Shown here one piece after another: positions 1 through 64,000 of a stretch of DNA of 64,000 nt. Position 1 is the stretch's first letter. Every line of letters starts with the position of its first letter. The notes under the pieces are model-generated. The model was not told the DNA's origin. It worked only from the letters and a program-made list of their open reading frames with translations, and searched no databases. The stretch is taken from positions 67,640 through 131,639 of the forward strand of contig NW_018479932.1 of NCBI RefSeq assembly GCF_002113885.1. Reading direction: 5' to 3'. The DNA comes from Mizuhopecten yessoensis. Its lineage: Eukaryota. The translations under genes were made by a program, and so were the position numbers.

Positions 1-1582
1 GGTCACTGCTGTTTTATCCAAATTAACAATGTCATTATTCTTTTTTCTGAAAAAGTGTGCATTACAAATTCAACTTGTGTGTTTTCAGTAGCTACGCTAA
101 ATGATAAGCTTTTTATTCTTTATTTGTGTTTATTTATAGCTCTATTATTTAGTCCTCTCTTTGTGTTACAAACAGATGTCCACGATGGACTGCCACGCCT
201 TCCCAGTGTCATTTCGAAAAGGAAGCGGGTCAATGTTGTGATAAGCTCATCTGTAGTGGCGGAGTATTGCCGGGTGTTCCTCAAATCAGTCCAACCACAA
301 CGACGTAGTGTATTGTATTCAATTTAAAACCTTTTCATAACAATGTTTGTATTCACAGTAATAAAAAATAAAGATGGGAAATGTGTTATCCTTATTTTTG
401 ATTTTTAGAGAAACTCACTTACGCTCACTTACGCTCTCTACACCCCTGGAATATGTCCAAGCAAAATCGAAGGCTCAGTGTGCGCCACCATGTTGATGAG
501 AAAAAAGAAGACTAGTTCGATCCTCTGATGTACATCAAAAGAATCACGCGGTAGTGTAACGGTACAAATTGACTGGCTTTGAAGTCGATGTCGCTCATCT
601 GTTATCTTCAAAGGACATGTATCAGCCGAGCGATTGGTCAGGTTTATTAACCTGAGACCAATCACACATCTACATGTATCTTCGTGCCTTTAATTTCGAT
701 ATTGGATCTATTTGATACTTCTATACATGTTCTTCTGTTTTCGCCGAGCCGGAAGAGCCTTTTTAAAGGTTGAAGCTGCTACATTTTGTAGTTTGAAGCC
801 AGCCGTTACATCTCTTTTTTTTCTTTCTATCTTTGTCAAAGAAGCAATATCAACGATAACATCTTATTAAACACTTGATCCTTACAAACGTTTGTTTATT
901 GGAAATTGGTGCATAGGACAAAGAAGTAATTCCAACAGTTGGGCGCATTCCGCTCCATTATCGAGACATAGCACCAGTTTCCTCTGGCACTGACACCAGT
1001 CTTGCGCACTGCTTTATGTAAAACGTGGAACTTTCCGACACCGTTTGGTGTCGGAGAGTTTTGAGGTGGTGGTAATAAAACTCGAATATGGCACAACATA
1101 TGTCTCACGTAAATTGATAGATGGATTATTGATTGATCCTAATTAATCCACTCTTATTATCACCAACAGCTGCTTAATTCCATCGGTAAAGTCCTCGATT
1201 AACAATCGTTCAAAATATCCCACGTATCGGTCAACAAAAAATTCATGGAAGTCAATAGATTTCCTTTAATTGTGTTTAAGATAAACCTCCTGTGGAGCAT
1301 ACTTATCCCCTATATTCACGCAGAGGATCAATTACAGACGATCTCGTCATATCGAGGATCATTCCGCAATGAGGACCCATTATATACTATACACGAAAAG
1401 GAAAACACAGATAAAAGGGAAAACATTACGCACACCAAGACACTAGTATATGTAGATGCAGTTTTAAACCTTTTAAACCCAATTTGAAATGTTCACAGTA
1501 GTCTGAGGAAACGTTGGCAATACTTTCAAACTTCAATCAGTCTTACTCCAGTGTTTCTAGTAAAAGCGAAAATCAACAGTAG

Positions 1583-4500
1583 ACGTTACTTACATAACCA
1601 GACACACAGGTATAAAACCTGACTATTCAACATGACCTTTAAGGATGAGACATGATTTAGATTATTCAGAGTGAAGTGCGCATGACAGGGCAGCAGGACG
1701 TGTTTTTTCGACATCGCGGCTAAAACATGTTGTATATGGCTTAAACTACACCAATGAGGTTCAAGGGTAGAAGGAATAGAAAGGGAAAATCTATTTACCC
1801 AAAGGGAATACGGAGATGATTGAATATGGAGGATGGCAAGGAGGAAGTTGAAGAGAAAAGTTGAAAAGAGGGACACACCCGTCGACTGTTCAACCTAGTG
1901 TAACAATATAGCGGACGGTCAAAACAGTCAGATATTTTCAGAGACAGACTCCTCTATTAATACACATTGATCCACACCGTCCCCTCAATAAACTATACCC
2001 CACCCCCTGCATCATTCATGTTCCCTGGATTCATCGGATCGGCCTCGCCAATTTATTCACATGTCACTATGCCACATCTCGTGCAAGGGTTGCCAGAACC
2101 GGCTCACACCGGTATGAACAGTGTCCCACAATGGGCGACAGAGCTACTGGCAAGAATTATGCGGATAAAAGGTTATGAGGAGAAAATATTTCAGGGGATG
2201 AGGGAGGAAATTAAATAGTCAACGTCTAGGGTAGAAAGAATCGAGAACTCCGACATTCCAGATGGACGAGAGGTGCGCGCCGCCATTAGTGAAATGTACT
2301 CGTCAACGGAGTCGCTGAAAACGAGCGTCACATACCTTCAATGCAGCTCAATGAAAGAGAGCCTGTTGTTTTATGGGATCAAGAGGAACAAAATAAGGAC
2401 TGCATACGGGTGATAAACGATTTCTGTGAAGTCGAACTGAATATTCCAGACGTGGGCAGATATATAGACCGCGCCCATAGAATGGGGCCCAACAAACGCG
2501 GGCAAAGTAGACCAATAGTAGCGCTTTTTCAGGACTTTAGATGTCAGGAGCATGTAAGGTCGTCAAGTCACCTCCTTCAGGGGAAACGCTAGGTATCTCA
2601 GAACAATTTCCCAAGGAGATAAAAAGATAACAGCAAGCAACTATACCCTGTATTAAAACAAGCCAAACGTGAGAGGAAGAAGGCAATGTTAGTGAGGGAC
2701 AGACTATATATCGAGGGAGTCCTGCATGTACCACCGCCAGGACGGAACGCCACACGCAGGAATGTAAGTAGCATCTCCCACGGGGATAGGTGACAACGTC
2801 AAACGCCTGGACAACATTCAAGGATAACAAACCCACCGGGCATCCCCCAATAGGACAGGAACGAGAATGCGCGCAAGCAGAGACCAAATTAGAAAACAAA
2901 GGTAATTAAAATATATCATCTTTTACGATATTATGTGCCTCAGTGAGTGTTGGATTAATGATGAATTTATTCCACAATCTAAAAGCTTTCTGTTACAAAA
3001 TTGCATTATTCGATCGAAAACAAAGTGTAAGCAAGGAGGTGGGATGATTCTCATTTATAAGGAAAATCTCAGTGAATATGTAAGTGTGTGTGAGGTAACC
3101 GATGAATCGTTAGTTTGGATAAAGATCACCAAACAATATGCTGAAGATGTGTATCTGTGTTTAGTGTGTATACTACCCTATAAGGCAAATTATTAGAATT
3201 CATATGAAAATGATTTATTCGAGGAGTTGGAGCGTGATATGCAATGTTTCTCATCACAAGGCAAAGTGATCATAGCTGGAGACTTTAACAGCAGGACGGG
3301 AAACCGGCCAGATTTTGTCCAAGAGGATTCCATACATCAAACCCTGACAGCACAGGTATCAGGTACTGTGAACTACACAGGAGATATATATATACCGCCG
3401 CGTGTGAACCCAGATAGTACGGTGAATACATTTGGAAATCATATGTTGAACTTGTGCAGAACAACTGGACTCCGTATACTGAACGAACGACATCATCCAC
3501 ACATGAACAGCGATTATACATTTAATGGATCGCTGTTCATGTGTCGGTCGTCGACTACGTATTGACAACAAGTTTCAAACTTGATTGTGAGTAGTTTCAA
3601 TACACTCTGACCACGCCCCCATGCACTTTGAACTCTGCATATCATTTGATGCTGTCACTGGTGAGCGCAACAGTACGCATATGCCAAACGGGAGATAATG
3701 TGTGTCAAACAGATGGTCAGATCAACACAATGACGATATTATTGAGGCAGTTAATGAAAGAATAGTAGAACTCGAAACGCTAGTACGCGACAGCACGTTT
3801 AGTACCCAGGAGGAAACGGACAACACAGTGCAACAAATATGTAGCATGTTTTATGACATTCCTTTCATATGTAAAAAAAACACCAATGTCGGTGAGAAAT
3901 GTGAATCACATAGGTAAACACACAGTTGATAAACAGGAAGACAATCCATGGTTCAATGAAGAGTGTAAACGAAAATACAAAACTTATTTATCATTCCTTA
4001 GAATATTCAACAGTGATAAAAATTTCGAAACACACAGGAATGTACATAATGCAAAGAGGCCAAATAAGACATTAGAAGGACGCCTCAAGCGTGAATATAA
4101 GCGAGATGAAGGTGATATGTTTGATAATATGAGGAAACGTAATCCAAGACTATTCTTCAAATATTTTAGCAAGCGGAAGTCGGTTAAAACTTCGAACTTT
4201 AATATTGATGATTTTCGTAGCTACTTCAAAAGTCCTGTGCCATCTAGTGATGGAGATAACTTGGACAGTGACGGTCAACAGCACCCAGATGAAGATGTAA
4301 CAGTGTGTATACCCTGAACTCGATAATGAAATTACAGACGAAGAGATCCTTACTGCGATCAGAAACTTAAAAAAGAAATAAAGGACATGGAACAGATGGC
4401 ATTATAAACGAACTTATCATTGAGTGTAAACATACTATGTTACCCGTTATTAAATCAATGTTTAATAAAATCTTAGATCAGGGACATTTTCCTACGCGAT

Positions 4501-6610
4501 GGGCAAAGGCAGCTATCGTGCCTTTATTTTTAAAAAAGGTGATAAAAATGACCTCAGTAACTATCTTGGTATAAGTCTATTAAGCTGTCTTGGGAAACTT
4601 TTTACTCGTACAGTGAACAATCGATTGTTTTCATGGGCTAACACAAATGAAATTATTTCTGATGCACAATTTGGATTTAGATCTGGTTATGGAACTACAG
4701 ACGCAATTTTTGCTTTACATTCTTTAACTAATAAGACATTCTCACAAAATAATAGACTATATTGCTGCTTCGTCGACTACAGGAAAGCTTTTGATACTGT
4801 AAATCGATCTAATTTAAGGCTAAAACTTTCAAATCACACACGCATACACTACACGCATGCATCTTGCACACAGGGGAGGCCGTCCTTAAATGACCATAGC
4901 TGTTGATAGGACGTTAAACAATGCGAAACCAAACCAAACTGTCAAAATGTGGGATTAGAGGTAATTTGTTATCAATTATTTTTTCAGTGTATAAATGTGC
5001 AAAATCATGTGTCAAGTAAGATGGATTTTATTCAGAATTTTTCACTAATGAGATTTTATTATTTCAAGGTGAATGCTTATCGCCAATAATGTTCTCAATA
5101 TATGTGAACGATTGTGAGATGGAGTTTATACAAGAAGGTAACATGCCATACGAGTTAAAAAAGCCTTTTTCTACTTATGTATGCCGATGACATGGCGCTG
5201 ATATCAGAATCAGTGGAGGGACTTCAAAAGTCACTTGACACATTACTATTTTTATCTGAGAAATGGAAGCTAACTGCTAATACTCAGAAAACTAAAATTG
5301 TTGTTTTTCGAAAGTCTGGGAAGGCTCGAGATAATGAACATTGGTTATATGATGGTGAAAATATAGACGTTTTTGATGAATTTAATTATCTAGGATTATT
5401 ATTCAACTATAACGGAAAATTTACTAAGACTCAGCATAAGCTATCTGAGCAAGGTCGAAAAGCGATGTTTGCACTGAGCTCAAAGACACGGAAGTTTGAT
5501 TTTAATGTACAAACTATGTTATCATTATTCAGAACTTATGTGCGCTCAATTATCAATGATGGAACCGCGAGATCTGGGGATGTTACTGTGCCAAGAATAT
5601 TGAAAAAGTACAAATGCATTTTTTAAAGCAAATGTTAGGGGTGAAGCGAAGTACAGCTAATTACATGATATATGAGGAATTAGGAGTATATCATCTGATT
5701 ACAATAAGAAAGTTGAGAGTGTTCAAATTGTGGTTGAAATTAGTACATAGTCAGAATTGTATTATGACTGAAATATAAAATGATCTTATGGAAAGGTTAA
5801 ATGTTATTGATATCGGGGATACCCAGATGACAATAGATGTAATGCATGGTTTGGATATTATTAAAGAAAGACATTTTGATTGTTGTGTACAAGAAATAAG
5901 GATTCAGATAGCTGAATCGACCAAATGTAGCATGTACAGACACCTAATATGTGCACAAAGTTTTGATATGAAAATTTATCTCAGGAAACCTATCCAATTC
6001 AAGCACAGAAAAGTTATTACGAAACTCAGAATGTCTAGTCACCAGTTAGAAATTGAGCAAGGTAGATATATAAATGTACCAAGGAATTTAAGAATCTGTA
6101 AATGATGCAATTTAGGTATTGAGGACGAATACCACTTTGTGCTTAAATGTCCATCTTTTCAGATACTTAGACATATTCACATGAAACATAGTATTGGTCA
6201 AAACCCAGCCTGTTAAAATGTATCAGTCTTATGATCTCTAGCAATACATCTGAATTATGCAAATTTGGAAAGTTTCTGCTCAAAGCTTTTAAGTTGAGAG
6301 AGAATCTGAAAATAAATTTAAATGTTTGAACCAACAACAATGTATTCTTTTTCAATACATTATTCTTTATTAATTGTACTTTAACTAGTACATCATTATG
6401 ATGCACATTCCTTCAAAATACATGTCACTTATTTTATAACTAGTATATCATTATGATGTACATACATTCAAAATACATGTCACTTATTTGTTTACACATG
6501 CAAACTGCCGCCCTGGTAAGCATGTATTGTATATGTATGGATTGTAGTAATACCCTGTACCTATAAGTTGTAAACTTTTGGAAAATAAAATGAACATGAA
6601 CATGAACATA
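1583..6610 (+). mobile_element. Decayed near-full-length non-LTR retrotransposon (LINE; RTE-X-like, CR1/L2 group not excluded) with ORF1, APE endonuclease, RT and C-terminal CCHC finger; many stops and frameshifts
   Basis: ORF1 motif IDRAHRMG..RPIVALF (2341-2592). APE motifs CLSECW, GGG and AGDFNSRTG (2933-3565). RT motifs KKGDKNDLSNY.GISLLSCLGKLF, QFGFR, FVDYRKAFDTV, QGECLSP and YADD (4499-5626). C-terminus KLRMSSHQLEIEQGRY..RICK.C..IEDEYHFVLKC. 3' end aataaa followed by (atgaac)n at 6584-6608. The 5' boundary is uncertain. Confidence 0.9.
4834..4935 (+). mobile_element. 5'-truncated SINE tail inserted into the LINE RT domain
   Basis: Flanked by aaactttcaaa (4823-4833) and aaactgtcaaa (4936-4946), a TSD with 1 mismatch. 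Removing it restores the RT reading KLSKCGIRGNLLSII. The tail gtccttaaatgaccatagctgtt..acgttaaac..(aaacc)n recurs near 43220, 44520 and 53465. Confidence 0.8.
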
Positions 6611-7412
6611 ATAGAAAGCGAAACTCACAGAGTGCACAATCGTTTTCTTTTTAAGTAAGGGAGATAATTCATCAGAAATATTTCAAAACATCCGGGACAA
6701 ATAATTTTATAGTGAAAGCGTGTCAATTAAAAATTTGTTAAGAAAAACGTTATCTATTATTTTTAATTATTATAGTTTTTATTTGAAAATATTTGTAATT
6801 TCATGAGTAAAAAAGCAAGTCACGTTGTAATATTCAAATGGAAATATTCTAAATTAAAAAGTCTAATTAATTTTTGTTTTTTTTGTTAACGAAGTTGGTT
6901 ACATTTTGAATGAATGATTCAAATAGATTACATGTAAAATATTATTAACTTTAGACCCACTTTCATTGGTGAATTTTGTCACTCGCGTACTATCATATTT
7001 TCCCATCTTTTCACACCCGTGATAAAAAAAAAACCACACTTGGTGATGGTTTACGTCCTTCGTTCAGGCGTCCAGATAAAGACAAATTCGATTAAAAAAA
7101 TCCTAGTCTCTCTGAGTGGGAGTACTCCTCGAACTTCATTAATTCTTTTTTAATCAAGTTGACTTTGAGAAGTATTAGAAGATGATTCGTTCCTGATCTG
7201 TTGAGTCGTTCTCTGTGTTTGACGCTAGTCAATGGGAGTTATCGCCCTTGGTACACTTCAGGCGTGCATAGTTGTGTTTAATCACTATTAACCTCCTGTG
7301 GATCATATTGATGTAGAATTATAACTTAATTACCTAACTTTCCTGACAAAGAAATACAATTTCAGCATGCAAAGGACACCATGTTACTGACGCAACAGTG
7401 TGAAAGGATCTA

Positions 7413-8720
7413 CAAGGCCCTTTTTTGGGCCCCGGTATATTCGGATTTTCACCACCTTATTTTGTTCAAAGATTTATGGCATGTTTAATGCAATGTAACA
7501 AAAAGTGACGAAAAGTAATTAAGAAATAATATGTGTAGCAGCTAGCATTGAATGTAACAAATAAATCGTATGAAATCAACAAAAGGATTTAACTGTTAAT
7601 TGCAAGCATTAACTTGAACGAACAACTTAGTCTCTCTTTGCGTTTTCAAAGCATAAACTATCTGACTTTTGGTCAGTGTAACATGTCAAACGCACCTCCT
7701 ACTACTATAAACACTCTAGATCTACTGAGCCTGTTTTACCTACATACATTCATATAGACTAGTATTGTCAGGAAATATTTGCTGTTAGGCAAGGAGATGC
7801 ACTTTGGTCCTTGTACTCTAAATCACAGGAAAAGGTGTTTTTAAGTAAAAAGGCATTGTTGGATATGTATGAAACTTTCACAAATTAAATATCATCGTAT
7901 AACTAACATCTATGCCAAGTTGCATGCTTATCCCCAAATGCTTTCCTTGAGGCTAGGAGACTTAAATTACCAGCAAATCAAACTTCATATATTGAATCAA
8001 TCATGTTACAGTAGTTGTTGTGGCAAATGCCATTTTTGATTTGTAAGTTAACTTTGATAGGTAAAAAAACAAATCAGGACCTGGAACCCACTTCAGACAC
8101 AGGTGTTGAGCAAATATTATGTGATATATATAGTACACAATACTTACAAATGATAACTTATACTTATAGCATATAAAGGGTGTCATGCACCTTTAATTCA
8201 CTTAAAATTGAGAGATATTTGAAATAGCCAAGTTTGAGATGTGTCCAGAAGCCATAACTCAGTATAAAACAAAAGGAAAGTATGTAGTCAATGTGCAATT
8301 TATGTAAATCTACTTAAATGAATGAAGTTGTAACTTTCAAGTTAAGATATTAATTAGAAAGGAAATGATTGAGAAAACAAATTACTTTTCAATTGAAAAT
8401 GACCGAAAAGACTCCCCCGACTTAATCCTTCGTTTTATATAGTGACGATTGAATTTCTGTCATTTTTCATTCTGTTACATATGCCTGTCTAATTTATACA
8501 TGTTTTCAAAGACAGAAATGGTATTATTTTGGTTTTTAAGCTCAATTTGAAAACAGCAAACTATATTTGTAATTTACCCTACCCCTTTTGGTACCCCCAT
8601 GAAACCCACTTACGGTCAAAATTTTACCGTCGTTTTTCCGCATGTCATACAATAGGACATCTTTGAACGAAATAGGGAGGTGAAAATCCGAATATACCGG
8701 GGCCCAAAAAACGGGCCTTG
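7413..8720. mobile_element. Non-autonomous DNA transposon, Tc1/mariner-like (TA target)
   Basis: TIRs of about 60 bp: caaggcccttttttgggccccggtatattcggattttcacc..gttcaaagat at 7413 and its reverse complement ending ccttg at 8720. TA on both sides; no coding capacity. Confidence 0.85.
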
Positions 8721-8961
8721 TAGACACTCATCCTTTGCAATTTTGAGTATGAAACACTGGTAAACAATATAAATCATTATGTTCTCCACCCTTCAAAACC
8801 ACATTCTGAAAATTTGTTGTGGAAGTCACACTTTCTGGGCCATGACAGAATTTTGCCTCAGATGTAGTATGTCAAAATGATTAACATTGTACCATACAGC
8901 TGTCCTTCTAGGCCTTACCGGTAATGTTAGGGGATATATGGTGGAATAACAAAGGTAAGGT

Positions 8962-9141
8962 CAGGGGCATAGCTAGCCCTTCGATTCGGAGACGATTAAT
9001 TTAGGAGCGGGTCCAAGGCAGCGCCTTGGTAGTGGTACATGGGGTGTAACAAGCAGTGTTTTTGTTTTATTTTGGTTGTTGTTCTGTTTGAAAATTTAGT
9101 GGATTCATCTGTGTACCAGCGTATAGGCAGCTAAGCGCCTG
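8962..9141 (+). mobile_element. Short hAT-like MITE, same family as 34883-35064
   Basis: Starts caggggcatagctagccct and ends ggattcatctgtgtaccagcgtataggcagctaagcgcctg, clearly homologous to the 34883 copy. No TSD is preserved. Confidence 0.6.
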
Positions 9142-9940
9142 GCAGTACATTGTTCTAATAATAATACCCGGCCTCCTCTGCTCCGGTCGGGTATTAAATC
9201 GATCCCGTGCCTTGTAATGGAGCAAGCCCGGTGTGAATCACACCAGGGCGATTTTAGAATTAATTGGCATCACATTGGTCCGCATCCATACGTTCTTGTA
9301 ATAGGGTTGAAGTATGAAACATTTCTGTTGATATCCTGCACAACTTGAAGTTAAACTCTGCCTAAAATGTCGTTAAATTATCAAGTTAACGTACGTAGCA
9401 AGCGCAAGTGAAATCTGAATTGACCGCCATGTTGGAAAGTTCGTCTCTCTTCCGATTTAGGTCAGACGTCTAAATATGGGTGTCATGACCCAATATGGAA
9501 GTCGTAGTACATGTTAACATGGCGGCATCAGTATTAATAATATATTTGGCCATGTAAAGGATAATTGAAATGACATCACGCGGACTTGGTTAATTTCGTG
9601 AAAGAGTTTTTTTTTCATTGGTAAGGATTCGTTTTTTCAACAATTATGTAATATTTTGATAACATTATATTCATATGAGGTGTGAATTATATGTAATCTT
9701 ACAGATTAACACTTTCGATTTTGCTCCATAAGTTGTCATAGGACCGCTTCGTAGCTCTGACGCCGTAACATATAAAAAAAATCGTCGTCAGAAAGCTACG
9801 TTATCGCAGTTAAGCGCCTGGAGCCGCGTAAAACCCCCATGAATAAGACGTATTTCAAAAATTAGTCCAGTACTGTTAATTTCAGAATTAATATCAAGGT
9901 AACGGTAAACCTTGGAAACTGAGAAATCCACTAGCAGTGT

Positions 9941-10072
9941 CTACCACCTTGTATCTCGCCTACCACCTTGTAAATCGCCTACCACCTTGTATCTCGCCTA
10001 CCACCTTGTAAATCGCCTACCACCTTGTATCTCGCCTACCATCTTGTATCTCGCCTACCAACATGTATCTCG
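9941..10072. repeat. Minisatellite, 19-20-bp unit ctaccaccttgtatctcgc, about 6-7 copies
   Basis: Direct tandem repeats with alternating atctcgc/aaatcgc variants. Confidence 0.9.
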
Positions 10073-13000
10073 AAGTATGGCCGTAAAATAGTCACAGGTT
10101 ATCGTAAACTGTAATTGATACAGCATGCCAAAAATTAATTTGACTTCACCGTGCAGCTTGTTTGGCCTTTATCAGACCTTTTGGTGATGCTAGGTCACAA
10201 AAAGGCGTTATTCCAACTCGGTCTATGCATACATGTATGATTGCGTCACTGAATCAGATTCCTTTTTTTATTCACTATGAGCATCAAACGCGAGCTCACC
10301 AGTACAGATTAAATACAACCATTGAAAATTCAACTACAGAATATTATCATTATAGATACACAAATAATGATTTAAATCTCGCAATTATTCATGAGCGTAT
10401 ATGGTTAAGTTGAATCAATTCTTTGCTCGAAAATGTTCGTGAATGAACATTGTCTTCCGGCACAGAGACTATCAGACGACATGCATCAATAAGTTATGAT
10501 ACTTACAAGTTATATATATATACATGTATATATATATAATAAAAAGGGATTAAATGTCCATGTGAAGGAAGTAAAAATAGAAAAAATAAGATTAACGACC
10601 GACTAAGCACCTATCTGCTTTATACAAAAGAACAACGTCGTGACGTCACAATTACATGTCATCACACTACAATAGTAACGTGACGTCACGAAGTACACAA
10701 GATTGGTGGACAATTTGGCGTAAAATTTTACTGTGGCCTGTTGAGGCTTGGCTTTAATATTTTGATTAGTTGGTCTTCTTTCGTTTCTCTTAAAATAGTG
10801 TCTGATGAAAATATATATTTATATTTTTTGTCTCGGGGAAATAAAATATTTGAAAAAGAAAAAGAAAAAAACTTATAAATTATTTTAACATTAAAATCAA
10901 AACAATCATTCTTTCTTGTTAACGCATCGCTTAAAGTCCTATTATTGGTTCTGTCAAAGCTTTATCTATCTATAGTAATATTCCAAAATTAAAGATCATA
11001 TATAAATGTATCTTAGATACTTTAATTATGTAAACTGTAAGCTGATTGGTCCGTTTTATTTTAGAATTTCTCTATTTAGGACTTATTAGCTTGTTATATT
11101 CTGTGCTGGGGTACACAATATATTGCCTTCTTGTTCATGCACAACAAGGTTGGCACTTACGTACACGAAGGAAGTATGCATGTGGCATGTTCTTTGAGCT
11201 AAAAATGTACGGCAAGCTTAAAAACAGGTTTGAATGTCGAAACGTAGAAAACCTCCTTCTTGTCTTCCGTCCATATATATTCACACTTTCCTATGCTTTC
11301 GATCAATCTTTGCTTTGTTTTTCCCTTTTGCGCGCCTGGTGATAATCTTCGGATGAAGGACTACCAGTCTACCGACAAAAGCATAAAGCTGTCGTTTTCT
11401 CACTTTAGGTGACCTCCTAAGAATTCCCTGCTGACCCCCTACAGGGGTCACCTCGTGATGGCGATTGACCTTCAAATTAAGACATTTTTTGCCTGAAACG
11501 CGTCAAACCTATTGTATCTTACTGTGTATATTTACATTCTTGCTGTTTGTTCTGTACATAAATCTACCAACAGAAAACAACTGCCATAAGACCATAAATA
11601 CACTATGAATACAACGATTCTCGTGCAACCAGTCAGCTGATTTCACACTCAATGATAACTTCATATTACTACGCACAGTACCGTTTCTGAGAAGAGTAAT
11701 CTCCCTTTCCCCGAGATAACGTGTAATTGCTAGAAATAATAATAAACATTACAAAAATCATAAATGGCGCACCATTGTACCATTAATATTACTATTTTTA
11801 ATTAAAAATTAAATGAAATATTTATAACATTGTCACATTAAATACTGACTTCCGACTCGCAATCGGTTCCTCGTGGTCACGAACTTTCTAGCACACAAAC
11901 GTCCGGCTGGGTAATCCCCGTGACATCAACTTTGTAATGACACAGGGCACTTCAACCGTCAACTTATCATCATTTACATCTGCAGGTTTTTTGGCAAACA
12001 GCACATTCAACGACTGTACATTTAACTTCAAATGAGCTCTAGATATAGGCCGATGCCTACTGCCGACGGGTATGGTTATGATTCTAATTCACTACGTTCA
12101 ACCGAACGTAAAGCATTTATCATATAAACTCAACACCTATGTATGGGAGTGGCCTTCGACGGTCAACCGTTTTATTAAAGGAAGAAGTACATGAAATACA
12201 AAGGGCACGTGCCCGATCCTTCTTCCCTTCTCCCTTCTTTCGTCCTGAATCCGGATCCTGGCAGACGCTAGGAATTCCCTTCCGGAATCATCCCTGGAGT
12301 TCGTGCCTGTCTCAAGGAAAACGGGGACATTTCGTAATTCTATGATTTAACAAAAGGAAATTTCTTGAAGTGAATCGATGAACCGTCAAGACTTAAATGA
12401 CTATGTTACCGTCAAACTACCTGTATTACTATATAGACACCCGTGTCGCACCTGTAACACGTGCGGTTACACGTTACACGTCCCGCCTCACGCGGCTACC
12501 TGTGTCCCCTTGGCCTCATATCCGGACACTAGTACACCTGTACTACATGTACCTGTACTACATACATGACGGTATACCGTGACTATAATAAATTTAAATA
12601 TATAATATGCAGTGTATCAACTTTCAAAAAAGAAAGGAATATCAAGTGTTGGTTACATGTATTATTAGATTCTACATATATATTTTCGTTTCAACAAAAT
12701 CAGCTGATCAGCGGAAGTGGAATATTTGAAGTGTGTGTGTAGGCTGGAGTTCTGGATGTTACTTTTTATGGTTTCCTGTCCGATACTGATATCAAAAATA
12801 CTTAATTTACAAAAAGTGTTGTAACTTTGTTTTATTGTAGTTCAATCGTAACGTAAATATATGAATTAACGCGCAATCGCGCTCCACAGGATATGTAGAT
12901 CAGCTACTGCCAGTCATTGCCGCAATGTTCAGCTGTACATGAAAAAAATCCATTCAATATCTATATAATAATTACAAATGTGAACTTTTTTTCTGATAAC

Positions 13001-13423
13001 GCACAGCAACGCACAGAATCTGAGCAATTACATATGTTTTATATTTCTTATATATCTAATGGTAGGGGTTGTTTACGTGATGGCTACAGCGATAACAAAT
13101 CAGAAACCAAGATGGTGAAAACGAAATCAGTTCTTGCAGAGACCTAAAGTGTTAATTTAGGTCTATGGTTCTTGCCATGGAAAGCATACTCTGGAAACTT
13201 TCGTTGCGAGGAGAAATATATTTATTTATAACCAACCAATCAGTGTCAGGGAAACTGCGACCACGTGGGAGTACTTTGTAAGTGGTTTGTAAAGTTAATG
13301 ATACATAGAAAAACAATAATATGATTTATTGATACATTTTTTTTTTTGTTTTTTTTTTGTAATAATTGTTACATAAACACTGTCTTCAAATGGAAAAACG
13401 TATAATACCTAAATTAATGCACA

Positions 13424-13620
13424 TGGGGAAACTTTCGCCCAGTCAAATATTCGCTCTTTGCCGATAAAATCCATGTTCGCCTTGTGTTTCTTTCGCCCAA
13501 CACACGTTATTACTATACATTGTATGGTGTGTACTAACATTCGCTGTAATGATAAATTCGCCTTCATTTTGGGGAGGGCGAAAAAGGCGAAAATTAAGCT
13601 GCGGCGAAAATTCCCCGGTA
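13424..13620. mobile_element. MITE with internal ttcgcc/ggcgaa subterminal repeats
   Basis: Inverted termini ggggaaactttcgcc ... ggcgaaaattcccc, with multiple ttcgc motifs that switch orientation. Confidence 0.55.
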
Positions 13621-14554
13621 TATATGTGAATTACAGTTCGTCATTATAGTTCTTGTGTGTGGTTATTTGTGTTTGGCACATACATGCACAAATATGGACG
13701 ACAATGTTCACGAAAATGAAACATACACCGAGATCAGCCATTATTTATAAAACACGCATTTAAATTTCAACAAAAGTAATGTTCATGTATGTAATTATGT
13801 AAAATTACACGTCTCTTAGAATTTCGGTATGGATTTTAAATATGAAAGCTATTTAAATAAGCTGTTTGGCTCCGTTTAAATTGTTTAGCTTATTGTCCAA
13901 AATGTTTTGCACATATTGTACAATTTTAGTACAAAAGTACACCAGAAAATATCTGATAGTAAAGATTTAAGATAGCAATGAACAGGTGTTCCCCTTTTAA
14001 CTCCACTTTTGATGTGTAACAGATTCAAATGTAATGAAATGAGGTGAGATATTATTTACCACATTGCTTAAAGTACAATAGCGAGGCACGATCGCAGGTA
14101 CCGGTCGCGCACGTGCAGCACGTGTATAATTGTGTTTAAAGATGATATTGGTACACTTGTTAGTATGTTTGTATATTTAATAAGTTTGTATGCGGTAGGG
14201 AAGAAGAGATAATCATTTCCTCAAACTGATGCCAAATATATAGTTGTCATGCATGACTTGCATGACTTTCATGCCGTACGCTTGTACTTTGGTCATACAT
14301 GCTAGTACAATGTAACTCGGTCGCTGCTGAAGGAATACACGTGTTCAATCATATCTGTAATTCTCCCGATATAGTGTACATCTTTACAGAATAACAGCAA
14401 TCCCGTTATGTCTATCGCGGAAAAGTACAAGTCATTAACTGTCAAGATTCAAACTGATGAATAAAGGTTTATCAACCATCCTAGAACGTTCGCATAAAAT
14501 GATAGTCGAAGCCTATATTTACATGTACCCTGGATTGTTAATATAAACTTAGTT

Positions 14555-14885
14555 TATTTTACAACGATCAAAAACAAGTTATATAAACTTATATCGATCA
14601 CTCTTGTTAGCCCGGATGTTAGCACGCAGGGGTCTTCATTTGGGAGGAAGGAAACCAGAGGACCCGGATCGGAAAACCCACTTGTACTGGCAGCTGACTC
14701 CATATACCTTTTCATGTCCGATCGGGAATCGAACCCCGGTCGTCTTGGTGAAAGGTGATTAGCCGGAGAAATCAACGTGGTCGGGCAGGTGACTCCATAC
14801 CTATTCACGTCCGATCGGGGAGTCGAACTCTGGTCGTCTTGGAGAAAGGCGAGCGCGATATCCACTGCGCCACCCGAACACCCCA
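14555..14885 (-). mobile_element. tRNA-derived V-domain SINE (family A) with an internal duplication of the B-box segment
   Basis: Minus strand: A box tggcgcagtgg; B box gttcgactcc, then a second caccaagacgaccggggttcgattcc; V-like gtgggttttc..cgggtcctctggtttcct; tail ataagtttatataacttgt..aataaa. Confidence 0.85.
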
Positions 14886-15269
14886 GTAGTGCCCTGGATG
14901 GTCGAGACCCTCCCTCCATGTTATTTTCCTCCAATATCTACTTGTACCGACGTTTTAAACTGTCAAACTGTACGTTAACCGACCCCAGAAAATCTGTTAA
15001 TTCTATTACTAGTAAATAACCTGCGTTAAAGTTGTATTTTACTTCAAAAGTTACACTGTTTTTACGAGATCGTCGACGAAGTCGATACGCTCTTCAAATC
15101 GTTTTTCGTTCTTAAGAAGATTTAAGCATAATCAAAAAAATTATTCATTCTAAAATTTAGAAATCGACAGATATTCAAATGTATTACGCTTTTAGAAACA
15201 GACACGGAGTCGATGTTTGTTTTGCTGTTTATATTAGGGCAGACCTTTTCGCATCCTTATTTCTCTCAG

Positions 15270-15390
15270 TTGACCCCCTGTGACCTTGAAAGTAGGTCGA
15301 AGTCATTTTCAATCTTAAACTTTTGTCCGACTCTACCCGAGGAAGCAACCAGCCAAATATGAAGATTCTATCCCTTTCAGTTCTTCAGGA
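15270..15390. repeat. Fragment of the tgaccttga..aggtca-type bivalve satellite monomer often carried by Helentron-type elements
   Basis: ttgaccccctgtgaccttgaaagtaggtcgaagtca..gccaaatatgaagattcta resembles recalled motifs of this repeat class. Single degenerate copy. Confidence 0.4.
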
Positions 15391-15894
15391 TGGTCAATGC
15401 CCTGTGTACTCCCGTCTGTACACAATTAACGGTTAAAGCTATCAAATATCTGTTTGTGTGTTCATTGGATTCGTGAATGTTGATGCACTGACTTAGCCAT
15501 ATGTTAGCTATCTCTGTGAGGTTGTTTTTAGACTAGATTGGAATTCTTTTTTCACGATCTCATTAATACTTACATGAAGTAATGTTAGTAACATCAATTT
15601 CGTGTTACTTACATATATGTAACATAAAAATCAACTTTATTTATTCTTCGGAAAATTTGAGTCACAACCTTTTTTTTTGAAAACTTAATATTTGCTAACT
15701 TTATGAATTCGCTTAATAGGTTCATTTGAATGTTTTCAAATAACTTGTTTTTAATACCGATGAAAATAACTTCAGTGTTAATGATTAATCTTATGTAATT
15801 GCTTTGAAAATATAATATGACCTAAACATGGTTTAAACTGATTTGAGTAATTGGTATGAAACAAATTAAAGAAACAAATGATCTGTTGATAATA

Positions 15895-16200
15895 TTTAAT
15901 AATAATAAATAATTCGAGGTTCTAATATACCGCTTTATCACTACCTAGTTCGTATGTCGTCTCAAAGCGGTTCATAAAATTATTATCCGTGGTTATAGGG
16001 CCTTTGCAACCAGCAAATATCTCTCTCAACTCCCTGGGGAGCATACAGCCGATGCTGCTGCTGCATTTACAGCTGAGTAGACTGGAACAAGCGGAGTAAA
16101 GTATCTTGTTCAAAGATACAACACAGTGCCGTGTCGTGACTCGAACCCGCAACCCTTCGTTCACGAGCCCGCCGTCCTAGCACTAGACTATCGTCCCTCC
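15895..16200 (-). mobile_element. tRNA-derived CORE-type SINE
   Basis: Minus strand: A box tagtctagtg; B box ggttcgagtc; CORE-like gtgttgtatctttgaacaagatactttactcc..ctcagctgtaaatg; tail aaccgctttgag..gataaagcggtatattag..(tta)n. Confidence 0.8.
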
Positions 16201-16554
16201 TGGAATACGTTTTTATCTAAATTCAAGATATTGGATACAAAAATGAATACAAATAGTAGAAGAAGTGTGAACACACATTGTAATGTTAAAAATCGGTCGT
16301 TTGAAACAGTGTGACAATATTGGGTAATTGATTCAGCTGTTCAAATATAACTAGATCGATCTATTTACATGACATTCTACCATATAGTGGGCTTAATTGA
16401 TCATATGTTGACTATACTGCTACATGTAGAGCAGTCGCATGGGAAATCAGGTCGGATACTTCAACATGCATTTGTAGTTTACAAGGGTGTAATGTTTGAC
16501 AGATTAAACATGATTCTTCCTTTGATTGTTGCAACAGGATAGATAATGAGTACA

Positions 16555-17620
16555 TACAGTGGAATTCTAAAAATCCTTTGAGTAGGTATAGCGGAATTCC
16601 GACCTATTTTTGCTCTGGGTATATATACATGTATATTGCTACTCTGAACTTCCATTTAACTGGTTGATTATTGTTTCGAAATACCATGGTGATTGTTAAA
16701 TGGTATGCCATACTTCTATAGAGTTACTTAAGAGTTAAAAAAAAACACTTAAAAATAAATTCCACTCTTTCTGAGTTGGTAAAATGGTACTCCACACTTC
16801 TATGGAGTTATACAGAGTTGGTAAAAAATATATTCCACGTTTTTGAGTTGGTAAAATGGTATTCCACACTATTTTTGAGTTATAGAGATTTGGTAAAAAA
16901 TATATTCCACTCTTTCTGAGTTAGTAAAATGGTATTCCACACTTCTATAGAGTTATTTAGTGTTGGTAAAAAGAAATTCCACACTTATGAGTTGGTAAAA
17001 TTGTATTACGCATGTCTTTTGAGGTGGAAAAACCTTATTCAGTTGGTAAAATGTTAGTTATCATTTCGGTGGAGTTTCAAAATGGTATTTCAACCTTTAA
17101 ATGAGCTGGTGAAAACTTCATCAGTTTGTAAAATCACACGCCACACTTTTTTGAGTTGGTAAAATGGAATTCCACATTTCTACTGCGTTCGTAAAAATAT
17201 ATTCCGCACTTCGTTTGAGCTGGTTAATTAATATTCCGAACTTCTTTTGAGTGGGAAAAACAGTATTCCACACTGTTATATTGAGTTGGTAGAATGGTAG
17301 CCTGATAATGAATTTGTTTAGTGACATTCCGATCTCTTATGGAAATGCAAAAATAGTATTCCGAACTTCTGTATACCTGGTAAATGAAATTTCCGAACTT
17401 ACATGTTGTAGGTACATAAGGAATTCAGAATTTCCACTCAATTAGTGCAAATGTAATTCAATTTTTTCCCCGAAAACCTTATTGGCAGGTAATATGGTAT
17501 TCCGAGCCGTTTCATTAAGTTCACAGAGCTGGCTAACATGCGTTTGATCGTCGAATGAGCGCCAAATTCACAGAATATATTTGTTATAGCTATTATTTAC
17601 GGAATGTCTTTTTTGTAGTG
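16555..17620. mobile_element. Degenerate repeat tract (gagttggtaaaatggtattccacact-type units) ending in a possible CACTA/EnSpm terminus
   Basis: More than 15 degenerate copies of gagttggtaaaa / attcc(a/g)(c/a)act. The right end ttttttgtagtg|ta is the reverse complement of CACTACAAAAAA. No matching left terminus was found. Confidence 0.45.
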
Positions 17621-17888
17621 TATTGACATAACAAGAAGATTTCTATAAAATACATTGATTGCGAATATGTTCAAGTTGTGATACGGTTAAGTTTTACGTG
17701 TATATTAAGAACGAAAAACGATTTGAAGAGCGTACCCACTTCGTCGACGACCTACATAGTAGGTACAGTGTATTTTTTTTTACAGTAAAACCAAATTGTC
17801 GTCGGTTTACGTACAGTTTGTCAGTTTATAATGTTGGTACATGGAGATATATGTAATGGAGGCAGATAACATGGAAATGGGGCACTAC

Positions 17889-18112
17889 TGGGGTGGTCGG
17901 GTGGCGCAATGGATATCGCACTCGCCTTTCACCAAGACGACGAGGGTTCGATTCCCCAATCGGACATAAAAAGGTATGGAGTCACCTGCCCGATCACGTG
18001 GGTTTTCTCCGGGTACTCCGGTTTCCTCCTACATTAAGACTCCCTGCGCGCTAACATCCGGGCAAACAAGAGTGACTAGTATAAGTTGAAATAATTTGTT
18101 TCATAACTGTTG
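17889..18112 (+). mobile_element. tRNA-derived V-domain SINE (family A), nearly full length
   Basis: A box tggcgcaatgg; B box ggttcgattcc; V domain cacgtgggttttctccgggtactccggtttcctcc; tail gagtgactagtataagttgaaataatttgtt. Confidence 0.9.
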
Positions 18113-18219
18113 ATTTCAGTACCGATAGTGTATCGCGATACAGGCAAACAAAACTATTCAAAACGATACACAAAAAAGTATCGCGATACGATACGATGTT
18201 ATATGTCGTTGCAGCCTTA
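18113..18219. mobile_element. hAT-type MITE remnant truncating the SINE tail
   Basis: Repeated gtatcgcgatac/cgatac motifs and a terminus tcgttgcagcctta, resembling the reverse complement of TAGGGCTGCAACGA. Confidence 0.4.
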
Positions 18220-18974
18220 GTGTTTAATTTATTTAAATCTAACATTACATATTTCAGTAGTGTGCTTTTTATTGAATACTGTGTAAACACAGAGAAAATA
18301 ATAATATTATTTGTACAGAGAGATAATTTGCTTATTTACATTAATCAGGAATCTGAAATTGAAAAATTTAGAACAAAGAACCATTTTATGTCTGTCTTAA
18401 ATTTGACAGCTTTTTCAACATTTTTTCCAACATGGTATTAAGTTAAAACCCTCTCAAATGCAATGAGTACTACATGTTTCTTTCACATATATATTGTATC
18501 AAAATAAAACCATATACCTGATAAATGCTTTGGAACTCTCGTTGATTCAGTTTTAGAGTCTTCCGTCAGTGATGCTCTTAATACCGACCACTAGAGCATT
18601 GCCAGAGACTTATAACACACTTTATACATGCTTGCATACCCAATAAATCAGACTTACACTAGCCATTTATCTTATCCGTACGGACATTTATACATTCAAT
18701 ACATCCAAACAACTTTTATCACACTTTTAAAACGCATTCATTTCAACCTATTTGATAAGTCAATTGTAATAGGTTTTATGGCCATTATTGGCACGTGACA
18801 CGTGCACGTGATTAGCACACCTTATAATAGACTGAGTTACGAGACAGCCACTGTATCTGGGATCAGTCTAATGTCTCTATATACCCTTATTACGAGGTCA
18901 GCATCCTCGTCAGCGTTCCTACATGCTGATATCACTGGAATGCAAAACATTTTAAAAATCGTATGATAATTGAA

Positions 18975-19635
18975 TCTTTTGGCGTCTTCTCATGCAGTTC
19001 CTGTTGTTTCTTTTCCTTTTGGTGTGGTGTCTCCTCGGTTCCTGTTGTTGTTTTTCCTCTTGTTTTGGCGTCTCCTCGGTTCTTGTTGTTGCTTTTCCTT
19101 TTGTTTTGGCGTCTCCTGTGTTTCCGTTGTTTCTTTTCTTTTTGTTTTGGTGTCTCCTCGGTTTCCGTTGTTGTTTTCCTTTTGTTTTGGCGTCTCATCG
19201 GTTTCCGTTGTTGCTTTTTCTTTTATTTTTTAGGGTCTTCTCTGTTTCCATTGTTGCTTTTTCTTTTGTTTTGGCGTCTCCTATGGTCCTCTTGTTGCTT
19301 TTTCATTTGGCGCTTTTGGCGTCTTCTCTGTTTCCATTGTTGCTTCTCCTTTTGTTTTGGCGTCTCATATGGTCCTCTTGTTGCTTTTTCTTTTGTTTTG
19401 GCGTCTCCTCGGTTTCTGTTGTTGCTAATTGTTTGTTTTGATGTCTCCTCAGTTCCTGCAGTTGCCCTCCTTTCGTGTTGGTGTCTCCTTAATTCTTGTT
19501 GTTGTCTTTCTTTTGTTTTGGCGTCTCCTAAGTTCCCGTTGTTGCTTTTCCTTTTTACTTTGGCATCTCCTCACTTTATGTTGTCGTGTGTTTCTGTTGT
19601 GATGTCTCGTCAGATTCTGTTTATATTGTTTCCCT
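18975..19635. repeat. Degenerate minisatellite, about 39-40-bp unit ttttgttttggcgtctcctcggtttccgttgttgctttcc, about 16 copies
   Basis: Periodic ttttgttttggcgtctc anchors. This repeat explains the Leu/Phe-rich spurious ORFs here. Confidence 0.9.
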
Positions 19636-21688
19636 TTTGTTTTGTTGTTTGATTGGTTCCTGATGATGTCCGCCTTTCGTTTTGTTGTCTGATTGGTTCC
19701 TGATGGTGTCCGCCTTTTGTTTTGTTATCTGATTGGTTCCTGATGGTGTCCGCCTTTTGTTTTGTTGTCTGATTGGTTCCTGATGGTGTCCGCCTTTTGT
19801 TTTGTTGTCTGATTGGTTCCTGATGGTGTCCGCCTTTTGTTTTGTTGTCTGATTGGTTCCTGATGGTGTCCGCCTTTTGTTTTGTTGTCTGATTGGTTCC
19901 TGATGGTGTCCGCCTTTTGTTTTGTTGTCTGATTGGTTCCTGATGGTGTCCGCCTTTTGTTTTGTTGTCTGATTGGTTCCTGATGGTGTCCGCCTTTTGT
20001 TTTGTTGTCTGATTGGTTCCTGATGGTGTCCGCCTTTTGTTTTGTTGTCTGATTGGTTCCTGATGGTGTCCGCCTTTTGTTTTGTTGTCTGATTGGTTCC
20101 TGATGGTGTCCGCCTTTTGTTTTGTTGTCTGATTGGTTCCTGATGGTGTCCGCCTTTTGTTTTGTTGTCTGATTGGTTCCTGATGGTGTCCGCCTTTTGT
20201 TTTGTTGTCTGATTGGTTCCTGATGGTGTCCGCCTTTTGTTTTGTTGTCTGATTGGTTCCTGATGGTGTCCGCCTTTTGTTTTGTTGTCTGATTGGTTCC
20301 TGATGGTGTCCGCCTTTTGTTTTGTTGTCTGATTGGTTCCTGATGGTGTCCGCCTTTTGTTTTGTTGTCTGATTGGTTCCTGATGGTGTCCGCCTTTTGT
20401 TTTGTTGTCTGATTGGTTCCTGATGGTGTCCGCCTTTTGTTTTGTTGTCTGATTGGTTCCTGATGGTGTCCGCCTTTTGTTTTGTTGTCTGATTGGTTCC
20501 TGATGGTGTCCGCCTTTTGTTTTGTTGTCTGATTGGTTCCTGATGGTGTCCGCCTTTTGTTTTGTTGTCTGATTGGTTCCTGATGGTGTCCGCCTTTTGT
20601 TTTGTTGTCTGATTGGTTCCTGATGGTGTCCGCCTTTTGTTTTGTTGTCTGATTGGTTCCTGATGGTGTCCGCCTTTTGTTTTGTTGTCTGATTGGTTCC
20701 TGATGGTGTCCGCCTTTTGTTTTGTTGTCTGATTGGTTCCTGATGGTGTCCGCCTTTTGTTTTGTTGTCTGATTGGTTCCTGATGGTGTCCGCCTTTTGT
20801 TTTGTTGTCTGATTGGTTCCTGATGGTGTCCGCCTTTTGTTTTGTTGTCTGATTGGTTCCTGATGGTGTCCGCCTTTTGTTTTGTTGTCTGATTGGTTCC
20901 TGATGGTGTCCGCCTTTTGTTTTGTTGTCTGATTGGTTCCTGATGGTGTCCGCCTTTTGTTTTGTTGTCTGATTGGTTCCTGATGGTGTCCGCCTTTTGT
21001 TTTGTTGTCTGATTGGTTCCTGATGGTGTCCGCCTTTTGTTTTGTTGTCTGATTGGTTCCTGATGGTGTCCGCCTTTTGTTTTGTTGTCTGATTGGTTCC
21101 TGATGGTGTCCGCCTTTTGTTTTGTTGTCTGATTGGTTCCTGATGGTGTCCGCCTTTTGTTTTGTTGTCTGATTGGTTCCTGATGGTGTCCGCCTTTTGT
21201 TTTGTTGTCTGATTGGTTCCTGATGGTGTCCGCCTTTTGTTTTGTTGTCTGATTGGTTCCTGATGGTGTCCGCCTTTTGTTTTGTTGTCTGATTGGTTCC
21301 TGATGGTGTCCGCCTTTTGTTTTGTTGTCTGATTGGTTCCTGATGGTGTCCGCCTTTTGTTTTGTTGTCTGATTGGTTCCTGATGGTGTCCGCCTTTTGT
21401 TTTGTTGTCTGATTGGTTCCTGATGGTGTCCGCCTTTTGTTTTGTTGTCTGATTGGTTCCTGATGGTGTCCGCCTTTTGTTTTGTTGTCTGATTGGTTCC
21501 TGATGGTGTCCGCCTTTTGTTTTGTTGTCTGATTGGTTCCTGATGGTGTCCGCCTTTTATTTTGTTGTCTGATTGGTTCCTGATGGTGTCCGCCTTTTGT
21601 TTCTGTTGTCTGATTGGTTCCTGATGGTGTCCGCCTTTTGTTTTGTTGTCTGATTGGTTCCTAATGGTGTCCGCCTTTCGTTTTTGTG
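19636..21688. repeat. Near-perfect 40-bp tandem array ttttgttttgttgtctgattggttcctgatggtgtccgcc, about 51 copies
   Basis: The line pattern repeats exactly every 120 bp (3 units). Variants occur only in the terminal few units. Confidence 0.98.
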
Positions 21689-21952
21689 TTTTTTACTTTC
21701 AATTATATTTTGTTACTGACTTCGATTTTATCAGGATCACAATTTATATGAATTTATCAAAACACCTTTACTCTGATTTAAGCTATTCGATAAGTTTGGA
21801 CACTATTACGGAAGATTAAATTAATATATTAATTTTACAAATACATTCTCTTTCGAATGTTACATGTATATAAGTCAGAAATATCCATGGTGAGTGGCGG
21901 TAGCTGTATTGATTAAATTTCAAAAATTACTTTATTGCGTTGGATATGAGTA

Positions 21953-22510
21953 CAATCTGATTAAAATCATCTGTTACATGGCTCCGCCTGAACATCTGAA
22001 TGTGCCGCGGTCAGGGTCACGTTCATGTGACCTTTAGATGAACCAATCAGAGGCGCGCTGGCAAAAGTTTGCCAGCGAATCGGAATATCATGGTTGATAG
22101 ATAAATAGCGAGGGGTATCGTACAGATTAGTTTTCCAAAACAAATATGGCGGCGGCAACTGACGCTTTTACGACGCCAAGGAAAACGTACCCATTGGGTA
22201 ATAATTGTGTAGGCAACACCGCCATACAGTCTTTCTTCTCTAATAAAGCTTCGAGTATCTTTTTCTGTTCGGGTTTCAGACGATCAATCTCAAATAACTC
22301 CAGAACTTTCGCATCATTCTCATCAATGTCCGCCATAATTGTTATAACTCCGATCGCCCTTTTGAAAGAGGGTCTCTGATTGGTCAAAATTTAATGAGTA
22401 TTTATAAATATAAAGGTCACCTGAACGTGACCCTGACCGCGGCACACTCAGATGTTCAGGCGTAGTACGAAGTTAACGAAGCCATGACACATATGATTTT
22501 AATCAGATTG
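21953..22510. mobile_element. Internally deleted DNA transposon, AcademH-like (helicase-encoding Academ lineage)
   Basis: TIRs of about 85 and 100 bp (caatctgattaaaatcat..gcctgaacatctga.tgtgccgcggtcagggtcacgttca.gtgaccttta). Perfect 10-bp TSD gatatgagta at 21943-21952 and 22511-22520. Contains a RecQ-like helicase N-terminus. Confidence 0.85.
22208..22336 (-). pseudogene. N-terminal fragment of a RecQ-like SF2 helicase inside the transposon
   Basis: MADIDENDAKVLELFEIDRLKPEQKKILEALLEKKDCMAVLPT matches the F..L(K/R)P.Q..L..KD..AVLPT(G.GKS) pattern (motif 0/Q and start of Walker A). It breaks exactly before GxGKS. Confidence 0.75.
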
Positions 22511-23904
22511 GATATGAGTATTACCAGTATCGTATCAATACATTACGTGTACCGTTCTTTTGCAGTAATAACGGTATCCATAGTACCGTACAAGATAATG
22601 ACGCGCATCTTTTTAATCAAATGAAATAATATCCTGTCGGAGCAAGCATCATTAATGAACTAAAAGCTTCAGTTGAATTTGGTTTGTGTTTTACGTCCTA
22701 TTACCAACTATGATCTTTTAAGGAGTTTCCACCCTTCGTAATACACATGTTTTTTCTTTTCGTATTTTCGTGTCGTCATTTCCGTATTGCGTATCGGGCA
22801 TTCCATTACCGTGGTGTAAATTATAGTAACACCGGGTAAACAATAGTACACGTGCGTGACGATGATATGTCAACACCCGATATCGAGACTTAACTTGGAA
22901 ATGTGTGATCACACTTACTTCAGAAATAAAGCTTATGATACAAAGACATTAATTAACTCACGGGCAAACACTGACATATGATCAGACGACTTCCAAGAAG
23001 GTCGTATATGAGGCGCATGGAATGCAGACTGATGTGTTTTGTTTACCGACCTCACCTGTACGTATCACGTGCTAACAGTAGTTCACAAGCTCTTGGTCGC
23101 TACGACTTTTGTTGTCGAGCGAGTTACGCTCTGTCAGATAAATCGGTTCACAAATGCAATTACAATAACTCTGTTAAAAAGTGGTTTGTAAAATATCAAG
23201 ATCCCTATAAAATGCAAGTGCATGTGCGTGCACGTAATAACGGCATACCATGCGATAGCCTATGGTTACATATGTACCTGACATGTTAATATACCATGCG
23301 TAAGCAGGCTATGGAATGATGTCCAAAGTGTACATGATTGAGAGTAATTTTGTTCCATAAAAGAACAGTAAATTGACAATTAAATCTAGTAATTTAAATT
23401 ACTTCCGTCGTTTTTTGGTATAGTAAAGAAAATAAGTGTCATTGTATAAATTCTATCCCTCTGAAAAAAGTTCCGTTTTTTTTCAAGGTAGACAACTCTC
23501 ATCAGGATCAAAATTATTGTGAAATGTAAAAAAAAAAAAAAATTATAAAGACTTTGTGTGCATTTGGGTCAATTTTTCAGTCTTTTTGTATGAAACTATG
23601 TGTCCTGTTTGCTTTTAGCTTGTATTTAGTAACTGTTATCCATACAATTTCAATACAAAACGCTTTTTGTAACATGTTGTAGATATTTTATGATAAATAA
23701 AATATTTGTAGGGTTGATTAGCAATGTTTCTTTTTATTATTTTATTGTTGTTATAGTTTGAACAATGCCACACGCTCAAAAAATGTAAAAGTATTGAATT
23801 TGACAAAAATTCAATATTTCGATATTTTTTACAAAAAAATCCCCAGTTCATCGGAATGCTTAGATTTTCAAAAAATCGTCTCTACATAGTGACATAACCA
23901 TCAT

Positions 23905-24180
23905 GTGAAACTTTCATTGAATTCTTCTGGCTAATTGCGAAAGGGTGGAGCCTCCTTAAGGACAGATCAGGTTTTAATGATTGAGGAAATCCGGAGTACC
24001 TGGAGAAAAACCACCGAACTGCGGCTAGTACCTTGAATCTGCCCCAAGTAGGGTTCGAACCCACGACCTAACAGTACCTGGCGACTGCGCCACGTTGGGC
24101 TCGAACCCACGACCCAATTGGCGGAAGGCTAGTGATCGTAGACGGTGAGACGCCTTAACCACTCGGCCACCGCGGCCCCC
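23905..24180 (-). mobile_element. tRNA-derived V-domain SINE (family B) with a duplicated B-box segment
   Basis: Minus strand: ggggccgcggtggccgagtggttaaggcg (A box); ggtcgtgggttcga..caggtact present twice; then cggtggtttttctccaggtactccgg. Homologous to 44351-44572. Confidence 0.85.
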
Positions 24181-24736
24181 TTCAGTTGAAACATAGGTTA
24201 GACTTAGGCTCTTCATAATACTACTGTCAGTTTGTTTTGTTTTCTGAAACATTCTACTTAAAAACCCATTTTTCAATATCTTGATAAAAGTACGTTCCTT
24301 CTACTTCCTTCAATGAAATACTTTTGGATTATTTGCAGTCTGAAGTTGTAAAGAACAGAAATTCTGTGTGAAATCTTAACTCACCAACCTACTTGCTGTA
24401 GTTAATTGTATTTGGGTCGACAACAAACGAGAAATGTACGTTGATTCCTGTTTGTATAACGAAGTACTTTGATATGAGAGCCAAACGAAATGTGATGCCA
24501 TCATCAAAAAAAGGTCAAAACTGTTAAAGTACAGATAAACCCAAATATTGATTAAATTCAACATACACTAAAGATGAAAAAGATACTACTTACACGATAA
24601 TAAGATTGTATTAAAGGTTATTATTGGTTCACACCTTAACTTGTTAGACTGATTCTAAAATAAATAATAAGTTACACCTGTGAGTCGTGAACAGAGAAAA
24701 CATTTCCTTTGTACAGACATTACACTAAGGGAAATA

Positions 24737-24876
24737 CAGTAAAACCTCGCTATACTGCCACCGTTTGACGAATTATAGTTTGGCGTTATAAATAGGTTTG
24801 GCGATTTATAGAGAGACACGTGTATTGAAAGCGAGGTGCCAAGAAAAACTAAAGGCATTATATTGAGGATTTCCTG
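24737..24876. mobile_element. Tc1/mariner (pogo/Tigger-type) MITE
   Basis: ta|cagtaaaacctcgctatactgcc ... ggcattatattgaggatttcctg. Second copy at 56070. Confidence 0.7.
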
Positions 24877-25998
24877 TCTATAAACGATAAATGATACTTT
24901 TATCTTGAGAACAGTTATTTCTTCAATATTTTTTAGCTGCTTACCATATGCATGGTATTTCGTATGTAAAGACAGTAAGTCCTCGTATACGGAATTGAGC
25001 CTAACGTGTTTTTCAATGCGATGAGCGAGGAGGTTGGATTATTTTTCTCGTCAGATTTTTTGTCAACGATCTCGTCATGCTGGATCTTTGCTTCATGGTC
25101 TACGGTTAAATTTGGTGAGATGTAATTTACTTAAAACCGGTATGTTTCCCAAGACAATAAGATATTCAGACGTTCTACATGCAAGCGCTTCTTCTTTGCA
25201 GACGTCGGGTCACCGTGGCGTTTGACTTAGACGTGGGGAAATGTTGATGGTCCGAGGGTCAAACTAAATCGTCCCCCAACGGACTTCAATCTCCGGACAT
25301 GATCCCAACCTGTCTGGGTCGAATTGACGGTTTTCCCTTACAAATATGTAAAATGACAGATAATTGACCGTGCATTCATTTATATGTATGAAAGAAATAA
25401 AATCGATCGAAAACGGATATAGACAATAGCATGATACAAGGATATAACATTCAATCGAAACTTGAGTCTTCTTTTCTGATACGTTTCTACGCTTGTATCC
25501 GACTCTCCGTTTCCTCTTTTAAAACCAGATATTGTTTTGATTACATTATAGGAATCTGTGTGTTGTAAACACTTATTGATATAACCAATGTAGATGATAT
25601 TGCACGTGCCTATTACGTACTATATAAGGAACTGACTGCGTTCCATACGTTTAACATTAATACAACCCTTCTCTTGTTCAAGCATTAACTGTTAATTCAA
25701 AACAATTATTGCAACTTCCTGAAATATCTCGCAAAACTATAAAAAAGTAAAGTATAGCCATCTTAAGCGGATTAAGGCTTCATACAAATGCGGAAATTTT
25801 GAATAATAACAAGGAATTTGGTTCGAGCACAGAATCTGAGTTTGAGCATGTGAGAAAGGTTCCATAAATACGGGCTTTGCACAAAATATTACGTATCTGC
25901 ATAATAGAAATAACAGGGGACTAGTTTGAAAACCAAAGTATATATATGTATGTAAACGACTTCTGTGCCATGGAGATAATTTCTTGGCCCATGTGTGC

Positions 25999-28303
25999 CA
26001 GGCGCGGATTTAGCGGGGGGGNNNNNNNNNNNNNNNNNNNNNNNNNNNNNNNNNNNNNNNNNNNNNNNNNNNNNNNNNNNNNNNNNNNNNNNNNNNNNNN
26101 NNNNNNNNNNNNNNNNNNNNNNNNNNNNNNNNNNNNNNNNNNNNNNNNNNNNNNNNNNNNNNNNNNNNNNNNNNNNNNNNNNNNNNNNNNNNNNNNNNNN
26201 NNNNNNNNNNNNNNNNNNNNNNNNNNNNNNNNNNNNNNNNNNNNNNNNNNNNNNNNNNNNNNNNNNNNNNNNNNNNNNNNNNNNNNNNNNNNNNNNNNNN
26301 NNNNNNNNNNNNNNNNNNNNNNNNNNNNNNNNNNNNNNNNNNNNNNNNNNNNNNNNNNNNNNNNNNNNNNNNNNNNNNNNNNNNNNNNNNNNNNNNNNNN
26401 NNNNNNNNNNNNNNNNNNNNNNNNNNNNNNNNNNNNNNNNNNNNNNNNNNNNNNNNNNNNNNNNNNNNNNNNNNNNNNNNNNNNNNNNNNNNNNNNNNNN
26501 NNNNNNNNNNNNNNNNNNNNNNNNNNNNNNNNNNNNNNNNNNNNNNNNNNNNNNNNNNNNNNNNNNNNNNNNNNNNNNNNNNNNNNNNNNNNNNNNNNNN
26601 NNNNNNNNNNNNNNNNNNNNNNNNNNNNNNNNNNNNNNNNNNNNNNNNNNNNNNNNNNNNNNNNNNNNNNNNNNNNNNNNNNNNNNNNNNNNNNNNNNNN
26701 NNNNNNNNNNNNNNNNNNNNNNNNNNNNNNNNNNNNNNNNNNNNNNNNNNNNNNNNNNNNNNNNNNNNNNNNNNNNNNNNNNNNNNNNNNNNNNNNNNNN
26801 NNNNNNNNNNNNNNNNNNNNNNNNNNNNNNNNNNNNNNNNNNNNNNNNNNNNNNNNNNNNNNNNNNNNNNCATTTGTAACGAACCCCTGTGCTGCGTCGC
26901 AAGATCACTCACCAGGCGCGGATTTAGGGGGGGGGGCACACCCGGCCCCCATTTTTGGCGGCGGACTGACCTTTTCCGGGCCGGCCCATAATGGTCTGAT
27001 ATGGGAACATATTAACATTTTAAAATGCAACAAACAATGCATGGAGCTTGTATAAAAAAAATCTGGGGCTACGGCATCCTAGCAAATATTGTGGGTTTCC
27101 GTTATCTGATATTTTTACTATATTTTCTTTATTAAAACAATATTTGTTGGCATCGCTACGCTCGTCTACTTTGTATCTTGACCCTAAAGTGTGTTTTTTT
27201 TATTTTACCACCTCGGCAAAACCCAAAGGTGCAACTTGCAACGCTCGGCGGAAATATACTAGCATAAGTTGCATAGTTATATTATTGACCGCTCGATATA
27301 GATGATCTGAAAATTAATACTTTTTATTGTAACCTTCCTAACCGCCCGGGCGATATTAATCATATCATTATACAAGAACGATAAAGGTTTTTCTCGGCTG
27401 ACAATATTATGTATAATCGACTTAACATATCCATTCAATTATTTTGGTATTATATATATTGTTGGAACTGTTTAACTATATTGTATGTACAACATAATAT
27501 CTCATTGTGGTACTTATAGCTTACCATCGTGTACGTACAAGAAAGTATCTTCACACAGCATACTATTGTGTACGTAGTAATAAGTTGTACGTACCAGAAT
27601 GTGATGATATGCTGTACTTACAAGTATGATTATTTTAAATTAAATTTAAAGGTGACGCATATGTGCCTCCTAAGTTGTACCATTTTAACCAGATAGCTTA
27701 GCAAATGGACAGATTTTATTCTACGCCCCCGCTTTCAAATATCCTAGAAACGCCCCTGTATATAGCTAGTGGCCTTGGGCGTCGCACTGATTTGAACTTA
27801 CCGTTATGGTGTTATTTGTTCTTTTGTACGACAAACGTACAATGTCTGAAGACTAGATTTATATTTTGCCGGTTGACCTCTCGTATCCCCCTTGCGGGCG
27901 GGACGCCAAATTAGGTAATAATGAACAAGCCCCCTGTGGATTCATACATTTGTCATCACCAGGTTGCCCCTATAATAATACCATCTGACTTCTAAAACAC
28001 GCTGTTGATAGAGAATTGGAACCGAAACTTTAATTTTCTTTCCAGTACACAAAAAAAGTCTTTGGGCCATACTTAAAATATGCATTTTTCTTCTTGTTAA
28101 TTAAACATAAAAACAATCCTCAGAACACGGGAAATCGCTTCTGAGACGTTCCAAACCCCCCTTACGAGGAGGGGGTCTGTACCCTCCCCCTCCTCGCGCT
28201 ACGCGCTCGGGCTGCTGCCTTTCGCAGCACACCGTTGACTATTGAGAAAAAATTCTCGGCCCCCCCCCCCCCCCCCTTTTAGGAAATCCTGGATCCGCCC
28301 CTG
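25999..28303. mobile_element. Non-autonomous DNA transposon with CAGG(G/C)GCGGAT termini and a 5-bp TSD, spanning the assembly gap
   Basis: tgtgc|caggcgcggat at 25994-26009 and atccgcccctg|tgtgc at 28293-28308. Subterminal poly-G/poly-C runs. Extra internal termini at 26913 and 27758. Confidence 0.7.
26022..26870. other. Assembly gap (849 N)
   Basis: Run of N beginning at a poly-G tract. Confidence 1.
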
Positions 28304-29082
28304 TGTGCGGTGCACTTATCTACAGTCAGTGACAAAAAGACAGTCGTTGGGACAACCCCTTCAATGGGCACAAATGGAAACACCATCATCAACGATTTTG
28401 ACATGAAAATTATACACCTATAATGATCTTTCAATGACATGCATAAGGGAGATAACCATGGATGAAATACTTTACTTTCGGTTTCGCTTTTAAATGTAAG
28501 TCTCCTAAATAGGAGGTAATTGTGAAAAAATAAAAAGAAGAAGACGGAAGACATGTTTATTTTCACAAATCCTGATCGGTTATTGATCATGATCATGTAA
28601 CACTCTGATTGACAAGCGAAAATTATGGAAAAGAGTTTGCGCACATTGTTATATTCTTAACTGATATTATACTGTATCATTTTAGCAGAATTATTATATA
28701 CTGGTATTTTTTATTTGTACGAAATTAATCATTTCAGTGATTTATCAACTAAAAGCGTCATGTGCCATTTAATTTAAACCTTCGGTTTTATTATAGTGTT
28801 ATACCTACATTTGTATTATATGTAATGTATATTGGATGTAAGTATCCGGTGTATACTAATGTCATATGGATCTCTTGGGTATTGTCCTTCCGATGTCTAT
28901 ACGTCGTGTATCTAAGACATTTTATTGGTCAGTTATCAATTAATACTGTTCACAAATGGATAGATCGATATACCTGTCTGTCATACAAACATAATTGTGT
29001 ACTTTGTTGACCAAGAACAAATTAATGTTTTCAAGAAACGGGTTTTTGGTCCATATTTTCATTAAAGATTTTAAAATTGTTT

Positions 29083-29231
29083 ACTGTGAAATCATACATT
29101 TTCGTAGTGGTTTCAAATTCGTTGATTTCGTGGGTATTCTTTCTCTACGAATGTATAGGTCCACGAAATGGTGATTTTTTGGGGGGACACCACAAAATTT
29201 CGGCCCGACGAAACTATTTGCTTTCACATTA
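29083..29231. mobile_element. Small TA-flanked MITE with ttcgt/acgaa subterminal repeats
   Basis: ta|ctgtgaaatca..ttcgt ... acgaaacta.ttgctttcaca inverted ends. Confidence 0.5.
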
Positions 29232-30049
29232 TTTGTCTTGAATAGTAACACGATTCATAATTTATGTTTTACGTCACAATATACTTATTTTAACATACCG
29301 AATAAGTTTATCGATCAGGCGTGATCAAATTATGTATATCATGTATACAAATGAAAGTGTGTTTGTCTTTTAATTCTATTTAGCCAATGTGTTGTCTCAT
29401 TTGACTAGGAATTATAACTTTGTTGTCTGCATTTGCCAGTGTACCTTTATAATGTAACACTGGTGGGGTATTAATTGTCTCTGTGTGACTCCGATATTAT
29501 CAAAGTGTCAGACTTAACATTTCAATAATGTTTTCATCGCTATAATCCTGAACATACAATATACTTCTATGCTGTTAAAAAGCTATAGTGCTTTGTAACG
29601 TAGCTTATGTCTGTCGTTTGATTTTCTTTTGTCTCCATTGTGCTACATTTTGAAATCATCAGAAGGACAGACTTAGAAAATTTAAAATGCGCAAAGGGAT
29701 AAAATATCAAAATTCAGTTTTAAAATATCGTGAAAGGATTGAAATGGAAAGAGATGATGTATAAATATCGTAAAAAAGTTATGTCGATTAATGGAATCAA
29801 AAAGTTTATAGAGCAGACTAATGTCCTTATTTTTCATTTAAACAAAGACTCAAAATTCACGGATGTAAAAAATGTTTCCATGTGCAACGGTTTAATTATT
29901 TAATTCAGTTCTATGTAATAATAATTTTTTGACGCTATGAACATTTTGTTGTCGCTATTCACTCTTGATAACAACTTTACTTTGTCATTTTTAATATTTG
30001 TCAATAATTTTTGTCTCCATTGTCAATTACTCTTTTGACTTAATTGACT

Positions 30050-33000
30050 CTCTTTAACCATTGCACTGTCTACATCGAATATCTACAACTATTGTGTTCA
30101 ACCATTGATGCCCTACTTTTTTTGTGTTGTCTCCGCTGACGCTCTTAAACTATTGTGTTGCTTCTATTAAAACATTTACAACTATTGTATCTTATTAATT
30201 GACTCTCTTTTACAAATGTGTTGACTTATTGGACACAACAACTATTGTACTGTCTCAATTGACTCTTCAAGTATGGTGTTGCCTCAATGGACTCTTCAAG
30301 TATGGTGTTGCCTCAATTGACTCTTCAAGTATGGTGTTGCCTCAATTGACTCCTCAGATATTGTGTTGCCGTCATCTACTCCATGATTATTGTGTTGACT
30401 CATTTGACTCTTCAACCATTGAGTTGCCTCATTTGACTCTTCAACGGTTGGTTGTGTCATTTGATTCTACAACTATTGTGCTGCCTTAATTGACTCTTTA
30501 ACTTACTTTAATGGACTCTTTCACTAGTTTGTCGTCTCAATTGACTATAAATCTATCGTGTTTTCTCAATTGACTCTTCAACTATGCTGTTTTCTGAATT
30601 GACTATTAAATAATTGTGTTGCCTTTGTCGACTCCACGACTATCATATTGCCTCAACTGACTCTACAACTATACAATTTTGTCAAATGACTCTGCAATAA
30701 TTGTGTTGACTCAATTGACTCTTCAACTTTTGTGTTGCCTCAGTTGCCTCTACAACGATTATGGCGCCTTAATTGCCTCTGCAACTATTGAGTTTTGTAA
30801 AATGACCCTACAACTGTTGTGTTTCCTTAATTGGTTCTTTAACTATTGTGTTTCCTTAATTTACTCTTCAACTATTGTGCTGCCTTAATTTACTCTAAAA
30901 GTATTATGTTGCCTCATTTGATTCTTCAACTATTGTCTTGCCTTAATTGATTTTACAACTATAATGTTGCTTTAATTGATTCTACAACTATTGTGTTGCC
31001 TCAATTGTCTCTTCAACTATCGAATTGCTTCAATTGACCCTACAACTATTGTGTCGCCACACTTGACTCTTCAACTAGTATGTTGCCTCAATTTACTTTA
31101 CAACTATTGTGCTGCCTTAATTGACTCTACAACTATAGAGTTGCCTCATTTGATTCTACAACTATTGTGTTCGCTCATTTGATTCTTCAACTACTGTGTT
31201 GCCTTGATTGACTCTTAAACAATTGTGTTGCCTCAACTTACTCTACATCTATGGTGTTGCCTTAATTGACTCTACAACTATTGTGTTGCCTTTATTGACT
31301 CTACAACTATTGTGTTGCCATAATTGAGTCTAAAACTATTTTGTTGCCTCAACATACTCTACAACTATGAATTGCCTTAATTGACCCTACAGAATTGTGT
31401 TTGCTCTATTGCCTCTACAACTATTGTTTTTTTCTCAATTGATTTTTCAACTTTTGTGTTGCCCTAATTGACTCTACAACTATTGCGACGTCTCAATGGA
31501 GTCTGAAACTATTGTGTTGGCTCATTTTACTTCTAGACTATCATATTGCCTCATTTGACTCTTTACTCATTGTTTCGGTTGAGGTGACTCTTCAACTATT
31601 GAGTTGCCTCAATTGACTCTTCAACTATAGTGTTGCCTAAATTGACTCTTCAACTATGGGGTTGCCTAAATTGACTCTTCAACTATTGTGTTGCCGAAAT
31701 TGACTCTACAGTTATTGTTTTGCCTCAATCGACTCTTTAACTACTATGTTGCCTTAATTGACTCAAAAACTATTGTGTTGCCTCAACTTACTCTACAACT
31801 ATGGTGTTGCCTAAATTGATTCTAAAACTGTTGTGTTGCCACAACTTACTCTACAACTATTGAGTTGCCTCAATTGACTCTTCAACTATTGTGTTGCCTC
31901 ATTTGATTCTTCAACTATTGTGTTGCCTCGTTTGATTCTACAACTATTGTGTGCCTTAATTGACTATAAATCTATTGTGTTGCCTCATTTGATTCTTCGA
32001 CTACTGTGTTGCCTTTATTGACTCTTAAACTATTTAGTTGCCTCAACTTACTCTGCAACTATTGTGTTGCCTCATTTGACTCTTCAACTATTGTGTTGCC
32101 TCATTTGATTCTTCAACTATTGTGTTGCCTCGTTTGATTCTACAACTATTGTGTTGCTTAATTGACTGTAAATCTATTGTGTTGCCTCATTTGATTCTTC
32201 GACTACTGTGTTGCCTTAATTGACTCTAAAACTATTGTGTTGCCTCAACTTACTCTACGACTATGGTGTTGCCTTAATTGACTCTACAACTATTGTGTTG
32301 CCTCATTTGATTCTTCGACTACTGTGTTGCCTTAATTGACTCTAAAACTATTGTGTTGCCTCAACTTACTCTACAACTATGGTGTTGCCTTAATTGACTC
32401 TACAACTATTGTGTTGCCTCAACATACTCTACAACTATGTGTTGCCTTAAGTGACCCTACAATATTGTGTTGGCTCTATTGCCTCTACAACTATTGTGTC
32501 GCCTCAATTGACTCTACAACTATTGTGTTACCTTAATTGACTCTACAACTATTGTGTTGCCGTAATTGACTCTAAAACTATTGTGTTGACTCATTTGATT
32601 CTTCGACAACTGTGTTGCCTTAATTGACTCTAAAACTATTGTGTTGCCTCAACTTACTCTACAACTATTGTGTTGCCTTAATTGACTCTTCAACTATTGT
32701 GTTGCCTCATTTGATTATTCAACAATTGTGTTGCCTCGTTTGATTCTACAACTATTGTGTTGCCTTAATTGACTATAAATCTATTGTGTTGCCTCATTTG
32801 ATTCTTCGAATACTGTGTTGCCTTAATTGACTCTAAAACTATTGTGTTGCCTCAACTTACTCTACAACTATTGTGTTGCCTTAATTGACTATAAAACTAT
32901 TGTGTTGCCTCATTTGATTCTTCAACAATTGTGTTGCCTCGTTTGATTCTACAACTATTGTGTTGCCTCAATTGACTATAAATCTATTGTGTTGCCTCAT

Positions 33001-34700
33001 TTGATTCTTCGAATACTGTGTTGCCTTAATTGACTCTAAAACTATTGTGTTGCCTCAACTTACTCTACAACTATGGTGTTGCCTTAATTGACTCTTCAGC
33101 TATTGTGTTGCCTTAATTGACTCTACAACTATTGTGCTGCCTTATTTGACCCTACAATATTGTGTTGGCTCTATTGCCTCTACAACTATTGTGTCGCCTC
33201 AATTGACCCTACAACTATTGTGTTGCCACAATTGTCTCAACTATTGTGTTGCCTCAACTTACTCTACAACTATGTGTTGCCTCAATTGTCTCAACTATTG
33301 TGTTTGCTCTATTGCCTTTACAACTATTGTTTTTTCTCAATTGATTTTTGAACTATTTTGTTGCCCTAATTGACTCTACAACTATTGTGACGTCTCAATG
33401 GAGTCTTAAACTATTGTGTTGCCTCATTGACTTCTAGACTATTATATTGCCTCATTTGATTCTTCAACTATTGTGTTGCCTCAATTGACTTTACAACTAT
33501 TGTGCTGCCTTAATTGACTCTAAAACAATTATTTCGCCTCAATTGACCCTACAACTATAGTTTTACCTAAATCGGCTCTTTAACTACTTAGTTGCCTCAA
33601 TTGACTCTTCAACTATTGTGTTGCCTCGTTTGATTCTACAACTGTTGTGTTGCCTTAATTGACTCTACAACTATTGTGTGACCTTAATTTACTCTTCAAC
33701 TATTGTGTCGCCTCATTTGATTCTTCAACTATTGTTTTGCCTTACTTGACTCTACAACTATTGTGTTGCCTTAATTGACTATAAATCTATGTGTTGCCTC
33801 ATTTGATTCTTCGACTACTGTGTTGCCTTAATTGACTCTAAAACTATTGTGTTGCCTCAACTTACTCTACAACTATGGTAGTGCCTTAATTGACTCTACA
33901 ACTATTGTGTTGCCTTAATTGATTTTTGAACTATTTTGTTGCCCTTATTGACTCTACAACTATTGTGACGTCTCAATGGAGTCTTAAACTATTGTGTTGC
34001 CCCATTTTACTTCTAGACTCTCATATTGCCTCATTTGACTCTTGAATCATTGTTTCGACTGAATTGACTCTTCAACTATTGTGTTGCCTCAATTGACTCT
34101 ACAACTATTGTGTTGCCTCAACTTACTCTTCAGCTATTGTGTTGCCTTAATTGACTCTTAAACTATTGTGTTGCCTCAACTTACTCTTCAACTATTGTGT
34201 TGCCTTAATTGACTCTAAAACTATTGTGTTGCCTTAACTTACTCTTCAGCTACATTTACTGTGTTGCCTTAATTGACTCTTAAACTATTGTGTTGCCTCA
34301 ACTTACTCTTCAACTATTGTGTTGCCTTAATTGACGCTAAAACTATTGTGTTGCCTCAACTTACTCTTCAACTATTGTTTTGGCTCTATTGCCTCCACAA
34401 CTAATTATTTTTTTTCAATTGAAAAGTACTGTCTGTATCTACTAGTTGCATCCATTCTTTAAGAATTGTGTTGCCTGCACACATGATTTACAGCTATTAT
34501 GTTGTCTCTGTTTACGGTTTTAGATCTATTGTGTTGTCGCAATTGCCTCGATACAACTATTGTGTTACCTTAATTGACTCTTGCATATTACTGTGATGCC
34601 TTTACTGATAATTGTGTTGTCTCAACTGACTCTACAACTAGTGGACTAGTCTCCATTGTCCTTAAAACTGTTGACTCTCTTCAACTATTTTGTTGTCTTC
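30050..34700. repeat. 29-bp satellite (ttgactctacaactattgtgttgcct(t/c)aa), about 4.6 kb, degenerate at the edges, with higher-order structure
   Basis: Continuous 29-bp periodicity with recurring ordered variants. Confidence 0.97.
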
Positions 34701-34882
34701 TTTGACTTAACATCAGCTATATCCTGTTGCAATAATTCACTTTTTTAACAAACGTTTTGTTTTCCTGATATCTGTGTAACGGTATAGGTATTCAAGATAG
34801 TGTTCTTGATAATCTGTTATATATTTTGCTGCTATATAATATAGGTATGTTTATTTTTAATTAAAGATGAAATACGCACAAC

Positions 34883-35064
34883 CAGGGGCGTAGATAGCCC
34901 TCGTTTGGAGCGTATTCATATGCGAGCGAGTCCAGGGCAGGGGCTTGCATATTTATTTTTGATAGGTGGACAAGAAGGTGCAACAAGCATTTTTGTGTGT
35001 GTTTTTTTACTGGTTGAACATTTGGATTCACCTGTGTACCGGCATATAGGCAGCTACGCGCCTG
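34883..35064 (+). mobile_element. Short hAT-like MITE with a 5-bp TSD
   Basis: acaac|caggggcgtag ... ctacgcgcctg|acaac. Confidence 0.75.
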
Positions 35065-36472
35065 ACAACGACAGGTGGATTTGTATTTCTGTCACAAATG
35101 ACAATTACATAAGTTTCTTTGAAACCATCGATCTCCATTTTCGAACCTCTGGAACGAAGCCTGACCGTGTGCGAGAAGTGATTGATTTGTATATGATGGT
35201 GGTTGTCAGTTGTTGGCCCGAGTCACCGCGAGGCCGTGAGCCCCATCACTCAGAAAGTGATGCAATCGAGTATAATGCACGTAGGCTGAGGACTAGCAGC
35301 AACCTCGTGGACCTGTACCAAGACTGGGATACGCTTTCGATGCTATTTGATATTTCTATGTTTTCTTTCTTCAGTGATATATTTTTCTTTAAATTTGTTT
35401 CTGAACTTTAGTACTACGAATCATTTCATCGTGAGTTATGCTTATATATACTACAGCTAATTTGATTGCTATCATTACGCGCTTGAACTACTTTATGTTG
35501 AAAACACATAAGCATCTTTAAAAATAAATATTGAATGTAGGTCTCCGATAGAATGTCAATTTTACCATTTTCTCTGTAAATATAATGTACATCATCATGA
35601 AACTATCTTCCATGCGTGTTTGCAAGCTACTTTAAACAGACGTGACTTCGGTGGATACTGTAAAAGATTGACTTCCGCCCTGTCTCCCGATCAACCGAGA
35701 GTGGCTGTGTGTGATGGATCGCTTTATGATAAATCAGATCTGTATGTATTTGCACAATCTATTAATCGTATGCTACGTAGCATGCTTAAGCCACATTGAT
35801 TCCGATCAAGATTTTTTTTGGGAGAGAATTTGATAAATTGCTGTCTAGTTTAATTTGAGTCGATTGCGAAATGTTATTAATGTGTATGCAGGAAAATTTG
35901 CTCTGTTGGCACACTTCTTGACTTGTACGTCAAGAAATGGAGATTTTGCCTTGGTTTTCGGTTGTGTAATAGTAACAAGAGCTGCATCCAGGTTAACCAA
36001 TAACTGTAACGAGAGTGTGTAACATCGAACATTCTCTTGGGGAACAACCGCTATTTTCGGGGTAATACACAGCTATCCACGCGGGTAATAGGGACATTAA
36101 TTCTGCAAGGACGATACCCAGAACTAGAATCAAACAAGGATCAGATATTGTCACATTTTATTTCAAATCTGATATATTCTCGAAATGACGAATATTGAAA
36201 AACAAACTGAGTATTAAACAAAACAAAAGCATGAATTTTGTAAACGATGAACCAAGTAATGATATATAGCGAGGAAATAATGATTCCGACTTCTGATTAT
36301 CACATCAAAGCTAAACATCGTCAAGTTTGCGCATGAGCAGGGCCATATCCGCTGACCAGCAGTCGGACATGTGACCTCTTTGAAGTCATCGTTTAAGCAT
36401 ATGATTAATAAGATCGGTACTGCTTTCATATGCAATAAAGTGTAAATATTGTTATTCTTCCGGAAGTTGGTA

Positions 36473-38104
36473 CTACACTCTGTCTGCGCATGACACTGTA
36501 AAGCTAGACGTGGAAGCTGTATATTTCTGATGCGCCCGCTGATAAGAAAACCTCTGTTTTGGACAACAGCAGAATAGGACCTTTCCGAATGCACGTCTGA
36601 AATCCCTCATAGACAGTGCGTATATCACAGGGTTCATACCGGAATTAATGTAACCAAGCCAGGTAAACATGGGGAAAAGTAGTTCCGGATACACAAGACA
36701 ACTCATACCGCATATGCCTTGTAATACATTAAAAACAAAAAACGGAAGCCAGCATATAATGAAAACACCCACTACAATTCCTAAAGTCTTCGCTGCCTTT
36801 TGCTCGCGTGCAAGTTTAGTCAATTTTTTACTTAATGCGAACTGTCGGAGCCTCTTTGTTATAAACTTTGCCGGTCTATGATGGTGTGCACCATTAGACG
36901 CATGCGTGTGGGGTAAGCTTAATTTAGCATCTTGTGACGTCAGAGCAGTACTGTCACTATCCATGCATCTTTCACATGACTGGGAGTAATCCTCATGCAC
37001 AGCGCGTCTATAATGGTCCTCGTGACCATTCCGCGGCGAATTCGTCCCGCCTCGATGCATTCTCAAGGTCATTATTTCTCTGTTGCCATGACTACCATTT
37101 GACGTCAACACTTTACTCCCAACCTTTAAACTCCTTATTTGTTCCGCTGCGGCAAGGTATATCCGTAGATAGACGAACATCATAATGAACGTTGGGCAAT
37201 AAAAAGACACAATGGAAGAGAATATCAAGTAGGCACTGTCCTCTGTAAACATGCACACTTGCGAAGGGAGATTACTCGGGGTAACTGCCTTCCACCAGGC
37301 AATTGCTGGGAACGATATTCCAGCAGAACATAACCACACAAACGCTATAAGTAGGCCCACCTTGCATTGAGACATCTTTGCCGTATATGCTATAGGGTCC
37401 GTGATGGCCCAGTACCGATCAAGCGAAATCACGCACAGATTCAAAATGGATGCCGTACTCGCCAGGACGTCAAATGAATGCCAGAGGTCGCACCATTCCT
37501 CGCCGTAAGGCCACATCTGATTGGTTATTTCCAAACTTATGCTGAACGGCATCACGATTCCGCCTACCATTAGGTCGGCAAGAGCGAGAGAAACTATGAA
37601 ATAATTGGTCACCGTTCTTAAATACATCTCCTTAAAAACAGCGACGATCACCAGAATATTTCCAACAATGGTCACCACTGAAAACAGAGACAACACTATC
37701 CCAATGATGGGACGTTTTATTTCATAGTCGCCATCAGTGGCATTGGTAAAATTTGCCCAATCGCTTCCATTGTATGCTGTTTCATTGATGACCGGCAGTC
37801 CATTGTTAGCAATCGTGTGATTGGTGGAGTTTGAAAACGCGTTGTAAAATGCAATATGATTGGGTACTGCAGTCGACATGAATGAAGGTATCCTTGGTAA
37901 TATTGATAAAACTGCCACGGTTATGACGCAACTGTTGTAAAGACGACAGAGCTGTCGTGTTGTTAGATCTCTGACGAGTACTCCACGCAGCCCACTCTCG
38001 TTGGAACGACGAGATTTCGGGGGATGTTCATAGTTACAGGTATAATAGAGAGGAACCGCTTGATCTGAGTCACATTTGAAAAACAGCCTCTCCCGGTGAA
38101 TCAT
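36473..38104 (-). CDS. Dop1R2: Class A aminergic GPCR, invertebrate-type dopamine receptor (Dop1R2/DAMB/INDR-like), uninterrupted coding sequence; true start may be the internal Met at 37879 (MSTAVPNH)
   Basis: 543-aa ORF with 7 hydrophobic segments: GNILV (TM1), SLALADLMVG (TM2), WCDLWHSFDVLASTASILNLCVISLDRYWAITDP (TM3 with amine-binding Asp and DRY), ISFPAIAWW (TM4), SSIVSFY (TM5 catechol serines), KAAKTLGIVVGVFIICWLPFF (TM6), NSGMNPVIY (TM7), and CCC after helix 8. It has a cluster of N-glycosylation sequons. The ICL3 motifs RSLKVG and TLRMHRGG match my recollection of insect Dop1R2. Confidence 0.93.
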   Translation of the reverse strand: MIHRERLFFKCDSDQAVPLYYTCNYEHPPKSRRSNESGLRGVLVRDLTTRQLCRLYNSCVITVAVLSILPRIPSFMSTAVPNHIAFYNAFSNSTNHTIANNGLPVINETAYNGSDWANFTNATDGDYEIKRPIIGIVLSLFSVVTIVGNILVIVAVFKEMYLRTVTNYFIVSLALADLMVGGIVMPFSISLEITNQMWPYGEEWCDLWHSFDVLASTASILNLCVISLDRYWAITDPIAYTAKMSQCKVGLLIAFVWLCSAGISFPAIAWWKAVTPSNLPSQVCMFTEDSAYLIFSSIVSFYCPTFIMMFVYLRIYLAAAEQIRSLKVGSKVLTSNGSHGNREIMTLRMHRGGTNSPRNGHEDHYRRAVHEDYSQSCERCMDSDSTALTSQDAKLSLPHTHASNGAHHHRPAKFITKRLRQFALSKKLTKLAREQKAAKTLGIVVGVFIICWLPFFVFNVLQGICGMSCLVYPELLFPMFTWLGYINSGMNPVIYALSMRDFRRAFGKVLFCCCPKQRFSYQRAHQKYTASTSSFTVSCADRV

Positions 38105-38540
38105 ATCAAGCTCCTAGATTCAGGATAAAACACTCAGAGCTCAAGTAAATCCACCTCCTACGGTAAAGCACAAAAGCACACTCAAATGTTAATGTTGTAT
38201 ATCCCATTTCATTTTAAGATCAGTTTCACTTTGTATGTATGACAATTAACCCCACAACGCTATAATCAATCATTCTTAAAAGTAAACCTTTTCTATTATC
38301 CGTGAAAGAAATAATCCACATATTTTGATAACCATGACAATATCCCACGTGGTGGTGGTCAATACCATATACACGATCTGGCACTCGTAGCTTTGGATGA
38401 CGTGTGATTCGTTTTGTGCAAGTTATCAACAGGGAACGTTTCCTCGTTCATCTGTACGGAATATGAAACCGACTCCGATTCCCTTTATTAGAAATCCATG
38501 TAAAACCTGCTGTGCCCACGAACTGGTGCCGGATTGAATA

Positions 38541-38585
38541 CCTGGAACATAAAATGGAAAACAGAAATCAGTCAAAAGAAAAGTT
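38541..38585 (-). promoter_or_regulatory. Probable splice acceptor opening the receptor's coding exon (5'UTR intron)
   Basis: Minus strand reads ttcttttgactgatttctgttttccattttatgttccag|GTATTC: a polypyrimidine tract, CAG at 38544-38542 and a branch-point-like ttgac/ctgat. It lies 437 nt upstream of the first in-frame ATG. Confidence 0.6.
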
Positions 38586-38954
38586 AGCACAGAAAAGGTG
38601 CTTATTTCACTTAATACATGTATATGATACACTGTAAGATTTTTTTTACCTAAAACATTGAACCTTGAGAAGGATTTGTGATCCGGCGAGTCAGTTACAA
38701 GTCTTTTACTGTTCAGTTCTGGCACAGTTTTGATTTTCAGAAATACATTTTTTTTTGTGTTAGCTTCATTTGATTAAAGAATGTTAACATACCAATCACA
38801 TCATAGTTTCTACGATGTTTTAATTGGTAACCCAATAACCCCGACCTCTTCTTGACCGCTTTAACTTTTAAACATTTTAAAGTACTGATCGATACTGTTC
38901 GTTGGTTGTGGAGCTCACCACAAATATCAGATACATGTAGCACAACTCTTTCCT

Positions 38955-39295
38955 ACATTCTCATTGGTTGGATCGTAATCACGTGACAGTCGGAGATTTG
39001 TGATAAGGATATGACCCTCTTTTTGTGACGTCACTTCACTAGTAACGTCCGAATGCTCTCTGCAAAATGCAGTACTTTTCTTTGACAGATTTTCTTACGT
39101 TCCATCTTGTTTAATACACGTAAAACAACATAATGTTATCTCTAATATACACAATTAAAGACTTTTGTTTCGGTAATGATGTAGTTATATGGACATGAAC
39201 AATTCTATTAACATCAACTTCGTCTCGGTTGCTATATCTTCGTCGGGTTCATATAACCCACATAATATCCACCTCAAGAAAAGTCAATAATTGAT
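38955..39295. mobile_element. Possible non-autonomous Crypton-like remnant
   Basis: Terminal segment gacttttgtttcgg..acttcgtctcgg..atatccacctc..aaaagtcaataattg resembles recalled Crypton-type ends. No TSD. Similar-looking remnants lie near 9160-9720, 27330-27410 and 57750-57875. Confidence 0.3.
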
Positions 39296-40659
39296 AAGTG
39301 TTTACACATTCTTACTTATCAGCCCACTGTATTTTCCCGCAACTATAGTAAGAATGGTAATATGTTTGTACTTACTAATGGCAGTCATTCAGGTGTGTAT
39401 ATATAATATACAATGTATGTCTGCTTTATAGTACGATGGTTTACGCATAATGATGTCACCTTCTCTGTATAGAGTATCCTGAGGGTCTTACTTAACAGAG
39501 AGCTGCTTTGAAAATCAAAGAAACAGTTTCGCATTGGTTCTACCATATCAGTATCTTTTATATTATGTAACAAAATTAGCATGTCAAATATAAGTATGGT
39601 GAAAGGCGTAAGTAATGTGTTTTCTACGCCAATGCCGATTGCTTCCCATTTACATGTTGGGGCGGTCGAACTGGTCAATTGCAGTATCAGCACATAGAGA
39701 TCTATCAGAACTACTCCCGTTCCTTTTTATAGCCAATACAGTCTATCAGGTCTGCGCCGTTAAATGTCATCAATATGTTATGTTTCTATATAAAACCCAC
39801 AAAACAATATAATGTTGCATTAACGACTTTCTTAGCAGCGCTAACGCAATGTTGTCTCTGCGGTCGGGCAGAAAACCCCCACATTAAAATGAATGCATAA
39901 GACACATAATGCCACCACATAGACAGCTTCCTGTGTAAAAACTAAACACCTTATTTTCAGAATCTTTCATATATCGTTCTTTCTTTCTATATATATATAT
40001 ATATTTCGTTTTTATTGATGATACAAGTTTACATAGCCGACAATATATCAAATTGAGGTGCGTTCTATTAGCAAATGGTGAGTAGTTTTACGTTATGGGT
40101 CTGTTCGATTGTTACGATATGAGTTTGCACATACTGTTGGCTCCATAAAGCTATACACTTATTATTACTAGACAGTGGACATGTATGCACTTAACACTCA
40201 TGACGATTTTTAGATTATTAGACCGTAGATTCGGTGAATATGCAAGGACTAAACATGTATATGTATATAAATATACTTGTATTACATTATTTACTTAAAC
40301 ATTTCTCATTTAATCATTTAAATTCCTAAAATGCTTGATGATTTTTCCGGAATGGATATCATCCACTGTTCTTTTCTAATGGCAAGTTGATATATCCGGT
40401 GCGTGGTTCAATAAATAGAACACACAATATTATCATGGTCAAGTCGGCTCTTGAACAGGTGTAACAGTACCCTGAAAGGTACACTTTGGTGTTTTGGCTA
40501 ATATTGGAGGATAAACAGTACATGTAAATAAAGGCAAAACATTACACAAACGTCAAATAGTTTAGAGGCAAAGGAGGTTCTGATTAAATATCTTCTCCAA
40601 ACTAGCATTAGTTTTGAAAAAGTAGGTTTCTGGAAATGATATCAAAATAAATAGCGTTA

Positions 40660-41838
40660 GTTAGGTGGAAAGCGGAGGGGAAGAGTGAGGGGAAAAGCGC
40701 AGAGGGAGGTGAAAGCGGAGAGGGAGAGGGTGGAGAGAGTGAAGGGGAATGCGGAGGGGAAGAGGGAGGTAGAAAGCGAAGGGGAAGAAGAAGGTGGAAA
40801 GCGGAGGGGGAAAGGGAGGTGGAAAGCGGAGTGGAATAGAAAGGAGGGAAACGGAGGGGAATAGGGAGGGGGAAGCGAAGAGGGAGGGAGGGGAAAGCCG
40901 AGGGGAGAGTGAGGTGGAAAGCGGAGGGGAAAGGTGAGCGGGGAAGTGGAGAGGGAGGGGAAAGCGGAGGGGGAGAGGGTGGAGAGAGTGAAGGGGAATG
41001 CGGAGGGGAAGAGGGAGGTGGAAAGCGGAGGGGAAATGGGAGGGGAAAGCGGAGGGGGAGAGGGAGGGGGAAAGCGGAGGGGAAGAGGGAGGGGAAAGCG
41101 AAAGGGGGAGTGAGGTAGAAAGCGGAGGGGGAGAGGGAGGTGGAAATCGGAGTGGAATAGGGAGGAGGGAAACGGAGGGGGAGGGAGGGGAAAGTGGAGG
41201 GGGAGTTGGATGGAAAGCGAAGGGGAAGAGTGAGGGGAAAGCGGAGAGGGAGGTGAAAGCGGAGAGGGAGAGGTTGGAGAGAGTAAAGGGGAATGCGGAG
41301 GGGAAGAGGGAGGAAGAAAGCGGAGGGGAAAATGGAGGGGAAAGCGAAGGGGGAGACGGAGGGGGAAGAGGTAGGGGAAAGCGGAGGGGGAGAGGGAGGT
41401 GGAAAGCGGAGGGGAGGGGGAGGTGGAAAGCGGAGTGGAATAGAAAGGTTGGAAACGGTGGGGAATAGGGAGGGGGAAGCGAAGAGGGATGGAGGGGAAA
41501 GCCGAGGGGGAAAGTGAGGTGGAAAGCGGAGGGGAAGAGGGAGGGGAAAGCGGAGAGGGAGGGGGTAGCGGAGAGAGGGTAGGAAAGCGGATGGGGAGAG
41601 GAGGCTGGAAAGCGGAGTGGAATAGGGAGGAGGCAAACGGAGGGAAATAGGGAGGGGGAAGCGGAGAGGGAGGGAGGGGAAAGTGGAGTGGGGGAGTTAG
41701 GTGGAAAGCGGAGGGGAAGAGTGAGGGGGAAAGTGGAGAGAGAGATGAAAGCGGTGGGGGAGAGGGTGGAGAGAGTGAAGGGGAATGCGGAGGGGAGAGC
41801 GGAGAGACATGGAGGAGAAGTGAGGAGTAAGATGGAGA
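40660..41838. repeat. Purine-rich low-complexity array built on ggaaagcggagggg
   Basis: About 1.2 kb of almost pure G/A on the + strand with a recurring gaaagcgga anchor and larger block repeats. Confidence 0.95.
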
Positions 41839-43134
41839 CGGCATTCGATACACAAACAGCTTGCTGCTGTTATAGGATATAGCGTTCCTGATCATTTCAA
41901 ATATACTTTTACGACAGGCAGATTTATTGCAGTGCGTGTAACGGTCCAACCACTTAGAATGAATTGCAATGGCAAACGTATACACAAAGTGGATTTAATG
42001 CCTTGGGAATAGCTGATTCTCAATTTGTTGTAAACCATCGTGAAATAAGATAAGAGACGTGTGTACGTGGTGGCGAGTTTTATCTATCTAGATTTACACC
42101 TCATTATAGTCAAACCGGTCTTATCGGTATCTTACGGTTTTACTAATACAGAATCGGAAACGAGCGTTCCGGAATCCACATTCTGATGCCTAACGCGATG
42201 TTAGATTGTACTTAGTGATTTTTATCAGATTGTTAACATGAGCAAAGTGACATATTGACCGTAGAATGAGACTTGGAGATAAGACAGACCTGACAAGTCA
42301 GATACATATACATGGAATCCTTATAGGTAGACAACGTTACAGACCGACTTCAGCAGTTTGTTCAAATAGTCCGTCAAACCGGAAGTACGATAAGACAAAT
42401 TTATAGACAGATTATTATCGGGATCATATATCACCTTGTTTTCCTTGTCTCGAAGTAATTTTCACGAATAAAGTTCCCTGATAAGTTAAACAACAGCAAT
42501 TCCATGTTTCGTTCCTTCTTTTGGGACAAGCAGTGCTTCTATTTGTTGATATGACCCTTGAGGCTTTTATCCTTCGTCCAGTATTATTCAATTCAATTAA
42601 ATTAAAACTATAAAGTGTCAAACGAAACGTACAGAGTTACAATATATATCTTAACATATGTATTAACAGTTTTTATGCTTTTCCATATATTTTACGTGAT
42701 TTGGTTCGCATCCTGATAATTTTACATAGCACGTGGAAAACCCATTTCACTTACCGCCGAGAAACACATTGTCTGGTGGAGATGACGTCGATCCTTATCA
42801 ATTTACGAAAACATCGATTTTAATACAGTTCGCCTGGCTTCAGCCAGTTTTAAACATTTCTAACAAACAAAGATATATTTCCATGTAAACTGTATTTCTT
42901 ATAAACAAAATCAGTTCAAGTTGCAGCGTCATGTAGTAGACAAATCCCAATAGACTTGATTACCTGCCTTAGTACGATTTATCTCCGCTAGGCTGCGCTC
43001 ACTGATACTACCTGTAACTACGGAATGCAATCCAGTCTGAAGTGTCAAAAACACGTTAGACGTCAGTTTACATCGTGACGTAATTCACGTTGACATGCGT
43101 ATTGTGGGGTTTGCCAACGAATGTTAAACTTCCG

Positions 43135-43267
43135 CAAGTGTACTTCCGCAAGTGTACTTCCGCAGGTCGGTGGTTATTTTCCGGGCACTCCGGTTTTCCT
43201 CCACCACCAAAACCTGGCACGTCCTTAAATGACCACAGTTGTTATAAGCGTAAACACAAATCAAACC
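43135..43267 (+). mobile_element. 5'-truncated V-SINE family B copy with a 9-bp TSD
   Basis: TSD aaacttccg at 43126-43134 and 43268-43276. Body ggtcggtggttattttccgggcactccggttttcctccaccacc; tail gtccttaaatgacc..(aaacc)n. Confidence 0.8.
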
Positions 43268-44350
43268 AAACTTCCGTCTGTTAAAGTGAAAGGAGATATT
43301 CAATAGCGTTCATAGAGTATTCTAAAAATCCTATCCTTTTCCTTAAAACCCCAGCCAAACACCCACGAGTATACGTCAATCTTATGATTAAAATACGCCT
43401 TATGTCTATATAACTTTTCCCCTGGTGTATTCTTTGATCTTAAACCCTGTATGAACAAAGACATGAGATCCACAGGGGACAAGAAAAATGTCGATAAATT
43501 TACCAAAAAGAAAAACAACAGCAAAAAAAAATGTCATTCTTAAATGTTACTCAAAAACTTATTGTGACAAATTGACATTAAAGATAAGGTTAAACTCAGT
43601 TGCATACGTTTCCATTATCCCTAATGACGAAACATAGAATATATCAAGCGCTGAAATGAGGCGGTCAGTGACAGATTCCGTGTTAATTGTGATCCACTTC
43701 CTGTCTGTCTGTGTGTCTTAACGGTTTCCTGTCCAAGTGTGTCCTATCACTGTGGTATAATAAGCGATGAAAGTTGATCAATAATGGCCGACATTTTGTT
43801 GACACGACGCTGGAGAACAAATGAAGGCAACACACTGAACTGCATGCTTTATTAATGCCACGAGGATATAGGTTTTGTGTCCTAATACTTTGGGATCAGC
43901 GGGTGACAGGGGATATCGGCAAAGTGAGAGGGAAATATGTAGCAGACACTGTTTATCAAACAGGACTAGAAGGATTGACGGCCGTGGAATTATGGAAATA
44001 TGGTAACCGGAGACAACCCCAAGGATGGCTCAAAAGTGGTGTCTGGACAGAAATTGTCACTCAGTAGAGTATTAAAACAAAACAAAGGTGCTTTGTGTGG
44101 AAGAGAAAGCAGTGGTTTATTAAGGGAGAGGACACTTAATAGGGCTAGTTTTTTGGGCAGATTGTATACGTTACATTAACTCTTTCACATATGTTTTAAA
44201 ACATTTTAAGTGAAGCAGGTCACTGAATTGAAATTAGCTCCGGTAATATCATGCTCAGCTGCCAAATTTACTTATAGTTTTAAAACATACAGACTTTAAC
44301 GGTGAAAAAATAAACTAACGTTTTTCTTGTGAGTAGAAACAATAGAATAA

Positions 44351-44572
44351 GTGGCCAAGTGGTTAAGACGTCTGACCGTCTTCAATCACAAGCCCTCCGC
44401 CAGTGGGTTACGGGTTCGAGGCCTACATGTACGTGGGACAGTCGCCAGGTACTGACCGTAGGTCGGTGGTTGTTCTCCGGTAACTCCGGCTTTCCTCCAC
44501 CACCAGAACCGGGCACGTTAATTGGCCATAGCTGTTTAAAGGGCGTAAAGCACAAAAAAACCCACCCAAAAA
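44351..44572 (+). mobile_element. tRNA-derived V-domain SINE (family B)
   Basis: A box tggccaagtgg; B box ggttcgaggcc; V-like ggtggttgttctccggtaactccggctttcctcc; tail ccatagctgttt..gcgtaaagcac. Confidence 0.85.
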
Positions 44573-46099
44573 CCCCTCTTATTAAGCAGATTCCATTTTA
44601 CCTGCTGATGACAAAACATTGCCGTTGTTTTATTCTTAAAAACGTTCTAGGAATAATGTATTTCTCGTTATCCCATATACCCGCTGTATAGATTTTTGTC
44701 AGTAAGGTTTGAAGAAAGTATGAGTACACCATAAAAAGTCTACTCACGTTTTATCAATGAAATTTCTAGTTCCCAGATTAATTTGATAAGTGTTATAAAT
44801 ACATAGTAGTTTATAAAATCCTTTGAAATCTCGGATAACTAGGGAGCGCTTTAAGCCAGTTACATAATGTATGTGCGTACACTTCTGCCGCCTTGGTACA
44901 ATTTTCATTGTGATGTGTGTATGCTACATCTATTATTCACAGGGAATCTAAAAATATATACCCGAACCTGCCTTCGGCTCGTGTTACATGCATCTCTCCG
45001 AAAGGTGTTATGTATGAAACACTCATATGGAAACGGCTAAGTCATTTAAAATCTTAAGATCGTGTACGTACATGTATGTATAGCTAGAGTTCTGAAAATG
45101 TAAACAGTTCCAATATCAGTTCGGAGATAATTAAAATAAACAGACAGAAAAATCAAACATTTCATGATAAAAAAATCCAAAAAATCAAATGAGATTTACA
45201 ATTTTATGGACACGAATTCGAGATGTTGTTTATATCTCAATTTACACGACGTAGATTTTCTCTTTCACAATAGGGTAAAGAAGATCTGAATACACTGAAT
45301 ACAAATACATATATATTTCGATACATTTATAGAAATCGCCAGACACAGTGAAATCCGTATCCATATATCTATTCCGCCTTCTCAAGAATGAATACGAAAC
45401 GCATTAGCGACGTACGCGTGAATCATTCCACCTACCCGGCCCAGATAGGCCAAATACATCTAACGGTAGTCCCATCAAATACGAAAACAAAACAAAAATA
45501 TTAACAGATCTCTGTTTTGCCTATACATATGCAGTCTGTTTTGAGACCTGAACAATCTCATCAGGTTCAAAGTACGTTTTAAAAAACCCATTGCATCATG
45601 GGAAAGTATTTTATGAAAAATCAATGTCTACCGTACGTGTTACTTTGCTGTTCAAGCGTTGAAATGAATTTTGGCATCATGAAAATGTTTGCATTAGAAA
45701 CTGAACATCATTTACATATAATCACCCTCCATTAGCTATATTTGATATGCAGATCATTCAAATAATATAGAATCGCGATTTTCCTTGTATGTCTTGAATG
45801 GGGTATATCTGACACGATTCAAGATAACGTCTCATTGAAGTTTCATTCAAATAGCGCCGAAAGATTTAAAAACTCTAAATCATCCACTGGCATCACAATT
45901 TTTACTGGCTTAGCCTGCGGCGCTGAAATTTTTAAAAAGAAGTATATAACTGCATTATCCGACTAGCTATCCATCCTCCCGCCAAGTTGAAACTCTAGAA
46001 TTGGACACCCAAGAAATAAAAAAAAAATAGTTAAATATATTTCTTTATAACTACAAAATCCAAGAGACGGGGCTGTCTTATAATAATTTATTTTTAAGC

Positions 46100-48080
46100 G
46101 AAATATTTGACTGTATAAGCGGGCAGATTTTGACAGATTCAATGATCTTATTTCTGATTATAATTGGAATGAACTTTTCTTAAATTGTGATTCAGTTGAT
46201 ACTGCATGTAACCGTTTTACTGATACGTTCCTAAAATTTGCAAATATATGAATTCCATCAAAAGATGTAACTACATGTATGAGACCTAATGATAAACCTT
46301 GGTTGACCTCTGAATCAAGAAAAACAATAAAAATTAGAGATAAGTTGAATAAAATTGCGAGGTCAACCAAACATCTTTCGAACATAAACAAATTCAAATC
46401 TCAACGGAATAAGGTTAATAACATGAAAAAATATGCCCGTAAATTATTTTATGAAAATAAGTCCTCTGATCCAAAAGCTTATTGGAGACTCATCAAAAGG
46501 TAAATACAATCGTCTGGTACTACACAATATGTACCTACTCTTGTACAAATTGTAGATCCTGTTTCTGGCAATGTGGTTACTAGTGACTTAGGTTTCATTG
46601 AAGTAGGTATTCCTCAGGGTTCGATTATTTGACCTCTTTTGTTTCTTATCTAAATTAATGATATTGCTGATGTTTTTGAGTCAACCGCTCGTTTTTTTGG
46701 CAGGCGATACTTCTTTGTTAAAATCATCCTCTTCATATCTAGAAATCCAAACGGTTATCAATAGAGATCTCGAGTCTCTAAATGCATGGTCTCAAACTTG
46801 GTTAGAAACATTAAATCCAGAAAAAACTTTTTTTTTTTTTTTTTCAAACTTGATTGAAATTGATGAAGATTTACAATTAGAATTTAATGGCGAGTTTTTA
46901 ATTTTTACTGATCATCATAAACATTTAGGTGTAATTTTTGATTCAAGTGCAAAATAGGGGAATCAAATTTGTGCAATATATACTTCAGTTATGAAAAAAG
47001 TCAACGTTTTACGTAGACTAAAATACTTATTAAATCGTGATAATCTTTTGAAGATTTTTAAATCATTTATTTTACCAGTTTTAGAATATGCTTGTGAATT
47101 GTGGGATGGTTGTACAACTTATGAAACAGAAATATTAGAGAAAGCCCAAAGAGAAGCTTCTAGTATTGTAACTGGTTTTCCTTCATATGCCCAAATTGAA
47201 GACATACTTTTTGAAACTAGTCTAGAAACTCTTTCGAATAGAAGAAAACGCAAAAAACTCAAACTTTCAAATAATGATTATAAAATTCGTCCTTTCAGAC
47301 TTTCTGTAACAAATTCATCTTTTATACCTTCAGCTCTTCGCGGTTGGAATTCATTGGACTTTTCAGTACGATCATTGACCTCATTACATTATTTTAAAAA
47401 CTTGTTAACTTCAAATGTACAATCTCCTCCACCAATCTACTTAGGTTTCGGTGAACGTAAATTGAACATTTTGCACACTAAACTTAGTCATCAGTGTAGT
47501 CCACTTAAAAAAGATCTTTTTAGAGTAAATCTGGTTGATAGGCCAGTTTGTTATTGTGGCCATCCCTGTGAAAATGCCTTTCACATTTTTTTGTGAGTGC
47601 TTTTTAACAACGAAAGACATACCCTGCTTCAAAATTTGAATGCCTTGCATGTTGATTTTAATTTAGAACTACTTTTGTTTTGTAATAGTCAGCTTTCGGT
47701 AGAAAGCAACGTAAGTATCTTTAGACATGTGCATCATAACATCAAATCCAGCAATAGGTTTTGATAGTTATAATTACTTTTCTGTTCTTTTTAAAATTAC
47801 TCTACCAGGATGCATGTCATGAAATGTGTATAGATTTATGATTTATTCAAATGCGGATCGATTTCTCAGTTTAAACGTTTACTTTTCTAGGTAACACCCC
47901 TCCCCTCCATCGCCCCCACCCCCTCCTACCCCACCTTTCCTTCTCCACCCTATCTTTTTCCCTTTCCACAAAAGCATATACACTAATTTTACCTTATGTA
48001 TTAAGGAGAGGACTCTATCAAGTTGTAATAATTTGTTGTCCGATCCACTTGTATATTTGTACAATAAAATATGATTAAAC
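46100..48080 (+). mobile_element. 5'-truncated, internally deleted CR1-type LINE (CR1-Zenon-like)
   Basis: RPNDKPW; GIPQGS..PLLFLI.INDI; FLAGDTSL (degenerate FADDT); HKHLGV; FILPVLEYACELWDGC; C-terminal CYCGHPCENAFH. 3' end ggagaggact..caagttgtaataatttgtt..caataaaatatgattaaa. Confidence 0.88.
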
Positions 48081-51000
48081 TGATATAAGAGATGCAAAAA
48101 AATTACGCCGATAATGATAAAAAAAAAAAATATATATATTTCAGTATCAGTATAAATGGTAAAGCTTAATAAAGTTCATAACATAAACTGCAACTGTTAT
48201 CACGTCATAAAATTGCAAGGAGGTTGTGACTGACATGATGTTGCAATACTTGTGTACTGCGTAATACACATGCTTTTCTGATTTGTATCGATTCGACCCA
48301 TCACTACATGTTACGGGATTTCGGAAGTCCTTATCAGCATATTAGAACCGTAATTATTCATATTACAAAATATGGGTAAGAGTTTCTTCTGGCGTTATTG
48401 AGACGAATTGCTTGATAAACTATTAACAATGTCTTGTCAAATTGACTATCAGCAATTAAACAAGACTGTTCGTCGACATTCAAATGAATTCTCAAAATAA
48501 AAACTCAATTTTGAAATCTGCCTTTAGAAAAGTAAATATTATCTAAAATCAATCATCGTCCAATTCTTAAATTTCCGACATGCGTTTGCAAATAATTCAA
48601 TTTCTTATTTCTATCACCCTATCAAGATGGCGGATATTTTTGGGGCCTTGGGCGCCATCTATAAATGCTATCTTGCAAGTGGATATGCCGAGGGCGACAA
48701 AAAAGATTCATTTGCATCTGCTATCCCAATTCCATCACTCTTCATCTTAGACCGAACCAAAAATCGACAGCATTCTGGTACAGATAAGTACTTGTAATGC
48801 TTTATCAAAATTCCCTTTGGTATATAGACATGGCGTAGTTGTATATGTTGTTGTGTGTATGATCAAAATCTTTATCGTATTGAAAATGAATGAACATATA
48901 GATTAACAACCACTTTTGAGAAACAGAAAAGTTTCAAAAACGCGTAATAGGATTGCGAATGAGATGGGCTCTCATACCAGTAAACTAACATCGAAGCAAA
49001 AATGCTTGACTTCTACTTAGGTGAAGCTGTTCGGCGCAAGTAAGCAATCCATTTAACATAAGTATAATGGCTGAAATAAGGCAATATGTCAGAAATGTCT
49101 TTTTATAAAGAGTTACCTCTTTGTAACATATGTAATGAGAAATGTTAATTGGAAAAGGCTAATGGGAAAAATGAAAACCAGAAAAACAGTTTCATCTTAC
49201 ACGTATAATGAATTACGCATGATTGCATATTATAGCTGACATCTGGAAGCTCCGTCCAAACTTTTACAGTTGTATTCTGACAATTCCTTGGTACTAATAT
49301 ACAATTAATATTTACTTATGACCATAGCTATTTACGGAGTAAACAAACCAAAACTAAACAATAATTCTGGTTATCCTTTATAGTCTAATTCAAACAGTTA
49401 TTCAACATTTTTTAAATCTTAGCTAGTTAATATTTATTTATTTCCCACAAAACACAACATTGCGGTATACGCCGTCAATAACTTTTTGTTAGCTGTTTTT
49501 GGGCTACACGATTTAACCTGAAAAAGTATACTATTGAGGGAATAGTTAAATTAAGTTACATGTATATAGATTTAAACAAAAAGAGTTCAATGTATATGCT
49601 ATTGGAATCAAACAACATTCTCGCAGAGGCTACGTACCGTGACCGGCTACACTAGTTCCTTGTCCCGCTTTCGAGATACTGTACACCTGGGTTTTTACAC
49701 CCTTTGAATATGTCATAACAAAATCAAAGGTTCAGCGTTTGCCATTTCACTGGTCCAATACATAAACAGACTTGCAATCGCTAGGCTGAAACAAGCTCTG
49801 TAAATACGATGTAGTACGCAGAAGAGCTTCATTTGAATCAAATCCTGTCAATTTTACAATTCTTTTCATCTTGTATCAAAGAGATAACATGTATAATTCA
49901 GTAAAAATTGCAGAACAATCGGTACAGAGCCTGCTGATACAATAGATGTGTATACATCGGGAGCGGATTCGTTGGTTTCCGGAAATTTACACAACCAATT
50001 GTAGTACATATAGTTCCTTGTTTTCAAAAGAATCGCGTTGCCCGATATCCTTAAACTTCACGAACCCCTGAGTAGTCAATCTTGACCACGGATATACACT
50101 TTTGACGTTTGTTTACTTACAAGGGACATTTTAAGTAGCTTTAATGCTCTAGATAATTTTTGATTTAGTTGAAAGTGTATTTCTTTGAGAGCACTTGGCC
50201 ATGTGCATGGACGTTTTGAAACGTGAACTAATAAAATGGCTCAAGATTGTTGATGTCAACCGCAATAATAATATTTCAAATATCACGAGAAGGAATGCGC
50301 GGCCATATCGGACAGAGAGGTCAAATTCAAGAATTGAGGTTGCATTGAAAAACGTTGCTGGTTGGCCAATCAGAAGTAATAGAGAACACGTTATTCACCG
50401 CAAAGAGATGGAAAGGAAATATAACGACTATATCCGTTTTATTAGAATCACCCAGGGAGGAGGGGATTGAAGGAGGAAAGTTTACGCTTTTCAAATCAAT
50501 CACCACCAAATTAGCATTAGGCGCAGTATTCTCATATTAATAGCGCAAAACCAATTATACTTGTACGGTGCGTAATAACAATTTTTGAGGTAACAGAAAT
50601 GAGTCCGCCTCTTAAATAAACACACAGTTGCACAGCAAAAACAATTGTTTCATGCCCAAATGATTTCAAATTAAAATCTTATTCCAGATTTGGAGTTTGA
50701 GAGAATTCCCAATTTCGGATAAATTAGAAGATCAAACTAGATTACAAACATCAAGTACTCCCAGTGCCCTGTACGTGGTTTTCCCGAAGTGTTTAAAACT
50801 TAAATTCTGCTGATAATTTCAATATTTGAATTTAAATGCTGGTCACACATGACTCATTTAATATGATTTAATAGGATATCAGTGGACGCTGGCATTTCTG
50901 CCTCTATATCCACATCAATATAATTTGAAATACAATGTGGTAAACATAACATAAGCTGACTTATAATGCTCTATGTTCATAAATGACATGCCGGCAAGTT

Positions 51001-51708
51001 AAATTACATTATATTTCCATAGCAACGGTACCGGTGATGTACGTCACTGTAATGCCCGTATGTTTTTTTCTACAAGAAACGTTCCTGAGCGAATACAGGA
51101 ACCCGCAACCACATGTATAAAGACAGCTTGTAATTATGACAGATGGGACACTTCCAAGAATTGTCCCCAAATTGGAAGTTTTCCGAAAAATAACGGCTCA
51201 CTTTAGTGCCATTTCACTTGAATACCACAGCAAAGAAAGTAACAAATGAAAATACAATTTTTTTTTTTTTTTTTTTATAAAATACACGGTTACAATTGCC
51301 AAAGGAAATGAAGAGTAGCAAGACGGTGGCCAACCCTAGTGACCAATAGCTTGTGTTTGTGTTTACTATCCTTGCGCTGTAAAGTAATTGTAGCCTGGAG
51401 GTATTTGGCTAGCGTTTCACATCTTGTGACATCATTAGGGTAAATGTCAACTTTTGGAATCGACCTTTAATTTTTGTTCTCCTATTGAGACTCTCGCCCA
51501 CATTCGTGACGAAGGTAATCACTGGAAATGGCAGACATTTACATTGGTTTAAGTACACCGCAATAGCATTCATCTTGGAACAGTGCAAAAGTGACACGTA
51601 ATAAATACACTTCGGTAAATATCTTTTTGCATCCCGTCCTCTCTTAAAAACACGAATCTCCTTCCACCAGAAACCCCTTTCCAACATATATACCTACTCC
51701 CTTACCTT

Positions 51709-51918
51709 GGGTATAGTCGGGTCGAGCAAGCAGTGAATAGCGCACCTTTTTTTTTTATACCAAGGCGATCGGGGTTCAATTCCCCGATCGGACGTGAAAA
51801 GGTATGGTGTCACCTGCCCGATCACGTGGGCTTTTACTGGGTGCTCCGGTTTCCTCCCACAGTAAGACCCCCGCACGATAACATTCGAGTCAACAAGAGT
51901 TATTAGTATAAGTTGTAA
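51709..51918 (+). mobile_element. V-SINE family A copy with a degenerate head
   Basis: ccaaggcgatcggggttcaattccccgatcggacgtgaaaaggtatgg..cacgtgggcttttactgggtgctccggtttcctcccacag, homologous to 17889-18112. Confidence 0.85.
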
Positions 51919-52890
51919 AATATATAAAGTTGATATTTAGCCTTAGGTTGTAGTAACACGTAAGTAATCTCGAATCGCAAATCGAATGTCAGTCACCTTA
52001 GCCTGCCCTGACAAGTTTGGAAACGAAACATCAGCATCATTGTCATATAGTAATGTAATACCTATGACATTTTGTACCTTTTCGGTTTAATGTGGGGTCC
52101 CCTATCCTCCAGGGTAGTACGGGACCGGACCGCCAGAACTAATGACAGAAAACTGAGTGACAGTTGTGAGCGCCACCTATATAAATCGAGCGCCATTTTT
52201 ATCTTAATGTGAGTAAACTACCCAGACGATTGTGTGTCCGGTAAGACAAAGGTGTTTGTTCGTAAATATTTAATGATGACATCACACCTGTCTGTCAGTG
52301 ACGGATGCTTGGTGTGTTGTCTAGGTATACACTGTACATACAACAAAACTCCAGGGGTTATGCATAACTATATACCTCATCTTATAGAGAAAAAGTTGAA
52401 CAAAGCAAGTAAGACTATTCAACGGCAAAATATAAACGGGATATTTTCAAATCCAAGGGTTGTCACATTTGACCTTGCCTTCACAAGTGAAGTCAATATT
52501 TACCTCTACAAATGCATCTATTACCTTTTCCCCTAATAGAACAGTGATTGTAGTTCGACTGAAGGCAACTGAATAAGATGAAGTGTTATAATGAAAATAA
52601 TATATACATGGTAGAATACAAACGAACATGTAGCTATAAATCACATTTGTTGCATGGTGTTCACAGGGATTGCATGTACGTCCAAGCATCGTTCGATTTG
52701 TCATATTCCTCTCAATTCGCGTTATACATTGCATACTCAAGTATGTAGGCTATCGCAACATCCCACGAAAACATTTATATTTAATTTCATGGTTCCAATA
52801 TGTAATACCGTGTTATATGTAACCTTACTTGCATATAACATATCGTATCGATCGCCCATACCGGTTGGGGATCGAGAAAAGAATATACCG

Positions 52891-52984
52891 GGCCCCGGGA
52901 TCATGAATGTATGACGTCACTTTTCATGAGGTTTTCTGTGATTGACTAAATTTTGACTAACCATCGTTTCATGATCCTGGGGCC
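52891..52984. mobile_element. Tiny Harbinger-like MITE
   Basis: 17-bp TIR ggccccgggatcatgaa / ttcatgatcctggggcc. TSD ambiguous. Confidence 0.55.
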
Positions 52985-53212
52985 GGTGTTACCCAAGTTG
53001 AACTTATGTGGGAACTTCTTGCAGAATTGGGGATTTTCTTTAACGACCGAAACAAATATATTGTATGTATTGCAACACTCGGGATCTTTATTTTTTTTGG
53101 TCTTCTTCCTTACAACCTTTGTGTTTTCTAGCGCCTTTCTTGTTAATACCTCACCTTTGGCCTTCATGTTGAACGTTCGCCCAAGTGAGGTAGGCAATGG
53201 GTTATGTCCCAA

Positions 53213-53523
53213 GGCCGGGACGTACCAATGTCCTTAAAATGGTAGATGTTATTACCTGCTTAACGTTCAGCATTGAGGGTTATCACGCCGTTGTCGGTAT
53301 AATGTGACCGGGCGGAATGCTGTGCTGGGTGCCTTCGACTATGTTTTTCAATAAAGTAGCACTATAAAGTCGGCATCACATTCACGCTATCGCAAGGTGG
53401 CAAATACCCATACATACCGCCTCTAGCACAGACGCGCAACTCACATTATACACACACTGAAAAACGTCCTTAAAAGTCATTAGCTGTTATTAGAACGTTA
53501 AGCCAATACAAACAAAACAAAAC
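53213..53523 (+). mobile_element. Meta-domain SINE (possibly Meta+Deu composite) with an eroded head
   Basis: cgtaccaatgtccttaaaatggtag..cctgcttaacgttcagcattgaggg (Meta-like); gtcggtataatgtgaccggg..agcactataaagtcggcat; tail cgtccttaaaagtcattagctgtt..acgttaa..(aaac)n. Confidence 0.7.
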
Positions 53524-54834
53524 TCGTGTTGATCCCCAAAACGCAATAATAATATAATTATAACAATACTACTTAAGAGTTTTCAACGCAAGGTAATTGT
53601 TAGAGCCTCATTCTCAAACTGTATAGTGAGAATGGAGCTTAGTTATGAAACCTATTATGTAGTTAAAGGGTAAGTCGGTACATGTAAGCATTGGAGTTTT
53701 ATGTGTTGCCTTCATGCAGTCTCAAAGAGGCCCTGTATTAATTATGAATGCTTGACAAGAGTGATGGGACGTAAGAGATGATATTCAAAGAGCTATCATT
53801 GAACACATGATATAATGGGATTTGAAATATTGATGCTTTCTCTCCTACACAATATCTGGAAATACTTCAATTCGCGAAATGGAATGTTTATTTGAAATAT
53901 GATGTTGAGCTTAACACCTGATTTGATGAACACTGAAGATGCTCAGGTGACACACATCGACCTACGGTTTATATATTTAAGTATCGGACGTGAGGTAACC
54001 TGAAGTCGAAGAACTGTTTCAGTATCTGCTCAAGGGCACAACACTGAAGAAGTCCAGATGTCAAAAGCATGTACTCCTATATAGGTAGATACGGTACTCC
54101 GTTCGCTGTATCACGAAACAGGCACGAAAGAAGTGTTTGACTTGGAAGAGAGAGAGACACACACACAAACATATTGCTTTGAATAGCTTGCGTTTTTATT
54201 CTGAATCAATACTATGTAACTGTCAGCGAAACCTTTACTGTGTGGATAATTTGCTAATAACCACAAAGTAGGTTTTATCATAAATTTATTTGTTTAGGCC
54301 GTATTACCACCGAACGGTAAACATTTACGTACTGTATGCTAATCAACATTAACACTTGTTTCCAGCTCTGTGCGAGGTCGTACTAATTTCCACCTCTCTT
54401 TGTTTTACAGCGGTAGGATGTGAGAGATGAGGGCACCTTGCAAAGGTCAGACTAATGTAAACCTTATTTTGTTTATCAAAGCTATTTGTGAGCTTGCCCT
54501 ACAAGATGGAATAAATAAGCTTCTGTATCGTGTTACAAGCCGACCTAGGGTTCCAGCATATGTTGATTTCTCTGTGATACTGGCGAGAGACGCAGCAGTA
54601 ACGCAGGGATCTGTAAGACAGGTAACAATATACAATTATGGACTTCAGGTGAGGTCCAAGACCGAATATCGAGGTGAATATCGGACAGATCAGGTTCGTA
54701 AAGCATGGAAAGACCGAAAATGAAGTTCATAATATTGCCTTATGTGTCATACCGAAATGATAACAAAACTTCAAGCCGAACTCAAAGTTGATAAAAGTAG
54801 GGCTAACAATATGAACAGAGGACAGGTTTTAGGA

Positions 54835-54905
54835 ACATAAGACCAGGTGTTCCAGAAGGATAAGCATTTTCTGCTCCATCGACGACACCCGTCATGTAAA
54901 TCTAT
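54835..54905 (-). mobile_element. Remnant of a structured terminal motif of a mollusc retroelement (possibly Penelope-like)
   Basis: Minus strand atgacgggtgtcgtcgatggagcagaaaatgcttatccttctggaacacctggtc resembles a motif I recall as abundant in bivalves. It is self-complementary. Confidence 0.4.
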
Positions 54906-56069
54906 GTGAAATCAACGCAATGTCAATACCTCATAGTAAGAATCAGGGTACATATATTGCAGTAACAACGAACCAACAAGGCACTTTTATGAGCAAAATC
55001 AAAAACATCAAGAACCTCTCCATAGTCGTCATTAATCTGCATCATTGGAAACACCGTGTTGATAGTTTGTTTGTCTTGCAGCAGATATACTTCAAGATAT
55101 ACTGTACATCTGTTAGTTTCCGTGGCAGTGCTATTTTCGCGCTTTTCCGGATAACAACTCAACGGTGATCTTGAGTTCAACAATGCAGCAAAAATGTCAA
55201 GTTTTGAGCATCGTTGTAAGATTTAGATTGGGACTTTAGACAATCTCGTTTTAAATTAAAAGGTTACACCAATTAAAATTGCATTCCCTTCACGTACAAA
55301 ATATTGTTTTACAGTTAAATGTTGATGCGGACACATTTTAATGTTTCATAAAACGGTATTTCAATGTATTAACACATACCACAGGAAACACTCAAGGAAT
55401 AAAAGCACAATAAAATGTATAGCTTTTTAAAAAATCATAGACTAACCCCTTTCCCGCGAATTCTAAATTGCGGGACAAAAAAGTCTGACGCAACCGCGCA
55501 AATAACCTTGCGCGTGAATTCGAGGTTTTACACTATATACAGTCAGAGGTTTATTCTGAGGTTAGACCTGTCTACACTACAATACATGGAGTGTTTACAC
55601 TGATATTATCAGCAGAAAACGATTCTGAACAGCTGTTGATTTGAGTTAATAATAATACTGTGCGATGTTTCCGATATTTTATTACATTATCTATTATTTA
55701 TATACTATCAATTCTGTTTTCATTCATAACAACACGTCGTTTTTTCCCAGTATTATTTAGTGTGATGTAGCTACGCTCTCCTCACACACCATATGTTATG
55801 ATTACTGTTCGAGTAATCGTTTTCCTTAACTTATTAACCCCTATATATTTAAACTGGACTTGCACAGTCTTTGATTTGGTAAGATTCAAATGCGACTTAA
55901 GGGGTGAATGAGTTAATGCTGTTTGACATTGCTGATATACACATAGTCTCTTACATGTACAATACACAATGATACGTAAAGCGTATTTGCCATTGGAAAC
56001 AATGTAGGCTTGCTTGATTACTATTTTCCCGATTACGTCAATAACTGCTCCTGTTTCTATTTGATACTA

Positions 56070-56252
56070 CAGTAAAACCTCGTTATACTGCCACCATTTG
56101 TGCAAAGAAATTTCGGCGTTATAAAAGAGTTTGGCGATAAATTGAGGGAAACATAAAAGAATTCTTAAGAAAAGGAGCAAAGGGACGTTGAAATAGGTTG
56201 GCATTATGTGACGTGGAAAAGAAACGAGGGGCACTATATCGAGGTTTTACAA
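56070..56252. mobile_element. Tc1/mariner (pogo/Tigger-type) MITE, same family as 24737
   Basis: ta|cagtaaaacctcgttatactgcc ... ggcactatatcgaggttttac. Confidence 0.7.
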
Positions 56253-56489
56253 AGATGATTGTTCAAGACTAACTCATCTATCCGTTCAGACTAATCTGAT
56301 TGTCCTTTGGGCTAACCCGATTATTCTCTAAGACTAACGCGGTTAATCTTTGGTAGTACGCGTATAGCGTTGATCTAACGAACGCGTTTACAGTTTTGGG
56401 ACAAATTCTACATAAGTCAGGGTCTAACCTGATAGCTACTTTACTTGAGGACTACGTGTAATCAAATAACCCTTTTGGACTTACCATTA

Positions 56490-56942
56490 ACCTTTTGACA
56501 ATAACCTATTATCCTTTAGGACTAACCGATAATCCTTTGAGACCTACCCGCTAATCCTTTGTGACCTACCCGCTAATCCTTGGTGACCTAGCCGCTAATC
56601 TTTTGTGAACTACCCGCTAATCCTTTTTGACCTACAATGTACCCGCTAATCCTTTTTGACCTACCCGCTAATTCTTTTTGACCTACCCTCTAACCCTTAG
56701 TGACCTACCTGCTAATCCTTTGTGACTTACCTGTTAATCCTATGGGACAAACTTGACTATCCTTTTGGATTAAGCAGATAATACTTTTAAGACTAACCCG
56801 ATAATCCTGTAGTACTGTCACAATACTCTTTTGGGACTAACCAGATAATCCTTAAGATTTTTTTTCAATAATCCGTTAGGACTAAATCGACTATCCTTTG
56901 GGACCTAATCGACTATCCTTTGAGACTAAATCGACTCATCCT
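56490..56942. repeat. About 22-bp minisatellite taatcctttgtgacctacccgc with degenerate edges
   Basis: Tandem periodicity is clear at 56530-56740. Confidence 0.85.
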
Positions 56943-57210
56943 TGCACATGAAAACGGCTAGGACAACGTTACATGTAACTAATCTGTTACTGGGATTATA
57001 TCGGTGAAAATCGACAAAATAGATTAAGCTAAATGATCGCCCCGATAACTTTTTTAAGGATAGTAACCTCTTGAACTAATCTATTATGCCAGAATGACGT
57101 AATCAGTGTCAGGGAAACTAACTCTGTCATATTGTTTATAAAAACCTGATATACGAGATATTGTTCAGTATAGCAATCCTTGAACGCAGTGAAAATTCGT
57201 ACGATACCTG

Positions 57211-57456
57211 GGCCCGTATTCAAGAAGCCGTTCTCATGCTCAACCATGGATTGTGTGCTTAAGCCTCATTTCTTGTTCTGGTTATAACTCAATAAATAAA
57301 TATTATTTCGTCAATGATTTGGAAACATTTTAAAGGGACTTTACATCTGACTTTTTGATCGTTTGACATGGTCTTAGCGAGTTACCAGATAGTTGGTTTG
57401 AGCACAGATTCCATGCTTGAGCATGAGAACGGTTTCATTAATACACTGTACGGGCC
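57211..57456. mobile_element. PIF/Harbinger-type MITE with a 3-bp CTG TSD
   Basis: ctg|ggcccgtattcaagaagccgttctcatgctcaaccatgga ... tccatgcttgagcatgagaacggtttcattaatac..acgggcc|ctg. TIR about 55 bp. Confidence 0.85.
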
Positions 57457-58667
57457 CTGGTATACAATTTCTGAGTGTATCAGACAGACATGTATATCCG
57501 GCTACACATCACGAGTTCCATTCTCGGTATATCTCGTAGCAATTAAATCCAGAACATATATAACTTACAGTAACAATGCACCATGTCTAATAACTTAAAA
57601 AATGAATATATAAATCAAATTAATAAAAACGACATATTTTTATATCAATTGAAAAAAAACCCATTATCTCTTATTTCAGCTTTATAGAAAATTCATAAAA
57701 TTATGATTCGTCACGATAACGCGACGAAATATAAACGAAAACAAAATTTTGCAATATCACTGAAATGGTAGGAATATGAGATGCTCTTTTTTGGTATGTG
57801 TCACACACGTTATATCAAAGTACATTCAAGAGCGCATCTCATTTCGTACACCTGATCTGTGAAATGGCTTATATAACAGCTGAAATGCACTTGCTGAATG
57901 CAAATTCACCGTGAAATCTGATTCGGACGAGATATATTACCTAAAACTTTCTTTTTTCAAAATTATTTTTAAATCTTGGTCATAGTTGATGAAATGATAG
58001 GTTTGTTTACACATAACCCGCATTAAACGTGTCTGGCACACTAAACATATCTGAGTTATAGCTTTATGAGGTCTAAAAGTCAATAACAATTGAAAAAGGT
58101 TTCATCAGCTTATAATACGTTGAAGATTCTTACCTTAAATCCAGACACACTCAGTAATCCCATCGGAATGTTTTGGAAAATGCTGGTAACATTTAGCATG
58201 TAACTTCACTAAGTATCCATTGTCCGGAGAGAGATTTTTCTCTCCTTCGGATTGGTTTAATATTATAGGAGCCCCTACATCACGCGACGTTTGCGCGCAC
58301 ATCCGGGTAGATAGTAGTACACATATCTGGGAAGATACGGCTACGTATTACATGTATGTACGTATTACATATGTACATATAGTCGTACTTAGTGGTATCG
58401 TAAGATGCAGCTGTATTTGCTTAAATAAAAACATAAAAACTGAGAATTCATAGAGAAAAGTCACTTCCGGTACAACCGAGTTGCGGATATTCCTCTTACA
58501 ACATTCGTCCAGAAATCACGTGCTCATGCATAACCAAATACTTCTTTTGAAACAAAAACACATCTTATGCACCCTTGCTATCCGGGTCTTCACAAACTGT
58601 TAAAACATTTCTGGAGTTACAATAAACACGTGCAAATCCCGATACATTTTCGTATCTTTTTGCTTGG

Positions 58668-59460
58668 AACTCGATACACTCTGTGGTGTACAAGTGGTAC
58701 TCGAAACACTCTGCTAGTTACACGTGGTATCCGATACACTGTGCTGGTGTACACGCGGTACTCGATACACTCTGTGGTGTACACGTGGTACTCGATACAC
58801 TCTGTGGTGTACACGTGGTACTCGTTACACTCTGTGGTGTACACGTGGTACTCGAAACACTCTGCTGGTATACACGCGGTACTCGATACACTCTGTGGTG
58901 TACACGTGGTACTCGATACACTCTGTGGTGTACACGTGGTATCCGATACACTGTGCTGGTGTACACTTGGTACTCGATACACTCTGTGGTGTATACGTGG
59001 TACTCGATTCACTCTGTGGTGTATACGTGGTACTCGATTCACTCTGTGGTGTACACGTTGTACTCGATACACTCTGTGGTGTATACGTGGTACTCGATAC
59101 ACTCTATGGTGTACACGTGATACTCGATACACTCTGTGGTGTGCACGTGGTACTCTATACACTCTGTGGTGTATACGTGGTACTCGATACACTCTGTGGT
59201 GTGCACGTGGTACTCGATATACTTTGTGGTGTGCACGCGGTATTCGATACACTCTGCTGGTTACACGTAGTACTCGGTACACTTTGCTGGTTACACGTAT
59301 TACTCGATACGGTGTGCTGGTTACACGTGGTACTCGATACACTATGTTAGTTACACGCAGAACGCTGTAGTTACATTGGTACTCCATACACTGTTAGTTA
59401 CACGTGGTACGCGATACACTCTGTGGTCTACACAAGAAACGCTGTAATTACACGTGGTAA
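58668..59460. repeat. 30-bp minisatellite tactcgatacactctgtggtgtacacgtgg, about 25 copies
   Basis: Direct tandem repeats. The unit length is divisible by 3 and stop-free in several frames, which explains the overlapping ORFs. Confidence 0.97.
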
Positions 59461-61458
59461 CTCGATTTTGTCAGATGTATGTAAATGTGCAGCACACTAT
59501 ACAATTGACAACTGTTGCCAATAGAGACACGTCCTTGAACGTGCTGTGTTCTTTGTCTAGTGATGCCCCTATCAGTACTGGTTAAAGCCACGTTATCACT
59601 TTATTTCTAATATACACAAGGAAAGAAATTCAAATAAAAAAACTGACTACTCCTTGTCATACTTCTCGGATAAGCATATAGATGGCAGTATCTTATAGCT
59701 TTGTTCGGACGAAACTTTCTTTTATTTATATTTATTAATGTTTACATCTATAGAATGGAGAGCGTTAAGGAATCTAGTAACATTATGGTCAATCTGTAAC
59801 AAAAACATCCCCACCGATATTACGTCTTCAATGACATACATGTACCTAAACTGTGAGGTACAGACTGACGTATTGTTTGACATCCCCGTCTAGCTGATAT
59901 ATTTGTTTCTGAGACTTACTTGGCACGTGCGCTATTGACATCATAAGTACACGTATATATACACATTTACTAGCATAGGTCTAGACAACTTCCTCGGCAT
60001 AACGGTATTTTTTTATCTGTCTGCAAATCTAGATTTAGTCATTGTAATATGTCCGTCAGATACAAACGATGGTTGACAAAGCACATTTGCTGTCTAATGA
60101 CTTTATCACACTATTAAATGAACATCCGGGGTACTGGTCAGTTTTAACTAACATGCACATGTATATTTAGATCCTGTGCGATGATGTCAATTGATGATCC
60201 TGTAAAATGTCGGTTAAATATGACTATATAGAAGTTCAAGTACGGTCAGTCATACCCAAGAAATGCAAGTCCAATTTGGTGGTCAATTTTGACTACATTG
60301 TAAGAACAAAGATGTCCTGGGGTCTTTAACGACACATTTATGTCCAGGGCAGTGGTCAGTTTAAAATTTGTACAAACCAAATATTTGGCAGTTTTTTACA
60401 ATGATAACATATACTATGTATCAGGTAGCTGGTTACCAAAATAAGTATACATTTTGGATATTTTTTCTAAATTGAACAATTTCATTTGCATTCCGTATCA
60501 GGCCACTTCATATTCCGGGAAAGGTCCAAATACGCTCTGCGCATTAGACTCGATTTCTTACTTCCGGATAAGATAACCCAGTCGTCTGTGATACATGTAT
60601 GTGTACTGTACCAGCTCAAATTCTATTTGAAGACTTGACAAACACTTTTGATATCTATATTAGACATCTTGAAATTACAGTATTTAAATAAATAAATAAA
60701 TAAATAAAAAAGATATTTCTTTTTAAATCAATCGATCAATAAATTTAAATGAATAAATCAACTATTATACAATACACGACCATGGGGGAAAATATGCCGT
60801 TTCGATCCATATCATGTAATCTTACCAAGATACTAATGCAATAAAGCTGAATGACAATTGAATTGTTTAAATTTGCTAATGAGTGGGGGAAGTCCATTAC
60901 AACAATGTAATGAGTATTAAGTGAATAATTGGCATATGCAGCTTTTCAATACTTGGAATCGGTTTTGCTGAACGGAATAGTTACTTGTAAATACTGATTA
61001 AATATATAGCGGCCTGGTCAGATTGCAAATTTAATTTTTTAAAAAAATGTTGTGTCTTTCATCACTAAGACAAAGATAATGTAAGGACCACTTTTACATT
61101 TTTACTCGTTCCATGGAAATCGATTCTAAGTAGTTCTGAAGAAAATCGGCGAATGGCCACAATCGTACTGTAGTTTTCTTCCCACTTAACAACTTTGATA
61201 AGTGCTCTCTATTGCTCTAAACGAATCATTTACATGGCTGTACACATAACGGTACCGATTTAGCAAATCAAGACCGAAACATGATATCTTGATTCGCGGA
61301 ATTTAGACGCTATCAGTCGCACTCCAAATTGGTGAGACAAATTGGCGTGCATTTTAAAGTGGAAAATAAGAAGAATGAAGGAATGGTTAATCATCTGACT
61401 GTTCTATCTTTTTATATCTCCAACAGCACACAATAAACTTAATGTCTAAACATCTTTT

Positions 61459-64000
61459 GGTGACAGACAAGTTAGACTTGTTTAGGTTAAGTGCATTGAC
61501 AGACAAGTTAGACTTGTGTTTAGGTTTAGTGGAGTGACAGACAAGTTAGACTTGTGTTAGGTTTAGTGGGGTGACAGACAAGTTAGACGTGTGTTTAGGT
61601 TTAGTGGAGTGACAGAGTTAGACGTGTGTTTAGGTTTAGTGGAGTGACAGACATGTTAGACGTGTGTTTAGGTTTAGTGGAGTGACTGACAAGTAAGACT
61701 TGTGTTTAGGATTAGTGGAGTGACAGACATGTTAGACGTGTGTTTAGGTTTAGTGGAGTGATAGACAAGTTAGACTTGTGTTTAGGTTTAGTGGAGTGAC
61801 AGATAATTTAGACTTGTGTTTAGGTTAAGTGGAGTGACAGACAAGTTAGACTTGTGTTTAGGTTTAGAGGAGTGACAGACAAGTTAGACGTGTGTTTAGG
61901 TTTAGTGGAGTGATAGACAAGTTAGACTTGTGTTTAGGTTTAGTGGAGTGACAGATAATTTAGACTTGTGTTTAGGTTAAGTGGAGTGACAGACAAGTTA
62001 GACTTGTGTTTAGGTTTAGAGGAGTGACAGACAAGTTAGACGTGTGTTTAGGTTTAGAGGAGTGACAGACAAGTTGGACGTGTGTTTAGGTTTAGAGGAG
62101 TGACAGACAAGTTAGACGTGTGTTTAGGTTTAGTGGAGTGACTAACAATTTAGACGTGTGTTTAGGTTAAGTGGAGTGACAGACATGTTAGACGTGTGTT
62201 TAGGTTTAGTGGAGTGACTAACAAGTTAGACTTGTGTTTAGGTTTATTGGAATGACAGACAAGTTAGACTTGTGTTTAAGTTTAGTGGGGTGACAGACAA
62301 GTTAGACTTGTGTTTAGGTTTAGTGGAGTGACAGATAATCTAGACTTGTGTTTAGGTTAAGTGGAGTGACAGACATGTTAGACGTGTGTTTAGGTTTAGT
62401 TGAGTTACAGACATGTTAGACGTGTGTTTAGGTTTAGTGGGGTTACAGACAAGTAAGACTTGTGTTTAGGTTTGGTGGAGTGACAGACAAGTAAGACTTG
62501 TGTTAAGGTTTAGTGGAGTGACAGCCAAGTTAGACGTGTGATAGGTTTAGTGGAGTGACAGACAAGTTAGACTTGGGTTTAGGTGTAGTGGGGTTACAGA
62601 CAAGTAAGACTTGTGTTTAGGTTTGGTGGAGTGACAGACAAGTAAGACTTGTGTTAAGGTTTAGTGGAGTGACAGCCAAGTTAGACTTGTGTTTAGGTTT
62701 AGTGGGGTTACAGACAAGTAAGACGTGTATTAGGTTTAGTGGAGTGACAGACAAGTTAGCCTTGTGTTTAGGTTTAGTGGAGTGACTGACAAGTAAGACT
62801 TGTGTTTAGGATTAGTGGAGTGACAGACATGTTAGACGTGTGTTTAGGTTTAGTTGAGTGACTAACAAGTTAGACTTGTGTTTAGGTTTATTGGAATGCC
62901 AGACAAGTTAGACTTGTGTTTAAGTTTAGTGGGGTGACAGACAAGTTAGACTTGGGTTTAGGTGTAGTGGGGTTACAGACAAGTAAGACTTGTGTTTAGG
63001 TTTCGTGGAGTGACAGACAAGTAAGACTTGTGTTAAGGTTTAGTGGAGTGACAGCCAAGTTAGACGTGTGATAGGTTTAGTGGAGTGACAGACAAGTTAG
63101 CCTTGTGTTTAGGTTTAGTGGAGTGACTGACAAGATAGACTTGTGTTTAGGTTTAGTGGAGTGACTGACAAGATAGACTTGTGTTTAGGTTTAGTGGAGT
63201 GACAGCCAAGTTAGACGTGTGATAGGTTTAGTGGAGTGACAGACAAGTTAGCCTTGTGTTTAGGTTTAGTGGAGTGACTGACAAGATAGACTTGTGTTTA
63301 GGTTTAGTGGAGTGACAGATAATCTAGACTTGTGTTTAGGTTAAGTGGAGTGACAGACAAGTTAGACTTGTGTTAGGTTTAGTGGGGTGACAGACAAGTT
63401 AGACGTGTGTTTAGGTTTAGCGGAGTGACAGACAAGTTAGACGTGTGTTTAGGTCTAGCGGAGTGACAGACAAGTTAGACGTGTGTTTAGGTTTAGTTGA
63501 GTTACAGACATGTTAGACGTGTGTTTAGGTTTAGTTGAGTGACTAACAAGTTAGACTTGTGTTTAGGTTTAGTGGGGTTACAGACAAGTAAGACTTGTGT
63601 TTAGGTTTGGTGGAGTGACAGACAAGTAAGACTTGTGTTAAGGTTTAGTGGAGTGACAGCCAAGTTAGACTTGTGTTTAGGTTTAGTGGGGTTAAAGACA
63701 AGTAAGACTTGTGTTTAGGTTTAGTGGGGTGACAGACAAGTAAGACTTGTGTTAAGGTTTAGTGGAGTGACAGCCAAGTTAGACTTGTGTTTAGGTTTAG
63801 TGGGGTTACAGACAAGTAAGACTTGTGTTTAGGTTTCGTGGAGTGATAGACAAGTTAGACTTGTGTTTAGGTTTAGTGGAGTGACAGACAAGTTAGACTT
63901 GTGTTTAGGTTTAGTGGGGTTACAGACAAGTAAGACTTGTGTTTAGGTTTAGTGGAGTGACAGACAAGTAAGACTTGTGTTAAGGTTTAGTGGAGTGACA
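61459..64000. repeat. 38-bp satellite gtgacagacaagttagacttgtgtttaggtttagtgga, more than 60 copies, running off the window end
   Basis: Continuous 38-bp periodicity with recurrent variants. Confidence 0.98.

What the first reader, a model, noticed from the sequence alone, without database searches (positions are those of the whole stretch)
21943..22520. Compact transposon retaining two convergent gene starts, one a RecQ-like helicase (AcademH-like deletion derivative)
Seen: a 558-bp element with long TIRs (CA..TG ends) and a perfect 10-bp TSD. The minus-strand ATG at 22336 encodes a RecQ-like N-terminus cut off just before Walker A. A plus-strand ATG at 22146 (MAAATDAFTTPRKTYP) points toward it, and the two meet near 22200-22207. 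Established (from memory): the AcademH lineage of Academ transposons encodes a transposase plus a RecQ-type helicase and makes 9-10-bp TSDs. Inference: a multi-kb internal deletion fused the 5' ends of both genes. The intact TSD suggests fairly recent mobilisation by an autonomous helicase-carrying partner that may be undescribed in this genome.
Basis: partly seen in the sequence, partly recalled or inferred. Interest (0 to 1): 0.8.

Follow-up and report, generated by a model that had tools for sequence, protein, structure and literature searches.

The report
Scallop miniature helicase-transposon deletion derivative
This 558-bp stretch is one of several hundred dead-end copies of a miniature jumping gene in the Yesso scallop. 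It was made when the middle of a two-gene (transposase plus RecQ-like helicase) transposon was deleted, so it is a sound example of a known kind rather than something new.

Summary
Window 21953-22510 is a 558-bp element with CAATCTG...CAGATTG ends, long imperfect inverted repeats and a perfect 10-bp target-site duplication.

It belongs to a family in Mizuhopecten yessoensis with at least 743 first-look candidates. 246 places carry the same deletion junction. Twenty-one of 30 copies have exact 9- or 10-bp duplications.

- The minus-strand ORF is the first 43 codons of a RecQ-like helicase, cut before GxGKS. A longer copy on contig C76734 continues into DEAD and Helicase_C domains.
- The plus-strand ORF is the first 22 codons of the partner transposase. 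A second long copy (C4871) and a Pecten maximus element continue it into a conserved CxxC zinc finger.
- That transposase is Pfam DUF6589. A confident model aligns best with Hermes, P-element, ISCth4 and RAG1 transposases and has a conserved D-D-E triad.
- The convergent transposase/helicase pair recurs in mussel, amphioxus and sea anemone.
- These features fit the published AcademH definition. Direct comparison with reference Academ transposases was not possible.

"Recent mobilisation" is not supported. The window copy is 2.3% from the family consensus, and both long copies are decayed.

The scan's first readers flagged the same family, and long AcademH-type elements, on other DNA of this genome.

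The parts
21943..21952 (.). Left copy of the 10-bp target-site duplication (GATATGAGTA)
   Evidence: Across 30 family copies there are 15 exact 9-bp and 6 exact 10-bp duplications.
21953..22067 (+). Left terminal inverted repeat arm; terminus CAATCTGATTAAAATC
   Evidence: The same terminus occurs in Pecten maximus. Mytilus edulis has CAATCTCATTAAAATC.
22015..22032 (.). Subterminal palindrome GGTCAC-N6-GTGACC in the left arm; candidate transposase or host-factor binding site (inferred)
   Evidence: Read. It is mirrored at 22415-22432 and conserved in the Pecten element.
22043..22047 (+). CCAAT box upstream of the transposase start; putative promoter element within the arm (inferred)
   Evidence: It is mirrored at 22379-22383 and also present in the Pecten and Mytilus elements.
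22056..22077 (.). Perfect 10+10 palindrome CGCTGGCAAA-AG-TTTGCCAGCG, specific to the left (transposase) end
   Evidence: I7. It is conserved in Pecten maximus as CGCTGGCAGAATCTGTCCAGCG.
22146..22211 (+). Remnant of the transposase gene: start codon plus 21 codons (MAAATDAFTTPRKTYPLGNNCV; family consensus MAAGTDVSTTPRKTYPLGNNCV)
   Evidence: It continues as LCGF on G000:C4871:365654. It is homologous to the Pecten N-terminus ...TTTPRKSHGLCNLCILCGFSF and to Mytilus coruscus P0069.
22208..22211 (.). Deletion junction with 3-4 bp microhomology, (C)GTA, shared by both parent sequences
   Evidence: The same junction 34-mer occurs at 246 genomic places and 0 times in the reversed control.
22208..22336 (-). 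Remnant of the RecQ-like helicase gene: start codon plus 42 codons, ending LPT just before the GxGKS Walker A motif
   Evidence: The long copy L055:636-995 continues LPTGYGKS and hits DEAD at 8e-12. RecQ chains are the best solved relatives.
22359..22510 (-). Right terminal inverted repeat arm, carrying a 16-bp and a 21-bp insertion relative to the left arm
   Evidence: It is 87% identical to the helicase-side end of the long copy (L055:529-820).
22511..22520 (.). Right copy of the 10-bp target-site duplication

Best explanation
The element is a non-autonomous miniature derivative (MITE-like, 558 bp) of a two-gene cut-and-paste DNA transposon of the AcademH type in the scallop Mizuhopecten yessoensis.

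The parent is about 8 kb long. It carries two convergent genes, each starting about 175-195 bp inside a terminal inverted repeat that contains a CCAAT box:
- a DDE transposase of about 800-1100 aa, with an N-terminal CxxC...CxxC zinc finger and a Pfam DUF6589 catalytic core;
- a RecQ-like SF2 helicase.

One internal deletion joined codon 22 of the transposase to codon 43 of the helicase at a 3-4 bp microhomology. This is the signature of interrupted gap repair or microhomology-mediated end joining after excision (inferred). The deletion removed all catalytic sequence but kept both ends.

That single derivative was then mobilised in trans by transposase, and presumably helicase, from autonomous relatives. 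It amplified to several hundred copies and made 9- or 10-bp target duplications.

The copies now decay neutrally. The window copy is an ordinary, moderately old member.

Shown: the anatomy, copy number, shared junction, TSD lengths, identity of both gene remnants, DDE fold and triad of the transposase, and the conserved two-gene layout in other animals.

Inferred: trans-mobilisation, the repair origin of the deletion, promoter activity in the arms, and any role of the helicase in transposition.
For: Family and ends
- At least 743 candidates; all 40 scored are full length at 94-96% identity.
- TSDs of 9 bp (15 copies) and 10 bp (6 copies) among 30 copies.
- The same junction 34-mer occurs at 246 places against 0 in the control.

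Helicase side
- The long copy on C76734 matches element positions 257-558 at 87% and then continues LPTGYGKS.
- It hits DEAD at 8e-12 and Helicase_C at 1e-17.
- RecQ, RECQ1, WRN and BLM are the best solved relatives.

Transposase side
- C4871:365654 continues the plus-strand ORF as ...NNCV-LCGF. It lies 3.9 kb upstream of, and on the same strand as, a DUF6589 hit, and it faces a helicase hit.
- The Pecten maximus element has the same terminus, CCAAT box, palindrome and N-terminal peptide, followed by the DUF6589 exons.
- The N-terminus of Mytilus coruscus P0069 is alike.

DUF6589 is a DDE transposase
- The AF2 model has pLDDT 87.6.
- VIA-align gives Z 10.3 for Hermes, 9.6 for the P element, 7.3 for ISCth4 and 6.5 for RAG1. 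The top 23 rows are all transposases.
- D222 lies on strand 1, D381 after strand 4/5 and E688 on a helix. They are conserved in 31/31, 33/35 and 36/36 residue-bearing rows.

Layout and published criteria
- The convergent DUF6589/helicase layout is seen at a dozen or more loci in this genome. It is also seen in Mytilus edulis, Nematostella and Branchiostoma.
- AcademH makes 9-10 bp TSDs (PMC10045372).
- AcademH encodes DEAD plus Helicase_C (PMC10799480).
- Academ elements are abundant in bivalves (PMC10294476).
Against: - No direct alignment to reference Academ/AcademH transposases was possible. Kojima 2020 and Repbase are not held, and no paper links PF20231 to Academ. The superfamily label is therefore by architecture and TSD length only.
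- The stored part of the published bivalve library labels its Academ entries Academ-1 only and does not contain these termini.
- The C76734 long copy lacks a closing terminus within 20 kb and is rearranged.
Its position is known, but not its sequence.
- No intact master at 95% or more identity to the miniature family was found.
- No TSD could be read on an autonomous copy. The Nematostella flanks do not match.
Confidence: 0.85

Rival explanations
1. A Mutator-like (MuDR/MULE) miniature element. That superfamily also has long TIRs and 9-10 bp TSDs, and on this reading the gene fragments are captured host sequence (Pack-MULE style).
For: The 9-10 bp TSDs and long TIRs are also typical of MuDR. 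ISCth4 (IS256, the bacterial kin of Mutator) is among the structural matches at Z 7.3.
Against: The long copies sharing these ends encode DUF6589, not a MULE or Transposase_mut domain. Pfam finds only DUF6589 in 12 full-length relatives. The helicase start sits at the same distance from the same terminus in scallop, Pecten and mussel elements, so it is the element's own gene and not a capture. Hermes and the P element match better than ISCth4.
Confidence: 0.04
2. A derivative of a helicase-carrying Kolobok lineage. KolobokH, and Kolobok-1_CCri with a RecQ helicase on the complementary strand, are known.
For: PMC9587614 reports Kolobok lineages that encode RecQ helicases, one of them on the opposite strand as here.
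Against: From my own knowledge, Kolobok makes 4-bp TTAA target duplications; here they are 9-10 bp with no TTAA. KolobokH is reported only from fungi, with the helicase fused downstream of the transposase. Here there are two convergent genes in animals.
Confidence: 0.03
3. The DUF6589-plus-helicase elements form a superfamily of their own. On this reading they merely resemble AcademH in layout and TSD length, and the miniature element derives from that unnamed group.
For: No sequence comparison with reference Academ transposases could be run. Pfam still calls the core a domain of unknown function, and no paper links it to Academ. The published bivalve Academ library, in its stored part, holds only Academ-1 entries without these termini.
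Against: Every published AcademH criterion that could be tested is met: transposase plus DEAD/Helicase_C helicase, 9-10 bp TSD, and presence in animals. DUF6589 is reported as enriched in a rust fungus, Puccinia striiformis. Academ elements are reported as most abundant in rust fungi (Pucciniomycotina), and the only fungal Academ entries in Repbase are from Puccinia graminis.
Confidence: 0.07

Closest known systems
AcademH lineage of the Academ superfamily (Kojima 2020, Mobile DNA 11:15; cited via PMC10045372 and PMC10799480)
   Same: It is a cut-and-paste element with TIRs. It has a DDE transposase plus a separate DEAD/Helicase_C (RecQ-like) helicase gene, makes 9- or 10-bp TSDs, and occurs in animals. 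Academ elements are abundant in bivalves (PMC10294476).
   Different: The window element is a 558-bp non-coding deletion derivative, not an autonomous copy. Homology of its parent's transposase (Pfam DUF6589) to reference Academ transposases was not tested here. A family with several hundred miniature copies that keep both start codons may or may not already be in Repbase.
Internal-deletion derivatives of autonomous DNA transposons (for example Ds from Ac, or KP and other deleted P elements; from my own knowledge)
   Same: Both termini and subterminal regions are kept and the coding middle is lost. The junction lies at a short microhomology. The derivative is mobilised in trans and can outnumber its parent.
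   Different: Here the deletion fused the 5' ends of two convergent genes, so the derivative keeps two facing start codons and their upstream regions only about 190 bp apart.
hAT (Hermes) and P-element transposases
   Same: These are the best structural matches of the parent's transposase. All have an RNase H-like DDE core split by a large all-alpha insertion domain (Z 10.3 and 9.6).
   Different: There is no detectable sequence similarity. The TSD is 9-10 bp rather than 8 bp. A second, helicase gene is present, and the N-terminal zinc finger is ZAD-like rather than BED or THAP.

Membership tests
AcademH (Academ superfamily) | Target-site duplications of 9 or 10 bp (PMC10045372) | tested here: met
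   among 30 copies, 15 have exact 9-bp and 6 have exact 10-bp TSDs. Of the other 9, at least four are 9-10-mers with one mismatch; the rest were not classified.
AcademH (Academ superfamily) | Autonomous copies encode a helicase (DEAD + Helicase_C, RecQ-like) in addition to the transposase | tested here: met
   for the long copy on C76734. Pairing with the transposase gene is seen at a dozen or more loci and in mussel, sea anemone and amphioxus.
AcademH (Academ superfamily) | The transposase is homologous to reference Academ DDE transposases | not testable with these tools
   Repbase sequences and Kojima 2020 are not held. Published Academ-1 consensus sequences exist only as supplement text without a reference, so that comparison was left out.
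AcademH (Academ superfamily) | The transposase is an RNase H-fold DDE enzyme | tested here: met
   The model has pLDDT 87.6. Hermes gives Z 10.3, the P element 9.6, ISCth4 7.3 and RAG1 6.5. D222, D381 and E688 are conserved and placed on strand 1, after strand 4/5 and on a helix.
AcademH (Academ superfamily) | Found in animals and fungi | tested here: inconclusive
   Animals are shown: Bivalvia, Branchiostoma, Saccoglossus and Nematostella. Fungi rest only on reports that DUF6589 is enriched in Puccinia striiformis and that Academ is most abundant in Pucciniomycotina; this was not tested here.
Non-autonomous internal-deletion derivative (MITE-like) | Shares its termini and subterminal sequence with a longer coding element, lacks coding capacity, and many copies carry one and the same junction | tested here: met
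   Right end versus L055 at 87%. The left-end junction anchor is exact on C4871. There are 246 places with the junction. The ORF remnants decay randomly among copies.
Kolobok (including KolobokH) | 4-bp TTAA target-site duplication (from my own knowledge) | tested here: not met
   TSDs are 9-10 bp and show no TTAA.
MuDR / MULE | Transposase with a MULE / Transposase_mut domain | tested here: not met
   Pfam finds only DUF6589, plus a weak zf-AD hit, in the partner transposases.

The most novel reading that the evidence does not exclude
Each of the several hundred miniature copies keeps both arms with their CCAAT boxes and both start codons, facing each other across about 190 bp. If both arms still fire as promoters, the copies would give convergent, overlapping transcripts. 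The resulting double-stranded RNA would cover exactly the 5' ends of the transposase and helicase mRNAs. The miniature family would then act as a dispersed small-RNA trigger that silenced its own autonomous parents, which would fit the finding that only decayed long copies remain.
Probability: 0.1. Interest if true: 0.55.

Novelty: new member of a known kind. Interest (0 to 1): 0.3.

Why it matters
The finding gives a clean, fully mapped example of how a helicase-carrying DNA transposon produces a high-copy miniature derivative. There was one deletion at a microhomology, and both gene starts were kept.

It also ties a Pfam "domain of unknown function" (DUF6589, 1,778 cluster representatives at E up to 0.001) to a DDE transposase fold with an identifiable catalytic triad. 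That domain shows a conserved partnership with a RecQ-like helicase from sea anemone to amphioxus. This helps genome annotators, since many such genes are listed as "uncharacterized protein" or "C2H2/ZAD domain-containing protein".

It also offers a natural substrate (the 558-bp element) for testing what the helicase does in transposition.

It does not change what is known about transposon biology.

Tried and rejected
- Pfam on the 69-aa and 77-aa ORFs of the window copy gave nothing useful; they are too short.
- The closing terminus of the C76734 long copy was sought in 20 kb. Hits at 10839 and 10979 have the wrong orientation. The hit at 13700-13718 is a 14-bp chance match. The locus is rearranged, with satellite arrays and an inverted duplication of the flank.
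- The first AF2 model of the transposase (P0038, shallow alignment) was poor in the beta regions, and Foldseek found nothing. A second model from full-length relatives worked.
- A sequence search of the transposase against solved structures found only the inserted C2H2 finger.
- XPG nuclease domains, which would have tied DUF6589 to AcademX, were looked for in ten long relatives. None were found.
- Kojima 2020 could not be read by PMC id, DOI or PubMed id. A search for Yuan and Wessler 2011 failed.
- The published bivalve TE library was searched for these termini and for Academ-H labels. There was no match, and the file is cut. Comparing its Academ-1 consensus sequences with DUF6589 was left out, because supplement text has no sequence reference.
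- The empty-site test failed. The contigs of three DNA runs do not cover the unique flanks, so no conclusion is possible.
- The RNA reads are mostly read-through from other loci, and no transcript starts were called.
- No TSD could be read for the Nematostella element, and no right end was found for the Pecten element.
I did not try to read them by other means.
Full report
**What is there.** The window sequence and the repeat finder confirm a 558-bp element at 21953-22510. It starts CAATCTGATT and ends AATCAGATTG. It is flanked by GATATGAGTA at 21943-21952 and 22511-22520. The exact direct repeat runs to 13 bp only because the final TTG of the right arm matches the flank.

The inverted-repeat arms are long but imperfect. 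They span 21953-22067 and 22359-22510, in blocks 81-93% complementary, and the right arm carries a 16-bp and a 21-bp insertion. Each arm holds a GGTCAC-N6-GTGACC palindrome (22015-22032 and 22415-22432) and a CCAAT box (22043-22047, mirrored at 22379-22383). The left arm alone has the palindrome CGCTGGCAAA-AG-TTTGCCAGCG (22056-22077).

The minus-strand ATG at 22336 opens MADIDENDAKVLELFEIDRLKPEQKKILEALLEKKDCMAVLPT, followed by unrelated residues. The plus-strand ATG at 22146 opens MAAATDAFTTPRKTYPLGNNCV.

**It is a high-copy family.** The window lies on contig C76605 of a 988-Mb assembly. That assembly is Mizuhopecten yessoensis: a protein encoded on one of its contigs is named so by NCBI, and the assembly size agrees with the published one.

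- A DNA search of the genome gave at least 743 first-look candidates. All 40 that were scored were full length at 94-96% identity.
- In 30 fetched copies the ends are invariant. The flanks show exact duplications of 9 bp (15 copies) or 10 bp (6 copies). Of the other nine, at least four are 9-10-mers with one mismatch.
- No target consensus is evident.
- Copies differ from their consensus by 2.4% on average (2.0% outside CpG) and from each other by 4.7%. The window copy is 2.3% from consensus.
- At that divergence about two thirds of copies should still have perfect TSDs, as observed. The intact TSD therefore says nothing about recency.
- The ORF remnants carry random frameshifts, stops and lost ATGs among copies, so they are not under selection.

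**The helicase side.** A pattern that demands the helicase codons to continue into GG found G000:C76734:352297. In that locus (L055) element positions 257-558 match at 87%, and the match stops exactly at window 22209. The ORF then continues ...CMAVLPTGYGKSLPFQ....

- This exon hits Pfam DEAD at 8e-12.
- A downstream exon hits Helicase_C at 1e-17. It carries a cysteine-rich tail reminiscent of the RecQ zinc-binding subdomain.
- Among solved structures, the best relatives of both exons are RecQ, RECQ1, WRN and BLM.

**The transposase side.** On the opposite strand of L055 lies an ORF that hits Pfam DUF6589. It is the last exon of a multi-exon gene (NCBI LOC110443113), which can be traced for more than 6 kb on the minus strand. 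This long copy is scrambled. It contains satellite arrays, segmental duplications and an inverted copy of its own flank, and no closing terminus was found within 20 kb.

A second pattern kept the left-hand junction anchor but forbade the miniature element's continuation. Its one perfect hit was C4871:365654. It reads ...AATAATTGCGTA-CTATGTGGGTTT, that is ...NNCV-LCGF.

That place is 3.9 kb upstream of, and on the same strand as, a DUF6589 hit at C4871:369567-370646. It faces helicase hits at 371730-373057 on the other strand. From these coordinates the C4871 element is about 7.9 kb long. Its transposase exon has four stop codons.

Independent confirmation comes from other bivalves.

- In Pecten maximus (L070) the same terminus, CAATCTGATTAAAATCAG, is followed by a CCAAT box and the CGCTGGCAG...CCAGCG palindrome. 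An ATG then opens MSAPLGASLTTTPRKSHGLCNLCILCGFSF..., and the DUF6589 exons follow downstream.
- A Mytilus coruscus gene model starts MDLKSPATPRRVYYLSNICVICGFSF.

The plus-strand ATG of the miniature element is therefore the real transposase start. The lost continuation is a CxxC...CxxC zinc finger. It gives weak zf-AD hits in full-length relatives, which UniRef calls ZAD domain-containing proteins.

**The junction.** The transposase-derived sequence runs through codon 22 (GTA, 22209-22211). The helicase-derived sequence runs through codon 43 (22208-22210 on the minus strand). The two parents share GTA there, or CGTA if the master used ACG for that threonine, as the family consensus does.

The 34-mer across the junction occurs at 246 places with up to three mismatches and never in the reversed control. 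One deletion event therefore founded the family. The window copy has TG where the consensus has CG at 22208, a CpG transition.

Other, rarer deletion derivatives exist. One junction is at C3722:9507. An 85-bp micro-derivative joins 21980 to 22454. It is seen in DNA contigs and RNA reads and at 15 genomic places.

**Is DUF6589 a transposase?** Sequence searches against solved structures found only an inserted C2H2 finger. A first model from a shallow alignment was useless.

A profile search of 1.84 billion representatives found 1,778 relatives at E up to 0.001. Full-length ones of 800-1,100 aa come from bivalves, three Branchiostoma species, Saccoglossus and Nematostella.

A model built on 38 of them reached pLDDT 87.6 and pTM 0.84. 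Foldseek alone gave only weak matches (best E 0.03), but they were enriched for transposases. VIA-align then gave the following:

| Match | Z | Aligned residues |
|---|---|---|
| Hermes transposase | 10.3 | 300 |
| P-element transposase | 9.6 | 337 |
| ISCth4 transposase | 7.3 | 253 |
| RAG1 | 6.5 | 351 |

The top 23 rows are all DDE transposases with an alpha-helical insertion domain.

Three motifs carry the candidate triad: DNxD (D222, on strand 1), GDQLT (D381, just after strand 4/5) and DLxxE (E688, on the helix after the insertion). They are conserved in 31/31, 33/35 and 36/36 residue-bearing rows. This is the canonical placement of a DDE triad. I take it as good evidence that DUF6589 is the catalytic core of a cut-and-paste transposase.

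**The two-gene layout is general.**
- In this genome, DUF6589 and helicase hits lie next to each other, mostly convergent, at a dozen or more loci of several diverged families. Some have long open frames.
- Mytilus edulis has DUF6589 (+) followed by Helicase_C and DEAD genes (-), then the terminus CAATCTCATTAAAATC about 160 bp upstream of a helicase ATG. A CCAAT box lies in between.
- Nematostella vectensis and Branchiostoma floridae show the same convergent pair.

**Classification.** Published statements that I could read say three things:
- AcademH makes 9- or 10-bp TSDs, whereas AcademX makes 3-4 bp (PMC10045372).
- AcademH contributes DEAD and Helicase_C domains (PMC10799480).
- Academ elements are especially abundant in bivalves (PMC10294476).

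All testable criteria are met. The defining paper (Kojima 2020) and Repbase sequences are not held. No paper links PF20231 to Academ. Homology to reference Academ transposases therefore remains untested.

There are three rivals.
- RecQ-carrying Kolobok lineages (PMC9587614) are excluded by TSD length.
- MuDR is excluded by the absence of a MULE domain.
- An unnamed sister group cannot be excluded, but it is unlikely.

**How it most likely works.**
- The miniature element keeps everything needed in cis: the termini, the subterminal palindromes and both arms. It keeps nothing needed in trans.
- The parent family's DDE transposase supplied staggered 9-10 bp cuts at the target. This step is inferred.
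- What the helicase contributes is unknown.
- The deletion at a microhomology fits interrupted gap repair after excision (inferred).
- With only two decayed long copies left (86-87% identity in the shared parts), the family now looks immobile unless a related family cross-mobilises it.

**Expression and polymorphism.** These could not be settled.
- The contigs of three DNA runs do not cover the unique flanks.
- RNA raw reads cover the element at low depth in both orientations. However, 82% of the laid reads run on into unlike sequence, so they come from other copies or from read-through. No transcript starts were called.

**Earlier notes of this scan.** First readers flagged another copy of the same kind of miniature element (s1-568239) on other DNA of this genome. 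They also flagged long AcademH-type elements (s1-507978, with a "GDQLT transposase", and s1-528241). The GDQLT motif agrees with the second catalytic aspartate found here. A follow-up note (s1-528016) called the genome a scallop, which one search confirms.

**Verdict.** The element is a new member of a known kind, of modest interest. The useful by-product is the functional reading of DUF6589.

Noticed in passing
window 18997-21684: A 40-bp minisatellite of about 63 units in two sequence variants (92% and 99% matches), strongly strand-skewed. It ends about 260 bp upstream of the element.
   Followed up: no
window 22688-23060 and beyond: Another very high-copy repeat just downstream of the element. 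Its summed contig depth in all DNA runs is as high as over the miniature element. Its identity was not determined.
   Followed up: no
window 21953-21980 joined to 22454-22510: An 85-bp micro-derivative made only of the outer parts of the two arms. It is seen in DNA contigs and in 119 RNA reads, and loose-end flanks with a nearly uniform consensus suggest most reads come from one expressed locus. Its junction occurs at 15 genomic places and 0 times in the control.
   Followed up: partly
L055 (G000:C76734:351500-361499) 1-208, 6705-9149; L056: Arrays of a satellite of about 145 bp fill an intron of the transposase gene and flank the long copy. The 325 bp outside the helicase-side terminus (204-528) recur inverted at 8185-8524, so the locus has been rearranged.
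   Followed up: partly
L055:4256-4549 (+): An ORF with the motif ...KGHTAYYACERCIVKGTW... and no Pfam hit lies between the helicase and the transposase genes. It may be a fragment of an unrelated transposon inserted there.
   Followed up: partly
proteins P0151, P0164, P0168 and relatives: Pfam DUF6589 proteins (1,778 cluster representatives) look like DDE transposases with a ZAD-like N-terminal zinc finger and a C2H2 finger inside the insertion domain. Public annotation calls them uncharacterized, C2H2-type or ZAD domain-containing proteins.
   Followed up: yes
G000:C3722:9507-9540: A different deletion derivative of the same parent. The same left-hand sequence is joined deeper inside the helicase remnant (...TTGCGTA-TCTTTTTCTGTT), again at a GTA microhomology.
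   Followed up: no
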